Positions 1 to 42,065 of a DNA stretch of 42,065 bases are shown piece by piece. The position numbers were made by a program, and so were the translations under genes. Position 1 is the first letter of the stretch. Every line of letters starts with the position of its first letter. The notes under the pieces are model-generated. The model did no database searches. It saw only the letters and a program-made list of their open reading frames with translations, and had not been told where the DNA came from. Origin of the DNA: Escherichia coli (lineage in GTDB: Bacteria > Pseudomonadota > Gammaproteobacteria > Enterobacterales > Enterobacteriaceae). Location of the stretch: assembly GCF_003334255.1 (NCBI RefSeq), contig NZ_QOWU01000050.1. One strand, given 5' to 3'.

Positions 1-98
1 AGTTATCGTGAGAGTAATTCATCGGCACGTTAAATCATATCAGGCGTAATACCACAACCCTTAAGTTAGCGCTTATGGGTTTCGGCCCCGGTTCTCTT

Positions 99-725
99 TT
101 ATTTCTGCTTCGTTAACGTGTCATAACTGGTCATCAAATTACGATAATCAGGAATGTGGTTAGAGAACAACGTCGCCAGTCCTTCAATATCATTACGCCA
201 GTCGCGATGCAGCTCGCACGCCACGCCGAACCATGTCATCAATTGCGCACCAGCTTGCGACAAGCGATCCCATGCCGAATGCCGGGTAATTTCATTAAAG
301 GTCCCTGACGCGTCAGTCACGACAAAGACGTCAAACCCTTCTTCAATGGCTGAAAGCGCCGGGAATGCCACGCAAACTTCGGTTACCACACCGGCAATAA
401 TTAACTGTTTTTTACCTGTCGCTTTGACAGCTTTTACAAAATCTTCGTTATCCCAGGCGTTAATATTTCCCGGGCGAGCAATGTAAGGTGTATCGGGGAA
501 TTGTGCTTTCAGTTCTGGAACTAATGGGCCGTTAGGACCGGTTTCAAAACTGGTGGTAAGAATAGTTGGTAAGTTGAAATACTTAGCCAGGTCACCCAGC
601 GCCAGCACGTTATTTTTAAACTTATCGGGTTCGATATCCCGTACAAGGGAAAGTAAACCAGCCTGGTGATCAACAAGCAAAACGGCAGCATCATTTTTAT
701 CAAGACGAACATACGGTTTGGTCAT
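99..725 (-). CDS. ycaC: isochorismatase-family (cysteine) hydrolase YcaC
   Basis: Complete 208-aa ORF (MTKPYVRLDKNDAAVLLVDHQ...), isochorismatase-like fold signature with conserved Cys in ...VVTEVCVAFPA...; length and sequence agree with E. coli YcaC as I recall it. Confidence 0.9.
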   Translation of the reverse strand: MTKPYVRLDKNDAAVLLVDHQAGLLSLVRDIEPDKFKNNVLALGDLAKYFNLPTILTTSFETGPNGPLVPELKAQFPDTPYIARPGNINAWDNEDFVKAVKATGKKQLIIAGVVTEVCVAFPALSAIEEGFDVFVVTDASGTFNEITRHSAWDRLSQAGAQLMTWFGVACELHRDWRNDIEGLATLFSNHIPDYRNLMTSYDTLTKQK

Positions 726-753
726 CCTCTTCTCCTTTCGAGAGTCAGTGGTA

Positions 754-773
754 CGTCTGAAATCGATCAGACG
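754..773. promoter_or_regulatory. 20-bp palindrome CGTCTGA-N6-TCAGACG about 30 bp upstream of the ycaC start, candidate operator
   Basis: Read directly: cgtctgaaatcgatcagacg with perfect 7-bp inverted arms, in the ycaC/ycaD divergent intergenic region. Confidence 0.3.
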
Positions 774-1038
774 CGATGCATTGCTCTGAAAGCATAGACG
801 GGAAATATGAGTTTGCTGTGACCATGAAATTTTTCGACTGAACGAAGCGTATGAAATTTGTGTTAGTTCAATAAAAACAATCAGATGAGACTAATCATCT
901 CTTCAGCATTAGCGTTATGAATGAGTAATATAAATCGATAATACCGCCGCTGGGATATCGCGTATTTTCACCCATTGACAATGTTTTTGGCGGTGGCATG
1001 ATGCGCATGAAATTTGAACTTCCTCACGGTTTTAATTC

Positions 1039-2187
1039 ATGTCCACGTATACCCAGCCTGTCATGCTTTTGCTGTCTGGCCTGCTTTTGTTGACTCTGGC
1101 GATTGCGGTGTTAAATACACTCGTGCCGCTTTGGCTCGCCCAGGAACACATGTCCACATGGCAGGTAGGCGTTGTCAGCTCATCCTATTTTACCGGCAAC
1201 CTTGTCGGTACATTGCTGACAGGGTATGTCATTAAGCGCATTGGCTTTAACCGCAGCTATTATCTGGCCTCCTTCATTTTTGCCGCTGGCTGTGCCGGCC
1301 TTGGCCTGATGATTGGATTCTGGAGCTGGTTGGCTTGGCGTTTTGTCGCGGGCGTCGGCTGTGCCATGATTTGGGTGGTTGTTGAGAGCGCGCTGATGTG
1401 CAGTGGGACGTCACGTAACCGTGGGCGTTTGCTTGCTGCGTATATGATGGTTTATTACGTGGGAACGTTTTTAGGCCAGTTACTGGTCAGCAAAGTTTCA
1501 ACCGAGCTGATGTCCGTATTGCCGTGGGTTACAGGTTTGACGTTGGCAGGGATCTTACCGCTGTTGTTTACGCGTGTGCTGAATCAGCAGGCTGAAAACC
1601 ATGATTCGACGTCAATTACGTCAATGCTAAAACTCCGTCAGGCGCGGCTTGGCGTGAATGGCTGCATTATCTCAGGAATCGTTCTGGGATCTCTATATGG
1701 CCTGATGCCGCTGTACCTCAATCACAAAGGGGTGAGCAATGCCAGCATTGGTTTCTGGATGGCGGTACTGGTCAGTGCGGGTATCCTTGGACAATGGCCG
1801 ATTGGACGTCTGGCGGATAAGTTTGGTCGACTGCTGGTGTTGCGTGTTCAGGTCTTTGTCGTCATTCTCGGCAGTATCGCGATGCTTAGCCAGGCGGCGA
1901 TGGCCCCAGCGTTATTCATCCTCGGTGCCGCTGGCTTTACGCTATATCCGGTGGCGATGGCATGGGCTTGCGAGAAAGTTGAACATCATCAACTGGTGGC
2001 GATGAACCAGGCCTTACTGTTGAGCTATACTGTGGGAAGTCTGCTTGGCCCGTCATTTACCGCTATGCTAATGCAGAATTTCTCCGATAATTTATTGTTT
2101 ATCATGATCGCCAGCGTATCGTTTATCTATTTGCTGATGCTGCTGCGCAACGCCGGTCATACGCCGAAACCCGTTGCTCACGTGTAA
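1039..2187 (+). CDS. ycaD: MFS-family transporter YcaD
   Basis: Complete 382-aa ORF, highly hydrophobic multi-helix protein ([24 protein letters not shown]...), matches YcaD length and sequence as recalled. Confidence 0.9.
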
Positions 2188-2196
2188 ATGAATTCA

Positions 2197-2239
2197 AGCA
2201 GAGTGTGAACTTACTGTTTCACACTCTGCTTTTTTGTTT
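2197..2239 (+). terminator. intrinsic terminator downstream of ycaD
   Basis: 12-bp perfect stem agcagagtgtga / tcacactctgct with a 10-nt loop, followed by ttttttgttt, starting 10 nt after the ycaD stop. Confidence 0.8.
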
Positions 2240-2396
2240 CTTCTATCTGACTTGCTTTATTCCAAATTTTATTCGTTTAAAAATAAAATGTGCAGCAGGT
2301 TATAATTTTGCATTTCGCTATTTCCGCACTTCTTATTTGCCGCGCATAATCCCTCGTTTTACAGATGCCCCTTTAATTTTGGCGAAGGATTTGTCT

Positions 2397-3827
2397 ATGG
2401 CTGGGAATGTTCAGGAAAAACAGTTGCGATGGTACAACATTGCGCTGATGTCTTTTATCACTGTCTGGGGTTTTGGCAACGTTGTTAATAACTATGCCAA
2501 CCAGGGGCTGGTGGTTGTTTTTTCATGGGTGTTTATCTTTGCACTCTATTTCACACCTTATGCGCTAATTGTTGGTCAGTTAGGCTCGACCTTCAAAGAT
2601 GGGAAGGGCGGGGTCAGTACCTGGATTAAACACACGATGGGACCCGGACTGGCTTATCTCGCCGCGTGGACCTACTGGGTGGTGCATATTCCCTATCTGG
2701 CACAAAAACCCCAGGCAATTCTGATTGCGCTCGGTTGGGCGATGAAAGGCGACGGTTCGCTAATCAAAGAATATTCAGTCGTAGCGTTACAGGGGTTAAC
2801 GCTGGTGCTGTTTATCTTCTTTATGTGGGTTGCTTCACGCGGTATGAAATCGCTGAAAATCGTCGGTTCTGTGGCAGGGATTGCTATGTTTGTTATGTCG
2901 CTCCTGTATGTGGCGATGGCGGTAACCGCGCCTGCAATTACTGAAGTGCATATTGCGACCACAAACATTACCTGGGAAACGTTCATTCCTCATATCGACT
3001 TTACCTACATTACCACTATTTCAATGCTGGTTTTCGCGGTTGGCGGAGCAGAGAAGATTTCTCCTTACGTTAATCAAACGCGCAACCCAGGAAAAGAATT
3101 TCCAAAAGGGATGTTATGCCTGGCGGTGATGGTTGCGGTTTGTGCCATTCTGGGCTCGCTGGCGATGGGGATGATGTTTGATTCGCGTAATATCCCGGAT
3201 GACTTAATGACCAACGGTCAGTATTACGCCTTTCAGAAGCTGGGCGAGTATTACAACATGGGTAATACTTTAATGGTGATTTACGCCATTGCGAATACCC
3301 TGGGACAAGTAGCGGCGCTGGTATTCTCGATTGATGCCCCGCTTAAAGTGCTATTAGGTGATGCTGACAGCAAATATATTCCAGCCAGTTTATGTCGTAC
3401 CAACGCTTCTGGTACGCCCGTTAATGGCTATTTTCTGACCCTGGTACTGGTGGCGATTCTGATTATGCTGCCGACTCTCGGCATTGGTGATATGAACAAT
3501 CTCTATAAATGGCTGTTGAACCTTAATTCGGTAGTGATGCCGCTGCGTTATTTATGGGTATTTGTTGCATTTATTGCAGTCGTTCGCTTGGCGCAGAAAT
3601 ATAAACCAGAATATGTCTTTATTCGTAATAAGCCTCTGGCAATGACCGTCGGGATTTGGTGTTTTGCCTTTACCGCCTTTGCCTGTTTGACGGGGATCTT
3701 CCCGAAAATGGAAGCCTTCACTGCAGAGTGGACCTTCCAGTTGGCGCTGAATGTTGCAACGCCGTTTGTGCTGGTAGGATTAGGACTGATATTCCCGCTG
3801 CTGGCGCGTAAAGCGAATAGTAAATAA
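2397..3827 (+). CDS. ycaM: APC-superfamily amino acid/polyamine transporter YcaM
   Basis: 476-aa polytopic membrane protein starting MAGNVQEKQLRWYNIALMSF; ATG at 2397 preceded by an aagga Shine-Dalgarno. The ORF-track start at 2205 lies inside the ycaD terminator hairpin and is rejected. Confidence 0.85.
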   Translation: MAGNVQEKQLRWYNIALMSFITVWGFGNVVNNYANQGLVVVFSWVFIFALYFTPYALIVGQLGSTFKDGKGGVSTWIKHTMGPGLAYLAAWTYWVVHIPYLAQKPQAILIALGWAMKGDGSLIKEYSVVALQGLTLVLFIFFMWVASRGMKSLKIVGSVAGIAMFVMSLLYVAMAVTAPAITEVHIATTNITWETFIPHIDFTYITTISMLVFAVGGAEKISPYVNQTRNPGKEFPKGMLCLAVMVAVCAILGSLAMGMMFDSRNIPDDLMTNGQYYAFQKLGEYYNMGNTLMVIYAIANTLGQVAALVFSIDAPLKVLLGDADSKYIPASLCRTNASGTPVNGYFLTLVLVAILIMLPTLGIGDMNNLYKWLLNLNSVVMPLRYLWVFVAFIAVVRLAQKYKPEYVFIRNKPLAMTVGIWCFAFTAFACLTGIFPKMEAFTAEWTFQLALNVATPFVLVGLGLIFPLLARKANSK

Positions 3828-4736
3828 TTATTGTGGTCGGTGACGCTGACTCTGGCAGATCTGACCCGTTTTTACATAATCGAGAAATGCGCGCAAGCCG
3901 CAGGACATATACTGGCGGTTTGGATAATAGATCTGGAAGCCTGGACGCTCTGTGCTCCAGTCTTCCAGTACACATTCTAAACGACCAGTATCAAGGTACT
4001 CCTTGATCTGTTCATAGAGCAGATACCCGATACCAGCACCCATCAAAACGGCCTCCAGTTCAGCATCAACATCATCCAGAATGATATTTCCTGCGACAGC
4101 AATTTCCAGCTCCTTTGCAAATTGCCAGTGGAAAGGTTTGCCGCTGGGATAACGAAAAACAACACATTGATGATTAAGCAGATCATGAGGATGGCGGGGT
4201 TTGCCATATCTTGCAAAGTACTCTGGCGTTGCTGCTACACATAATTTCACTGGCGGGCCGATCGCCACGCTGATCATATCTTTTTCGACGATGCAACTAA
4301 GTCGAACGCCAGCGTCAAAGCCCTGTTGGACGATATCGACAAGAGAGTCGTCAGTTGTGAGCTCGACTTTAATATCAGGATATTCACGTGTGAAACCAAC
4401 CAGTAAAGACATTAAAAATATACGTGCAGCTACCCGGGCGGCATTGATTTTGAGCGTTCCTGTCGGTGTCAGACGAAAATCATTCATCTCATCTAACATG
4501 ATCTGAATTTCGTCGAAAGCTGGGCGCAATCGTTCATAGAGATTAGAACCCGCTTCCGTTAACGATACGCTTCGGGTTGTCCGATTGAATAAGCGAATTT
4601 TAAGACGTTGTTCCAGTGTTTTAATACTATGGCTAATGGCGGACGAGGATAAGCCTAACTCATCGCCCGCTGCACGAAAGCTTTGATTACGGGCCACGGC
4701 AAAGAAAGTGGCAAAGTCAGACATATTCATCCGCAT
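3828..4736 (-). CDS. ycaN: LysR-family transcriptional regulator YcaN
   Basis: 302-aa ORF with N-terminal LysR-type HTH (FATFFAVARNQSFRAAGDELGLSSSAISHSIKTLEQRL) and a C-terminal substrate-binding domain; convergent and directly abutting the ycaM stop. Confidence 0.9.
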   Translation of the reverse strand: MRMNMSDFATFFAVARNQSFRAAGDELGLSSSAISHSIKTLEQRLKIRLFNRTTRSVSLTEAGSNLYERLRPAFDEIQIMLDEMNDFRLTPTGTLKINAARVAARIFLMSLLVGFTREYPDIKVELTTDDSLVDIVQQGFDAGVRLSCIVEKDMISVAIGPPVKLCVAATPEYFARYGKPRHPHDLLNHQCVVFRYPSGKPFHWQFAKELEIAVAGNIILDDVDAELEAVLMGAGIGYLLYEQIKEYLDTGRLECVLEDWSTERPGFQIYYPNRQYMSCGLRAFLDYVKTGQICQSQRHRPQ

Positions 4737-4759
4737 TAGTGAAAATCCTTCATTAACTC

Positions 4760-4785
4760 ATCCTGAATCATCACGTTTACAGGAT
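4760..4785. promoter_or_regulatory. inverted repeat ATCCTG-N14-CAGGAT in the ycaN/ycaK divergent intergenic region, candidate LysR-type operator
   Basis: Read directly; located between the divergent ycaN (start 4736) and ycaK (start 4836) start codons. Confidence 0.3.
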
Positions 4786-4835
4786 TATGCCGCCTGCGTA
4801 AAGTGCGCTCCAGAACTTAACGTGGAGGTAAAATT

Positions 4836-5426
4836 ATGCAGTCTGAACGTATTTATTTGGTATGGGCCCATCCTCGTCATGATTCATTGACCGCACATAT
4901 TGCTGATGCGATCCATCAGCGGGCAATGGAGCGGAAAATACAGGTGACGGAACTCGATTTATATCGGCGTAATTTCAACCCAGTGATGACGCCGGAAGAT
5001 GAACCAGACTGGAAGAATATGGATAAACGTTATTCTCCAGAGGTTCATCAGCTTTATTCAGAGCTGCTTGAACATGACACGTTAGTGGTGGTTTTTCCTC
5101 TCTGGTGGTACAGCTTCCCGGCAATGCTAAAAGGATATATTGACAGAGTATGGAATAATGGGCTGGCTTATGGAGATGGGCACAAATTACCATTCAATAA
5201 AGTTCGTTGGGTGGCGCTGGTTGGAGGAGACAAAGAATCATTTGTCCAGATGGGCTGGGAAAAAAATATAAGCGATTATTTAAAAAATATGTGCAGTTAT
5301 CTTGGTATTGAAGATGCCGATGTCACTTTCTTGTGTAATACAGTGGTATTCGATGGGGAAGAACTTCACGCGAGCTATTATCAGTCGTTATTATCTCAGG
5401 TACGGGATATGGTAGATGCACTATAA
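4836..5426 (+). CDS. ycaK: flavodoxin-like NAD(P)H oxidoreductase-family protein YcaK (KefF/KefG/MdaB-like)
   Basis: 196-aa ORF (MQSERIYLVWAHPRHDSLTAH...) with the N-terminal motif typical of NAD(P)H dehydrogenase (quinone)-like proteins; matches YcaK. Confidence 0.9.
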   Translation: MQSERIYLVWAHPRHDSLTAHIADAIHQRAMERKIQVTELDLYRRNFNPVMTPEDEPDWKNMDKRYSPEVHQLYSELLEHDTLVVVFPLWWYSFPAMLKGYIDRVWNNGLAYGDGHKLPFNKVRWVALVGGDKESFVQMGWEKNISDYLKNMCSYLGIEDADVTFLCNTVVFDGEELHASYYQSLLSQVRDMVDAL

Positions 5427-5465
5427 GATGTGTTAAAAACGCTGTAGCAGAATGAAGCGCGGAAT

Positions 5466-5498
5466 AAAAAAGCGGCAACTCAATAAAGTTGCCGCTTT
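5466..5498. terminator. bidirectional intrinsic terminator shared by convergent ycaK and pflA
   Basis: Perfect 10-bp stem agcggcaact / agttgccgct with loop caataa, flanked by aaaaa on one side and ttt on the other. Confidence 0.75.
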
Positions 5499-5507
5499 AC
5501 GGGGAAA

Positions 5508-6248
5508 TTAGAACATTACCTTATGACCGTACTGCTCAAGAATGCCTTTCACGCGTTCCATGGTCTCTTTCTTCGGTGGTTTAACACCGTCGAGTTTGTA
5601 CTCTTCACCCATTGCCACCCATTTGTGTTTGCCCAGCTCGTGGTAGGGGAGAAGCTCGATTTTCTCAACGTTGCCCATATCACGGGTAAATTCACCGAGG
5701 CGATGCGCTGAATCGTCATCGTCAGACCAGCCTGGGACAACAACGTAGCGGATCCACACCTTCACATTTTTGTTCGCCAGATATTTAGCGAACTCCAGCG
5801 TGCGGTGGTTGGAAACTCCAACCAGATTTTGGTGGATCTCGTCGTTCATCTGTTTGAGATCGAGCATTACCAGGTCGGTTACTTCCAGCAGTTCATCAAT
5901 CACCGGATCGTAACGACGAACAAAACCGTTGGTGTCCAGACAGGTATGAATGCCTTCTTTTTTGCAGGCGCGGAACCAGTCACGAACAAACTCAGCTTGC
6001 AGGATTGCTTCACCGCCGGATGCGGTAACGCCGCCGCCGGAAGCGTTCATAAAGTGGCGATAGGTCACCACTTCCTTCATCAAATCTTCAACGGTAACTT
6101 CTTTACCGCCATGCGTGTCCCAGGTGTCGCGGTTATGACAATACAGGCAGCGCATCAGGCAGCCCTGGAAAAAGGTGATAAAGCGAATACCTGGGCCGTC
6201 TACGGTTCCACAGGATTCAAAGGAGTGAATGCGACCAATAACTGACAT
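5508..6248 (-). CDS. pflA: pyruvate formate-lyase activating enzyme (radical SAM)
   Basis: 246-aa ORF starting [20 protein letters not shown] with the CX3CX2C radical-SAM cluster motif ([10 protein letters not shown]); ATG at 6248 has a ggaga Shine-Dalgarno. The 9-codon upstream extension in the ORF track is rejected. Confidence 0.93.
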
Positions 6249-6371
6249 TGCGGTGTTTCTCCAGATGTGGCCCATCTGAGGCCGTGTTGGTGCGCAGCTC
6301 GAAGGCTACGTCGAGTCTGTTTTGGCAGTCACCTTAAAGTATAGATAGCTGACAAAAAAGGCTCTCGCGCT

Positions 6372-6400
6372 AAAAAAGGCCCCACTTTCGTGGAGCCTTT
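6372..6400 (-). terminator. intrinsic terminator downstream of pflB
   Basis: On the minus strand ggctccac-gaaa-gtggggcc followed by tttttt, about 40 nt after the pflB stop. Confidence 0.7.
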
Positions 6401-6439
6401 ATTGTACGCTTTTTACTGTACGATTTCAGTCAAATCTAA

Positions 6440-8722
<2,283 letters not shown>

Positions 8723-8776
8723 GTAACACCTACCTTCTTAAGTGGATTTTTTATTTACTGCGTACTTCGACAACCA

Positions 8777-9634
8777 TTAATGGTGGTCGTTTTCACGCAG
8801 GTAAATGACCCAGTATGTCAACCCAACCAACAAACCACCACCGATAATGTTGCCGATCGTAACCGGAATCAGGTTATCAGTGATGAAATTCATCACGGTC
8901 AGGTGAGAAAAATTTTCCGGTGCAGAACCGACTGCGGTCCAAAATTCCGGGGATGCGAAGTCGCGGATTACAATACCCATCGGGATCATAAACATGTTTG
9001 CGATACTGTGCTCAAAACCGCTGGCAACAAACATCGCGACCGGCAGCACCATAATGAACGCTTTGTCCATCAGGCTGCGGCCAGAATAACTCATCCATAC
9101 TGCCAGACATACCATCAGGTTTGCCAGGATACCAAGACAGACGGCCTCAATAAAAGTATGGTGCACTTTGTGGTCGGCGGTTTGTAGGACGTTTAGTCCC
9201 CATTGACCATTTGCGGTCATATACTCGCCGGAAAGCCACATTAAAAGTACAAACAGCAGTGCGCCGACCAGGTTGCCAAAATAGACATTTAGCCAGTTTT
9301 TCGCCAACTGACCCCAGGTGATGCGCCCACTCGCCTTAGCAACAACAATCAACACGGTGGAAGTAAAGAGATCGGCTCCGCAGACAACACAAAGAATCAG
9401 CCCCAGAGAGAAGCAAATGCCGCCAACCAGTTTTGCCATGCCGAAGGGCATTGTGCCTGTGCCAGTGGTTGCTGTGATATAGAAGACGAATGCGATTGAG
9501 ATGAAAACACCGGCGGTAATCGCCAGATAGAAAGTCTTAAGCGGATGTTTCGTTGCTTTATAGACACCCGCCTCTTCGGCCACTTTGGCCATTGCAGCAG
9601 GAAGTAAAAGATCAAAAGGGTTGTCAGCTTTCAC
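8777..9634 (-). CDS. focA: formate channel FocA (formate/nitrite transporter family)
   Basis: 285-aa membrane protein; I place the start at the GTG at 9634-9632 (translation MKADNPFDLLLPAAMAKVAEEAG...), preceded by an aagagagag Shine-Dalgarno. A GTG start for focA is established; the longer TTG-initiated ORF to 9808 is rejected. Confidence 0.85.
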   Translation of the reverse strand: MKADNPFDLLLPAAMAKVAEEAGVYKATKHPLKTFYLAITAGVFISIAFVFYITATTGTGTMPFGMAKLVGGICFSLGLILCVVCGADLFTSTVLIVVAKASGRITWGQLAKNWLNVYFGNLVGALLFVLLMWLSGEYMTANGQWGLNVLQTADHKVHHTFIEAVCLGILANLMVCLAVWMSYSGRSLMDKAFIMVLPVAMFVASGFEHSIANMFMIPMGIVIRDFASPEFWTAVGSAPENFSHLTVMNFITDNLIPVTIGNIIGGGLLVGLTYWVIYLRENDHH

Positions 9635-9694
9635 ACTAACTCTCTCTTTATTAAGTCGGCGACGAGATACTAACAAAGCATTATAGATGAGAAA

Positions 9695-9708
9695 TTGATA
9701 TAGATCAT
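9695..9708. promoter_or_regulatory. FNR-like site TTGAT-ATAG-ATCAT in the focA-pfl control region
   Basis: 9/10 match to the FNR consensus TTGAT-N4-ATCAA, centred about 67 bp upstream of the focA GTG; the pfl operon is known to be FNR-activated from promoters upstream of focA. Confidence 0.5.
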
Positions 9709-10039
9709 ATCTCGCCTGGCTTATAGGCCCGTAACTCGCATGGTTTTTATGCAAATACGGAGTAAATATTTGATTATCCAAATAAAAATAAATTTTAAAA
9801 ATTAACAAATGAGTTGAATTTTTTCCGCATCCTCCGCTAAAACAGTTAATTAAAAGGGAGCATCAGGCGAATAAAGTAACAATATCGATCGTATTTATTA
9901 AATACAAATTACCGATATTTAACCTTATAATTACAATTATTTTATTAATGCAAATATATGTAAAGCGGGGCATTAAAAAAACGCCCCGTAATATAACTCA
10001 GACTAATCATTAAGCCTACATTGCGTAGGCTATTTGATT

Positions 10040-11800
10040 TTATTTTGCCCAGAATGCTGCTTTGGCGCGCTGCAGCTTTTCGTAGGCCTTCAACAACGAC
10101 TGATGTGCAGCAAACGCGTGCAGATCGCTATCTACCGGTTGCAGGCCGTAAAACGCCGCTTCGCCGCTCATTGCCGCACTGGCGGCTTCTACGGCATCTG
10201 CGCCGTACATGCGAACAAACGCATTCAGATATTGCAGCGGCTGGCGATCTTCTTCCTGTGCCAGTAATAACAACGTTTGCAGGCAGCGATAATAGTTGGC
10301 GCGTTCCGGACTAAATACTGATGAGTTAAACTCCATCGTCCATTCGGTCCAGACCAGAGCCTGTTCCAGATCGCCACCAGCCAGCGCCAGCATGGCTTTT
10401 AATTCACCGATACGCAGGGTGTACCAACCGTTATCCGACCCGGTCGCCAGACCCAACAGCTCACGCACGCGGGTAAAGTCATCAAAACCTTCTTCATCCA
10501 GTTGCTCGATGAGGTTCAGGTAATCTTCTTTTTCCCACTCGCTGCCTGGTAGCGAAAGAATCGTTTCACGTAAATGGCTGCCCATACTGTTATTCGCGAG
10601 CCACAGATCTTCAGCCGGATAAATATCGGACATGCCAGGCACGATAATACGGCAAGCATAAACGCCCAGATGCTCGTAATCGGCAATATAAACTTCTTTA
10701 TCTTCTTTGTTGAAGATAGCCATCAGTGTGGCGAACTCTTCTTCCGTGGTGCCGGAGAAATTCCAGTCCACAAACGGATAATCGGCATCCTGCTTGAACA
10801 GGTCCCAGGAGATTAAACCGCTGGAATCGATAAAGTGCGTTTCGAGGTTGGTATGTTCAGCGACTTCTTCATCATCGAAGGTTGGCGGAGTAAACACATC
10901 CAAATCTTTCAGGCCACGACCTTGCAGCAGCTCGGTCACGGTACGTTCCAGTGCTACGCCAAAATCAGGATGCGCACCGAAAGAGGCAAAGCAGGTACCG
11001 TTAGCAGGATTGAACAGTACCACGCAAATCACCGGATACTGGCCGCCAAGCGAACCGTCATAAGCGAAGATTGGGAAACCCTCCGCTTCCAGCGTTTCGA
11101 TGGCTTCAACTACTGCTGGGTAACGCGCCAGCACGTCTGCCGGGATCTCTGGCAGGCTGATGCTTTCAGCAATAATGCGGTTTTTCACGTAGCGTTCGAA
11201 AACTTCAGACAATCCCTGAACGCGTGCTTCGTTGCGGGTATTACCTGCGGACATACCGTTGGAGACGTACAGGTTACCAATGATATTCATCGGAATATAA
11301 ACGGTCTGATTGTCGGACTGACGCGTAAACGGCAGGCCGCAAATACCACGATCTTCGTTACCGGATTGTAGGTCAATCAGCATGCTGCCGGTCAGTTCAT
11401 TCTCCGGATCATAAAACGCGCGCAGACGGTCATCGAGCAGCCCTTCTGGCACATCGTCATTTTCGGTCAGTGGGAACCATTTTTCGTTGGGATAATGCAC
11501 GAACGGACCGTTGGCGATGGTTTCGCCCAGCCAGAAGTCCGCAAAAAAGTAGTTGGTTGAGAGACGCTCGAAATATTCACCGAGTGCAGAAGCCAGCGCC
11601 GCTTTCTTGGTTGCGCCTTTACCGTTGGTAAAACACAGTGCGCACTCTTTGTCGCGAATATGTACAGACCAGACGTTAGGCACGGGATTCAGCCAGGAGG
11701 CCTCTTCAATCTGAAAGCCGAGGTCTGAAAGTTTTTGCTGGAAGCGAGCGATGGAATCTTCCAGAGCGGCATCTTTGCCGGGGATAAATGTTTGCGTCAT
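10040..11800 (-). CDS. ycaO: YcaO-domain protein (ATP-dependent amide-activating family; ribosomal S12 methylthiolation accessory factor in E. coli)
   Basis: 586-aa ORF starting MTQTFIPGKDAALEDSIARFQQKL; matches YcaO. The TTG-initiated 11-codon extension in the ORF track is rejected. Confidence 0.9.
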   Translation of the reverse strand: MTQTFIPGKDAALEDSIARFQQKLSDLGFQIEEASWLNPVPNVWSVHIRDKECALCFTNGKGATKKAALASALGEYFERLSTNYFFADFWLGETIANGPFVHYPNEKWFPLTENDDVPEGLLDDRLRAFYDPENELTGSMLIDLQSGNEDRGICGLPFTRQSDNQTVYIPMNIIGNLYVSNGMSAGNTRNEARVQGLSEVFERYVKNRIIAESISLPEIPADVLARYPAVVEAIETLEAEGFPIFAYDGSLGGQYPVICVVLFNPANGTCFASFGAHPDFGVALERTVTELLQGRGLKDLDVFTPPTFDDEEVAEHTNLETHFIDSSGLISWDLFKQDADYPFVDWNFSGTTEEEFATLMAIFNKEDKEVYIADYEHLGVYACRIIVPGMSDIYPAEDLWLANNSMGSHLRETILSLPGSEWEKEDYLNLIEQLDEEGFDDFTRVRELLGLATGSDNGWYTLRIGELKAMLALAGGDLEQALVWTEWTMEFNSSVFSPERANYYRCLQTLLLLAQEEDRQPLQYLNAFVRMYGADAVEAASAAMSGEAAFYGLQPVDSDLHAFAAHQSLLKAYEKLQRAKAAFWAK

Positions 11801-11929
11801 GAAAATCACTTTAGTCGTACGGAAAGCGCGCAATAATACGGGTTTTATCTCAAAGGCGCTATCACCGCCGCCATGCCGATGAACTGTTGACTATGCTTTT
11901 AGCGGATAAACCACGTTAAGAGCATAAAA

Positions 11930-12622
11930 ATGAAGGCGTTCGATCTCCACCGTATGGCATTTGATAAAGTGCCTTTTGATTTCCTTGGCGAAGTTGCACT
12001 ACGTAGTCTTTATACCTTTGTACTGGTCTTTTTGTTCCTCAAAATGACCGGAAGACGCGGTGTGCGGCAGATGTCGCTGTTTGAAGTTTTAATCATTCTG
12101 ACGCTGGGATCAGCGGCGGGAGATGTGGCGTTTTATGATGATGTGCCGATGGTCCCGGTACTTATCGTCTTTATTACTCTGGCGTTGTTATACCGCCTGG
12201 TAATGTGGTTGATGGCGCACAGTGAAAAACTGGAAGATCTTCTGGAAGGCAAGCCAGTTGTCATTATTGAAGATGGCGAGCTGGCCTGGTCGAAACTCAA
12301 TAACTCCAACATGACGGAATTTGAGTTCTTTATGGAGCTACGATTGCGTGGCGTGGAGCAGCTGGGGCAGGTACGTCTGGCGATTCTCGAAACCAACGGG
12401 CAAATCAGTGTCTATTTCTTTGAAGATGACAAGGTGAAACCGGGTTTACTTATTTTACCCAGTGATTGTACGCAGCGTTACAAAGTGGTGCCGGAGTCGG
12501 CGGACTATGCCTGTATTCGTTGTAGTGAAATCATTCATATGAAAGCGGGGGAAAAACAATTATGTCCGCGCTGTGCAAATCCAGAATGGACGAAGGCAAG
12601 TCGGGCAAAACGGGTGACCTGA
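11930..12622 (+). CDS. ycaP: DUF421-family inner membrane protein YcaP
   Basis: 230-aa ORF with N-terminal transmembrane helices and a C-terminal soluble domain containing CxxC...CxxC (CIRCSE...CPRC); divergent from ycaO. Confidence 0.85.
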   Translation: MKAFDLHRMAFDKVPFDFLGEVALRSLYTFVLVFLFLKMTGRRGVRQMSLFEVLIILTLGSAAGDVAFYDDVPMVPVLIVFITLALLYRLVMWLMAHSEKLEDLLEGKPVVIIEDGELAWSKLNNSNMTEFEFFMELRLRGVEQLGQVRLAILETNGQISVYFFEDDKVKPGLLILPSDCTQRYKVVPESADYACIRCSEIIHMKAGEKQLCPRCANPEWTKASRAKRVT

Positions 12623-12668
12623 CAGTAAAAACATCGGCTTTTTGCTAATAATCCGAGAGATTCTTTTG

Positions 12669-12684
12669 TGTGATGCAAGCCACA
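12669..12684. promoter_or_regulatory. CRP-like site TGTGA-N6-CCACA upstream of serC
   Basis: 9/10 match to the CRP consensus TGTGA-N6-TCACA, about 140 bp upstream of the serC ATG; serC-aroA is reported to be CRP- and Lrp-regulated. Confidence 0.4.
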
Positions 12685-12820
12685 TTTTTGCCCTCAACGG
12701 TTTTACTCATTGCGATGTGTGTCACTGAATGATAAAACCGATAGCCACAGGAATAATGTATTACCTGTGGTCGCAATCGATTGACCGCGGGTTAATAGCA
12801 ACGCAACGTGGTGAGGGGAA

Positions 12821-13909
12821 ATGGCTCAAATCTTCAATTTTAGTTCTGGTCCGGCAATGCTACCGGCAGAGGTGCTTAAACAGGCTCAACAGGAACTGCG
12901 CGACTGGAACGGTCTTGGTACGTCGGTGATGGAAGTGAGTCACCGTGGCAAAGAGTTCATTCAGGTTGCAGAGGAAGCCGAGAAGGATTTTCGCGATCTT
13001 CTTAATGTCCCCTCCAACTACAAGGTATTATTCTGCCATGGCGGTGGTCGCGGTCAGTTTGCTGCGGTACCGCTGAATATTCTCGGTGATAAAACCACCG
13101 CAGATTATGTTGATGCCGGTTACTGGGCGGCAAGTGCCATTAAAGAAGCGAAAAAATACTGCACGCCTAATGTCTTTGACGCCAAAGTGACTGTTGATGG
13201 TCTGCGCGCGGTTAAGCCAATGCGTGAATGGCAACTCTCTGATAATGCGGCTTATATGCATTACTGCCCGAATGAAACCATCGACGGTATCGCCATCGAC
13301 GAGACGCCAGACTTCGGCAAAGATGTGGTGGTCGCCGCCGACTTCTCTTCAACCATTCTTTCCCGTCCGATTGACGTCAGCCGTTATGGTGTAATTTACG
13401 CTGGCGCGCAGAAAAATATCGGCCCGGCTGGCCTGACAATCGTCATCGTTCGTGAAGATTTGCTGGGCAAAGCGAATATCGCGTGTCCGTCGATTCTGGA
13501 TTATTCCATCCTCAACGATAACGGCTCCATGTTTAACACGCCGCCGACATTTGCCTGGTATCTATCTGGTCTGGTCTTTAAATGGCTGAAAGCGAACGGC
13601 GGTGTAGCTGAAATGGATAAAATCAATCAGCAAAAAGCAGAACTGCTATATGGGGTGATTGATAACAGCGATTTCTACCGCAATGACGTGGCGAAAGCTA
13701 ACCGTTCGCGGATGAACGTGCCGTTCCAGTTGGCGGACAGTGCGCTTGACAAATTGTTCCTTGAAGAGTCTTTTGCTGCTGGCCTTCATGCACTGAAAGG
13801 TCACCGTGTGGTCGGCGGAATGCGCGCGTCTATTTATAACGCCATGCCGCTGGAAGGCGTTAAAGCGCTGACAGACTTCATGGTTGAGTTCGAACGCCGT
13901 CACGGCTAA
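12821..13909 (+). CDS. serC: phosphoserine aminotransferase
   Basis: 362-aa ORF ([26 protein letters not shown]...), class-V aminotransferase with PLP-lysine context [12 protein letters not shown]; strong Shine-Dalgarno gaggg. Confidence 0.97.
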
Positions 13910-13928
13910 TGCCGAAATTTTGCTTAAT

Positions 13929-13957
13929 CCCCACAGCCAGCCTGTGGGGTTTTTATT
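13929..13957 (+). terminator. intercistronic terminator-like hairpin between serC and aroA (attenuator)
   Basis: ccccacag-ccagc-ctgtgggg followed by tttttatttct, 20 nt after the serC stop and before the aroA start; serC-aroA is a known mixed-function operon. Confidence 0.6.
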
Positions 13958-13979
13958 TCTGTTGTAGAGAGTTGAGTTC

Positions 13980-15263
13980 ATGGAATCCCTGACGTTACAA
14001 CCCATCGCTCGTGTCGATGGCACTATTAATCTGCCCGGTTCCAAGAGCGTTTCTAACCGCGCTTTATTGCTGGCGGCATTAGCACACGGCAAAACAGTAT
14101 TAACCAATCTGCTGGATAGCGATGACGTGCGCCATATGCTGAATGCATTAACAGCGTTAGGGGTAAGCTATACGCTTTCAGCCGATCGTACGCGTTGCGA
14201 AATTATCGGTAACGGCGGTCCATTACACGCAGAAGGTGCCCTGGAGTTGTTCCTCGGTAACGCCGGAACGGCAATGCGTCCGCTGGCGGCAGCTCTTTGT
14301 CTGGGTAGCAATGATATTGTGCTGACCGGTGAGCCGCGTATGAAAGAACGCCCGATTGGTCATCTGGTGGATGCTCTGCGCCTGGGCGGGGCGAAGATCA
14401 CTTACCTGGAACAAGAAAATTATCCGCCGTTGCGTTTACAGGGCGGCTTTACCGGCGGCAACGTTGACGTTGATGGCTCCGTTTCCAGCCAATTCCTCAC
14501 CGCACTGTTAATGACTGCGCCTCTTGCGCCGGAAGATACGGTGATTCGTATTAAAGGCGATCTGGTTTCTAAACCTTATATCGACATCACACTCAATCTG
14601 ATGAAGACGTTTGGTGTTGAAATTGAAAATCAGCACTATCAACAATTTGTCGTAAAAGGCGGGCAGTCTTATCAGTCTCCGGGTACTTATTTGGTCGAAG
14701 GCGATGCATCTTCGGCTTCTTACTTTCTGGCAGCAGCAGCAATCAAAGGCGGCACTGTAAAAGTGACCGGTATTGGACGTAACAGTATGCAGGGTGATAT
14801 TCGCTTTGCTGATGTGCTGGAAAAAATGGGCGCGACCATTTGCTGGGGCGATGATTATATTTCCTGCACGCGTGGTGAACTGAACGCTATTGATATGGAT
14901 ATGAACCATATTCCCGATGCGGCGATGACCATTGCCACGGCGGCGTTATTTGCAAAAGGCACCACCACGCTGCGCAATATCTATAACTGGCGTGTTAAAG
15001 AAACCGATCGCCTGTTTGCGATGGCAACAGAACTGCGTAAAGTCGGTGCGGAAGTAGAAGAGGGGCACGATTACATTCGTATCACTCCACCGGAAAAACT
15101 GAACTTTGCCGAGATCGCGACATACAATGATCACCGGATGGCGATGTGTTTCTCGCTGGTGGCGTTGTCAGATACACCAGTGACGATTCTTGATCCCAAA
15201 TGCACGGCCAAAACATTTCCGGATTATTTCGAGCAGCTGGCGCGGATTAGCCAGGCAGCCTGA
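13980..15263 (+). CDS. aroA: 3-phosphoshikimate 1-carboxyvinyltransferase (EPSP synthase)
   Basis: 427-aa ORF with the class I EPSPS motif [13 protein letters not shown]. Confidence 0.97.
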
Positions 15264-15302
15264 ATGAACAACGGGCAATAAATAGCCAAATCTTTCTTTA
15301 TC

Positions 15303-15333
15303 AAAACGTCGGCACATTGTCGGCGTTTTTTTT
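15303..15333 (+). terminator. intrinsic terminator downstream of aroA
   Basis: aaaacgucggc-acauu-gucggcguuuu stem (two G-U wobbles) followed by a run of 8 T. Confidence 0.55.
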
Positions 15334-15431
15334 CGGACCTTGTGAGTCATTTTGATTAATGGTAGCGTCGCTTGTCAATGTAAGTTGTTGATACATAATA
15401 TTTATATATGATTAATCAACGGATGATTCAC

Positions 15432-16196
15432 ATGAAGAATACTAAATTACTGCTGGCGATTGCGACCTCTGCAGCATTACTGACAGGGTGTCAAAATACC
15501 CACGGTATTGATACCAATATGGCTATCAGCTCCGGTTTAAATGCCTATAAAGCAGCAACATTAAGCGATGCCGATGCAAAAGCGATTGCCAATCAGGGCT
15601 GTGCCGAAATGGACAGCGGCAATCAAGTCGCAAGTAAATCCAGCAAGTACGGTAAACGTCTGGCAAAAATCGCCAAAGCATTGGGTAACAATATTAATGG
15701 CACGCCGGTCAACTATAAGGTTTATATGACCAGCGACGTCAACGCATGGGCGATGGCGAACGGCTGTGTTCGTGTCTACAGTGGCCTGATGGACATGATG
15801 AATGACAACGAAATTGAAGGCGTTCTGGGCCATGAACTGGGCCACGTCGCGTTGGGTCACTCGCTGGCTGAAATGAAAGCTTCTTATGCGATCGTTGCCG
15901 CACGCGATGCCATTTCAGCTACCAGCGGTGTGGCTTCCCAGCTTTCCCGCTCACAATTAGGTGATATCGCAGAAGGCGCTATCAATGCTAAATACTCCCG
16001 TGATAAAGAGTCCGAAGCAGATGATTTCTCCTTTGATCTGTTGAAGAAACGTGGCATCAGCACCCAGGGGCTGGTTGGCAGCTTTGAAAAACTGGCTAGC
16101 CTGGATGGCGGTCGCACCCAGTCCATGTTTGACTCTCACCCACCATCAACAGAGCGTGCGCAACACATCCGTGATCGTATCGCCTCTGGTAAGTAA
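15432..16196 (+). CDS. ycaL: M48-family zinc metalloprotease lipoprotein YcaL
   Basis: 254-aa ORF starting MKNTKLLLAIATSAALLTGC (lipoprotein signal with lipobox LTGC) and HExxH zinc motif (GHELGHVALGH). Confidence 0.85.
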   Translation: MKNTKLLLAIATSAALLTGCQNTHGIDTNMAISSGLNAYKAATLSDADAKAIANQGCAEMDSGNQVASKSSKYGKRLAKIAKALGNNINGTPVNYKVYMTSDVNAWAMANGCVRVYSGLMDMMNDNEIEGVLGHELGHVALGHSLAEMKASYAIVAARDAISATSGVASQLSRSQLGDIAEGAINAKYSRDKESEADDFSFDLLKKRGISTQGLVGSFEKLASLDGGRTQSMFDSHPPSTERAQHIRDRIASGK

Positions 16197-16294
16197 ATCA
16201 TTGTCATCTTTCGGGCTGGTCTTCTGCCAGCCCGCTATAATTGCGCAATAAATCCCCATCTGAATACAGACAAAACTGGTTTTTGCACACAACG

Positions 16295-16324
16295 TTAACG
16301 ATTTGTGGCGTCGGCGCGTATAAT
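16295..16324 (+). promoter_or_regulatory. candidate sigma70 promoter upstream of cmk (-35 TTAACG, 18-bp spacer, -10 TATAAT, GC-rich discriminator)
   Basis: Consensus -10 hexamer tataat at 16319-16324 followed by gcgcgcgg; -35-like ttaacg at 16295-16300. Confidence 0.45.
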
Positions 16325-16368
16325 GCGCGCGGTTATGTTAACGGTACGCCTGTTTTAAGGAGATAAAG

Positions 16369-17052
16369 ATGACGGCAATTGCCCCGGTTATTACCATTGA
16401 TGGCCCAAGCGGTGCAGGGAAAGGCACCTTGTGTAAGGCTATGGCGGAAGCGTTGCAATGGCATCTGCTGGACTCGGGTGCAATTTATCGCGTACTGGCA
16501 CTGGCGGCTTTACATCACCATGTTGATGTTGCATCGGAAGATGCGCTGGTGCCGCTGGCATCCCATCTGGATGTACGTTTTGTGTCGACCAATGGCAATC
16601 TGGAAGTGATCCTCGAAGGGGAAGATGTCAGCGGCGAAATTCGTACTCAGGAAGTGGCGAATGCAGCTTCACAAGTCGCGGCATTCCCACGCGTTCGTGA
16701 AGCATTATTGCGTCGCCAACGCGCGTTTCGCGAATTACCAGGCCTGATTGCCGATGGCCGCGACATGGGAACGGTGGTATTCCCTGATGCGCCAGTGAAA
16801 ATTTTCCTTGACGCCTCCTCGGAAGAACGTGCGCATCGCCGCATGCTACAGTTGCAGGAGAAGGGCTTTAGTGTTAACTTTGAGCGCCTTTTGGCCGAGA
16901 TCAAAGAACGCGACGACCGCGATCGTAACCGAGCGGTAGCGCCACTGGTTCCGGCAGCCGATGCTTTAGTGTTGGATTCCACCACCTTAAGCATTGAGCA
17001 AGTGATTGAAAAAGCGCTACAATACGCGCGCCAGAAATTGGCTCTCGCATAA
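16369..17052 (+). CDS. cmk: cytidylate kinase
   Basis: 227-aa ORF with P-loop GPSGAGKGT; aaggag Shine-Dalgarno. Confidence 0.95.
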
Positions 17053-17162
17053 GCGACCGAATTTGCAGTACCCCCGTTGCAATGGAATGACAGCGGGTAT
17101 GTTAAACAACCCCATCCGGCATGGAGCCAGGTGGACGTTAAATATAAACCTGAAGATTAAAC

Positions 17163-18836
17163 ATGACTGAATCTTTTGCTCAACTCTTTGAAGAGTCCTT
17201 AAAAGAAATCGAAACCCGCCCGGGTTCTATCGTTCGTGGCGTTGTTGTTGCTATCGACAAAGACGTAGTACTGGTTGACGCTGGTCTGAAATCTGAGTCC
17301 GCCATCCCGGCTGAGCAGTTCAAAAACGCCCAGGGCGAGCTGGAAATCCAGGTAGGTGACGAAGTTGACGTTGCTCTGGACGCAGTAGAAGACGGCTTCG
17401 GTGAAACTCTGCTGTCCCGTGAGAAAGCTAAACGTCACGAAGCCTGGATCACGCTGGAAAAAGCTTACGAAGATGCTGAAACTGTTACCGGTGTTATCAA
17501 CGGCAAAGTTAAGGGCGGCTTCACTGTTGAGCTGAACGGTATTCGTGCGTTCCTGCCAGGTTCTCTGGTAGACGTTCGTCCGGTGCGTGACACTCTGCAC
17601 CTGGAAGGCAAAGAGCTTGAATTTAAAGTAATCAAGCTGGATCAGAAGCGCAACAACGTTGTTGTTTCTCGTCGTGCCGTTATCGAATCCGAAAACAGCG
17701 CAGAGCGCGATCAGCTGCTGGAAAACCTGCAGGAAGGCATGGAAGTTAAAGGTATCGTTAAGAACCTCACTGACTACGGTGCATTCGTTGATCTGGGCGG
17801 CGTTGACGGCCTGCTGCACATCACTGACATGGCCTGGAAACGCGTTAAGCATCCGAGCGAAATCGTCAACGTGGGCGACGAAATCACTGTTAAAGTGCTG
17901 AAGTTCGACCGCGAACGTACCCGTGTATCCCTGGGCCTGAAACAGCTGGGCGAAGATCCGTGGGTAGCTATCGCTAAACGTTATCCGGAAGGTACCAAAC
18001 TGACTGGTCGCGTGACCAACCTGACCGACTACGGCTGCTTCGTTGAAATCGAAGAAGGCGTTGAAGGCCTGGTACACGTTTCCGAAATGGATTGGACCAA
18101 CAAAAACATCCACCCGTCCAAAGTTGTTAACGTTGGCGATGTAGTGGAAGTTATGGTTCTGGATATCGACGAAGAACGTCGTCGTATCTCCCTGGGTCTG
18201 AAACAGTGCAAAGCTAACCCGTGGCAGCAGTTCGCGGAAACCCACAACAAGGGCGACCGTGTTGAAGGTAAAATCAAGTCTATCACTGACTTCGGTATCT
18301 TCATCGGCCTGGACGGCGGCATCGACGGCCTGGTTCACCTGTCTGACATCTCCTGGAACGTTGCAGGCGAAGAAGCAGTTCGTGAATACAAAAAAGGCGA
18401 CGAAATCGCTGCAGTTGTTCTGCAGGTTGACGCAGAACGTGAACGTATCTCCCTGGGCGTTAAACAGCTCGCAGAAGATCCGTTCAACAACTGGGTTGCT
18501 CTGAACAAGAAAGGCGCTATCGTAACCGGTAAAGTAACTGCAGTTGACGCTAAAGGCGCAACCGTAGAACTGGCTGACGGCGTTGAAGGTTACCTGCGTG
18601 CTTCTGAAGCATCCCGTGACCGCGTTGAAGACGCTACCCTGGTTCTGAGCGTTGGCGACGAAGTTGAAGCTAAATTCACCGGCGTTGATCGTAAAAACCG
18701 CGCAATCAGCCTGTCTGTTCGTGCGAAAGACGAAGCTGACGAGAAAGATGCAATCGCAACTGTTAACAAACAGGAAGATGCAAACTTCTCCAACAACGCA
18801 ATGGCTGAAGCTTTCAAAGCAGCTAAAGGCGAGTAA
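17163..18836 (+). CDS. rpsA: 30S ribosomal protein S1
   Basis: 557-aa ORF, six tandem S1 (OB-fold) repeats visible as recurring DYGAFV/DFGIFI...GLLHI/GLVH motifs; strongly biased codon usage. Confidence 0.98.
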
Positions 18837-18844
18837 TTCTCTGA

Positions 18845-18876
18845 CTCTTCGGGATTTTTATTCCGAAGTTTGTTGA
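18845..18876 (+). terminator. intrinsic terminator downstream of rpsA
   Basis: cttcgg ... ccgaag stem followed by tttgttgagttt, 10 nt after the rpsA stop. Confidence 0.55.
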
Positions 18877-18882
18877 GTTTAC

Positions 18883-18911
18883 TTGACAGATTGCAGGTTT
18901 CGTCCTGTAAT
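18883..18911 (+). promoter_or_regulatory. sigma70 promoter for ihfB (-35 TTGACA, 17-bp spacer, -10 TGTAAT)
   Basis: Consensus -35 ttgaca at 18883-18888, exactly 17 bp, then tgtaat at 18906-18911, about 85 bp upstream of the ihfB ATG. Confidence 0.65.
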
Positions 18912-18995
18912 CAAGCACTAAGGGCGGCTACGGCCGCCCTTAATCAATGCAGCAACAGCAGCCGCTTAATTTGCCTTTAAGGAACCGGAGGAATC

Positions 18996-19280
18996 ATGAC
19001 CAAGTCAGAATTGATAGAAAGACTTGCCACCCAGCAATCGCACATTCCCGCCAAGACGGTTGAAGATGCAGTAAAAGAGATGCTGGAGCATATGGCCTCG
19101 ACTCTTGCGCAGGGCGAGCGTATTGAAATCCGCGGTTTCGGCAGTTTCTCTTTGCACTACCGCGCACCACGTACCGGACGTAATCCGAAGACTGGCGATA
19201 AAGTAGAACTGGAAGGAAAATACGTTCCTCACTTTAAACCTGGTAAAGAACTGCGCGATCGCGCCAATATTTACGGTTAA
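18996..19280 (+). CDS. ihfB: integration host factor subunit beta
   Basis: 94-aa ORF ([34 protein letters not shown]...), HU/IHF family; ggagg Shine-Dalgarno. Confidence 0.97.
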
Positions 19281-19306
19281 GTTTTTTACTCAAACTTGAA
19301 CGAGAG

Positions 19307-19330
19307 AAAAGCACCTGTCGGGTGCTTTTT
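19307..19330 (+). terminator. intrinsic terminator downstream of ihfB
   Basis: aagcacc-tgtc-gggtgctt hairpin followed by tttttt. Confidence 0.7.
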
Positions 19331-19487
19331 TCATTTCTCTAATCTGGAACTGGAAGCTGCCTCGCAGAGTTTTGAACAGTTTTCACCCTTTCGTTAAATT
19401 CTTCTGAATATGCCTCGGGGAACGCAAAATTCCCACCAGACAACCGCTCAACAAAGTTGCACACTTTCCATAAACAGGGAGGGGTGC

Positions 19488-21752
19488 ATGAAAATAACGA
19501 CAGTCGGTGTATGCATAATTAGCGGAATTTTTCCGTTGCTGATTTTGCCCCAATTGCCTGGGACATTAACCCTTGCGTTTCTGACTCTCTTCGCCTGCGT
19601 ACTGGCATTTATCCCTGTTAAAACCGTCCGTTATATCGCGCTGACGTTGCTGTTTTTCGTTTGGGGCATATTATCAGCAAAGCAAATTTTGTGGGCAGGA
19701 GAAACCTTAACTGGCGCGACGCAGGATGCAATTGTTGAGATCACTGCAACTGACGGCATGACCACTCATTACGGTCAAATTACTCATCTACAAGGTCGAC
19801 GTATATTCCCTGCGTCAGGTCTCGTGATGTATGGCGAATATCTTCCGCAAGCGGTTTGTGCTGGACAACAATGGTCAATGAAACTCAAAGTTCGTGCAGT
19901 TCATGGCCAACTTAATGATGGCGGCTTTGATAGCCAGCGTTATGCCATTGCCCAGCATCAGCCGCTCACCGGCCGTTTTCTGCAGGCAAGTGTCATTGAA
20001 CCGAATTGTAGCCTGCGTGCACAGTATCTGGCGTCACTACAAACAACGCTGCAACCCTATCCGTGGAATGCGGTTATTCTTGGTTTAGGTATGGGGGAAC
20101 GGTTATCCGTCCCCAAAGAAATCAAAAATATCATGCGCGATACTGGAACGGCGCATTTAATGGCGATATCGGGATTGCACATCGCTTTTGCGGCGTTGCT
20201 GGCTGCCGGACTCATTCGCAGTGGACAAATTTTTCTGCCTGGGCGCTGGATCCACTGGCAAATACCATTAATTGGCGGAATCTGCTGTGCTGCTTTTTAT
20301 GCCTGGTTGACGGGAATGCAACCTCCTGCATTGCGTACCATGGTGGCGCTTGCTACGTGGGGAATGCTTAAGTTAAGTGGGCGACAGTGGAGTGGCTGGG
20401 ATGTATGGATATGTTGTCTGGCGGCAATTTTGCTGATGGATCCTGTTGCCATTCTCTCGCAAAGTTTATGGCTCTCTGCCGCTGCGGTCGCGGCATTGAT
20501 ATTTTGGTATCAGTGGTTTCCCTGTCCTGAGTGGCAACTGCCGCCGGTATTGCGTGCAGTTGTTTCCCTCATCCATCTGCAACTGGGAATCACACTTCTG
20601 CTTATGCCCGTGCAAATCGTCATATTTCATGGCATTAGTCTGACCTCGTTTATTGCAAATCTATTAGCAATTCCCTTGGTGACATTTATCACGGTTCCGT
20701 TGATCCTCGCCGCGATGGTTGTGCATTTAAGCGGGCCGTTAATCCTGGAGCAAGGGTTATGGTTTCTTGCCGACCGGTCTTTGGCTTTACTTTTCTGGGG
20801 GTTAAAGAGTTTGCCGGAAGGGTGGATCAACATTGCTGAATGTTGGCAATGGCTATCATTTTCCCCATGGTTCTTACTGGTGGTATGGCGATTAAACGCC
20901 TGGCGAACGTTGCCAGCAATGTGTGTGGCTGGAGGCTTGCTGATGTGCTGGCCGCTGTGGCAAAAACCTCGACCTGACGAGTGGCAGCTGTACATGCTTG
21001 ATGTCGGGCAAGGGCTGGCAATGGTGATAGCCAGAAACGGCAAAGCGATTCTCTATGACACAGGACTGGCCTGGCCTGAAGGGGATAGTGGGCAACAACT
21101 GATTATCCCCTGGCTCCACTGGCATAATCTTGAACCGGAAGGCGTTATTCTGAGCCATGAACATCTGGATCACCGGGGAGGGCTGGATTCAATATTGCAT
21201 ATATGGCCGATGTTATGGATCAGAAGTCCGTTAAACTGGGAACATCATCAGCCCTGTGTGCGTGGCGAAGCGTGGCAATGGCAAGGATTGCGTTTCAGCG
21301 CGCACTGGCCTTTACAAGGTAGCAACGATAAAGGAAATAACCATTCCTGTGTGGTTAAGGTTGATGACGGGACGAATAGCATTCTTCTAACCGGTGATAT
21401 TGAAGCCCCAGCTGAACAAAAGATGCTAAGCCGTTACTGGCAGCAAGTGCAGGCAACATTGCTTCAGGTACCTCACCATGGCAGTAATACCTCATCATCG
21501 TTGCCATTAATTCAGCGAGTGAATGGAAAAGTGGCACTCGCATCGGCATCGCGCTATAACGCATGGCGACTGCCCTCTAACAAAGTTAAGCATCGCTATC
21601 AACTGCAAGGATATCAATGGATTGATACTCCACATCAAGGTCAAACAACGGTCAATTTTTCAGCGCAAGGCTGGCGGATTAGCAGCCTCAGGGAGCAAAT
21701 TTTACCTCGTTGGTATCATCAGTGGTTTGGCGTGCCAGTGGATAACGGGTAG
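19488..21752 (+). CDS. ycaI: ComEC/Rec2-family inner-membrane DNA-uptake channel homologue
   Basis: 754-aa polytopic membrane protein starting MKITTVGVCIISGIF with a C-terminal metallo-beta-lactamase-like domain (SHEHLDHRGG); gggagggg Shine-Dalgarno. The upstream in-frame ATG at 19410 is rejected. Confidence 0.85.
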   Translation: MKITTVGVCIISGIFPLLILPQLPGTLTLAFLTLFACVLAFIPVKTVRYIALTLLFFVWGILSAKQILWAGETLTGATQDAIVEITATDGMTTHYGQITHLQGRRIFPASGLVMYGEYLPQAVCAGQQWSMKLKVRAVHGQLNDGGFDSQRYAIAQHQPLTGRFLQASVIEPNCSLRAQYLASLQTTLQPYPWNAVILGLGMGERLSVPKEIKNIMRDTGTAHLMAISGLHIAFAALLAAGLIRSGQIFLPGRWIHWQIPLIGGICCAAFYAWLTGMQPPALRTMVALATWGMLKLSGRQWSGWDVWICCLAAILLMDPVAILSQSLWLSAAAVAALIFWYQWFPCPEWQLPPVLRAVVSLIHLQLGITLLLMPVQIVIFHGISLTSFIANLLAIPLVTFITVPLILAAMVVHLSGPLILEQGLWFLADRSLALLFWGLKSLPEGWINIAECWQWLSFSPWFLLVVWRLNAWRTLPAMCVAGGLLMCWPLWQKPRPDEWQLYMLDVGQGLAMVIARNGKAILYDTGLAWPEGDSGQQLIIPWLHWHNLEPEGVILSHEHLDHRGGLDSILHIWPMLWIRSPLNWEHHQPCVRGEAWQWQGLRFSAHWPLQGSNDKGNNHSCVVKVDDGTNSILLTGDIEAPAEQKMLSRYWQQVQATLLQVPHHGSNTSSSLPLIQRVNGKVALASASRYNAWRLPSNKVKHRYQLQGYQWIDTPHQGQTTVNFSAQGWRISSLREQILPRWYHQWFGVPVDNG

Positions 21753-21788
21753 AATATGCGGCTATTTCAACAAATGCTGGTTTTTTGA

Positions 21789-23537
21789 ATGCATAACGAC
21801 AAAGATCTCTCTACGTGGCAGACGTTCCGCCGACTGTGGCCAACCATTGCGCCTTTTAAAGCGGGTCTGATCGTGGCGGGCGTAGCGTTAATCCTCAACG
21901 CAGCCAGCGATACCTTCATGTTATCGCTCCTTAAGCCACTTCTTGATGATGGCTTTGGTAAAACAGATCGCTCCGTGCTGGTGTGGATGCCGCTGGTGGT
22001 GATCGGGCTGATGATTTTACGTGGTATCACCAGCTATGTCTCCAGCTACTGTATCTCCTGGGTATCAGGAAAGGTGGTAATGACCATGCGTCGCCGCCTG
22101 TTTGGTCACATGATGGGAATGCCGGTTTCATTTTTTGACAAACAGTCAACGGGGACGCTGTTGTCACGTATCACCTACGATTCCGAACAGGTTGCTTCTT
22201 CTTCTTCCGGCGCACTGATAACGGTTGTGCGTGAAGGTGCGTCAATCATCGGCCTGTTCATCATGATGTTCTATTACAGTTGGCAACTGTCGATCATTTT
22301 GATTGTGCTGGCACCGATTGTTTCGATTGCGATTCGCGTTGTATCGAAGCGTTTTCGCAACATCAGTAAAAACATGCAGAACACCATGGGACAGGTGACC
22401 ACCAGCGCTGAACAAATGCTGAAAGGCCATAAAGAAGTATTGATTTTCGGTGGTCAGGAAGTGGAAACGAAACGCTTCGATAAAGTCAGCAACCGAATGC
22501 GTCTTCAGGGGATGAAAATGGTTTCAGCCTCTTCCATCTCTGATCCGATCATTCAGCTGATCGCCTCTTTGGCGCTGGCGTTTGTTCTGTATGCGGCGAG
22601 CTTCCCAAGTGTCATGGATAGCCTGACTGCCGGTACGATTACCGTTGTTTTCTCTTCAATGATTGCACTGATGCGTCCGCTGAAATCGCTGACCAACGTT
22701 AACGCCCAGTTCCAGCGCGGTATGGCGGCTTGTCAGACGCTGTTTACCATTCTGGACAGTGAGCAGGAGAAAGACGAAGGTAAGCGCGTGATCGAGCGTG
22801 CGACTGGCGACGTGGAATTCCGCAATGTCACCTTTACTTATCCGGGACGTGACGTACCAGCATTGCGTAACATCAACCTGAAAATTCCGGCAGGGAAGAC
22901 GGTTGCTCTGGTTGGACGCTCTGGTTCGGGTAAATCAACCATCGCCAGCCTGATCACGCGTTTTTACGATATTGATGAAGGCGAAATCCTGATGGATGGT
23001 CACGATCTGCGCGAGTATACACTGGCGTCGTTACGTAACCAGGTTGCTCTGGTGTCGCAGAATGTCCATCTGTTTAACGATACGGTTGCTAACAACATTG
23101 CTTACGCACGGACTGAACAGTACAGCCGTGAGCAAATTGAAGAAGCGGCGCGTATGGCCTACGCCATGGACTTCATCAATAAGATGGATAACGGTCTCGA
23201 TACAGTGATTGGTGAAAACGGCGTGCTGCTCTCTGGCGGTCAGCGTCAGCGTATTGCTATCGCTCGAGCCTTGTTGCGTGATAGCCCGATTCTGATTCTG
23301 GACGAAGCTACCTCGGCTCTGGATACCGAATCCGAACGTGCGATTCAGGCGGCACTGGATGAGTTGCAGAAAAACCGTACCTCTCTGGTGATTGCCCACC
23401 GCTTGTCTACCATTGAAAAGGCAGACGAAATCGTGGTCGTCGAGGATGGTGTCATTGTGGAACGCGGTACGCATAACGATTTGCTTGAGCACCGTGGCGT
23501 TTACGCGCAACTTCACAAAATGCAGTTTGGCCAATGA
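21789..23537 (+). CDS. msbA: lipid A / LPS-core ABC exporter (flippase) MsbA
   Basis: 582-aa ORF with an N-terminal 6-TM domain and a C-terminal ABC ATPase: Walker [10 protein letters not shown], signature LSGGQRQR, Walker B ILILDEAT. Confidence 0.97.
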
Positions 23538-24520
23538 TCGAAAAAATCTGGTCTGGTGAATCCCCTTTGTGGCGGCTATTGCTGCCACTCTCCTGGTTGT
23601 ATGGCCTGGTGAGTGGCGCGATCCGTCTTTGCTATAAACTAAAACTGAAGCGCGCCTGGCGTGCCCCCGTACCGGTTGTCGTGGTTGGTAATCTCACCGC
23701 AGGCGGCAACGGAAAAACCCCGGTCGTTGTCTGGCTGGTGGAACAGTTGCAACAGCGCGGTATTCGCGTGGGGGTCGTATCGCGGGGATATGGTGGTAAG
23801 GCTGAATCTTATCCGCTGTTATTGTCGGCAGATACCACAACAGCACAGGCGGGTGATGAACCTGTGTTGATTTATCAACGCACTGATGCGCCTGTTGCGG
23901 TTTCTCCCGTTCGTTCTGATGCGGTAAAAGCCATTCTGGCGCAACACCCTGATGTGCAGATCATCGTAACCGACGACGGTTTACAGCATTACCGTCTGGC
24001 GCGTGATGTGGAAATTGTCGTTATTGATGGTGTGCGTCGCTTTGGCAATGGCTGGTGGTTGCCGGCGGGGCCAATGCGTGAGCGAGCGGGGCGCTTAAAG
24101 TCGGTTGATGCGGTAATCGTCAACGGCGGTGTCCCCCGCAGCGGTGAAATCCCCATGCATCTGCTGCCGGGTCAGGCGGTGAATTTACGTACCGGTACGC
24201 GTTGTGACGTTGCTCAGCTTGAACATGTGGTGGCGATGGCAGGGATTGGGCATCCGCCGCGCTTTTTTGCCACGCTGAAGATGTGCGGCGTACAACCGGA
24301 AAAATGTGTACCGCTGGCCGATCATCAGTCTTTGAACCATGCGGATGTCAGCGCGTTGGTAAGCACCGGGCAAACGCTGGTAATGACTGAAAAAGATGCG
24401 GTGAAATGCCGGGCCTTTGCAGAAGAAAATTGGTGGTATTTGCCCGTTGACGCACAGCTTTCAGGTGATGAACCAGCGAAACTGCTTGCGCAACTAACCT
24501 CGCTGGCTTCTGGCAACTAG
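23534..24520 (+). CDS. lpxK: tetraacyldisaccharide 4'-kinase
   Basis: 328-aa ORF with P-loop [12 protein letters not shown]; start overlaps the msbA stop (ATGA). Confidence 0.95.
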
Positions 24521-24556
24521 TTACGCCGCGGCAGCGTTCGATTGATGGAGTCATGA

Positions 24557-25789
24557 ATGTCGCTGCCGCACCTCTCCCTTGCTGATGCGCGTAATCTTCA
24601 CCTTGCCGCGCAAGGCCTGTTAAACAAACCCCGCCGTCGAGCGTCGTTGGAGGATATTCCGGCAACGATCTCCCGCATGTCCTTGTTGCAAATCGATACC
24701 ATCAATATTGTTGCCCGTAGTCCATATCTGGTGCTTTTCAGTCGTCTGGGAAATTATCCTGCCCAGTGGCTGGATGAGTCTCTGGCGCGTGGCGAATTAA
24801 TGGAATACTGGGCGCATGAAGCCTGCTTTATGCCGCGTAGCGACTTTCGTCTTATTCGCCACCGCATGCTGGCACCTGAAAAAATGGGCTGGAAATACAA
24901 AGACGCCTGGATGCAGGAACATGAGGCGGAAATTGCACAGTTAATTCAGCATATTCATGATAAGGGGCCGGTACGTTCAGCCGATTTTGAGCATCCTCGT
25001 AAAGGTGCAAGCGGCTGGTGGGAATGGAAGCCGCATAAACGGCATCTGGAAGGTTTATTTACTGCCGGAAAGGTGATGGTGATTGAACGGCGCAACTTCC
25101 AGCGCGTTTATGATTTAACCCACCGTGTCATGCCTGACTGGGATGATGAGCGCGATCTCGTTTCGCAAACAGAAGCAGAAATCATCATGCTGGATAACAG
25201 TGCGCGTAGCCTGGGAATATTCCGCGAACAGTGGCTGGCAGATTACTATCGGCTGAAACGTCCGGCACTGGCGGCGTGGCGCGAAGCGAGGGCTGAACAG
25301 CAGCAAATCATTGCTGTGCATGTTGAAAAATTGGGCAATCTTTGGCTGCATGCTGATTTGCTGCCGCTACTCGAGCGTGCGCTGGCCGGAAAGCTCACTG
25401 CAACGCACAGCGCGGTACTTTCGCCTTTTGATCCTGTTGTCTGGGATCGCAAACGCGCAGAGCAGCTTTTTGATTTTAGCTACCGGCTGGAGTGCTATAC
25501 CCCAGCGCCGAAACGCCAGTATGGCTATTTTGTTCTGCCATTATTACATCGTGGGCAATTAGTTGGGCGAATGGATGCCAAAATGCATCGCCAGACAGGC
25601 ATCCTTGAAGTTATCTCTCTGTGGTTACAGGAAGGTATTAAACCAACGACAACGCTGCAAAAAGGGCTACGTCAGGCGATTACTGATTTCGCTAACTGGC
25701 AGCAGGCAACGCGGGTGACATTAGGATGCTGCCCGCAAGGCCTCTTTACTGATTGCCGCACCGGCTGGGAAATAGACCCCGTCGCGTAA
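24557..25789 (+). CDS. ycaQ: winged-helix DNA glycosylase-family protein YcaQ (reported interstrand-crosslink glycosylase)
   Basis: 410-aa ORF, matches YcaQ by sequence as recalled and by position downstream of lpxK. Confidence 0.85.
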   Translation: MSLPHLSLADARNLHLAAQGLLNKPRRRASLEDIPATISRMSLLQIDTINIVARSPYLVLFSRLGNYPAQWLDESLARGELMEYWAHEACFMPRSDFRLIRHRMLAPEKMGWKYKDAWMQEHEAEIAQLIQHIHDKGPVRSADFEHPRKGASGWWEWKPHKRHLEGLFTAGKVMVIERRNFQRVYDLTHRVMPDWDDERDLVSQTEAEIIMLDNSARSLGIFREQWLADYYRLKRPALAAWREARAEQQQIIAVHVEKLGNLWLHADLLPLLERALAGKLTATHSAVLSPFDPVVWDRKRAEQLFDFSYRLECYTPAPKRQYGYFVLPLLHRGQLVGRMDAKMHRQTGILEVISLWLQEGIKPTTTLQKGLRQAITDFANWQQATRVTLGCCPQGLFTDCRTGWEIDPVA

Positions 25790-25840
25790 ATGATTATGAT
25801 AAGATTTATGCATTCATAACCCGATCCATCTGGAGGAACT

Positions 25841-26766
<926 letters not shown>

Positions 26767-26919
26767 TTTCACTTCACGACACTCCAGACAATTTTGGGAG
26801 GAGTGTCGTACCGTTACGATTTTCCTCAATTTTTCTTTTCAACAATTGATCTCATTCAGGTGACATCTTTTATATTGGCGCTCATTATGAAAGCAGTAGC
26901 TTTTATGAGGGTAATCTGA

Positions 26920-27813
26920 ATGGAACAGCTGCGTGCCGAATTAAGCCATTTACTGGGCGAAAAACTCAGTCGTATTGAGTGCGTCAATGAAAAAGCGGAT
27001 ACGGCGTTGTGGGCTTTGTATGACAGCCAGGGAAACCCAATGCCGTTAATGGCAAGAAGCTTTAGTACGCCCGGAAAAGCCCGACAGCTGGCATGGAAAA
27101 CCACCATGCTGGCAAGAAGTGGGACTGTCCGTATGCCGACTATTTATGGTGTGATGACGCATGAAGAACACCCCGGCCCCGATGTCCTGCTACTGGAGCG
27201 GATGCGTGGTGTTTCGGTGGAAGCACCAGCCCGAACACCAGAACGCTGGGAACAGCTCAAAGACCAAATCGTTGAAGCCTTACTGGCCTGGCACCGTCAG
27301 GACAGTCGCGGTTGCGTCGGCGCGGTCGACAATACTCAGGAAAATTTCTGGCCCTCATGGTACCGGCAACATGTTGAAGTGCTATGGACCACGCTCAATC
27401 AGTTCAATAACACCGGTCTAACGATGCAGGATAAGCGGATCCTGTTCCGCACTCGCGAATGTCTCCCGGCATTATTTGAAGGCTTTAACGACAATTGTGT
27501 GCTGATTCACGGTAACTTCTGTTTACGCAGCATGTTGAAAGATTCGCGCAGCGATCAGTTACTGGCGATGGTCGGGCCGGGACTAATGCTTTGGGCACCG
27601 CGAGAATACGAACTGTTCCGACTAATGGATAATTCTCTGGCGGAAGATTTGCTCTGGAGTTACCTGCAACGCGCGCCAGTGGCGGAGTCGTTCATCTGGC
27701 GGCGTTGGTTGTATGTGTTATGGGATGAAGTTGCGCAACTGGTTAATACCGGACGATTTAGTCGGCGCAACTTCGATCTGGCATCAAAATCACTCTTGCC
27801 GTGGCTCGCCTGA
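26920..27813 (+). CDS. ycbJ: kinase/phosphotransferase-like protein YcbJ (function unknown)
   Basis: 297-aa ORF matching YcbJ by sequence as recalled and by position; 3' end overlaps convergent elyC by 24 bp. Confidence 0.8.
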   Translation: MEQLRAELSHLLGEKLSRIECVNEKADTALWALYDSQGNPMPLMARSFSTPGKARQLAWKTTMLARSGTVRMPTIYGVMTHEEHPGPDVLLLERMRGVSVEAPARTPERWEQLKDQIVEALLAWHRQDSRGCVGAVDNTQENFWPSWYRQHVEVLWTTLNQFNNTGLTMQDKRILFRTRECLPALFEGFNDNCVLIHGNFCLRSMLKDSRSDQLLAMVGPGLMLWAPREYELFRLMDNSLAEDLLWSYLQRAPVAESFIWRRWLYVLWDEVAQLVNTGRFSRRNFDLASKSLLPWLA

Positions 27814-28569
27814 CGAACCTTTTAGCCACTGCCAGATACGGCCAAGCGTTTCATAGCCAACACGATCGCTATGCATCAACCAGACCGGAGAAGGGATTGC
27901 CCGTTCCCACGGGTTAAGCGGCGAGTCGATGGCCAACTGATTCGCCGGGGCTGGTAGCGGATTTAACCCTTCCTGCTGAAAAAAGATCATCGCCCGCGGC
28001 AGATGTGATGCGGAGGTCACCAGCAGGAAAGGGGCGTCACCAATCGCCTGTTTCACTGCCGCAGCTTCTTCTTCGGTATCTTTTGGCAAATCCAGGGTGA
28101 TAATTTGCTCGCGCGGCACGCCCAGCGATTGCGCAACTCTGGCACCTACTTCCGCTGTACTCACCGTATTGGTTTTTGCTACGCCTCCCGTGAAGATCAG
28201 TTTTGATCCAGGATTTTCGCGCCATAAGCGAATACCTTCATTCAGGCGTGGCAGACTGTTATTGATTAAATTAGAGCTCGGTGCCCACTGCGGGTTCCAG
28301 GTATAACCACCTCCGAGCACCACGATATAGTCCACTTTTTGCGAATTATTCCATGTCGGATAGGTGCTTTCGATGGGACGCAGCAGGCGGTCGGCTACCG
28401 GTTGCAAACTCAATAACAAGAGCGCCAGCCACCCAATGCTAATAAAAATCTTCCCGGTTTTTTGAAAACGGCTAAACCACAGCAGCGCCAGGCCAGCGCC
28501 AATAATCAACAACATTAGCGGAAGTGGCAGCAACATATTGCCAATCACTTTTTTCAGTGTAAAAAGCAT
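27790..28569 (-). CDS. elyC: envelope biogenesis factor ElyC (DUF218)
   Basis: 259-aa ORF with N-terminal transmembrane segments (MLFTLKKVIGNMLLPLPLMLLIIGAGLALLWF...) and a DUF218 domain. Confidence 0.85.
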   Translation of the reverse strand: MLFTLKKVIGNMLLPLPLMLLIIGAGLALLWFSRFQKTGKIFISIGWLALLLLSLQPVADRLLRPIESTYPTWNNSQKVDYIVVLGGGYTWNPQWAPSSNLINNSLPRLNEGIRLWRENPGSKLIFTGGVAKTNTVSTAEVGARVAQSLGVPREQIITLDLPKDTEEEAAAVKQAIGDAPFLLVTSASHLPRAMIFFQQEGLNPLPAPANQLAIDSPLNPWERAIPSPVWLMHSDRVGYETLGRIWQWLKGSSGEPRQE

Positions 28570-28704
28570 CCTTTCTGGTTCCTTTTTTAACCATATAGCA
28601 AGGGATCGCCAGCGATATTACACCAGACGGGTTCATTCTCGCCGTGGCTGTGACAAAATAGCGTCTTTATCAGAAAACGTCTTAGCCAACCGGTGGAGAA
28701 AGCA

Positions 28705-29490
28705 ATGCAGGATCGCAATTTTGATGATATTGCGGAAAAGTTTTCCCGTAACATTTACGGCACCACCAAAGGGCAGCTTCGACAGGCTATTCTGTGGCAG
28801 GATCTCGATCGCGTGCTGGCGGAAATGGGCCCGCAAAAACTGCGTGTGCTGGATGCTGGCGGTGGAGAAGGGCAGACCGCAATCAAAATGGCCGAGTGTG
28901 GGCATCAGGTCATTTTATGCGATCTTTCTGCGCAGATGATCGACCGCGCAAAACAGGCGGCAGAAGCAAAAGGTGTGAGCGACAACATGCAATTTATACA
29001 TTGCGCCGCTCAGGATGTTGCTTCGCATTTGGAAACGCCCGTTGATCTGATATTGTTCCATGCGGTGCTCGAGTGGGTGGCCGATCCCCGCAGTGTATTG
29101 CAGACCCTGTGGTCAGTGTTGCGTCCAGGCGGCGTGTTGTCGTTAATGTTCTACAATGCGCATGGTTTGTTGATGCATAACATGGTCGCCGGGAATTTTG
29201 ATTACGTGCAGGCGGGAATGCCGAAAAAGAAAAAACGGACGCTTTCGCCAGATTATCCACGCGACCCGGCGCAGGTTTATCTGTGGCTGGAAGAAGCTGG
29301 TTGGCAAATTATGGGTAAGACAGGCGTTCGCGTGTTTCATGATTATCTGCGCGAGAAACACCAGCAGCGCGACTGCTATGAAGCATTACTTGAATTAGAA
29401 ACGCGTTATTGCCGTCAGGAACCGTATATTACCCTGGGGCGTTATATTCATGTCACCGCGCGCAAACCGCAGAGCAAGGATAAAGTATGA
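28705..29490 (+). CDS. cmoM: SAM-dependent tRNA methyltransferase CmoM (formerly SmtA)
   Basis: 261-aa ORF starting [13 protein letters not shown] with SAM-binding motif VLDAGGGEG; ggag Shine-Dalgarno. The GTG-initiated 4-codon extension in the ORF track is rejected. Confidence 0.85.
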
Positions 29491-30809
29491 GTGAATTTTC
29501 CCAGACAGTCCCCGAACTGGTTGCCTGGGCCAGAAAAAATGACTTCTCCATCTCGCTGCCGGTAGACCGACTCTCTTTTCTGCTGGCGGTTGCCACGCTG
29601 AACGGCGAGCGTCTGGATGGTGAGATGAGTGAAGGCGAGCTGGTGGATGCATTCCGCCATGTGAGTGATGCGTTTGAGCAAACCAGCGAAACCATCGGCG
29701 TGCGCGCCAATAACGCGATCAACGACATGGTGCGTCAACGTCTGCTGAACCGCTTTACCAGCGAGCAGGCGGAAGGGAACGCAATTTACCGTCTGACGCC
29801 GCTCGGCATCGGCATTACTGACTACTACATCCGTCAGCGCGAGTTTTCTACGCTGCGTCTTTCTATGCAGTTGTCGATTGTGGCGGGTGAGCTCAAACGC
29901 GCAGCAGATGCCGCCGAAGAGGGCGGTGATGAATTTCACTGGCACCGTAATGTCTATGCGCCACTGAAATATTCGGTAGCAGAAATTTTCGACAGTATCG
30001 ACCTGACGCAACGTCTGATGGACGAACAGCAGCAGCAGGTGAAGGACGATATCGCCCAGTTGCTGAACAAAGACTGGCGGGCGGCGATTTCCAGCTGTGA
30101 ATTGTTGCTTTCGGAAACTTCCGGAACGCTGCGTGAATTGCAGGATACGCTGGAAGCGGCAGGCGACAAATTGCAGGCTAATCTGTTGCGCATTCAGGAT
30201 GCGACGATGACCCATGACGATCTGCATTTCGTCGATCGTCTGGTGTTCGATCTGCAGAGCAAACTCGATCGTATTATCAGTTGGGGCCAGCAATCCATCG
30301 ACTTGTGGATTGGCTACGACCGCCACGTACACAAATTTATTCGTACCGCGATCGATATGGATAAAAACCGCGTCTTTGCTCAGCGGTTACGTCAGTCGGT
30401 ACAAACCTATTTTGATGAGCCGTGGGCGCTAACTTATGCCAATGCCGATCGTCTGCTGGATATGCGTGACGAAGAGATGGCACTGCGCGATGAAGAAGTG
30501 ACTGGGGAACTTCCTGAGGATCTGGAATACGAAGAGTTTAACGAGATCCGCGAACAGCTGGCGGCGATCATCGAAGAACAACTTGCCGTGTACAAAACCA
30601 GACAAGTGCCGCTGGATCTTGGTCTGGTGGTACGCGAATATCTGTCACAGTATCCGCGTGCACGTCACTTTGACGTTGCGCGTATTGTTATTGATCAGGC
30701 GGTACGTCTTGGCGTAGCGCAAGCAGATTTCACCGGACTGCCAGCGAAATGGCAGCCGATTAATGATTACGGAGCCAAGGTACAGGCGCATGTCATCGAC
30801 AAATATTGA
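29487..30809 (+). CDS. mukF: condensin kleisin subunit MukF
   Basis: 440-aa ORF ([40 protein letters not shown]...); start overlaps the cmoM stop (ATGA). Confidence 0.95.
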
Positions 30810-31494
30810 ACAAGTGATGCCGGTTAAGCTGGCGCAGGCGCTGGCGAATCCGTTATTTCCGGCGCTGGACAGCGCCTTACGTTCAGGCCGCCATATTGGC
30901 CTCGACGAACTGGATAATCATGCATTCCTGATGGATTTTCAGGAATATCTGGAAGAGTTTTACGCGCGTTATAACGTTGAGCTTATTCGCGCACCGGAAG
31001 GGTTCTTCTATTTACGCCCACGTTCCACCACTCTTATCCCGCGTTCCGTCTTGTCGGAACTGGATATGATGGTCGGGAAAATCCTCTGTTATCTCTATCT
31101 CAGCCCGGAACGGCTGGCGAATGAGGGGATTTTCACCCAGCAGGAACTGTACGACGAACTGCTCACCCTGGCCGATGAAGCAAAACTGCTGAAACTGGTG
31201 AACAACCGTTCAACCGGTTCAGACGTTGACCGTCAGAAGTTGCAGGAGAAAGTACGTTCTTCGCTCAACCGTCTGCGTCGTTTAGGCATGGTGTGGTTTA
31301 TGGGCCACGACAGCAGCAAGTTTCGCATTACCGAATCGGTGTTCCGCTTCGGAGCCGATGTGCGTGCTGGCGACGATCCCCGTGAAGCACAGCGTCGCCT
31401 GATTCGTGATGGCGAAGCAATGCCGATTGAAAATCATCTGCAACTCAACGATGAAACCGAAGAGAATCAGCCAGATAGCGGAGAGGAAGAATAA
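30790..31494 (+). CDS. mukE: condensin subunit MukE
   Basis: 234-aa ORF from the ATG at 30790 ([16 protein letters not shown]...), overlapping mukF by 20 nt; alternative in-frame starts at 30763 and 30817 cannot be excluded from sequence alone. Confidence 0.8.
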
Positions 31495-34400
31495 TGATTG
31501 AACGCGGTAAATTTCGCTCACTGACGCTGATTAACTGGAACGGCTTTTTTGCCCGAACTTTTGACCTTGACGAGCTGGTCACGACGCTTTCTGGCGGTAA
31601 CGGGGCGGGTAAATCCACCACCATGGCGGCGTTCGTTACGGCGCTGATCCCCGACCTGACCCTGCTGCATTTCCGTAACACTACGGAAGCCGGGGCCACC
31701 AGCGGTTCGCGCGATAAAGGTCTGCACGGTAAGCTGAAAGCGGGTGTCTGTTATTCGATGCTCGACACCATTAACTCGCGCCACCAGCGCGTGGTGGTCG
31801 GTGTGCGTCTGCAACAGGTTGCCGGACGCGATCGTAAAGTGGATATCAAACCATTTGCCATTCAGGGACTGCCGATGTCGGTGCAGCCGACACAGCTGGT
31901 GACCGAAACCCTGAACGAACGCCAGGCGCGCGTGCTGCCGCTTAACGAGCTGAAAGACAAGCTCGAGGCGATGGAAGGCGTGCAGTTTAAACAGTTCAAC
32001 TCCATTACCGATTACCACTCGCTGATGTTCGATCTGGGCATCATCGCGCGTCGTCTGCGCTCCGCATCTGACCGTAGCAAATTCTATCGTCTGATCGAAG
32101 CTTCGCTGTATGGCGGGATCTCCAGTGCCATTACCCGTTCTCTGCGCGACTACCTGTTGCCGGAAAACAGCGGCGTGCGTAAAGCGTTCCAGGACATGGA
32201 AGCGGCGCTGCGTGAAAACCGCATGACGCTGGAAGCGATTCGTGTCACCCAGTCGGACCGTGACCTGTTTAAGCATCTGATCAGCGAAGCTACCAACTAC
32301 GTGGCGGCGGACTACATGCGTCACGCCAACGAGCGCCGTGTCCATCTCGACAAAGCCCTGGAGTTTCGTCGCGAGTTACATACTTCGCGTCAGCAACTGG
32401 CGGCTGAGCAGTACAAACACGTCGATATGGCGCGTGAGCTGGCAGAGCACAACGGTGCCGAAGGCGATCTGGAAGCGGATTATCAGGCGGCCAGCGATCA
32501 CCTGAACCTGGTGCAAACCGCACTGCGTCAGCAGGAGAAGATCGAACGCTACGAAGCGGATCTCGATGAGCTGCAGATCCGTCTGGAAGAGCAAAACGAA
32601 GTGGTGGCAGAAGCCATCGAACGCCAGGAAGAGAACGAGGCTCGCGCGGAAGCTGCCGAACTGGAAGTGGACGAGCTGAAAAGCCAGCTTGCTGACTACC
32701 AGCAGGCGCTGGACGTCCAGCAAACGCGCGCGATCCAGTATAACCAGGCGATTGCTGCGCTTAATCGCGCCAAAGAACTGTGCCATCTGCCGGACTTAAC
32801 CGCCGACAGCGCCGCCGAATGGCTGGAAACCTTCCAGGCGAAAGAGCTGGAAGCGACTGAAAAAATGCTCTCTCTTGAGCAGAAAATGAGCATGGCGCAA
32901 ACCGCGCACAGCCAGTTTGAGCAGGCTTATCAGCTGGTGGTGGCAATCAACGGCCCGCTGGCGCGTAACGAGGCGTGGGATGTCGCTCGCGAACTATTGC
33001 GCGAAGGGGTCGATCAGCGTCACCTGGCAGAGCAGGTTCAACCGTTGCGGATGCGCTTAAGTGAACTGGAACAGCGTCTGCGCGAGCAGCAAGAAGCCGA
33101 ACGCCTGCTGGCAGACTTCTGCAAACGTCAGGGCAAGAATTTTGATATTGATGAACTGGAAGCTCTGCATCAGGAGCTGGAAGCGCGCATTGCCTCTCTT
33201 TCCGATAGCGTGTCTAACGCCCGTGAAGAGCGCATGGCACTGCGCCAGGAACAGGAACAGCTGCAGTCTCGCATTCAGAGTTTGATGCAGCGTGCGCCGG
33301 TTTGGCTGGCAGCGCAAAACAGTCTCAACCAGTTGAGCGAACAGTGCGGCGAAGAGTTTACCTCCAGCCAGGACGTCACCGAATATCTGCAACAGTTGCT
33401 GGAGCGTGAGCGAGAGGCGATTGTTGAACGCGATGAAGTGGGCGCGCGCAAAAACGCCGTCGATGAAGAGATCGAACGTTTAAGCCAGCCTGGCGGCTCT
33501 GAAGATCAGCGTCTGAACGCGCTGGCGGAGCGTTTTGGTGGTGTGCTGCTGTCAGAAATTTATGACGACGTTAGCCTGGAAGATGCGCCGTACTTCTCAG
33601 CGCTGTATGGCCCGTCACGCCACGCCATCGTGGTGCCAGATCTGTCACAGGTAACTGAACACCTGGAAGGCTTGACCGATTGCCCGGAAGATCTCTATCT
33701 GATCGAAGGAGATCCGCAGTCATTCGATGACAGCGTGTTCAGCGTTGATGAGCTGGAAAAAGCGGTAGTGGTGAAAATCGCCGATCGTCAGTGGCGTTAT
33801 TCACGTTTCCCGGAAGTGCCGCTGTTTGGTCGTGCTGCGCGTGAAAGCCGTATTGAAAGCCTCCATGCCGAGCGTGAAGTGCTTTCCGAACGCTTCGCCA
33901 CGCTCTCCTTTGATGTACAGAAAACTCAGCGTCTGCATCAGGCGTTCAGCCGCTTTATCGGCAGTCATCTGGCGGTTGCGTTTGAGTCTGACCCGGAAGC
34001 AGAAATCCGTCAACTGAACAGCCGTCGCGTCGAACTGGAGCGGGCGTTGAGTAATCATGAAAATGATAACCAGCAGCAGCGTATTCAGTTTGAGCAGGCG
34101 AAAGAAGGCGTTACGGCGCTGAACCGCATTCTGCCGCGTCTCAACCTGTTGGCTGATGACAGCCTGGCGGATCGCGTCGATGAAATCCGCGAACGTCTGG
34201 ATGAAGCCCAGGAAGCCGCGCGTTTTGTTCAGCAGTTTGGCAATCAACTGGCGAAACTGGAACCGATCGTTTCGGTATTGCAGAGCGACCCGGAACAGTT
34301 CGAACAGCTAAAAGAAGATTACGCGTACTCTCAGCAGATGCAGCGCGATGCCCGTCAGCAGGCGTTTGCCCTGACGGAAGTGGTGCAGCGTCGTGCGCAC

Positions 34401-35954
34401 TTTAGCTATTCTGACTCGGCAGAAATGCTGAGCGGTAATAGCGATCTCAACGAAAAGCTGCGTGAACGTCTGGAACAGGCGGAAGCGGAGCGTACTCGCG
34501 CTCGTGAAGCGTTGCGTGGTCACGCAGCGCAGTTGAGTCAGTACAACCAGGTGCTGGCTTCGCTGAAAAGTTCTTACGACACCAAAAAAGAGCTACTCAA
34601 CGATCTGCAACGTGAATTGCAGGATATCGGCGTGCGCGCCGATAGCGGGGCAGAAGAGCGGGCGCGAATTCGCCGTGACGAGCTGCATGCGCAACTGAGT
34701 AATAACCGGTCCCGCCGCAACCAGCTGGAAAAAGCACTGACTTTCTGCGAAGCGGAGATGGACAATCTGACCCGCAAACTGCGCAAGCTGGAGCGGGATT
34801 ACTTTGAGATGCGCGAGCAGGTAGTGACCGCCAAAGCGGGCTGGTGTGCAGTGATGCGCATGGTGAAAGATAACGGCGTTGAACGGCGCTTACACCGTCG
34901 CGAGCTGGCTTATCTCTCCGCTGATGATTTGCGCTCTATGTCGGATAAGGCATTGGGTGCGCTGCGTCTGGCGGTGGCGGATAACGAACATCTGCGCGAC
35001 GTGCTGCGCATGTCGGAAGATCCAAAACGTCCGGAACGTAAAATTCAGTTCTTCGTGGCGGTTTATCAGCATCTGCGTGAACGTATTCGTCAGGATATTA
35101 TTCGTACCGATGATCCGGTGGAAGCCATCGAGCAGATGGAAATCGAACTTAGCCGACTGACCGAGGAGTTAACCTCCCGCGAACAGAAACTGGCGATCAG
35201 TTCCCGCAGCGTGGCGAACATCATTCGCAAAACCATTCAGCGCGAGCAGAACCGTATCCGTATGCTCAACCAGGGGTTGCAGAACGTATCGTTTGGTCAG
35301 GTGAACAGCGTACGTCTGAACGTGAACGTGCGTGAAACGCACGCCATGCTGCTGGATGTGCTCTCTGAACAGCACGAGCAGCATCAGGATCTGTTTAACA
35401 GCAACCGTCTGACCTTCTCGGAAGCGCTGGCGAAATTGTATCAGCGTCTTAATCCGCAGATTGATATGGGGCAGCGCACGCCGCAGACCATTGGCGAAGA
35501 ACTGCTGGATTACCGCAACTATCTGGAAATGGAAGTTGAGGTTAATCGTGGTTCCGATGGCTGGTTGCGCGCAGAGTCTGGTGCATTGTCGACCGGTGAG
35601 GCGATTGGTACCGGTATGTCGATTCTGGTGATGGTGGTACAAAGCTGGGAAGATGAATCTCGCCGCCTGCGCGGTAAAGATATCTCTCCTTGCCGCCTGC
35701 TGTTCCTCGATGAAGCAGCGCGACTGGATGCTCGTTCTATCGCCACGCTGTTTGAATTGTGTGAACGTTTGCAAATGCAGCTCATCATCGCAGCGCCGGA
35801 AAATATCAGCCCGGAGAAAGGCACCACCTATAAACTGGTGCGTAAAGTCTTCCAGAATACCGAACACGTTCACGTCGTCGGCCTGCGAGGATTTGCGCCG
35901 CAACTCCCTGAAACGCTTCCAGGAAGTGACGAAGCGCCTTCTCAGGCGAGTTAA
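31494..35954 (+). CDS. mukB: SMC-like condensin ATPase MukB
   Basis: 1486-aa ORF with N-terminal Walker [10 protein letters not shown], long coiled-coil arms and a C-terminal ATPase half; ATG shares one nucleotide with the mukE TAA. Confidence 0.97.
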
Positions 35955-35958
35955 AATT

Positions 35959-35988
35959 AAGGCGGCAGCAATGCCGCCTTTTCTTTTT
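35959..35988 (+). terminator. intrinsic terminator downstream of mukB
   Basis: aaggcggc-agcaat-gccgcctt hairpin followed by ttctttttcc, 5 nt after the mukB stop. Confidence 0.8.
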
Positions 35989-36214
35989 CCGAAAACTCCG
36001 TTTCTGCACTAAAAAAGTGGCACATTACGGCGCGCTTTTCTTTAAACTTCTTTACATTAGGTTATGTAAAAACGTATCGGCGTTTATATACTGAAGATAA
36101 GCCTGATGAGTAACAGGCTTGCTCGTCATACTTTCGTGAGTATTGGCGTTGTACAGGCAAGTCGTAAAATAACAGCCTGGCTATTCAGAGTATGATAAAA
36201 ACAGGGGGCAAGGG

Positions 36215-38062
36215 ATGTTGCTTAATATGATGTGTGGTCGTCGGCTGTCGGCAATCAGTTTGTGCCTGGCCGTAACATTCGCTCCACTGTTCAATGCGCA
36301 GGCCGATGAGCCTGAAGTAATCCCTGGCGACAGCCCGGTGGCTGTCAGTGAACAGGGCGAGGCACTGCCGCAGGCGCAAGCCACGGCAATATTGGCGGGG
36401 ATCCAGCCATTGCCTGAAGGTGCGGCAGAAAAAGCCCGCACGCAAATCGAATCTCAATTACCCGCAGGTTACAAGCCGGTTTATCTTAACCAGCTTCAAC
36501 TGTTGTATGCCGCACGCGATATGCAACCCATGTGGGAAAACCGTGATGCTGTTAAAGCCTTCCAGCAACAGCTGGCAGAGGTGGCGATTGCCGGTTTCCA
36601 GCCGCAGTTTAATAAATGGGTAGAGTTACTGACCGATCCTGGTGTTAACGGGATGGCACGCGACGTAGTGCTCTCTGATGCGATGATGGGCTATCTCCAT
36701 TTCATTGCAAATATTCCGGTCAAAGGCACTCGCTGGCTATATAGCAGTAAACCTTATGCACTTGCAACGCCGCCGCTCTCGGTGATTAACCAATGGCAGC
36801 TGGCGCTGGATAAAGGTCAATTGCCTACGTTTGTTGCAGGACTGGCACCGCAGCATCCGCAATATGCGGCGATGCATGAATCGTTACTGGCCTTACTCAG
36901 TGACACCAAACCGTGGCCCCAACTGACCGGCAAAGCAACGTTGCGCCCAGGGCAGTGGAGTAACGACGTACCGGCGTTGCGCGAAATATTGCAACGCACA
37001 GGCATGTTGGACGGGGGGCCGAAAATTACTCTACCTGGCGATGACACGCCAACTGACGCGGTAGTCAGCCCATCCGCTGTTACTGTTGAAACAGCAGAAA
37101 CTAAGCCGATGGACAAGCAAATGACGTCTCGTAGTAAACCTGCGCCTGCCGTTCGTGCCGCCTACGATAATGAACTGGTGGAAGCCGTTAAACGTTTTCA
37201 GGCATGGCAAGGATTGGGGGCAGATGGTGCTATTGGCCCGGCAACACGTGACTGGTTAAACGTAACGCCCGCCCAGCGTGCTGGCGTGTTGGCTCTCAAC
37301 ATCCAGCGATTGCGCTTGCTGCCAACAGAGCTTTCTACCGGGATCATGGTTAACATTCCGGCCTATTCGCTGGTCTACTATCAGAACGGCAATCAGGTGC
37401 TGGATTCGCGAGTCATTGTCGGTCGCCCCGATCGCAAAACGCCGATGATGAGCAGTGCCCTTAACAACGTAGTGGTAAACCCGCCGTGGAACGTACCTCC
37501 AACTCTGGCACGCAAAGATATTCTGCCAAAAGTGCGCAACGATCCGGGATATCTCGAAAGCCATGGCTATACGGTGATGCGCGGCTGGAACAGCAGAGAA
37601 GCGATTGACCCATGGCAGGTTGACTGGTCTACAATCACGGCCTCGAATTTACCGTTCCGCTTCCAGCAGGCTCCAGGCCCACGGAACTCGCTGGGGCGCT
37701 ATAAATTCAATATGCCGAGTTCAGAGGCCATTTATTTGCATGACACGCCGAACCACAATCTGTTCAAGCGTGATACACGCGCATTGAGCTCAGGCTGTGT
37801 ACGAGTGAATAAAGCTTCCGATCTGGCGAATATGCTGTTGCAGGATGCAGGCTGGAATGACAAACGTATTTCTGATGCGCTGAAGCAGGGTGATACACGT
37901 TACGTCAATATTCGGCAGTCGATTCCGGTGAATCTCTACTACCTGACGGCCTTTGTTGGTGCAGATGGTCGTACCCAGTATCGTACAGATATTTACAATT
38001 ATGATCTGCCTGCGCGATCCAGCTCGCAAATCGTATCGAAAGCGGAACAATTAATCAGGTAA
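36215..38062 (+). CDS. ldtD: L,D-transpeptidase LdtD (YcbB)
   Basis: 615-aa ORF with signal peptide, peptidoglycan-binding domain and YkuD catalytic motif HDTPNHNLF...SSGCVRV. Confidence 0.9.
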
Positions 38063-38242
38063 ATGAAGTAGTTCGGGGAAATCAGTTGTCGTAATAATTA
38101 GCATGATTGGGGGCGATTCTCTGCAGCCCCCGTCACTGCTGGGGTTGAGTCATCTTGACGTCTGCTTTACGGGCGGTTAAGGTGCCTCTTGTGCGCCAGA
38201 AGTGCATATAAACGATAACATTGACCTGTAGACTTGATTATC

Positions 38243-38791
38243 ATGGACAAATTCGACGCTAATCGCCGCAAATTGCTGGCGCTTGGTGGCGTTGCACTCG
38301 GTGCCGCCATCCTGCCGACCCCTGCGTTTGCAACACTCTCTACCCCACGCCCGCGCATTTTGACACTCAATAATCTTCATACCGGAGAGTCAATCAAAGC
38401 GGAGTTTTTCGATGGCAGAGGCTATATTCAGGAAGAATTGGCAAAACTTAACCATTTTTTCCGCGATTACCGCGCGAACAAAATAAAGTCCATCGACCCA
38501 GGATTATTCGACCAGTTGTATCGCCTGCAAGGGTTGTTAGGCACGCGCAAACCGGTGCAACTCATTTCCGGTTATCGTTCTATTGATACCAACAATGAAC
38601 TACGCGCCCGCAGCCGTGGAGTAGCGAAGAAAAGCTATCACACTAAAGGCCAGGCGATGGATTTCCATATTGAAGGTATCGCGTTAAGCAATATTCGCAA
38701 AGCCGCGTTATCTATGCGCGCAGGTGGTGTAGGATATTACCCACGTAGTAACTTTGTGCATATTGATACCGGGCCAGCACGGCACTGGTAG
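38243..38791 (+). CDS. mepK: murein L,D-endopeptidase MepK (YcbK), Tat-exported
   Basis: 182-aa ORF starting MDKFDANRRKLLALGGVALGAAILPTPAFA (twin-arginine signal), peptidase M15-like domain. Confidence 0.85.
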   Translation: MDKFDANRRKLLALGGVALGAAILPTPAFATLSTPRPRILTLNNLHTGESIKAEFFDGRGYIQEELAKLNHFFRDYRANKIKSIDPGLFDQLYRLQGLLGTRKPVQLISGYRSIDTNNELRARSRGVAKKSYHTKGQAMDFHIEGIALSNIRKAALSMRAGGVGYYPRSNFVHIDTGPARHW

Positions 38792-38817
38792 TAATTGCTT
38801 AACGAAACAGGGGCAGT

Positions 38818-39465
38818 ATGAACTATCGTATTATTCCGGTCACCGCATTCTCCCAGAACTGTTCATTAATCTGGTGTGAACAAACCCGTCAGGCCGCACT
38901 GGTCGATCCTGGCGGCGATGCGGAAAAAATCAAACAGGAAGTTGATGACAGCGGCCTGACACTGATGCAGATCCTGCTGACGCATGGTCATCTGGACCAC
39001 GTTGGCGCAGCGGCGGAACTGGCGCAACATTACGGCGTGCCGGTTTTCGGCCCGGAAAAAGAAGATGAGTTCTGGCTGCAAGGCTTGCCTGCGCAAAGTC
39101 GTATGTTTGGTCTGGAAGAGTGCCAGCCGCTGACGCCAGATCGTTGGCTGAACGAAGGCGATACCATCAGCATAGGGAATGTGACTTTACAGGTGTTACA
39201 TTGCCCTGGGCATACGCCGGGTCATGTCGTGTTTTTTGATGATCGGGCAAAGCTGCTGATTTCTGGCGATGTTATTTTCAAAGGCGGAGTAGGGCGCAGT
39301 GACTTCCCGCGTGGCGATCATAATCAACTGATTTCTTCAATCAAAGATAAATTGCTGCCACTGGGGGATGACGTGATATTTATTCCGGGTCACGGACCAT
39401 TATCCACACTTGGTTATGAACGCCTGCATAATCCCTTCCTGCAAGACGAAATGCCCGTCTGGTAA
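38818..39465 (+). CDS. gloC: metallo-beta-lactamase-fold hydroxyacylglutathione hydrolase GloC (YcbL)
   Basis: 215-aa ORF with MBL motif [10 protein letters not shown]. Confidence 0.9.
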
Positions 39466-39478
39466 GGCACATAAAAAA

Positions 39479-39503
39479 GCCCGCTTTTAATGCGGGCCTG
39501 GAT
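39479..39503. terminator. hairpin gcccgc-ttttaat-gcgggc; with flanking A/T runs it reads as an intrinsic terminator on the minus strand (aspC transcript) and as a hairpin after gloC on the plus strand
   Basis: Perfect 6-bp GC stem; a tttttt tract follows the stem on the minus strand, an aaaaaa tract precedes it on the plus strand. Confidence 0.55.
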
Positions 39504-39528
39504 TTCTGGCAAAGTGCGCTTTGTTTAT

Positions 39529-39626
39529 GCCGGATGCGGCACGAGCGCCTTATCCGGCCTACAAAATCGTGCAAATTCAAAATATTGCAGGGGACGCGTA
39601 GGCCTGATAAGCGTAGCGCATCAGGC
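39529..39626. repeat. BIME: two inverted REP (repetitive extragenic palindromic) units
   Basis: gccggatgcggcacgagcgccttatccggcctac (39529-39562) and inverted copy gtaggcctgataagcgtagcgcatcaggc (39598-39626) match the REP consensus family as I recall it; located between convergent gloC and aspC. Confidence 0.75.
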
Positions 39627-39650
39627 AATGTTGCGTTTGTCATCAGTCTC

Positions 39651-39682
39651 AGCCCGCTTTTCAGCGGGCTTCATTGTTTTTA
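39651..39682. terminator. hairpin agcccgc-ttttca-gcgggct followed by tcattgttttt (plus-strand sense), immediately beyond the aspC stop
   Basis: Perfect 7-bp stem; T-tract on the plus strand only, so it may terminate read-through from gloC or stabilise the aspC 3' end. Confidence 0.45.
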
Positions 39683-39686
39683 ATGC

Positions 39687-40877
39687 TTACAGCACTGCCA
39701 CAATCGCTTCGCACAGCGGAGCCATGTTATCTGGTGTCATCCCGGCCACATTTACGCGACCAGAAGCAACCGCATATACGCCAAACTCTTCGCGCAGACG
39801 CAGCACTTGTTCTTTTGTCAGGCCACTGAAGGAGAACATGCCGTTCTGTTTGATGATAAAGCTGAAGTCGCGGTTTGCGCCTTTTTCCTGCAGCGTATTG
39901 ACGAACAACTGACGCATACGCTGAATACGCTGGCGCATATCAGTCAGCTCTTGTTCCCAAATCGCACGTAACGCATCGTTGCTCAGGATGGTGGCAACAA
40001 CAGAAGCGCCGTGTGCTGGTGGGTTAGAGTAGTTAGCGCGAATCGCCGCTTTCATTTGGCTGAATGCGCGATCAACGGTTTCACTGTCGGCAGCAACCAG
40101 AGTACAAGCGCCAACACGCTCGTTGTACAGGCCAAAGTTTTTAGAGTAGGAACTGGCAACAATCAGCTCTTTATGCATAGCCGCGAAAGCGCGCAGTCCT
40201 TCAGCATCTTCTTCCAGACCACGGGCAAAACCCTGGTAAGCGAAGTCAAACAGCGGTAACCAGCCTTTCTCAACGGAGAGTTGTGCCAGTGTTTGCCATT
40301 GTTCCAGCGTAGGGTCGATACCGGTTGGGTTATGGCAGCAGCCATGGAACAGCACTACGTCGCCAGCCTGAGCTTCATTCAGGCTGTTAATCAGTGCATC
40401 GAAGTCAAGAGTGTGATTTTCCGCATCATAATAAGCGTATTCACGAACTTCCAGACCTGCAGAGTTAAAGACGCTCTTATGGTTCGGCCAGCTTGGGTTG
40501 CTCACCCACACACGCTTAACGCTGGTATTTTTTGCCAAGAAATCGGCAGCCACGCGTAGTGCGCCAGTGCCCCCCGGAGTCTGTGCCGTGCGAGCACGTT
40601 TGTCATTGATCAGGGCGCTACCTTTACCAAACAGCAGTTCCTGAGTGCAGCGACCAAATTCAGGGATGCCGTCAATGCCGAGGTAATTTTTGGTGGTTTC
40701 ATTTTCGAGCAGATACTGTTCAGCCTTTTTCACGCTGGTCAGTACCGGGGTTTTGCCCGTCTCATCTTTATAGACACCAATCCCGAGGTTAATTTTGCCG
40801 GGACGTTCATCGGCACGAAACAGATCGGCCAGGCCCAGAATCGGGTCGGCAGGAGCGGCGGTAATGTTCTCAAACAT
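39687..40877 (-). CDS. aspC: aspartate aminotransferase
   Basis: 396-aa ORF ([46 protein letters not shown]...), PLP-lysine context [14 protein letters not shown]. Confidence 0.97.
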
Positions 40878-41005
40878 GACGAGGTTCCATTATGGTTACA
40901 GAAGGGAAGTCCGCTATCAGGGTAACGGGAGATTTACAAAATTCCAACTATTACTGATGAAAACTCAGGCTGTTTTTGCAAGACGTGAGATTGCTCTGGA
41001 AGGTA

Positions 41006-41037
41006 TAAAAAAAACAGGACCAAAGTCCTGTTTTTTC
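41006..41037 (-). terminator. intrinsic terminator downstream of ompF
   Basis: On the minus strand aaaaaacaggac-tttg-gtcctgtttttttt, 25 nt after the ompF stop. Confidence 0.85.
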
Positions 41038-41061
41038 GGCATTTAACAAAGAGGTGTGCTA

Positions 41062-41988
41062 TTAGAACTGGTAAACGATACCCACAGCAACGGTGTCGTC
41101 TGAACCTACGCCCAGTTTGTTGTCAGAATCGATCTGGTTGATGATGTAGTCAACATAGGTGGACATGTTTTTGTTGAAGTAGTAGGTTGCGCCCACTTCA
41201 AAGTAGTTCACCAGATCAACATCACCGATATCTTCTACGTCTTTCGCTTTAGATTTGGTGTAAGCGATGGACGGACGCAGACCGAAATCGAACTGGTATT
41301 GCGCAACTAACAGAACGTCTTGCGTTTTGTTGGCGAAGCCGCTGGTGTTTGTAAATTTATTAGTGATCGGCGTAGCGTTACGGGTTTCACCGTAGTTCGC
41401 TGCCAGGTAGATGTTGTTCGCGTCGTACTTCAGACCAGTAGCCCACTGTTCAGCTTTTTTACCGTTGCCAAGAGGTTGAGCTTCTTGCAGGTTGGTACGG
41501 TCAGCTGCACCATAAGCACCAACGATACCAAAGCCTTCGTATTCGTAGCTGATAGAACCGCCAACACCGTCGCCGTTAGAGCGGCGTGCAGTGTCACGCT
41601 CGTTTTTACCCAGGTACTGAACAGCGAAGTTCAGGCCATCAACCAGACCAAAGAAGTTGGAGTTACGATAGGTAGCAACGCCGCCAACACGACCAACGAA
41701 GAAGTCATCGCTGTATGCAGTATCACCACCAAATTCTGGCAGCATATCGGTGTAACCCAGTGCATCATAAACCACACCGTAGTTACGGCCGTAATCGAAA
41801 GAACCAATGTCAGCGTATTTAAGACCCGCGAATGCCAGACGCGTTTTGTTACCAGTTTGAGCGTCAGCGCCTTCAGAGTTGTTACCCTGGAAGTTATATT
41901 CCCACTGACCATAACCGGTCAGATCGGAATTGATTTGTGTTTCCCCTTTAAAACCAAGACGGGCATAAGTTTTGTCGCCGTTTCCGCC
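41062..41988 (-). pseudogene. ompF: outer membrane porin OmpF, 3' portion only (precursor codons 55-362); 5' end replaced by IS1
   Basis: Minus-strand translation reads [33 protein letters not shown]...[13 protein letters not shown], matching OmpF from mature residue 33 to the C-terminus. Upstream of 41988 the frame runs into IS1 sequence and hits the insB stop codon at 42004-42006; no signal peptide or start codon is present. Confidence 0.85.
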
Positions 41989-42065
41989 GGTAATGACTCC
42001 AACTTATTGATAGTGTTTTATGTTCAGATAATGCCCGATGACTTTGTCATGCAGCTCCACCGATT
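41989..42065 (-). mobile_element. insB: IS1 right end (terminal inverted repeat plus last 20 codons of insB), element continues beyond the window
   Basis: ggtaatgactccaacttattgatagtgttttatgttcagataatgcccgatgactttgtcatgcagctccaccgatt is the reverse complement of the IS1 right terminus as I recall it. Minus-strand translation gives ...SVELHDKVIGHYLNIKHYQ-stop, the InsB C-terminus, followed by the terminal repeat GGTAATGACTCC. Confidence 0.85.

Follow-up and report, generated by a model that had tools for sequence, protein, structure and literature searches.

Genes and proteins of the locus

Positions 36215-39465 of the window (the whole 42,065-nucleotide stretch of DNA that was analysed) are the E. 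coli core locus ldtD (ycbB), mepK (ycbK) and gloC (ycbL). The stretch is 100% identical to chromosomes of sequenced E. coli strains, and none of the 5,426 complete E. coli genomes lacks it; in 5,422, at least 80% of it is in one place. On identical DNA, the RefSeq order is mukB, ldtD, mepK, gloC, aspC and ompF, the last two on the minus strand. The open reading frames are at the places given by the original prediction, an earlier note on this DNA that had named the same three genes, and these names agree with the RefSeq annotation and with the family tests, which all three products passed. E. coli K-12 has the same genes (b0925, b0926 and b0927, respectively), equally ordered and spaced and with identical promoter sequences, and the strings published for the K-12 start sites agree with the window at every base. 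The window is from another E. coli strain and shows no material difference. The locus itself is already established knowledge, and finding it here adds nothing new. The features are listed in Table 1. The ldtD-mepK spacer has 180 nt, and an alternative in-frame TTG for mepK is present at 38234, ahead of the annotated ATG.

Table 1. Features of the ldtD-mepK-gloC locus, with positions counted from the first letter of the window.
Feature	Position	Strand	Description
Candidate CpxR-like box GTAAAGAAGTTTAAA	36041..36055	-	1 mismatch to GTAAA-N5-GTAAA; -58..-44 of start 36099
ldtD start sites	36099 and 36208	+	980154 and 980263 in NC_000913.2 (Kim 2012, Cho 2014, supplementary tables)
ldtD (ycbB)	36215-38062	+	615 aa; Sec-exported periplasmic L,D-transpeptidase making 3-3 mDAP-mDAP cross-links
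Two conserved blocks ATGAAGnAGTTC and TTGTCGTAA	38063..38094	+	Directly 3' of the ldtD stop codon
Candidate minor second promoter	38089-38093; 38100	+	-10-like TCGTA 38089-38093; minor start 38100; putative sigmaE assignment
Stem-loop H1	38098..38142	+	Contains GGGGGC/GCCCCC core; -22.3 kcal/mol, z = -2.7
Stem-loop H2	38147..38188	+	Its two arms coincide with -35 and -10 of the mepK promoter; -19.2 kcal/mol, z = -2.7
Main mepK-gloC promoter	38155..38183	+	TTGACG 38155-38160, 17 nt, TAAGGT 38178-38183; start G38191; 52-nt leader
Stem-loop H3	38190..38208	+	GUGCGCC-AGAAG-UGCAU at the extreme 5' end of mepK mRNA
mepK (ycbK)	38243-38791	+	182 aa from annotated ATG; Tat-exported zinc M15-type peptidoglycan L,D-endopeptidase
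mepK-gloC spacer	38792-38817	+	Exactly 26 nt; gloC ribosome-binding site CAGGGG (GGGG); no terminator
gloC (ycbL)	38818-39465	+	215 aa; cytoplasmic MBL-fold glyoxalase II isoenzyme, co-transcribed with mepK
Convergent gloC/aspC intergenic region	39477..39670	.	Terminator-like GC hairpins 39477-39499 and 39651-39670 flank REP-type repeats

LdtD contains the Pfam domains Scaffold, PG_binding_1 and YkuD, the last with 7.7e-26 over residues 376-542. The YkuD catalytic cysteine that had been read from the sequence was found as Cys528 in SGCVR, in agreement with the family motif SxGC(I/V)R. The match to NCBIfam NF007891 is at the equivalog level (1199 bits, cut-off 425), and PDB 6NTW (YcbB) matches residues 31-615 with 1325 bits; the architecture, with scaffold, PG-binding and catalytic domains, is full-length. 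The formation of 3-3 mDAP-mDAP cross-links by LdtD has been reported in the literature.

MepK has the Peptidase_M15_2/DUF882 domain (PF05951, 3.3e-61) and an equivalog-level match to the NCBIfam model for MepK, NF053624 (275 bits, cut-off 185). The residues H133, D140 and H173, in an H-x6-D ... H pattern, are present and do not vary among 12 genera. From what is known of the M15 family, we take them to be the zinc ligands. A twin-arginine motif, NRRKLL, with R8 and R9 invariant in the 12 genera, precedes a hydrophobic stretch and AFA. The domain and this signal motif fit the Tat-exported M15-like peptidase originally described, and the literature lists MepK as a Tat substrate and 3-3 DAP endopeptidase, with a marked preference for cleaving the 3-3 bond and an inactive H133A variant. 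Sequence search found no solved MepK structure. A paper on a "ycbK minigene" was discarded as a source on mepK because it concerns an unrelated Bacillus subtilis ycbK gene.

GloC contains the Lactamase_B domain (4.1e-42), with the MBL domain starting already from residue 9, and the metal motif HGHLDH at residues 56-61, which conforms to the HxHxDH of the MBL fold. No signal peptide was found in its sequence, so GloC is most simply placed in the cytoplasm, against the periplasmic role that the original prediction had considered. The Salmonella YcbL structure (glyoxalase II-2, PDB 2XF4) matches GloC with 3e-135 over 210 residues and shares its metal-binding motif; GloC is also the RefSeq name. 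The scores against the canonical GloB equivalogs were below the cut-offs for both TIGR03413 (112.8 vs 200.8 bits) and NF007597 (75 vs 421), and the protein is therefore the short GloC/YcbL isoenzyme represented by 2XF4 rather than GloB. According to the literature, YcbL differs from typical glyoxalase II by the absence of the C-terminal helical domain and by slower S-lactoylglutathione hydrolysis. In the convergent region 3' of gloC, Rfam ES036 was found at 39563-39605 (53 bits, gathering score 37.6). Earlier experiments have tested the ycbL terminator, and the aspC 3' end has been mapped at the hairpin 39651-39670.

Promoters and transcription units

Both published start sites of ldtD are bound by sigma70 and sigmaS, with ycbB alone as the transcription unit (Kim 2012, Cho 2014). 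The start at 36099 is 116 nt 5' of the ATG and is preceded by TATACT at 36087-36092. The gene has been described as Cpx-induced, and ycbB as lowered in an rpoS knockout. The CpxR-like box is the sole match near the locus and, judged by its sequence, only a candidate site for ldtD induction; window-wide, 4 matches were found and 2.2 were expected, which is not above chance.

In Enterobacteriaceae, the TTGAC of the mepK promoter is invariant in 48 of 48 sequences, and the -10 element occurs only as TAAGGT, TATGGT or TAATGT. The invariant TTGACG-17-TAAGGT led to the prediction of a start at 38190±1 before the published one, 982246 (=38191), was found. This start has 80 reads in Kim 2012 and 367 reads in Cho 2014, where it is bound by sigma70 and sigmaS and assigned to the transcription unit ycbK;ycbL. 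The 26 bp originally counted between mepK and gloC are exact, and this gap, the lack of an intervening terminator and the published unit answer in the affirmative whether the two genes share a promoter.

Expression of ycbK and ycbL is raised in an rpoS knockout. Additionally, ycbK-ycbL are listed as a sigmaE-induced unit (9.7 and 6.6 fold) in array studies. Scans of the ldtD-mepK spacer for GGAACTT-N15-17-TCnnA gave no match, and because no convincing sigmaE promoter was located, sigmaE control of mepK-gloC is suggested by the array data and a weak "E" motif flag at a minor start site. GGAACTC-N17-TCAAT at 37683-37711, inside ldtD, was considered as a sigmaE promoter and rejected; it needs a CGG codon that is unique to the window sequence among 76, and its conservation is no better than codon usage explains.

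Stem-loops and conserved elements of the ldtD-mepK spacer

The two blocks directly after the ldtD stop codon (38063..38094) have at least 90% conservation at T2, G3, A5, G6, T10, C12, G26, T27, C28 and A31 of alignment A2. A small ORF after the stop codon (ATG AAG TAG) was rejected as a conserved peptide, the ATG being common and the frames varying in length and sequence. No known RNA family was matched in the spacer (Rfam, E <= 1).

The GC hairpin GGGGGC-N11-GCCCCC of the original prediction is real and does lack a T-tract; however, it is located at 38109-38131 and not at 38113-38135, a displacement of 4 nt. Its arms, at 38109-38114 and 38126-38131, are followed by GTCACTGC. The larger stem-loop H1 containing it was equalled in folding by 1 of 200 shuffles, and a hairpin folds at this position in every genus. 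Compensatory changes keep the stem across 79 loci of Enterobacteriaceae; in the inner stem, 87% of the cells are paired, and 7 of 7 pairs have changed on both sides. The covariation of the model with H1 and H2 was 0.277, above all 500 shuffles (0.151±0.007) and above all slid controls (at most 0.122), and H1 alone, on a MAFFT alignment not fitted to the structure, gave 0.311 vs 0.171±0.014. In the plain MAFFT alignment the stems are out of register and RNAalifold did not detect H1; folding of each sequence by itself, a named structure and a covariance model were used in its place.

As in intrinsic (Rho-independent) terminators, including the bidirectional type with A-tract, stem and T-tract, H1 has a GC-rich stem directly 3' of the stop codon. 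Ten of 48 genera have a T-tract after H1, with 5 or more T within 8 nt, that pairs with an A-run further upstream. Unlike such terminators, H1 of E. coli and Salmonella has the T-tract replaced while the pairing is kept through matched changes; in E. coli the stem is followed by GUCACUGC, where 2 of 8 positions are U in place of a direct U-tract, and a consensus terminator scan had no match there. In the parts of the published 3'-end tables that were covered, the nearest RNA 3' end listed is at 38194, 52 nt past the foot of the H1 stem (38142) and beyond the mepK promoter, and none is listed at H1 itself (Adams 2021), from which it follows that some ldtD transcription passes H1. The partial terminator or processing site originally suggested is thus plausible in that relatives bear a T-tract at this place, although no E. 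coli 3' end among those listed coincides with it. H1 is probably a 3' stem-loop, or leaky terminator-insulator, of ldtD. It would most likely mark where ldtD mRNA ends, protect that end and give mepK partial insulation from read-through, acting as an apparently real intrinsic terminator in the genera with the T-tract and as a leaky one in E. coli.

Alternatively, H1 could be the 5'-terminal stabilising stem-loop of a sigmaE-induced mepK-gloC transcript from 38100, and not a 3' element of ldtD. Cho 2014 gives a start at 982155 (=38100), at the foot of H1, with the motif "NE", in which the "E" motif is flagged. TCGTA is placed 7 nt upstream, and its T, C and last A are at least 90% conserved and the middle two less, which fits a TCnnA -10. 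The 143-nt leader from this start folds at z = -2.9, and the listing of ycbK-ycbL as sigmaE-induced in array studies also points in this direction. However, the start has only 15 reads and no matching sigma-factor binding, sigmaE included, is recorded there; TGAAGTA, in the -35 region, does not contain the AAC core that the sigmaE consensus has there, the spacer scans for this consensus had no match, and the T-tract with upstream A-tract in many genera resembles a terminator. This role of H1 is considered unlikely.

In H2, covariation is seen in the outer pairs, the core is invariant and the inner part is badly preserved; the published RNA 3' end 983026 (=38194; Adams 2021) is 6 nt 3' of it. 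In H3, 85% of the cells are paired, in a near-invariant sequence whose pairing covariation therefore cannot test. The fold of the whole 180-nt spacer has z = -4.4, with 0 of 200 shuffles as good. GTTGTCG, just after the ldtD stop codon, is complementary to CGATAAC in the mepK leader, with matched variants in other genera (GTGGTCG/CGACCAC and GCGGTCG/CGATCGT). This long-range pairing is statistically weak, with a mean longest helix of 6.8 nt vs 5.9 nt in shuffled sequences and a duplex z of about -1. The pairing also overlaps a candidate promoter element.

The original prediction had taken the tight same-strand arrangement as a sign of coordinated control. This holds for mepK and gloC, with their short gap and one published unit, but not for ldtD and mepK, which are separated by 180 nt, a conserved stem-loop and a mapped promoter. 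A stronger form of the same idea would make ldtD, mepK and gloC in effect one coordinately controlled operon, where the T-less hairpin sets the maker:breaker ratio as a partial terminator or processing site. The shared strand, the missing T-tract in E. coli and the unusually good folding of the spacer are compatible with it, as are the 3' end at 38194, which is beyond H1 and the mepK promoter and implies ldtD read-through past H1, the GTTGTCG/CGATAAC complementarity, whose arms coexist only in read-through RNA, and the 35-nt ldtD-mepK gap in one distant lineage (L083). A single operon would have a shared transcript and no internal promoter; what was found instead is a strong, conserved and experimentally mapped mepK promoter (38155-38183) and start (38191), and the published units are separate, ycbB alone and ycbK;ycbL. 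The long-range pairing is weak and shares sequence with a candidate promoter element. Furthermore, the units respond in opposite ways to rpoS deletion and are assigned to different stress regulons, and such an operon is quite unlikely. Of the two observations named beforehand as speaking against the original prediction, independent and differently regulated promoters were indeed found, whereas the other, an absence of genetic interaction between ldtD and mepK, was not, as described below.

The locus is very probably a known envelope locus of two neighbouring, separately promoted transcription units, ldtD and mepK-gloC. In this arrangement, ldtD is transcribed from its own starts at 36099 and 36208, and mepK and gloC are transcribed jointly from the invariant sigma70/sigmaS-type promoter, both as published and as confirmed by conservation, with the mepK-gloC unit reportedly sigmaE-induced in addition.

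A further proposal, improbable at present, is that the spacer is a conserved regulatory module coupling ldtD and mepK after transcription initiation. Its parts could be the covarying H1, the promoter within the inverted repeat H2, the leader stem-loop H3, the complementarity of ldtD stop and mepK leader, and a premature RNA 3' end 46 nt into mepK. Either folding of the ldtD read-through RNA might hide or process the mepK start region, or transcription arriving from ldtD might interfere with the mepK promoter. If true, either route would tune the breaker:maker ratio as Cpx or sigmaS raise ldtD.

LdtD and MepK as a conserved pair

Cells deleted for mepK die when ycbB is expressed; MepK rescues them, the H133A variant of MepK does not, and MepM together with MepK suffices when YcbB is the sole transpeptidase. 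The original prediction was right on the gene identities and on the side-by-side maker and breaker of 3-3 cross-links, and the ldtD-mepK genetic interaction it had asked about is already in the literature, with catalytic MepK required. The functional link between LdtD and MepK is thus published and not new. According to published work, LdtD forms 3-3 cross-links, MepK cleaves them, which allows the sacculus to keep expanding, and cells with raised LdtD depend on MepK.

The common logic with the PBPs and MepS, MepM and MepH, which act on 4-3 cross-links, is that cleavage makes space for inserting new material. The LdtD/MepK pair differs from these in that the hydrolase reportedly has a marked preference for the 3-3 bond and its gene is linked to that of the matching transpeptidase, a linkage that recurs beyond Enterobacteriaceae. 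The 3-3 cross-linking by LdtD matters for PBP bypass and resistance to most beta-lactams in E. coli and also props the envelope upon failed outer-membrane assembly, and MepK is the hydrolase enabling growth with such cross-links. The additions made here to published work are modest, namely the deep conservation of the gene pair, the covarying spacer stem-loop and the promoter embedded in an inverted repeat; these might inform a limited study of what sets the LdtD:MepK ratio.

All Enterobacteriaceae loci with sufficient flanking sequence preserve the order mukB-ldtD-mepK-gloC-aspC. The contig scan listed Enterobacteriaceae only (best 80 of at least 591), and synteny in distant relatives was sampled by 11 single look-ups. 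In 6 of these 11 MepK relatives (40-66% identity), an LdtD-type gene is directly upstream on the same strand amid different neighbours, and the other 5 have no LdtD gene nearby. MepK-domain proteins of 500-730 aa were rejected as MepK-LdtD fusions; they carry Ala/Pro-rich tails, with neither LdtD nor any other domain.

That ldtD and mepK are neighbours through inherited gene order, without functional meaning, is very unlikely: synteny in Enterobacteriaceae extends over the entire mukB...ompF block, with the unrelated mukB and aspC included, and the 5 relatives without a neighbouring ldtD would agree with it, but elsewhere the pair persists amid entirely different neighbours (for example Peptidase_M75/DUF1513 in the distant relative L084 and spermine synthase in another, L090), and the two genes have a direct interaction of the synthetic-lethal type and a common substrate. 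The linkage may rather reflect selection for inheriting a synthase together with its matching hydrolase and at balanced dosage, and obligatory co-transcription is presumably not what maintains it. In L083, with its 35-nt ldtD-mepK gap, mepK also overlaps gloC, and this arrangement looks like a true operon.

The ldtD-mepK-gloC locus and its proteins

The three same-strand genes ldtD (ycbB), mepK (ycbK) and gloC (ycbL) are flanked by mukB and the convergent aspC in the ORF list and sequence, and their identities and order, as originally predicted, were confirmed by the ORFs, family matches and RefSeq annotation (mukB, ldtD, mepK, gloC, aspC(-), ompF(-)). The stretch 35900-39700 was found by megablast in 5,426/5,426 complete E. 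coli genomes, with at least 80% of it at one place in 5,422 of the 5,426 and several chromosomes 100% identical; with this distribution and the RefSeq annotation, it is a core, well-annotated E. coli locus. The order mukB-ldtD-mepK-gloC-aspC is maintained in every locus having enough flank among the 80 Enterobacteriaceae loci compared (the best 80 of at least 591). Relative to the window, LdtD diverges much faster in these loci (L003-L081) than its neighbours, with 55-94% identity vs 83-98% for MepK and 74-96% for GloC.

Features of the ldtD-mepK-gloC region (positions in the window)
Feature	Position	Strand	Description
CpxR-like box	-58..-44 of start 36099		candidate, one mismatch
ldtD	36215-38062	+	ORF, 615 aa
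sigmaE-like match	37683-37711		inside ldtD
ATG AAG TAG	38063-38071		immediately after ldtD stop (TAA)
Post-stop pairing arm	38084-38092		GTTGTCGT
H1	38098-38142		stem-loop, -22.3 kcal/mol, z = -2.7
H1 hairpin core	38109-38131		GGGGGC-N11-GCCCCC
H2	38147-38188		stem-loop
TTGAC	38155-38159		mepK promoter, -35 region
TAAGGT	38178-38183		mepK promoter, -10 region
5' stem-loop	38190-38208		GUGCGCC-AGAAG-UGCAU
Leader pairing arm	38212-38221		ACGATAAC
mepK	38243-38791	+	ORF, 182 aa counted from RefSeq ATG
gloC	38818-39465	+	ORF, 215 aa
gloC-aspC spacer	39477-39670		REP-type repeats
ES036 (CssrF)	39563-39605		Rfam match, 53 bits

LdtD scores 1199 bits against the NCBIfam equivalog NF007891 (cut-off 425), and has the Pfam architecture Scaffold, PG_binding_1 and YkuD with Cys528 within SGCVR; its alignment to crystallised YcbB (6NTW) starts at residue 31, consistent with a cleaved Sec signal peptide. 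MepK scores 275 bits against its equivalog NF053624 (cut-off 185) and also matches Peptidase_M15_2/DUF882; its twin-arginine R8-R9 and H133, D140 and H173 are unchanged across a 12-genus alignment, and a search by sequence found no solved structure. Proteins of 500-730 aa with the MepK domain (P0148, P0158, P0165, P0173 and ~30 more) have long Ala/Pro-rich low-complexity C-terminal tails without a recognisable domain, ruling them out as LdtD fusions. GloC has the MBL fold, with HGHLDH at residue 56, and matches Salmonella YcbL (2XF4) at 3e-135; its score falls short of the canonical GloB cut-off, in agreement with the shorter, slower 'GLXII-2' isoenzyme described for this type. Judged by its sequence, which has no N-terminal signal, GloC is cytoplasmic, and the periplasmic role raised by the original prediction is not borne out.

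The proposed relation of a maker (LdtD) and a breaker (MepK) of 3-3 cross-links, with a genetic interaction between the two, is right but already established. Expression of ycbB without mepK is lethal (published work that also cites Chodisetti and Reddy 2019), survival under ycbB expression needs catalytically active MepK, and Tat substrate lists include MepK as a 3-3 DAP endopeptidase. With YcbB as the sole transpeptidase, the minimal endopeptidase set is MepM plus MepK. The findings at this locus are nothing new in kind.

Transcription units and their regulation

The 26 nt between mepK and gloC hold a ribosome-binding site but lack a terminator; ldtD and mepK are 180 nt apart. The tight arrangement and the co-ordinated control read from it hold for mepK-gloC but not for ldtD-mepK, whose members have their own promoters and different regulation; the earlier interpretation as a whole is partly supported. 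The ldtD-mepK spacer measures 167-188 nt in 69/77 Enterobacteriaceae loci; in 8/77 (e.g. L016, L023, L072-L076, L081) it is larger, 231-394 nt vs ~180.

TTGAC is unchanged in all 48 distinct spacers aligned, and TAAGGT, 17 nt beyond, has TATGGT and TAATGT as its only variants, a pattern of variation typical of a -10 hexamer. From this conserved promoter the mepK start was predicted at ~38190 before the published position was found, G38191 (982246 in NC_000913.2), which gives a 52-nt leader and has 80 reads (Kim 2012) and 367 reads (Cho 2014), bound sigma70 and sigmaS, and the transcription unit ycbK;ycbL. Start sites for ldtD, a transcription unit alone, are at 36099 and 36208. In the same mapping study (Cho 2014), rpoS deletion lowered ycbB and raised ycbK/ycbL, and ycbK-ycbL is among the sigmaE-induced units listed by a study of envelope stress (9.7 and 6.6 fold). 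Because of these separate start sites, the opposite rpoS responses and the sigmaE listing, the ldtD and mepK-gloC halves are independently promoted and differently regulated. According to published work, each half responds to an envelope-stress pathway; ldtD is Cpx-induced, and much of the damage from Cpx over-activation is due to LdtD overproduction.

Sequence scans found no sigmaE consensus in the ldtD-mepK spacer. A minor mapped start at 38100, 7 nt downstream of a conserved TCGTA, is flagged with an 'E' motif, has no recorded sigmaE binding and is a candidate sigmaE start only. The best sigmaE-like match (GGAACTC-N17-TCAAT, ~530 nt before mepK) is not conserved and is probably due to chance, because its GG relies on a CGG codon present in the window sequence alone among 76 relatives. 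CpxR-like boxes are not above chance in number across the window.

Structure of the ldtD-mepK spacer

The GC hairpin noticed originally exists and lacks a T-tract, being followed by GTCACTGC, and lies 4 nt from where it was first placed. H1, the longer stem-loop around it, is a real, conserved structure. A 13-20 bp hairpin folds at its place in every genus, with differing stem sequences; in a plain MAFFT alignment 14/16 of the E. coli pairs are changed on both sides, and covariation is 0.311, against 0.171±0.014 for shuffles (none of 500 as high) and no more than 0.183 for slid controls. The covariance-model alignment is biased to the model's structure, having been fitted to it; there the inner stem of H1 is paired in 87% of cells, with changes on both sides at 7/7 pairs (e.g. 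CG n=38, GC n=29 at one pair), and H1 together with H2, the next stem-loop, scores 0.277 (shuffles 0.151±0.007, slid controls at most 0.122). Of 85 sources searched with this model, 79 (the window and 78 Enterobacteriaceae loci) have a single copy, located in the spacer; there is no further copy anywhere else in the 879 kb and none in the four distant loci.

At least five T lie within 8 nt after the H1 stem in 10/48 sequences, where they pair with an upstream A-run, and H1 looks like a genuine intrinsic terminator in some genera. In E. coli and Salmonella the T's are lost but the pairing is retained, so it is the structure that selection maintains. The published Term-seq ends (Adams 2021), for the part of the tables covered here, list no E. 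coli RNA 3' end at H1, whose putative role on ldtD is most likely that of a leaky 3' stem-loop or insulator.

H2 forms by pairing of the mepK promoter's -35 and -10 regions, one in each arm; there is covariation in the outer pairs, no variation in the core and poor conservation of the inner part. The TATGGT and TAATGT variants disrupt the helix yet better match a -10 element, an argument for the core owing its conservation to the promoter. The same part of the Term-seq tables places an E. coli 3' end at 38194, 6 nt past H2, and another ~46 nt into the mepK frame (38289-38293, +46 to +50 from ATG), given at neighbouring 983121 and 983125 in two places; the latter has a score of 2.0 (p = 6e-5) in the bicyclomycin (Rho) table and 1.8, 'No', in another, and may reflect premature termination within the signal-peptide-coding part of mepK.

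The entire spacer folds at z = -4.4, its outer helices joining the region after the ldtD stop to the mepK leader. The two complementary arms of this pairing have matched variants in several other genera (GTGGTCG/CGACCAC, GCGGTCG/CGATCGT, AGTGTCG/CGACACT) and would co-occur only in ldtD read-through RNA; with weak statistics, the possible pairing is a lead and not a result. This spacer, conserved and highly structured, might couple ldtD to mepK-gloC at a step after transcription start.

At the very 5' end of the main mepK transcript is a stem-loop that hardly varies and is therefore uninformative for covariation; it looks like a 5'-terminal stabiliser. No Shine-Dalgarno sequence is recognisable ahead of the mepK ATG (38215-38245, …CCTGTAGACTTGATTATCATG), despite the strong conservation of this stretch. 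Nine nt upstream of the ATG, at 38234, is an in-frame TTG, and mepK translation may start weakly or in an unusual way. After the ldtD stop, most genera retain ATG and AAG, but the frame then runs from 2 to >12 codons with no conserved peptide across genera; a mini-gene is less likely here than a motif conserved at the nucleotide level.

Gene linkage in distant relatives and the downstream spacer

An LdtD-type gene lies directly upstream on the same strand in 6/11 distant MepK representatives (40-66% identity), one of the six being a fragment, and none was found near mepK in the other 5/11; GloC is directly downstream in 3/11 and within 3 kb in one further. Because the pair recurs among unrelated neighbours in several cases (Peptidase_M75/DUF1513, spermine synthase, others), its linkage is both older and more robust than the synteny around it in this small, not phylogenetically controlled sample. 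This favours a functional explanation for why the two genes are neighbours, even though they are not as a rule co-transcribed in E. coli. In one distant, mukB-linked locus (L083, 2046-5205), ldtD and mepK are 35 nt apart and mepK and gloC overlap by 7 nt; here, in contrast to E. coli, the arrangement resembles a true operon of all three genes.

The convergent gloC-aspC spacer has a GC hairpin at either end of its repeats, and the CssrF match exceeds the gathering score. In the portion of the published 3' ends covered here, the gloC and aspC transcripts each extend antisense into the other gene.

Follow-up and report, generated by a model that had tools for sequence, protein, structure and literature searches.

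A probable BIME-1 insertion flanked by two copies of a terminator stem-loop between the convergent genes gloC and aspC of Escherichia coli

Introduction

The convergent genes gloC (ycbL) and aspC of Escherichia coli are separated by a spacer in which two perfect GC-rich hairpins surround a pair of inverted REP units, each hairpin looking like the terminator of the more distant gene. An earlier note on this DNA, made from the sequence alone, had drawn attention to this odd layout and raised the question addressed here: is the spacer a functional unit that both transcripts have to traverse before they end, or does its arrangement have another origin?

REP doublets of the BIME-1 type are defined in the literature by one Y and one Z1 unit separated by a conserved long linker that often contains an IHF site, and their presence or absence as whole units among strains is a described behavior of the family. 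The mechanism by which REP doublets insert in vivo is still called unestablished in recent work. Here, we analyzed a stretch of 42,065 nt of E. coli DNA (GCF_003334255.1, NZ_QOWU01000050.1), hereafter referred to as the window, together with orthologous spacers, other BIME-1 sites and published 3'-end maps. All positions are those of the window unless stated otherwise.

Results and discussion

Layout of the gloC-aspC spacer

Positions 39466 to 39686 correspond exactly to the 221-bp spacer between the convergent stop codons of gloC and aspC (Table 1). Open reading frames, REP positions and a terminator scan bore out the two GC hairpins and two inverted REP units reported in the earlier note, as well as its remark that the T-tract of each gene-proximal hairpin lies on the opposite strand, each strand's canonical hairpin and U-tract being found beyond the BIME. 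The hairpin that it had placed at 39479-39503 is present, with an end coordinate that overshoots by approximately 5 nt.

The stem of this first hairpin pairs GCCCGC (39479-39484) with GCGGGC (39492-39497) around a 7-nt loop and is preceded by A6. On the - strand, terminator scan and folding revealed an 8-pair stem (-14.1 kcal/mol) followed by U6; hairpin 1 is a canonical intrinsic terminator on that strand only. Hairpin 2 pairs AGCCCGCT (39651-39658) with AGCGGGCT (39663-39670) around the loop TTTC, is followed by TCATTGTTTTT, and was scored by the terminator scan on the + strand only. Neither hairpin combines an A-tract upstream with a T-tract downstream of one GC stem-loop, as hairpin 1 has the A-tract only and hairpin 2 the T-tract only. 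Overall, the scan returned 4 terminator-like sites versus 0.9 expected by chance. Folding, one of the checks proposed in the earlier note, confirmed that its folding is far more favorable than that of shuffled sequence (z = -4.4 and -4.8), and one long imperfect palindrome is a possible fold of the whole spacer. No repeat feature is annotated in this spacer in the K-12 RefSeq record.

Table 1. Features of the gloC-aspC spacer, in window coordinates.
Feature	Position	Strand	Basis
gloC (ycbL) stop codon	39463-39465	+	ORF 38818-39465; gloC annotation in K-12 and other genomes
A6 tract, U6 of the - strand terminator	39473-39478	-	sequence and terminator scan; same A-tract precedes the empty-site hairpin
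Hairpin 1, left stem-loop copy AGCCCGCTTTTAATGCGGGCC	39478-39498		direct repeat with 39651-39671
BIME-1, 152 bp	39499-39650	+	near-constant unit length and identity to other copies; missing from empty sites
A motif	39499-39528	+	part of BIME-1
Y REP	39529-39562	+	part of BIME-1; tail to tail with Z1
L linker, 35 nt	39563-39597	+	part of BIME-1, between Y and Z1
L-linker region matching Rfam RF02751 (ES036/CssrF)	39563-39605	+	53 bits versus a gathering score of 37.6
IHF-consensus match ATTCAAAATATTG, 1 mismatch	39575-39587	+	candidate site by sequence matching; 1 found versus 0.16 expected
Z1 REP, inverted relative to Y	39598-39626	+	part of BIME-1
B motif	39627-39650	+	part of BIME-1
Dominant aspC mRNA 3' end (K-12 984478/984479)	39646-39647	-	Term-seq, SEnd-seq, SMRT-Cappable-seq
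Hairpin 2, right intact stem-loop copy AGCCCGCTTTTCAGCGGGCTT	39651-39671		repeat, terminator scan and empty-site comparison
T-rich tail TCATTGTTTTT of the + strand terminator	39671-39681	+	sequence and terminator scan
aspC stop codon	39687-39689	-	ORF 39687-40877; annotation

The spacer contains a BIME-1 element

The segment between the two hairpins is a BIME-1 (RIB/RIP type), a REP doublet or REPIN of an already known kind. It has the same Y, L and Z1 composition, order and orientation as the BIME-1, RIB and RIP elements of E. coli, its Y and Z1 units being inverted tail to tail and aligning with BIME-1 copies elsewhere. The conserved long L linker, which is reported to carry an IHF site in BIME-1, contains a candidate IHF site by sequence matching. 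Like known copies, the element is a single extragenic unit in the ~140-150-bp class with conserved outer motifs, located at the 3' ends of transcription units, and it is present or absent as a whole among strains. The element itself is thus no different from those already described; the duplicated host stem-loop that flanks it (see below) is the extra feature here. The earlier note had invoked the binding of both gyrase and IHF by BIMEs: IHF is indeed the partner reported for BIME-1, whereas gyrase binding and preference are documented for BIME-2, not BIME-1.

We compared the gloC-aspC copy with copies at 16 other sites, taken from metagenome contigs and E. coli genomes. Unit length ranged from 149 to 154 bp, with 152 bp at most sites, and the 152-bp unit shared 88-100% identity with BIME-1 copies, or 80-100% when BIME-1-like copies are counted, at other loci. 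The 30-nt A motif and the 24-nt B motif have the consensus sequences CAGATTGTTGACAAAGTGCGCGTTGTTCAT and AGTTTTGCGTTTGTCATCAGTCTC, respectively, and their outer ends are inverted repeats of each other. As in the terminal inverted repeats of MITEs, the start of A (CAGATTGTTGACAAAG) agrees with the reverse complement of the end of B (GAGACTGATGACAAAC) at 12 of 16 positions compared by eye.

Several minor observations concern the element and its relatives. The Rfam 'sRNA' family RF02751 (ES036/CssrF) appears to correspond to the BIME-1 L linker, a repeated DNA, and not to a dedicated sRNA gene. In E. coli TW08637 (locus L005, 1803-3081), the Z1 REP of the gloC-aspC BIME is interrupted by IS621, a 1279-bp REP-targeting element of the IS110 family, at a point equivalent to 39601/39602, between GTAG and GCCTGATAAG. 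A survey of 100 kb of K-12 for more BIME-1 copies found one atypical Y-L-Z2 unit only, in the yaaX-yaaA spacer (L133, ~5590-5670). This unit combines a BIME-1-type linker with a long Z REP and lacks A and B motifs; a terminator-like hairpin of its own comes after it, and it has the appearance of an unusual chimera between the two BIME families. The linker pattern had no match in viral contigs. Two candidates were set aside: REP-like matches at 6015-6160 are not REPs and lie within coding sequence, and a metagenome contig (L115, 1137-1259; 1.9x coverage), in which the Y REP of the gloC-aspC BIME is fused to a left flank of unrelated sequence, probably reflects chimeric assembly at the repeat rather than a genuine rearrangement.

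Spacers lacking the element contain one bidirectional terminator

The orthologous locus was retrieved from 80 species-representative genomes, in which the spacer is short in 74 and has a median of ~57 bp over the whole set. Under the strict test applied, a GC stem-loop had to have 4 or more A among the 8 nt that precede it and 4 or more T among the 8 nt that follow. The test was passed by 69 of the 74 short spacers, which belong to other Enterobacteriaceae species, and three of the five failures visibly have the same structure. Short spacers also occur within E. coli. In O157:H7, UPEC 536 and AR_0077, spacers of 49-50 bp reading AAAAAAGCCCGCTTT(T/C)...GCGGGCTTC match the window spacer at its two ends, with a gap of 173 bp in between, and consist of a single hairpin that A6 precedes and a T-rich tail follows. 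Since short one-hairpin spacers are found in at least 69 of 74 other Enterobacteriaceae species and at the empty sites of E. coli, the ancestral Enterobacteriaceae spacer is, judging from this comparison, a region of ~50 bp with one bidirectional intrinsic terminator made of an A-tract, a GC stem-loop and a T-tract.

The left junction of the filled site, a 63-nt sequence that occurs once per genome, was detected in 3186 of 5426 complete E. coli genomes; ~41% of complete genomes are without the element. We also noted that in E. coli 401656 (L004, 516-541) a 26-bp tandem duplication of the last aspC codons and stop (CGCTTACAGCACTGCCACAATCGC..) extends the spacer to 75 bp.

Origin of the two hairpins

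The comparison with orthologous spacers lacking the BIME, also proposed in the earlier note, revealed the insertion and duplication, given the single bidirectional terminator found there. The long spacer amounts to the ancestral terminator with two additions, the 152-bp BIME-1 and another copy of the ~21-nt stem-loop; the A-tract has stayed with the left copy and the T-tract with the right one. Both hairpins begin with an exact 11-bp direct repeat (AGCCCGCTTTT, at 39478 and 39651), and the full stem-loop repeat gave an alignment score of 15, compared to a mean of 5.9 and a 99th percentile of 10 in a cross-locus null. Furthermore, the left copy in Escherichia albertii, AGCCCGCTTTCGAAGCGAGCT, is a near-complete copy of the hairpin found in an empty Escherichia locus (L007), and therefore the whole stem-loop was duplicated, more than the 11 bp that remain identical in the window.

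The sequence comparison shows that a 152-bp BIME-1 inserted at the hairpin of the bidirectional terminator in an Escherichia ancestor, and that the ~21-nt stem-loop was duplicated in direct orientation, with one copy on each side of the element. This left hairpin 1, with its A-tract, canonical for aspC (- strand) only, and hairpin 2, with its T-tract, canonical for gloC (+ strand) only. The opposite-strand T-tracts exist because the left copy inherited the A-tract and the right copy the T-tract: the odd placement is, on this sequence evidence, the scar of an insertion and no designed pair of terminators, and the A6 upstream of hairpin 1 is a remnant of the ancestral bidirectional terminator.

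Hairpin 1 could conceivably have arisen without target duplication, brought from a donor locus by way of similar GCCCGC terminators or produced by extension of a palindrome through template switching at the BIME. GCCCGC/GCGGGC stems are frequent in terminators, and the spacer can be folded as a single long imperfect palindrome. However, the loops of the two hairpins are in direct and not reverse-complement orientation, which rules out palindrome extension, and the 63-nt left junction is single-copy in each genome, which rules out a donor locus. Moreover, 8 of 17 independent BIME-1 sites have a duplicated hairpin that is specific to the locus and that matches the corresponding empty site wherever one is known. 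We thus regard an origin of hairpin 1 other than target duplication as very improbable.

The same terminator has been hit elsewhere. In Pseudocitrobacter faecalis and Pseudocitrobacter vendiensis, a BIME-1-like element lies in the opposite orientation at the gloC-aspC terminator, with a duplicated GGCCGC..GCGGCC hairpin, and the site is empty in a Pseudocitrobacter MAG. The Pseudocitrobacter insertion is an independent parallel event.

Age and reversibility of the insertion

The copies of E. coli, an E69-like lineage and E. albertii have the same junctions and the same orientation and have in common a linker variant (CAAAATATTG), which is rare, and a Y-loop variant (CGAGCGCC), both found at the gloC-aspC locus only. 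These sequence features suggest either that one old insertion took place or that the allele was transferred. Identity of the coding flanks to the window is 86.5-89% for E. albertii and 92-94% for E69, while identity of the element between lineages (94-98%) is above that of coding flanks (87-94%). This higher conservation of the element may reflect constraint, gene conversion or transfer alike.

The empty allele of O157:H7 has flanks 99.3% identical to those of the window and equals the left flank of the window joined to its right hairpin copy. The simplest reading of this sequence is that the direct repeats later recombined in a precise deletion; for the empty E. coli alleles, the alternative would be recombination that exchanged a short tract (allelic replacement). 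The flanking direct repeats would allow a precise 173-bp loss that restores the original terminator. Bachellier et al. reportedly described 'excisions of a whole BIME-1' in 1997.

Transcript ends and read-through in K-12

In K-12 MG1655, a T replaces the G found at 39494 in the window, breaking the stem of hairpin 1 and changing its - strand folding energy from -14.1 to -7.9 kcal/mol. An exact match to the window across 39466-39528, i.e. a perfect hairpin 1, is present in 2652 of the 3186 filled E. coli genomes; the 534 that differ include K-12-derived laboratory strains. Since K-12 hairpin 1 is a minority allele, the K-12 3'-end maps used here come from an atypical allele. All 3'-end data discussed below are for K-12 and its defective hairpin 1, not for the allele of the window (K-12 coordinate = window coordinate + 944832).

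The 3' end of aspC was mapped to 984479 by Term-seq and by SMRT-Cappable-seq (transcript start 985744, 53 reads), and to 984478 by SEnd-seq according to the overlap table reproduced in Harris et al. 2026. It lies 4-5 nt past hairpin 2, and no U-tract follows on the - strand. The 3' end of gloC was placed at 984506 by SMRT-Cappable-seq and, in the same reproduced table, by SEnd-seq; this corresponds to 39674, 4 nt into the T-rich tail of hairpin 2. Therefore, the gloC mRNA carries hairpin 1 and the BIME in its 3' UTR, and the mature aspC mRNA, which ends at the near hairpin, is without the BIME. The earlier note had proposed that each transcript crosses the BIME to its own terminator, a view that it considered refuted should both transcripts end at the proximal hairpins. 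In K-12, its proposal held for gloC, which ends at the distal hairpin 2, and failed for the stable end of aspC.

Hairpin 2 is the 29-nt overlap (984478-984506) of a SEnd-seq bidirectional terminator, entry 69 of the 306 overlapping bidirectional terminators of Ju et al. 2019 as tabulated in the Harris et al. 2026 preprint, where it appears in log and stationary phase. As in the rest of that class, a single hairpin is bracketed by the RNA 3' ends of the two strands, in these published data for K-12 and not for the strain of the window. It departs from the class as tabulated there in that the A-tract of the - strand has moved 173 bp away, onto the second hairpin copy.

The Term-seq study also reported Rho-dependent regions on both sides of the spacer in K-12. 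For 984273(-), inside antisense gloC, coverage upstream and downstream in 800-nt intervals was 102/21 without bicyclomycin (BCM) and 114/105 with BCM; downstream coverage thus rose from ~21% of upstream coverage to ~92% when Rho was inhibited. For 984537(+), the corresponding values were 173/17 and 226/69. These observations suggest that much of the - strand (aspC) transcription crosses the whole spacer in K-12 and is then stopped by Rho, although part of the BCM effect could come from antisense transcripts that start elsewhere. The earlier note may therefore be right on aspC transcription while wrong on the stable end of aspC RNA. REPs have been linked to Rho-dependent attenuation, and no 3' ends at the two REP hairpins are present in the curated K-12 Term-seq list, which counts against simple exonucleolytic trimming of aspC RNA, so that an endonucleolytic step would be needed. 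We also note that, in the published bicyclomycin data, the Rho-dependent regions lie just inside each facing gene (39441 on the - strand, 39705 on the + strand), as a back-up to the spacer terminators on both strands.

In K-12, gloC transcripts read through hairpin 1 and the BIME before their canonical termination at hairpin 2. According to our preferred reading, RNA polymerase on the - strand would mostly pass hairpin 2 and then stop at hairpin 1 and its U6 or, in K-12, be stopped by Rho inside antisense gloC, after which cutting or trimming would bring the aspC RNA back to the stable hairpin 2. In that case, hairpin 1 would serve as a fail-safe, protecting gloC against antisense read-through of the more highly expressed aspC (expression base mean of 19890 versus 4900 for gloC).

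Two other accounts of the transcript ends have to be weighed against this reading. Hairpin 2 might still be a true bidirectional terminator at which pausing together with head-on and trailing polymerase collisions ends transcription, the aspC end at 39646/7 being real termination without a U-tract and little polymerase entering the BIME. A collision model has been proposed for exactly the class of overlapping bidirectional terminators in which the SEnd-seq list, as tabulated by Harris et al. 2026, places this site in both growth phases; the agreement of three methods on one aspC 3' end and the lack of listed REP-associated Term-seq ends fit it as well. However, the rise in - strand coverage beyond the spacer under Rho inhibition indicates that most polymerases pass hairpin 2 in K-12, the model holds such terminators to be Rho-independent, and gloC, expressed approximately 4-fold below aspC, would supply few collision partners. 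We consider collision-driven termination a serious but less likely explanation.

The account favored in the earlier note, in which two terminators around the BIME form a functional unit, both mRNAs cross the BIME to end at the far hairpin, and the BIME stabilizes both and binds gyrase and IHF, appears unlikely. It agrees with the sequence layout and with the 3' end of gloC, and convergent gene pairs with REPs show raised expression genome-wide. Yet the stable aspC 3' end lies at the near hairpin in three data sets, insertion with duplication accounts for the layout, the element is missing from ~41% of E. coli genomes, hairpin 1 has decayed in K-12 and in E. albertii, and it is BIME-2, not BIME-1, for which a gyrase preference has been reported. 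By comparison, the explanation that joins BIME-1 insertion in an Escherichia ancestor, the preferred reading of the K-12 transcripts and the reversibility of the insertion has, in our judgment, a good probability of being correct as a whole.

The observation that raised the question is thus real and the layout largely ordinary, hairpin 2 already being in published K-12 terminator lists. What appeared to be a puzzle of design becomes one of history, with one terminator, one insertion and one duplicated hairpin. The locus offers a natural series of three alleles, namely empty, filled with a perfect hairpin 1, and filled with the broken hairpin 1 of K-12, which lets the effect of a REP doublet on two convergent mRNAs be tested.

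Hairpin-length duplications at other BIME-1 sites

The gloC-aspC locus itself is of modest interest, and the recurrence of hairpin-length duplications is the part worth following. At 17 distinct BIME-1 sites, the 40 nt to the left of the unit were aligned with the 40 nt to its right, and flanks from different loci provided the cross-locus null. Eight of the 17 independent sites scored 13-22, compared to a null maximum of 14. We attribute this maximum to loci L093 and L111, which share a right flank. At all eight sites, the repeat adjoins both ends of the unit, forms a GC stem-loop and is in direct orientation as judged from matching loops. Its length tracks that of the hairpin over a range of 18-22 nt, from 18 nt at rlmC-artJ to 22 nt at tkt. 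A ninth site, barA-gudD, resembles a decayed copy; of the remaining sites, several have a hairpin adjoining one end only or none, and about half of all sites are without duplication.

An empty allele showing a single hairpin was found for three sites. At ysgA-metE, E. coli is empty with the single hairpin AAAAGACCGGGTGGTATTACCACCCGGTTTGG, and a contig from a related Escherichia is filled, with the hairpin on both sides and a difference of 173 bp. Two other candidate pairs were discarded: the Nissle spacer at katE-chbG is unrelated, and L116 is an accessory locus with no empty allele. We also observed that L093 and L111 have the right half of the BIME-1 and the right flank (AAAAAAAGACCCGCAGAGCGGG) in common and different left halves; in L093, the duplicated segment is apparently ~33 nt including the A-tract, and the B motif is truncated.

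We advance, as a tentative proposal that has more chance of failing than of holding, that BIME-1 integration takes place at the base of GC-rich terminator stem-loops and copies the stem-loop in full, the length of the duplication being set by structure (18-22 nt) and not by a fixed stagger, and that this is not already described in older BIME papers. No description of a hairpin-length duplication flanking BIME-1 was found in the BIME literature covered, which does not extend to the older primary BIME papers, and we make no claim of novelty. A plausible mechanism would be that an extruded hairpin is cut at its two feet and the gap then repaired. If true, a structure-set duplication would imply that an extruded hairpin or cruciform is cleaved on both sides of its base, an event not predicted by an IS200/IS605-style RAYT model. 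It would also explain the location of BIME-1 at 3' ends, its precise loss, and the tandem amplification of BIME and hairpin at tkt. A recurrent hairpin-length target duplication would be a concrete, testable constraint on the mechanism of REP doublet insertion.

Neither of two familiar insertion patterns fits these sites. Members of the IS200/IS605 family, whose 'peel and paste' model has been proposed for RAYT/TnpA(REP), have ends recognized as hairpins and leave no flanking target repeats; RAYT likewise cleaves BIMEs in vitro, but BIME-1 is adjoined at both ends by 18-22-nt direct repeats of hairpin length at 8 of the 17 sites. Classical MITEs generate target duplications of fixed length, whereas here the length tracks the hairpin and about half of the sites have none. 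The closest published parallel that we found is YPAL/RU-2 of Yersinia, compared here through a secondary summary (Delihas 2008 on De Gregorio 2006). As summarized there, these ~168-bp repeats with internal inverted repeats produce target duplications of 3-26 bp at targets that span or adjoin dyad symmetry; they differ from BIME-1 in sequence family and genus. REP dimers in host palindromes of other phyla (Di Nocera 2013) are likewise REP doublets within small GC palindromes, but there the palindrome is split and its arms flank the doublet, whereas here a complete stem-loop lies on each side.

At the tkt locus, the number of tandem copies of a 174-bp unit made of BIME and hairpin varies from one to three among strains. 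In L126 (2641-3135), the spacer between tkt and a prohibitin-family gene contains three tandem BIME-1 and hairpin units with a period of 174 bp, bounded by four copies of GGGCCGCGAAAGCGGCCC, with T7 after the last copy only. In other E. coli genomes the tkt spacer is shorter by 174 bp or by ~348-361 bp, which would fit spacers with two units and a single unit, respectively.

Follow-up and report, generated by a model that had tools for sequence, protein, structure and literature searches.

The porin gene ompF of this Escherichia coli strain has very probably been split by a simple insertion of IS1, with duplication of nine base pairs of the target. The split lies at the end of the window, that is, the whole stretch of 42,065 nucleotides that we analysed (contig NZ_QOWU01000050.1 of the assembly GCF_003334255.1). 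Both junctions between the element and the gene, the duplicated target, the common orientation of the two and the intact flanks can be read directly, one junction in the window and in a public assembly, the other on public contigs. From this we infer that the two junctions enclose exactly one IS1. An earlier, sequence-only reading of this DNA had proposed that IS1 was inserted in ompF or that the locus was rearranged at it; the first branch of this proposal holds, while a deletion, an inversion or an assembly artefact finds no support in the data.

Let us begin with the part of the element that is present in the window. The last 77 bp (41989-42065) match the terminus of the complete 768-bp IS1A of strain SK1144 with 100% identity, in agreement with the earlier claim that the window ends in the right end of IS1. 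From 41989 on they begin with GGTAATGACTCCAACTTATTGATAG, and they include the right-end terminal inverted repeat GGTAATGACTCCAACTTATTGAT, as is characteristic for the IS1 family; in the SK1144 element, the two ends are imperfect inverted repeats. The translation of the minus strand gives the C-terminus of InsB (...SVELHDKVIGHYLNIKHYQ, followed by the stop codon). We are thus dealing with the right (IRR) end of IS1, and insB runs in the same direction as ompF, just as had been claimed. Only the last 19 codons of insB are found here, and the interior of IS1, where a complete element of about 768 bp has insA and insB linked through a programmed -1 frameshift, lies beyond the window; at the identical junction in the contig CBCRYS010000060.1, the partial InsB product matches the Pfam family PF03400 (DDE_Tnp_IS1). 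The same 77-bp end occurs at an identity of at least 99% in 7,458 E. coli records, with a median of 10 matching places per genome.

On the other side of the junction, the minus strand of 41062-41988 translates without interruption into the OmpF residues 55-362 and a stop codon. At the DNA level, the fragment is 100% identical to the intact ompF (protein WP_000977906.1) of strain JP538 (NZ_AP025180.1) and of about seven other complete genomes. The same degree of identity to JP538 and about seven complete genomes, in which ompF is intact and annotated, extends over the 12 kb that end at position 41988. In a pairwise alignment, 41988 is the last position homologous to ompF; the match can be drawn out by one base, to 41989, since the IS1 end GGTAATGAC starts with a G that happens to be the next base of ompF as well. 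IS1 abuts ompF at codon 55, which corresponds to Gly33 of the mature protein if one counts the signal peptide of 22 residues seen in the intact OmpF. The assignment of the fragment to ompF rests on the complete identity of residues 55-362 to WP_000977906.1 as well as on its surroundings: within the window its neighbour is aspC, while asnS is found beyond the IS1 end of the partner contig.

What could still be expressed from this fragment? The stop codon of insB sits in the frame of ompF, five codons ahead of the junction (41989-42006), and it is most likely that this shared frame is a coincidence without consequence. After this stop codon, the first in-frame ATG, GTG or TTG is a GTG at 41775. 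Taken together, the in-frame stop and the late position of the first possible start leave the fragment without a start codon, a signal peptide or a promoter; for the first two of these, the sequence-only reading had said the same. An intact reading frame that opens with a start codon and encodes a signal peptide at the N-terminus is not found in the fragment, from which IS1 separates codons 1-54. Judged by its sequence, we class it as a pseudogene fragment. The product of 237 amino acids that is called from the truncated gene matches PF00267 (Porin_1) and has entered the public databases under the accessions CUK11517.1 and CAM3162098.1, annotated as fragments of "porin OmpF". We also looked at a metagenome scaffold with the same 237-residue product and rejected it: its ompF is intact apart from stretches of N, and it has no IS1 junction.

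Downstream of the fragment, we noted by eye a hairpin that can serve as the intrinsic terminator of ompF. The consensus terminator scan did not list this hairpin, perhaps because the runs of A and T lengthen its stem. Since ompF has a terminator of its own and aspC is a separate gene, the insertion is expected to have no polar effect on aspC. The coordinates of all these features are collected in Table 1.

Table 1. Features at the interrupted end of ompF, in coordinates of the window.
Feature	Position	Strand	Basis or remark
Putative intrinsic terminator of ompF, between ompF and aspC	41007..41036	-	hairpin acaggac-caaa-gtcctgt (41014-41031) with A and T runs on either side; read by eye
ompF 3' fragment, codons 55-362 and stop codon (41062-41064)	41062..41988	-	translation; identity to intact ompF
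9-bp IS1 target site, ompF codons 55-57 (Gly-Gly-Asn)	41980..41988	.	GTTTCCGCC on the plus strand, GGCGGAAAC on the ompF sense strand
IS1 right end (IS1A type)	41989..42065	-	identity to the IS1A of SK1144; InsB translation; the window ends after 77 bp of the element
Terminal inverted repeat IRR	about 41989-42011	-	within the IS1 right end
insB 3' end, 19 codons	42007-42065	-	stop codon at 42004-42006

Next, we asked why the window should end where it does. Its other end is built in a similar way: positions 1-77 are the terminal 76-77 bp of IS186/IS421, an element of the IS4 family, located between dmsC and ycaC at the GC-rich site GGGTTTCGGCCCC, which the sequence-only reading had missed. Exactly this junction recurs in 31 complete E. 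coli genomes, among them that of FORC 064, where the full element occupies the site and is flanked by a duplicated target of about 11-12 bp. JP538, the closest genome, has no IS186/IS421 at the dmsC-ycaC site. Consequently, the claim that the window differs from the reference arrangement at ompF alone has to be given up. As the window stops 77 bp inside an insertion sequence at each end, it is a whole short-read contig bounded by repeats, and the 77 bp of IS1 are where they are because multicopy insertion sequences break short-read assemblies. An exact cause of the 77-bp ends in terms of k-mers was considered and dropped, as the partner contigs carry 104 and 120 bp of IS1; only the break at repeats is claimed here. 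It follows that the absence of the first 54 ompF codons reflects where the contig was cut off and does not extend to the genome. The earlier statement that ompF lacks these codons is true for the window and wrong for the genome, in which codons 1-54 lie on another contig. More generally, a gene that seems to have lost its 5' end at the edge of a contig has often been split by an insertion sequence, with its other half on another contig.

A simple insertion with a 9-bp duplication makes a precise prediction for the left junction: the ompF codons 1-57, joined to the left end of IS1, should give an open reading frame of 65 amino acids. The sequence of this frame, in which ...SYGGN leads into GDAANLLI and a stop codon, was written down before the look-up and then searched for by exact match. 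We found it on seven public contigs: one in GCA_965136505.1, one in GCA_001299315.1, and five Logan contigs, one of which occurs in 17 samples. In all of them the left junction reads ...agttac ggcggaaac/GGTGATGCTGCC, where the slash marks the border (also given as ...agttacggcggaaac/GGTGATGCTGCC), and the IS1 parts of these contigs are identical to IS1A. The right junction, GTCATTACC/ggcggaaac, is common to the window and the contig CBCRYS010000060.1. At both junctions we see GGCGGAAAC, that is, a direct target duplication of 9 bp as is typical of IS1, the second copy of which lies on another contig. The sequence-only reading had anticipated this repeat (gtttccgcc on the plus strand, 41980-41988) along with the remainder of ompF beyond the element, and the public assemblies contain both.

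Two of these assemblies are especially informative. GCA_965136505.1 carries both the right and the left junction; its contig CBCRYS010000060.1, which matches the window over 4,004 bp with 100% identity, ends in 127 bp of IS1 whose border with ompF falls on the same base as in the window. In GCA_001299315.1, the contig CYUC01000044.1 (42,067 bp) contains an identical ompF stretch of 1,014 bp, 2 bp off the coordinates of the window; the match to this contig refers to its near-identical size and to the 1,014-bp stretch, not to the whole contig. Another contig of this assembly, CYUC01000041.1, ends in the left junction, so both halves of ompF are present in one assembly, each of them capped by one end of IS1. 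The window is probably the 42,067-bp contig itself or a re-assembly of the same clone that is nearly identical to it. Beyond the 5' fragment of ompF follow the ompF promoter region, asnS, pncB and pepN, as in the reference, with 99.98% identity to JP538.

We were not able to find the exact junction in any of the 5,426 complete E. coli genomes, and the five records that cover at least 80% of the query represent other IS1 events nearby. Likewise, a search among species-representative genomes in which allele variants were allowed gave no match to the exact junction.

These results bear on several other explanations of the junction. A deletion or an inversion at IS1 was rejected on account of the reciprocal junction, the matching duplication and the intact far flank; the existence of both flanks and both junctions excludes a deletion adjacent to the element. 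One could also suspect that the junction is a chimera, produced during assembly at a repeat, and that ompF is in reality uninterrupted, given that the window is a short-read contig with repeats at both ends. Such a chimera would have to have arisen again in an independent assembly with the same right junction, and reciprocally, as the left junction, in two NCBI assemblies and five Logan contigs, one of them in 17 samples. Moreover, chimeras do not create a perfect 9-bp target duplication common to both junctions, and we consider the chance of an artefact to be negligible.

Another explanation accepts the simple insertion and adds a later step, in which homologous recombination between IS1 copies inverted, deleted or moved DNA so that the two junctions are no longer neighbours. 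The left and the right junction lie on separate contigs in every assembly found, never on a single one, and with a median of 10 matching places per genome E. coli offers many copies of IS1 for such an exchange. On the other hand, both junctions persist with their matching 9-bp duplication and the flanks are intact over distances that range from above 4 kb to above 40 kb; had an adjacent deletion taken place, one of the junctions would be gone, and the data give no reason to assume a rearrangement. A later recombination therefore seems very improbable to us.

A similarly small probability is assigned to an insert larger than one IS1. IS1 is known to form composite transposons, and a Tn9-like composite of two direct IS1 copies with a cargo between them might have entered ompF as a unit. 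It, too, would leave IRL at one junction and IRR at the other, together with the 9-bp duplication. The IS1 sequence assembled next to the junctions amounts to 25-127 bp (at most 127 bp on the right and 120 bp on the left), and the short-read contigs stop within it on both sides, so that the interior is not seen. However, nothing points to a cargo, and the fully assembled IS1 insertions at the ompF locus (in MB51, CUVET16-394 and EC25) are single elements. Insertions of a single IS1 are also far commoner in general, with the median of 10 matches to the IS1 end per E. coli genome.

The simple insertion of one element remains our preferred reading, and the course of events may be pictured as follows. 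A single IS1 of the IS1A type (768 bp) would have transposed into the coding sequence of ompF, in the same orientation as the gene, and would have duplicated the 9-bp target GGCGGAAAC at codons 55-57 in doing so. The 5' part of the split gene comprises the promoter and the codons for the signal peptide and for 35 residues of the mature protein; it reads into the left end of IS1 and would give an exported peptide of 65 amino acids that ends in GDAANLLI. The 3' part, codons 55-362, is left without a promoter, a start codon and a signal peptide. The remaining locus is undisturbed, with aspC on one side and asnS, pncB and pepN on the other. In the closest complete genomes (JP538, G1/2, G6/7, G8, MB06232, cM8a and B-1109) ompF is intact at 100% identity, from which it follows that the interrupted state is the derived one.

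As for the consequences, we predict from the reading frames that the allele is null, since full-length OmpF could not be made from it. The entry of IS1 into this gene is a well-known way to a less permeable outer membrane. The loss of OmpF slows the entry of beta-lactams and of some other hydrophilic antibiotics, and it removes the receptor or translocator of certain colicins and phages. The phenotype that we would infer is accordingly that of OmpF loss, with less entry of beta-lactams and the loss of the OmpF-dependent receptor for colicins and phages. The predicted loss may be useful for the annotation of the strain and for genome-based prediction of resistance.

How does this allele compare to other disruptions of the gene? 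The closest counterpart is found in the complete genome of MB51 (NZ_CP073946.1), where an IS1A interrupts the coding sequence of ompF in its 5' part. It shares with the insertion in the window the orientation and a target duplication of 9 bp. The flanks with asnS and aspC are intact there, and RefSeq annotates ompF as a pseudogene with a missing N-terminus. Nevertheless, the insertion in MB51 is an independent event: it lies 21 bp further upstream, has the duplication GGGTAACGG and concerns a K-12-like ompF allele, and the region of its junction is only 86% identical to that of the window. In CUVET16-394 and EC25, an IS1 is found between asnS and ompF, again in the same orientation as in the window. 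In contrast to the window, it is inserted roughly 85-115 bp upstream of the ATG (according to the annotated coordinates), between ompF and its promoter, and leaves the coding sequence intact; one would therefore expect it to act on transcription and on the control by OmpR rather than on the protein. In all three genomes, the transposase is encoded on the ompF strand.

Codons 55-57 of ompF may be a true hotspot of IS1, which was hit independently in different lineages of E. coli. At present we consider this possible but somewhat doubtful. One observation comes from the Logan contig of SRR36319702. It carries the identical left junction, and its pepN-pncB-asnS flank (1-4200) differs at 73 positions (about 1.8%) from the lineage of the window and is 100% identical to another lineage, represented by WP9-S17-ESBL-11, NMBU_W05E18, 190693 and others. 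The ompF allele of this other lineage, which encodes WP_000977905.1, has only the nucleotides 1-236 in common with the allele of the window. The junction in SRR36319702 could be due to an independent hit of IS1 at the same nucleotide, or to the recombinational import of the interrupted allele.

A further candidate is isolate 44 (NZ_CM194531.1), in which an IS1F is found in the same orientation and within 2 nt of the homologous porin position. Here, on the other hand, the target is a decayed porin paralogue next to drpB, yedJ and dcm, and the IS1F, a different variant of IS1, has become a pseudogene; the insertion seems to be an old one. The same region of isolate 44 (about 2178-4014) also holds fragments of IS30 and IS600. 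Together, the junction in SRR36319702, the insertion in MB51 at a distance of 21 bp and the IS1F of isolate 44 give a hint of a local target preference of IS1, for which the evidence is thin. If these were indeed independent events, a short stretch of porin genes would be a preferred target of IS1 that repeatedly gives rise to porin-null alleles under selection.

Disruptions of the 5' part of ompF are found in other forms as well. A truncated, C-terminal product of 232 amino acids, which derives from the ompF allele encoding WP_000977905.1, another common allele, appears as a gene of its own in 164 index blocks, so the 5' part of ompF is often disrupted. In most of the eight places shown (24 contigs were read), a short N-terminal porin reading frame of 50-119 amino acids lies just upstream of the 232-residue frame. 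Small, early frameshift or nonsense disruptions thus seem to be widespread in the lineage of the WP_000977905.1 allele. In the complete genome of JCH8249 (NZ_CP132020.1), which belongs to this other lineage, a transposase of the ISEcp1 family is annotated at ompF and the remnant of the gene is labelled "phosphoporin PhoE"; by this annotation, it is another disruption of ompF by an insertion sequence.

The literature contains a number of related cases. In E. coli collections, ompF has been described as a replicated hotspot of mobile element insertions, where loss of function recurs among isolates and is associated with meropenem resistance (bioRxiv 10.1101/527788). Among carbapenem-resistant bloodstream isolates, an insertion of IS2 in ompF was found, and mutations of ompC and ompF were frequent (PMC9601100). 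The particular site in ompF that we find here is not described in these two reports. A French survey counted a pseudogenised ompF in 47 carbapenemase-producing isolates (bioRxiv 10.1101/2021.10.19.464995). One further paper (PMC10359306) was set aside as irrelevant, since ompF is merely a CRISPR target there. The insertion of insertion sequences in ompF is hence a documented and recurrent class of mutation that is already known, and the allele of the window itself is already present in public databases; the interruption of ompF by IS1 can be regarded as a routine example of this well-documented class.

Follow-up and report, generated by a model that had tools for sequence, protein, structure and literature searches.

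The window analysed here, a 42,065-nt stretch of Escherichia coli DNA, carries towards its right end a 3′ remnant of the porin gene ompF, which is bordered on one side by aspC and on the other by the end of an IS1 element. The features at this locus, with OmpF residues given in mature numbering unless stated otherwise, are as follows.

39687..40877, minus strand: aspC, the usual downstream neighbour of ompF.
41062..41988, minus strand: 3′ remnant of ompF, comprising the codons of mature Gly33 to Phe340 (927 nt), assigned from its translation, nucleotide identity and aspC synteny.
41062–41064, minus strand: TAA stop codon of the ompF remnant.
41230..41232, minus strand: Asp285 codon GAT (precursor residue 307), in loop L7; K-12 has GGT, Gly.
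41806..41808, minus strand: Ile93 codon ATT (precursor residue 115); K-12 has GTT, Val.
41938..41988, minus strand: retained part of a putatively recombinant tract (gene nt 163–213, loop L1 and strand 2), identical to the SMS-3-5-type allele and different from K-12 at 7 positions.
41971..41973, minus strand: Lys38 codon AAA (precursor residue 60), two nucleotides away from the ATG (Met) of K-12.
41989..42065, minus strand: right end of IS1 (77 nt), with the terminal repeat GGTAATGACTCC... and the InsB C terminus ...HYLNIKHYQ followed by a TAA stop codon.

The protein encoded by the remnant matches PDB OmpF chains with E=6e-202 (305 of 308 residues identical), and its nucleotide sequence is 100% identical to RefSeq genes annotated ‘porin OmpF’. 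The gene occupies the aspC–ompF–asnS locus, as judged from the aspC side, where aspC adjoins it downstream as in K-12, BL21(DE3) and JP538; the asnS side lies beyond IS1, outside the window. A functional ompF comprises a promoter, a signal peptide and all 16 strands, whereas the window retains mature residues 33–340 alone, with IS1 sequence from 41989. An Rfam scan of the whole window returned a single family, the ES036 (CssrF) sRNA, at 39563–39605 on the plus strand (53 bits; gathering score, 37.6); this match falls between gloC and aspC, two convergent genes, and is unrelated to the ompF variants.

Thousands of places with the annotation IS1 family transposase match the stretch at 41989–42065. 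This stretch combines the sequence GGTAATGACTCCAACTTATTGAT from 41989 onward, which we take to be the right terminal repeat of IS1, with the adjacent 3′ end of insB. At the boundary the window has GCCGTTTCCGCC|GGTAATG in place of the GCCGTTTCCGCC|GTAACTG of intact relatives, and the break therefore falls between the Tyr32 and Gly33 codons. This exact IS1/ompF junction is absent from all 5,426 complete E. coli genomes searched, which therefore do not include the source strain; 6 of the 5,426 have ompF and IS1 in the same place, all at other positions, and from these sequences the ompF region appears to have been struck repeatedly by IS1 at different sites. In strain CUVET16-394, an IS1 copy lies between asnS and an intact ompF, upstream of the gene, and in ET734 an IS1X2 copy ends approximately 50 nt before the start of an intact ompF.

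The insB frame (42004–42063, minus strand) is in phase with the ompF remnant and ends at its TAA five codons before Gly33. Translation of the junction predicts that no InsB–OmpF fusion is made. The remnant is without its 5′ region, its promoter-proximal part and its signal peptide; downstream of the insB stop, the earliest in-frame ATG, GTG or TTG is codon 104, at 41775. With no in-frame start upstream of it, neither K38 nor I93 could be translated in the source strain; there the two codons would persist as inert fossils of the ancestral allele.

A complete IS1 is 768 bp long and has an 8–9 bp target duplication; the window holds 77 nt of the element. As the window stops inside IS1, the junction may reflect either a simple insertion or an IS1-mediated deletion or rearrangement. 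A simple insertion would give a far flank ...AACAGTTACGGCGGAAAC joined to the left end of IS1, with the 9-bp sequence GGCGGAAAC in duplicate. At the opposite end, the first 76 nt of the window (positions 1–76) are the end of IS186/IS421, an element of the IS4 family; in 2,188 genomes they have 100% identical counterparts annotated ‘IS4-like element IS421 family transposase’. The insertion interrupts the GGGGTTTCGGCCCC hairpin, located between dmsC and ycaC; in JP538 this hairpin is uninterrupted (L016 ~236–262). The window looks like a whole short-read contig broken at repeats (k of approximately 77), with IS186 on the left and IS1 on the right, and a break of this kind would explain the absence of the far sides of both insertions.

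The remnant is identical to ompF of K-12 MG1655 (WP_000977920.1) at 917 of 927 positions. Four of the 10 nucleotide differences give rise to three amino-acid changes and the other 6 are synonymous. The window encodes Lys38, Ile93 and Asp285, and is thereby distinct from the K-12/B reference allele, which has Met38, Val93 and Gly285; the OmpF of BL21(DE3) is the same protein as that of K-12, and M38, V93 and G285 are also present in three aligned PDB OmpF sequences (the 1opf/2omf group, 3fyx and 4gcp). A preliminary description of the window, working from an expected K-12 sequence, had reported two residues differing from K-12 at 41800–41976, an interval that contains both the Lys38 and the Ile93 codons. 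The expected motifs (GDMTYARL and KYADVGSFDYG) agree with MG1655, BL21(DE3) and the PDB chains, and an error in them, for which the description had allowed, is not the source of the differences, K-12 and B being truly Met38/Val93. Alignment against K-12, B and other lineages, as that description had proposed, left both differences in place, with neither Lys38 nor Ile93 in the reference allele. The two listed differences are real; the third, Gly285Asp, had been overlooked. Their placement near the first strands and first loop fits residue 38, which is near loop L1, and does not fit residue 93, which presumably lies in a short turn between strands 4 and 5 (2OMF topology). Residue 285, a glycine in the reference protein, belongs to loop L7 (PMC12152960), and precursor position 60 is called extracellular in PMC6691688.

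Translated ompF genes of 15 fetched strains fall into three combinations at the informative sites. K-12, BL21, O157:H7, O111, IHE3034, ST131 and others have G26/E29/M38/V93; HS, ATCC 8739 and G1/2 have D26/V29/K38/I93; and SMS-3-5 and two others have D26/V29/K38/A93. Ile93 and Asp285 each differ from K-12 by one G>A transition within the K-12-like part of the gene. The Ile93 transition is characteristic of the HS-type allele, and Asp285 is an additional, rare change.

The frequency of each variant was estimated with a 61-mer centred on its codon, compared with the 5,426 complete genomes, an identity band of at least 99% being equivalent to an exact match. As exact matches rather than per-genome translations, the counts are lower bounds for each amino acid, and the complete genomes are a non-random sample of E. 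coli. At site 38, the L1/strand-2 haplotype of the window was found exactly in 762 genomes and matched in 770 (14%), and the K-12 haplotype was found exactly in 3,842 and matched in 4,651; together the two account for 5,421 of 5,426 genomes. The Ile93 61-mer is exact in 265 genomes (5%) and the Val93 61-mer in 4,615. In total, 4,922 genomes match either site-93 query and approximately 504 match neither, a number that fits the divergent allele class of approximately 514 genomes below 95% identity. Since 265 and approximately 504 add up to approximately 770, the counts indicate that K38 is present in two allele classes, with I93 marking the HS-type class (approximately 5% of genomes). Asp285 is much rarer: its 61-mer is exact in 23 genomes (0.4%), and nearly all the others are one mismatch off, like K-12.

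The 23 genomes with D285 (gene nt 920, G>A) represent at least four ompF nucleotide backgrounds. Ten carry it on the HS-type mosaic; XJW9B263, CT29 and BS74R-D have it in an otherwise K-12-identical gene, as does ET734 with one extra synonymous change; AMSCJX03 and Z1324SEC0014 have it together with 8 synonymous differences to K-12; and MFDS1019527 has it in a gene that departs from K-12 at 9 other nucleotides, one of the changes being T247I. This distribution would fit either recurrent mutation or short-tract recombination. The neighbouring residue also varies, as E284D in the OmpF of ST131, and residues 284 and 285 are both at the tip of loop L7. According to PMC2581486, which cites Fourel et al. 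1993, mutations of G285 and of the neighbouring Glu, in the outer loops, affect colicin N binding, and given this link, selection on loop L7 is possible.

A broader interpretation, compatible with simple inheritance of a natural allele although it claims more, is that the variants were selected for their function, being surface or pore polymorphisms in the intact ancestral allele. On this view, the L1/strand-2 boundary would gain a positive charge through Lys38, and Asp285, located at the loop L7 tip, would change how colicin N or porin-specific phages recognise the porin. The recurrence of G285D on at least four haplotypes among so few genomes speaks for it, as do E284D of ST131 beside residue 285, the location of Gly285 in loop L7 and the colicin N data. 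One small study also reports (PMC6691688) that E51/M60 versus V51/K60 is correlated with adhesion index. However, this correlation is confounded with phylogeny, short-tract recombination could move nt 920 between backgrounds without repeated mutation, and the gene is broken in the window, so that no function applies there. We regard selection of this kind as a minority possibility, and the narrower proposal that G285D arose repeatedly at the loop L7 tip and was positively selected as an escape variant as slightly more doubtful again. If the narrower proposal were true, natural E. coli would be diversifying loop L7 under pressure from colicin N or porin-specific phages.

Lys38 differs from the other two substitutions in its surroundings. 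Seven of the 10 differences to K-12 fall in the 51 nt beside the junction (scan-statistic P of approximately 1.5e-5), and divergence from K-12 is 13.7% in nt 163–213 versus 0.34% in the rest of the fragment; for comparison, divergence from BL21 across 31.9 kb of the window is 0.52%. In the complete window-type allele, as represented by G1/2, gene nt 120–213 match SMS-3-5 throughout and depart from K-12 at 14 positions, whereas the part from nt 237 onward departs from K-12 at 4 positions and from SMS-3-5 at 97. The window-type ompF is a mosaic, with an SMS-3-5-type tract in an otherwise K-12-like gene. The tract spans approximately 100 nt (gene nt 120–213), covers loop L1 and the beginning of strand 2, and in intact copies also encodes Asp26 and Val29. 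The remnant belongs to the HS-type mosaic class by its visible part, in which nt 163–213, K38 and I93 are present and identical; nt 120–162, with D26 and V29, lie beyond the IS1 junction and outside the window.

On this alignment, K38 is part of the tract and not an isolated point mutation, and the two-nucleotide change from Met to Lys would fit an imported old haplotype better than a new mutation. We infer that the tract originated by homologous recombination between ompF alleles. Gene conversion might be considered as the origin of the K38 cluster, with ompC or phoE as the paralogous donor, given that porin paralogues share sequence and that short ompC and phoE matches appeared in searches, but the tract is 100% identical to another class of ompF allele, the SMS-3-5 type, and no paralogue is needed. 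Gene conversion from ompC or phoE was rejected from this identity in an alignment of ompF alleles, and we consider it very improbable.

All 927 nt of the remnant are 100% identical to an intact, annotated ompF in 10 complete E. coli genomes: G1/2, G6/7, G8, JP538, WP7-S17-ESBL-04, B-1109, MB53, MB06232, PEC408 and cM8a. The protein in these genomes is WP_000977906.1 where checked, and a flank of 24.9 kb is approximately 100% identical to 8 of the 10. Over window positions 77–41988, the differences from JP538 are a pair of SNPs and a single T within a T-run. The SNP at 38891 (A versus T) gives GloC Leu25Gln, both JP538 and BL21(DE3) having Leu, and looks private to the source strain, at least by comparison with these two. 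The SNP at 40538 is C>T at nt 340 of aspC and is synonymous, and the run at 15319–15326 is T8 versus T7, in the aroA–ycaL intergenic region 3′ of a short hairpin.

On these identities, all three amino-acid differences pre-date the IS1 insertion. They are, as the preliminary description had supposed, strain polymorphisms and not products of the IS1 junction, the same nucleotides occurring in intact ompF of many natural isolates. Because the 927 nt are identical to intact ompF in relatives, assembly error near the junction and decay after the insertion are both excluded. Error could be suspected from the position of K38 just 15–17 nt from the IS1 boundary, from the bunching of differences beside the junction and from the way in which the window stops approximately 77 nt into an IS element at both ends, like a short-read contig; yet the K38 61-mer is exact in 762 complete genomes and the entire remnant in 10 with intact ompF, and sequencing or assembly error was rejected on this recurrence in independent finished genomes, leaving it hardly any credence. 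Pseudogene drift, in which the substitutions were gained under relaxed selection once IS1 had inactivated the gene, is just as implausible and was rejected since no substitution is private to the interrupted copy: there are 0 differences in 927 nt to the intact alleles of close relatives and just 3 differences from JP538 across the 41.9-kb flank, and K38, I93 and D285 are each present in functional genes.

The near absence of differences from intact relatives points to a recent IS1 insertion, after which no further change seems to have accumulated in the remnant. The source strain is neither K-12 nor B, and carried a natural ompF allele of the HS/ATCC 8739 type with one extra rare change before IS1 entered between the Tyr32 and Gly33 codons. 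We are confident that the window holds a natural non-K-12 ompF allele, WP_000977906.1 over the retained part, which was later cut by a recent IS1 insertion, and nothing was found that contradicts the natural-allele reading.

The overall significance of these differences is small. They are uninformative on the IS1 event, except in dating the insertion as very recent, and they identify the strain background as one with an HS/ATCC 8739-type ompF allele, in the G1/2–JP538 group and neither K-12 nor B. More generally, K-12 OmpF is not the sole ‘wild type’, the D26/V29/K38 loop-L1 haplotype being present in approximately 14% of complete E. coli genomes. Because the haplotype is this common, describing M60K as a resistance ‘mutation’ in clinical isolates (PMC8136739) over-reads a common allele.

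Among known alleles, WP_000977906.1 is the closest to the window, with which it agrees in all 927 bases, including K38, I93 and D285, and in an essentially identical flank of 25–42 kb; its copies are complete genes of 1,089 nt in which D26 and V29 precede the shared part, whereas the window copy is cut by IS1 after Tyr32. The ompF of HS and ATCC 8739 (WP_000977907.1) is the same D26/V29/K38 mosaic with I93 and differs at 1 nucleotide in 927, having Gly285 in place of Asp285. K-12/BL21(DE3) OmpF (WP_000977920.1; PDB 2OMF/1OPF) represents the same gene and locus with M38, V93 and G285, and 7 of its 10 nucleotide differences from the window are in the L1/strand-2 tract. The SMS-3-5-type class (WP_000977905.1, approximately 90% identical, approximately 500 genomes) is identical to the window allele over nt 120–213, the stretch encoding D26/V29/K38, but differs from it at 97 positions from nt 237 to the end, with Ala93, a protein 5 residues shorter and several changed loops.

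No match was found in the searchable literature for OmpF V115I or G307D in precursor numbering, or for G285D or M38K in mature numbering. The combination G48D/E51V/M60K has been reported in one clinical isolate (PMC8136739). Camprubi-Font et al. 2019 (PMC6691688) use precursor numbering, in which the M38K of the window is M60K; in the main text of that paper the variants are in complete genes, M60K and E51V are described as natural OmpF variants, and K60 is present in 20% of 30 non-AIEC isolates. M60K is already published as a natural variant, and the ompF feature of the window is a known, ordinary allelic polymorphism.
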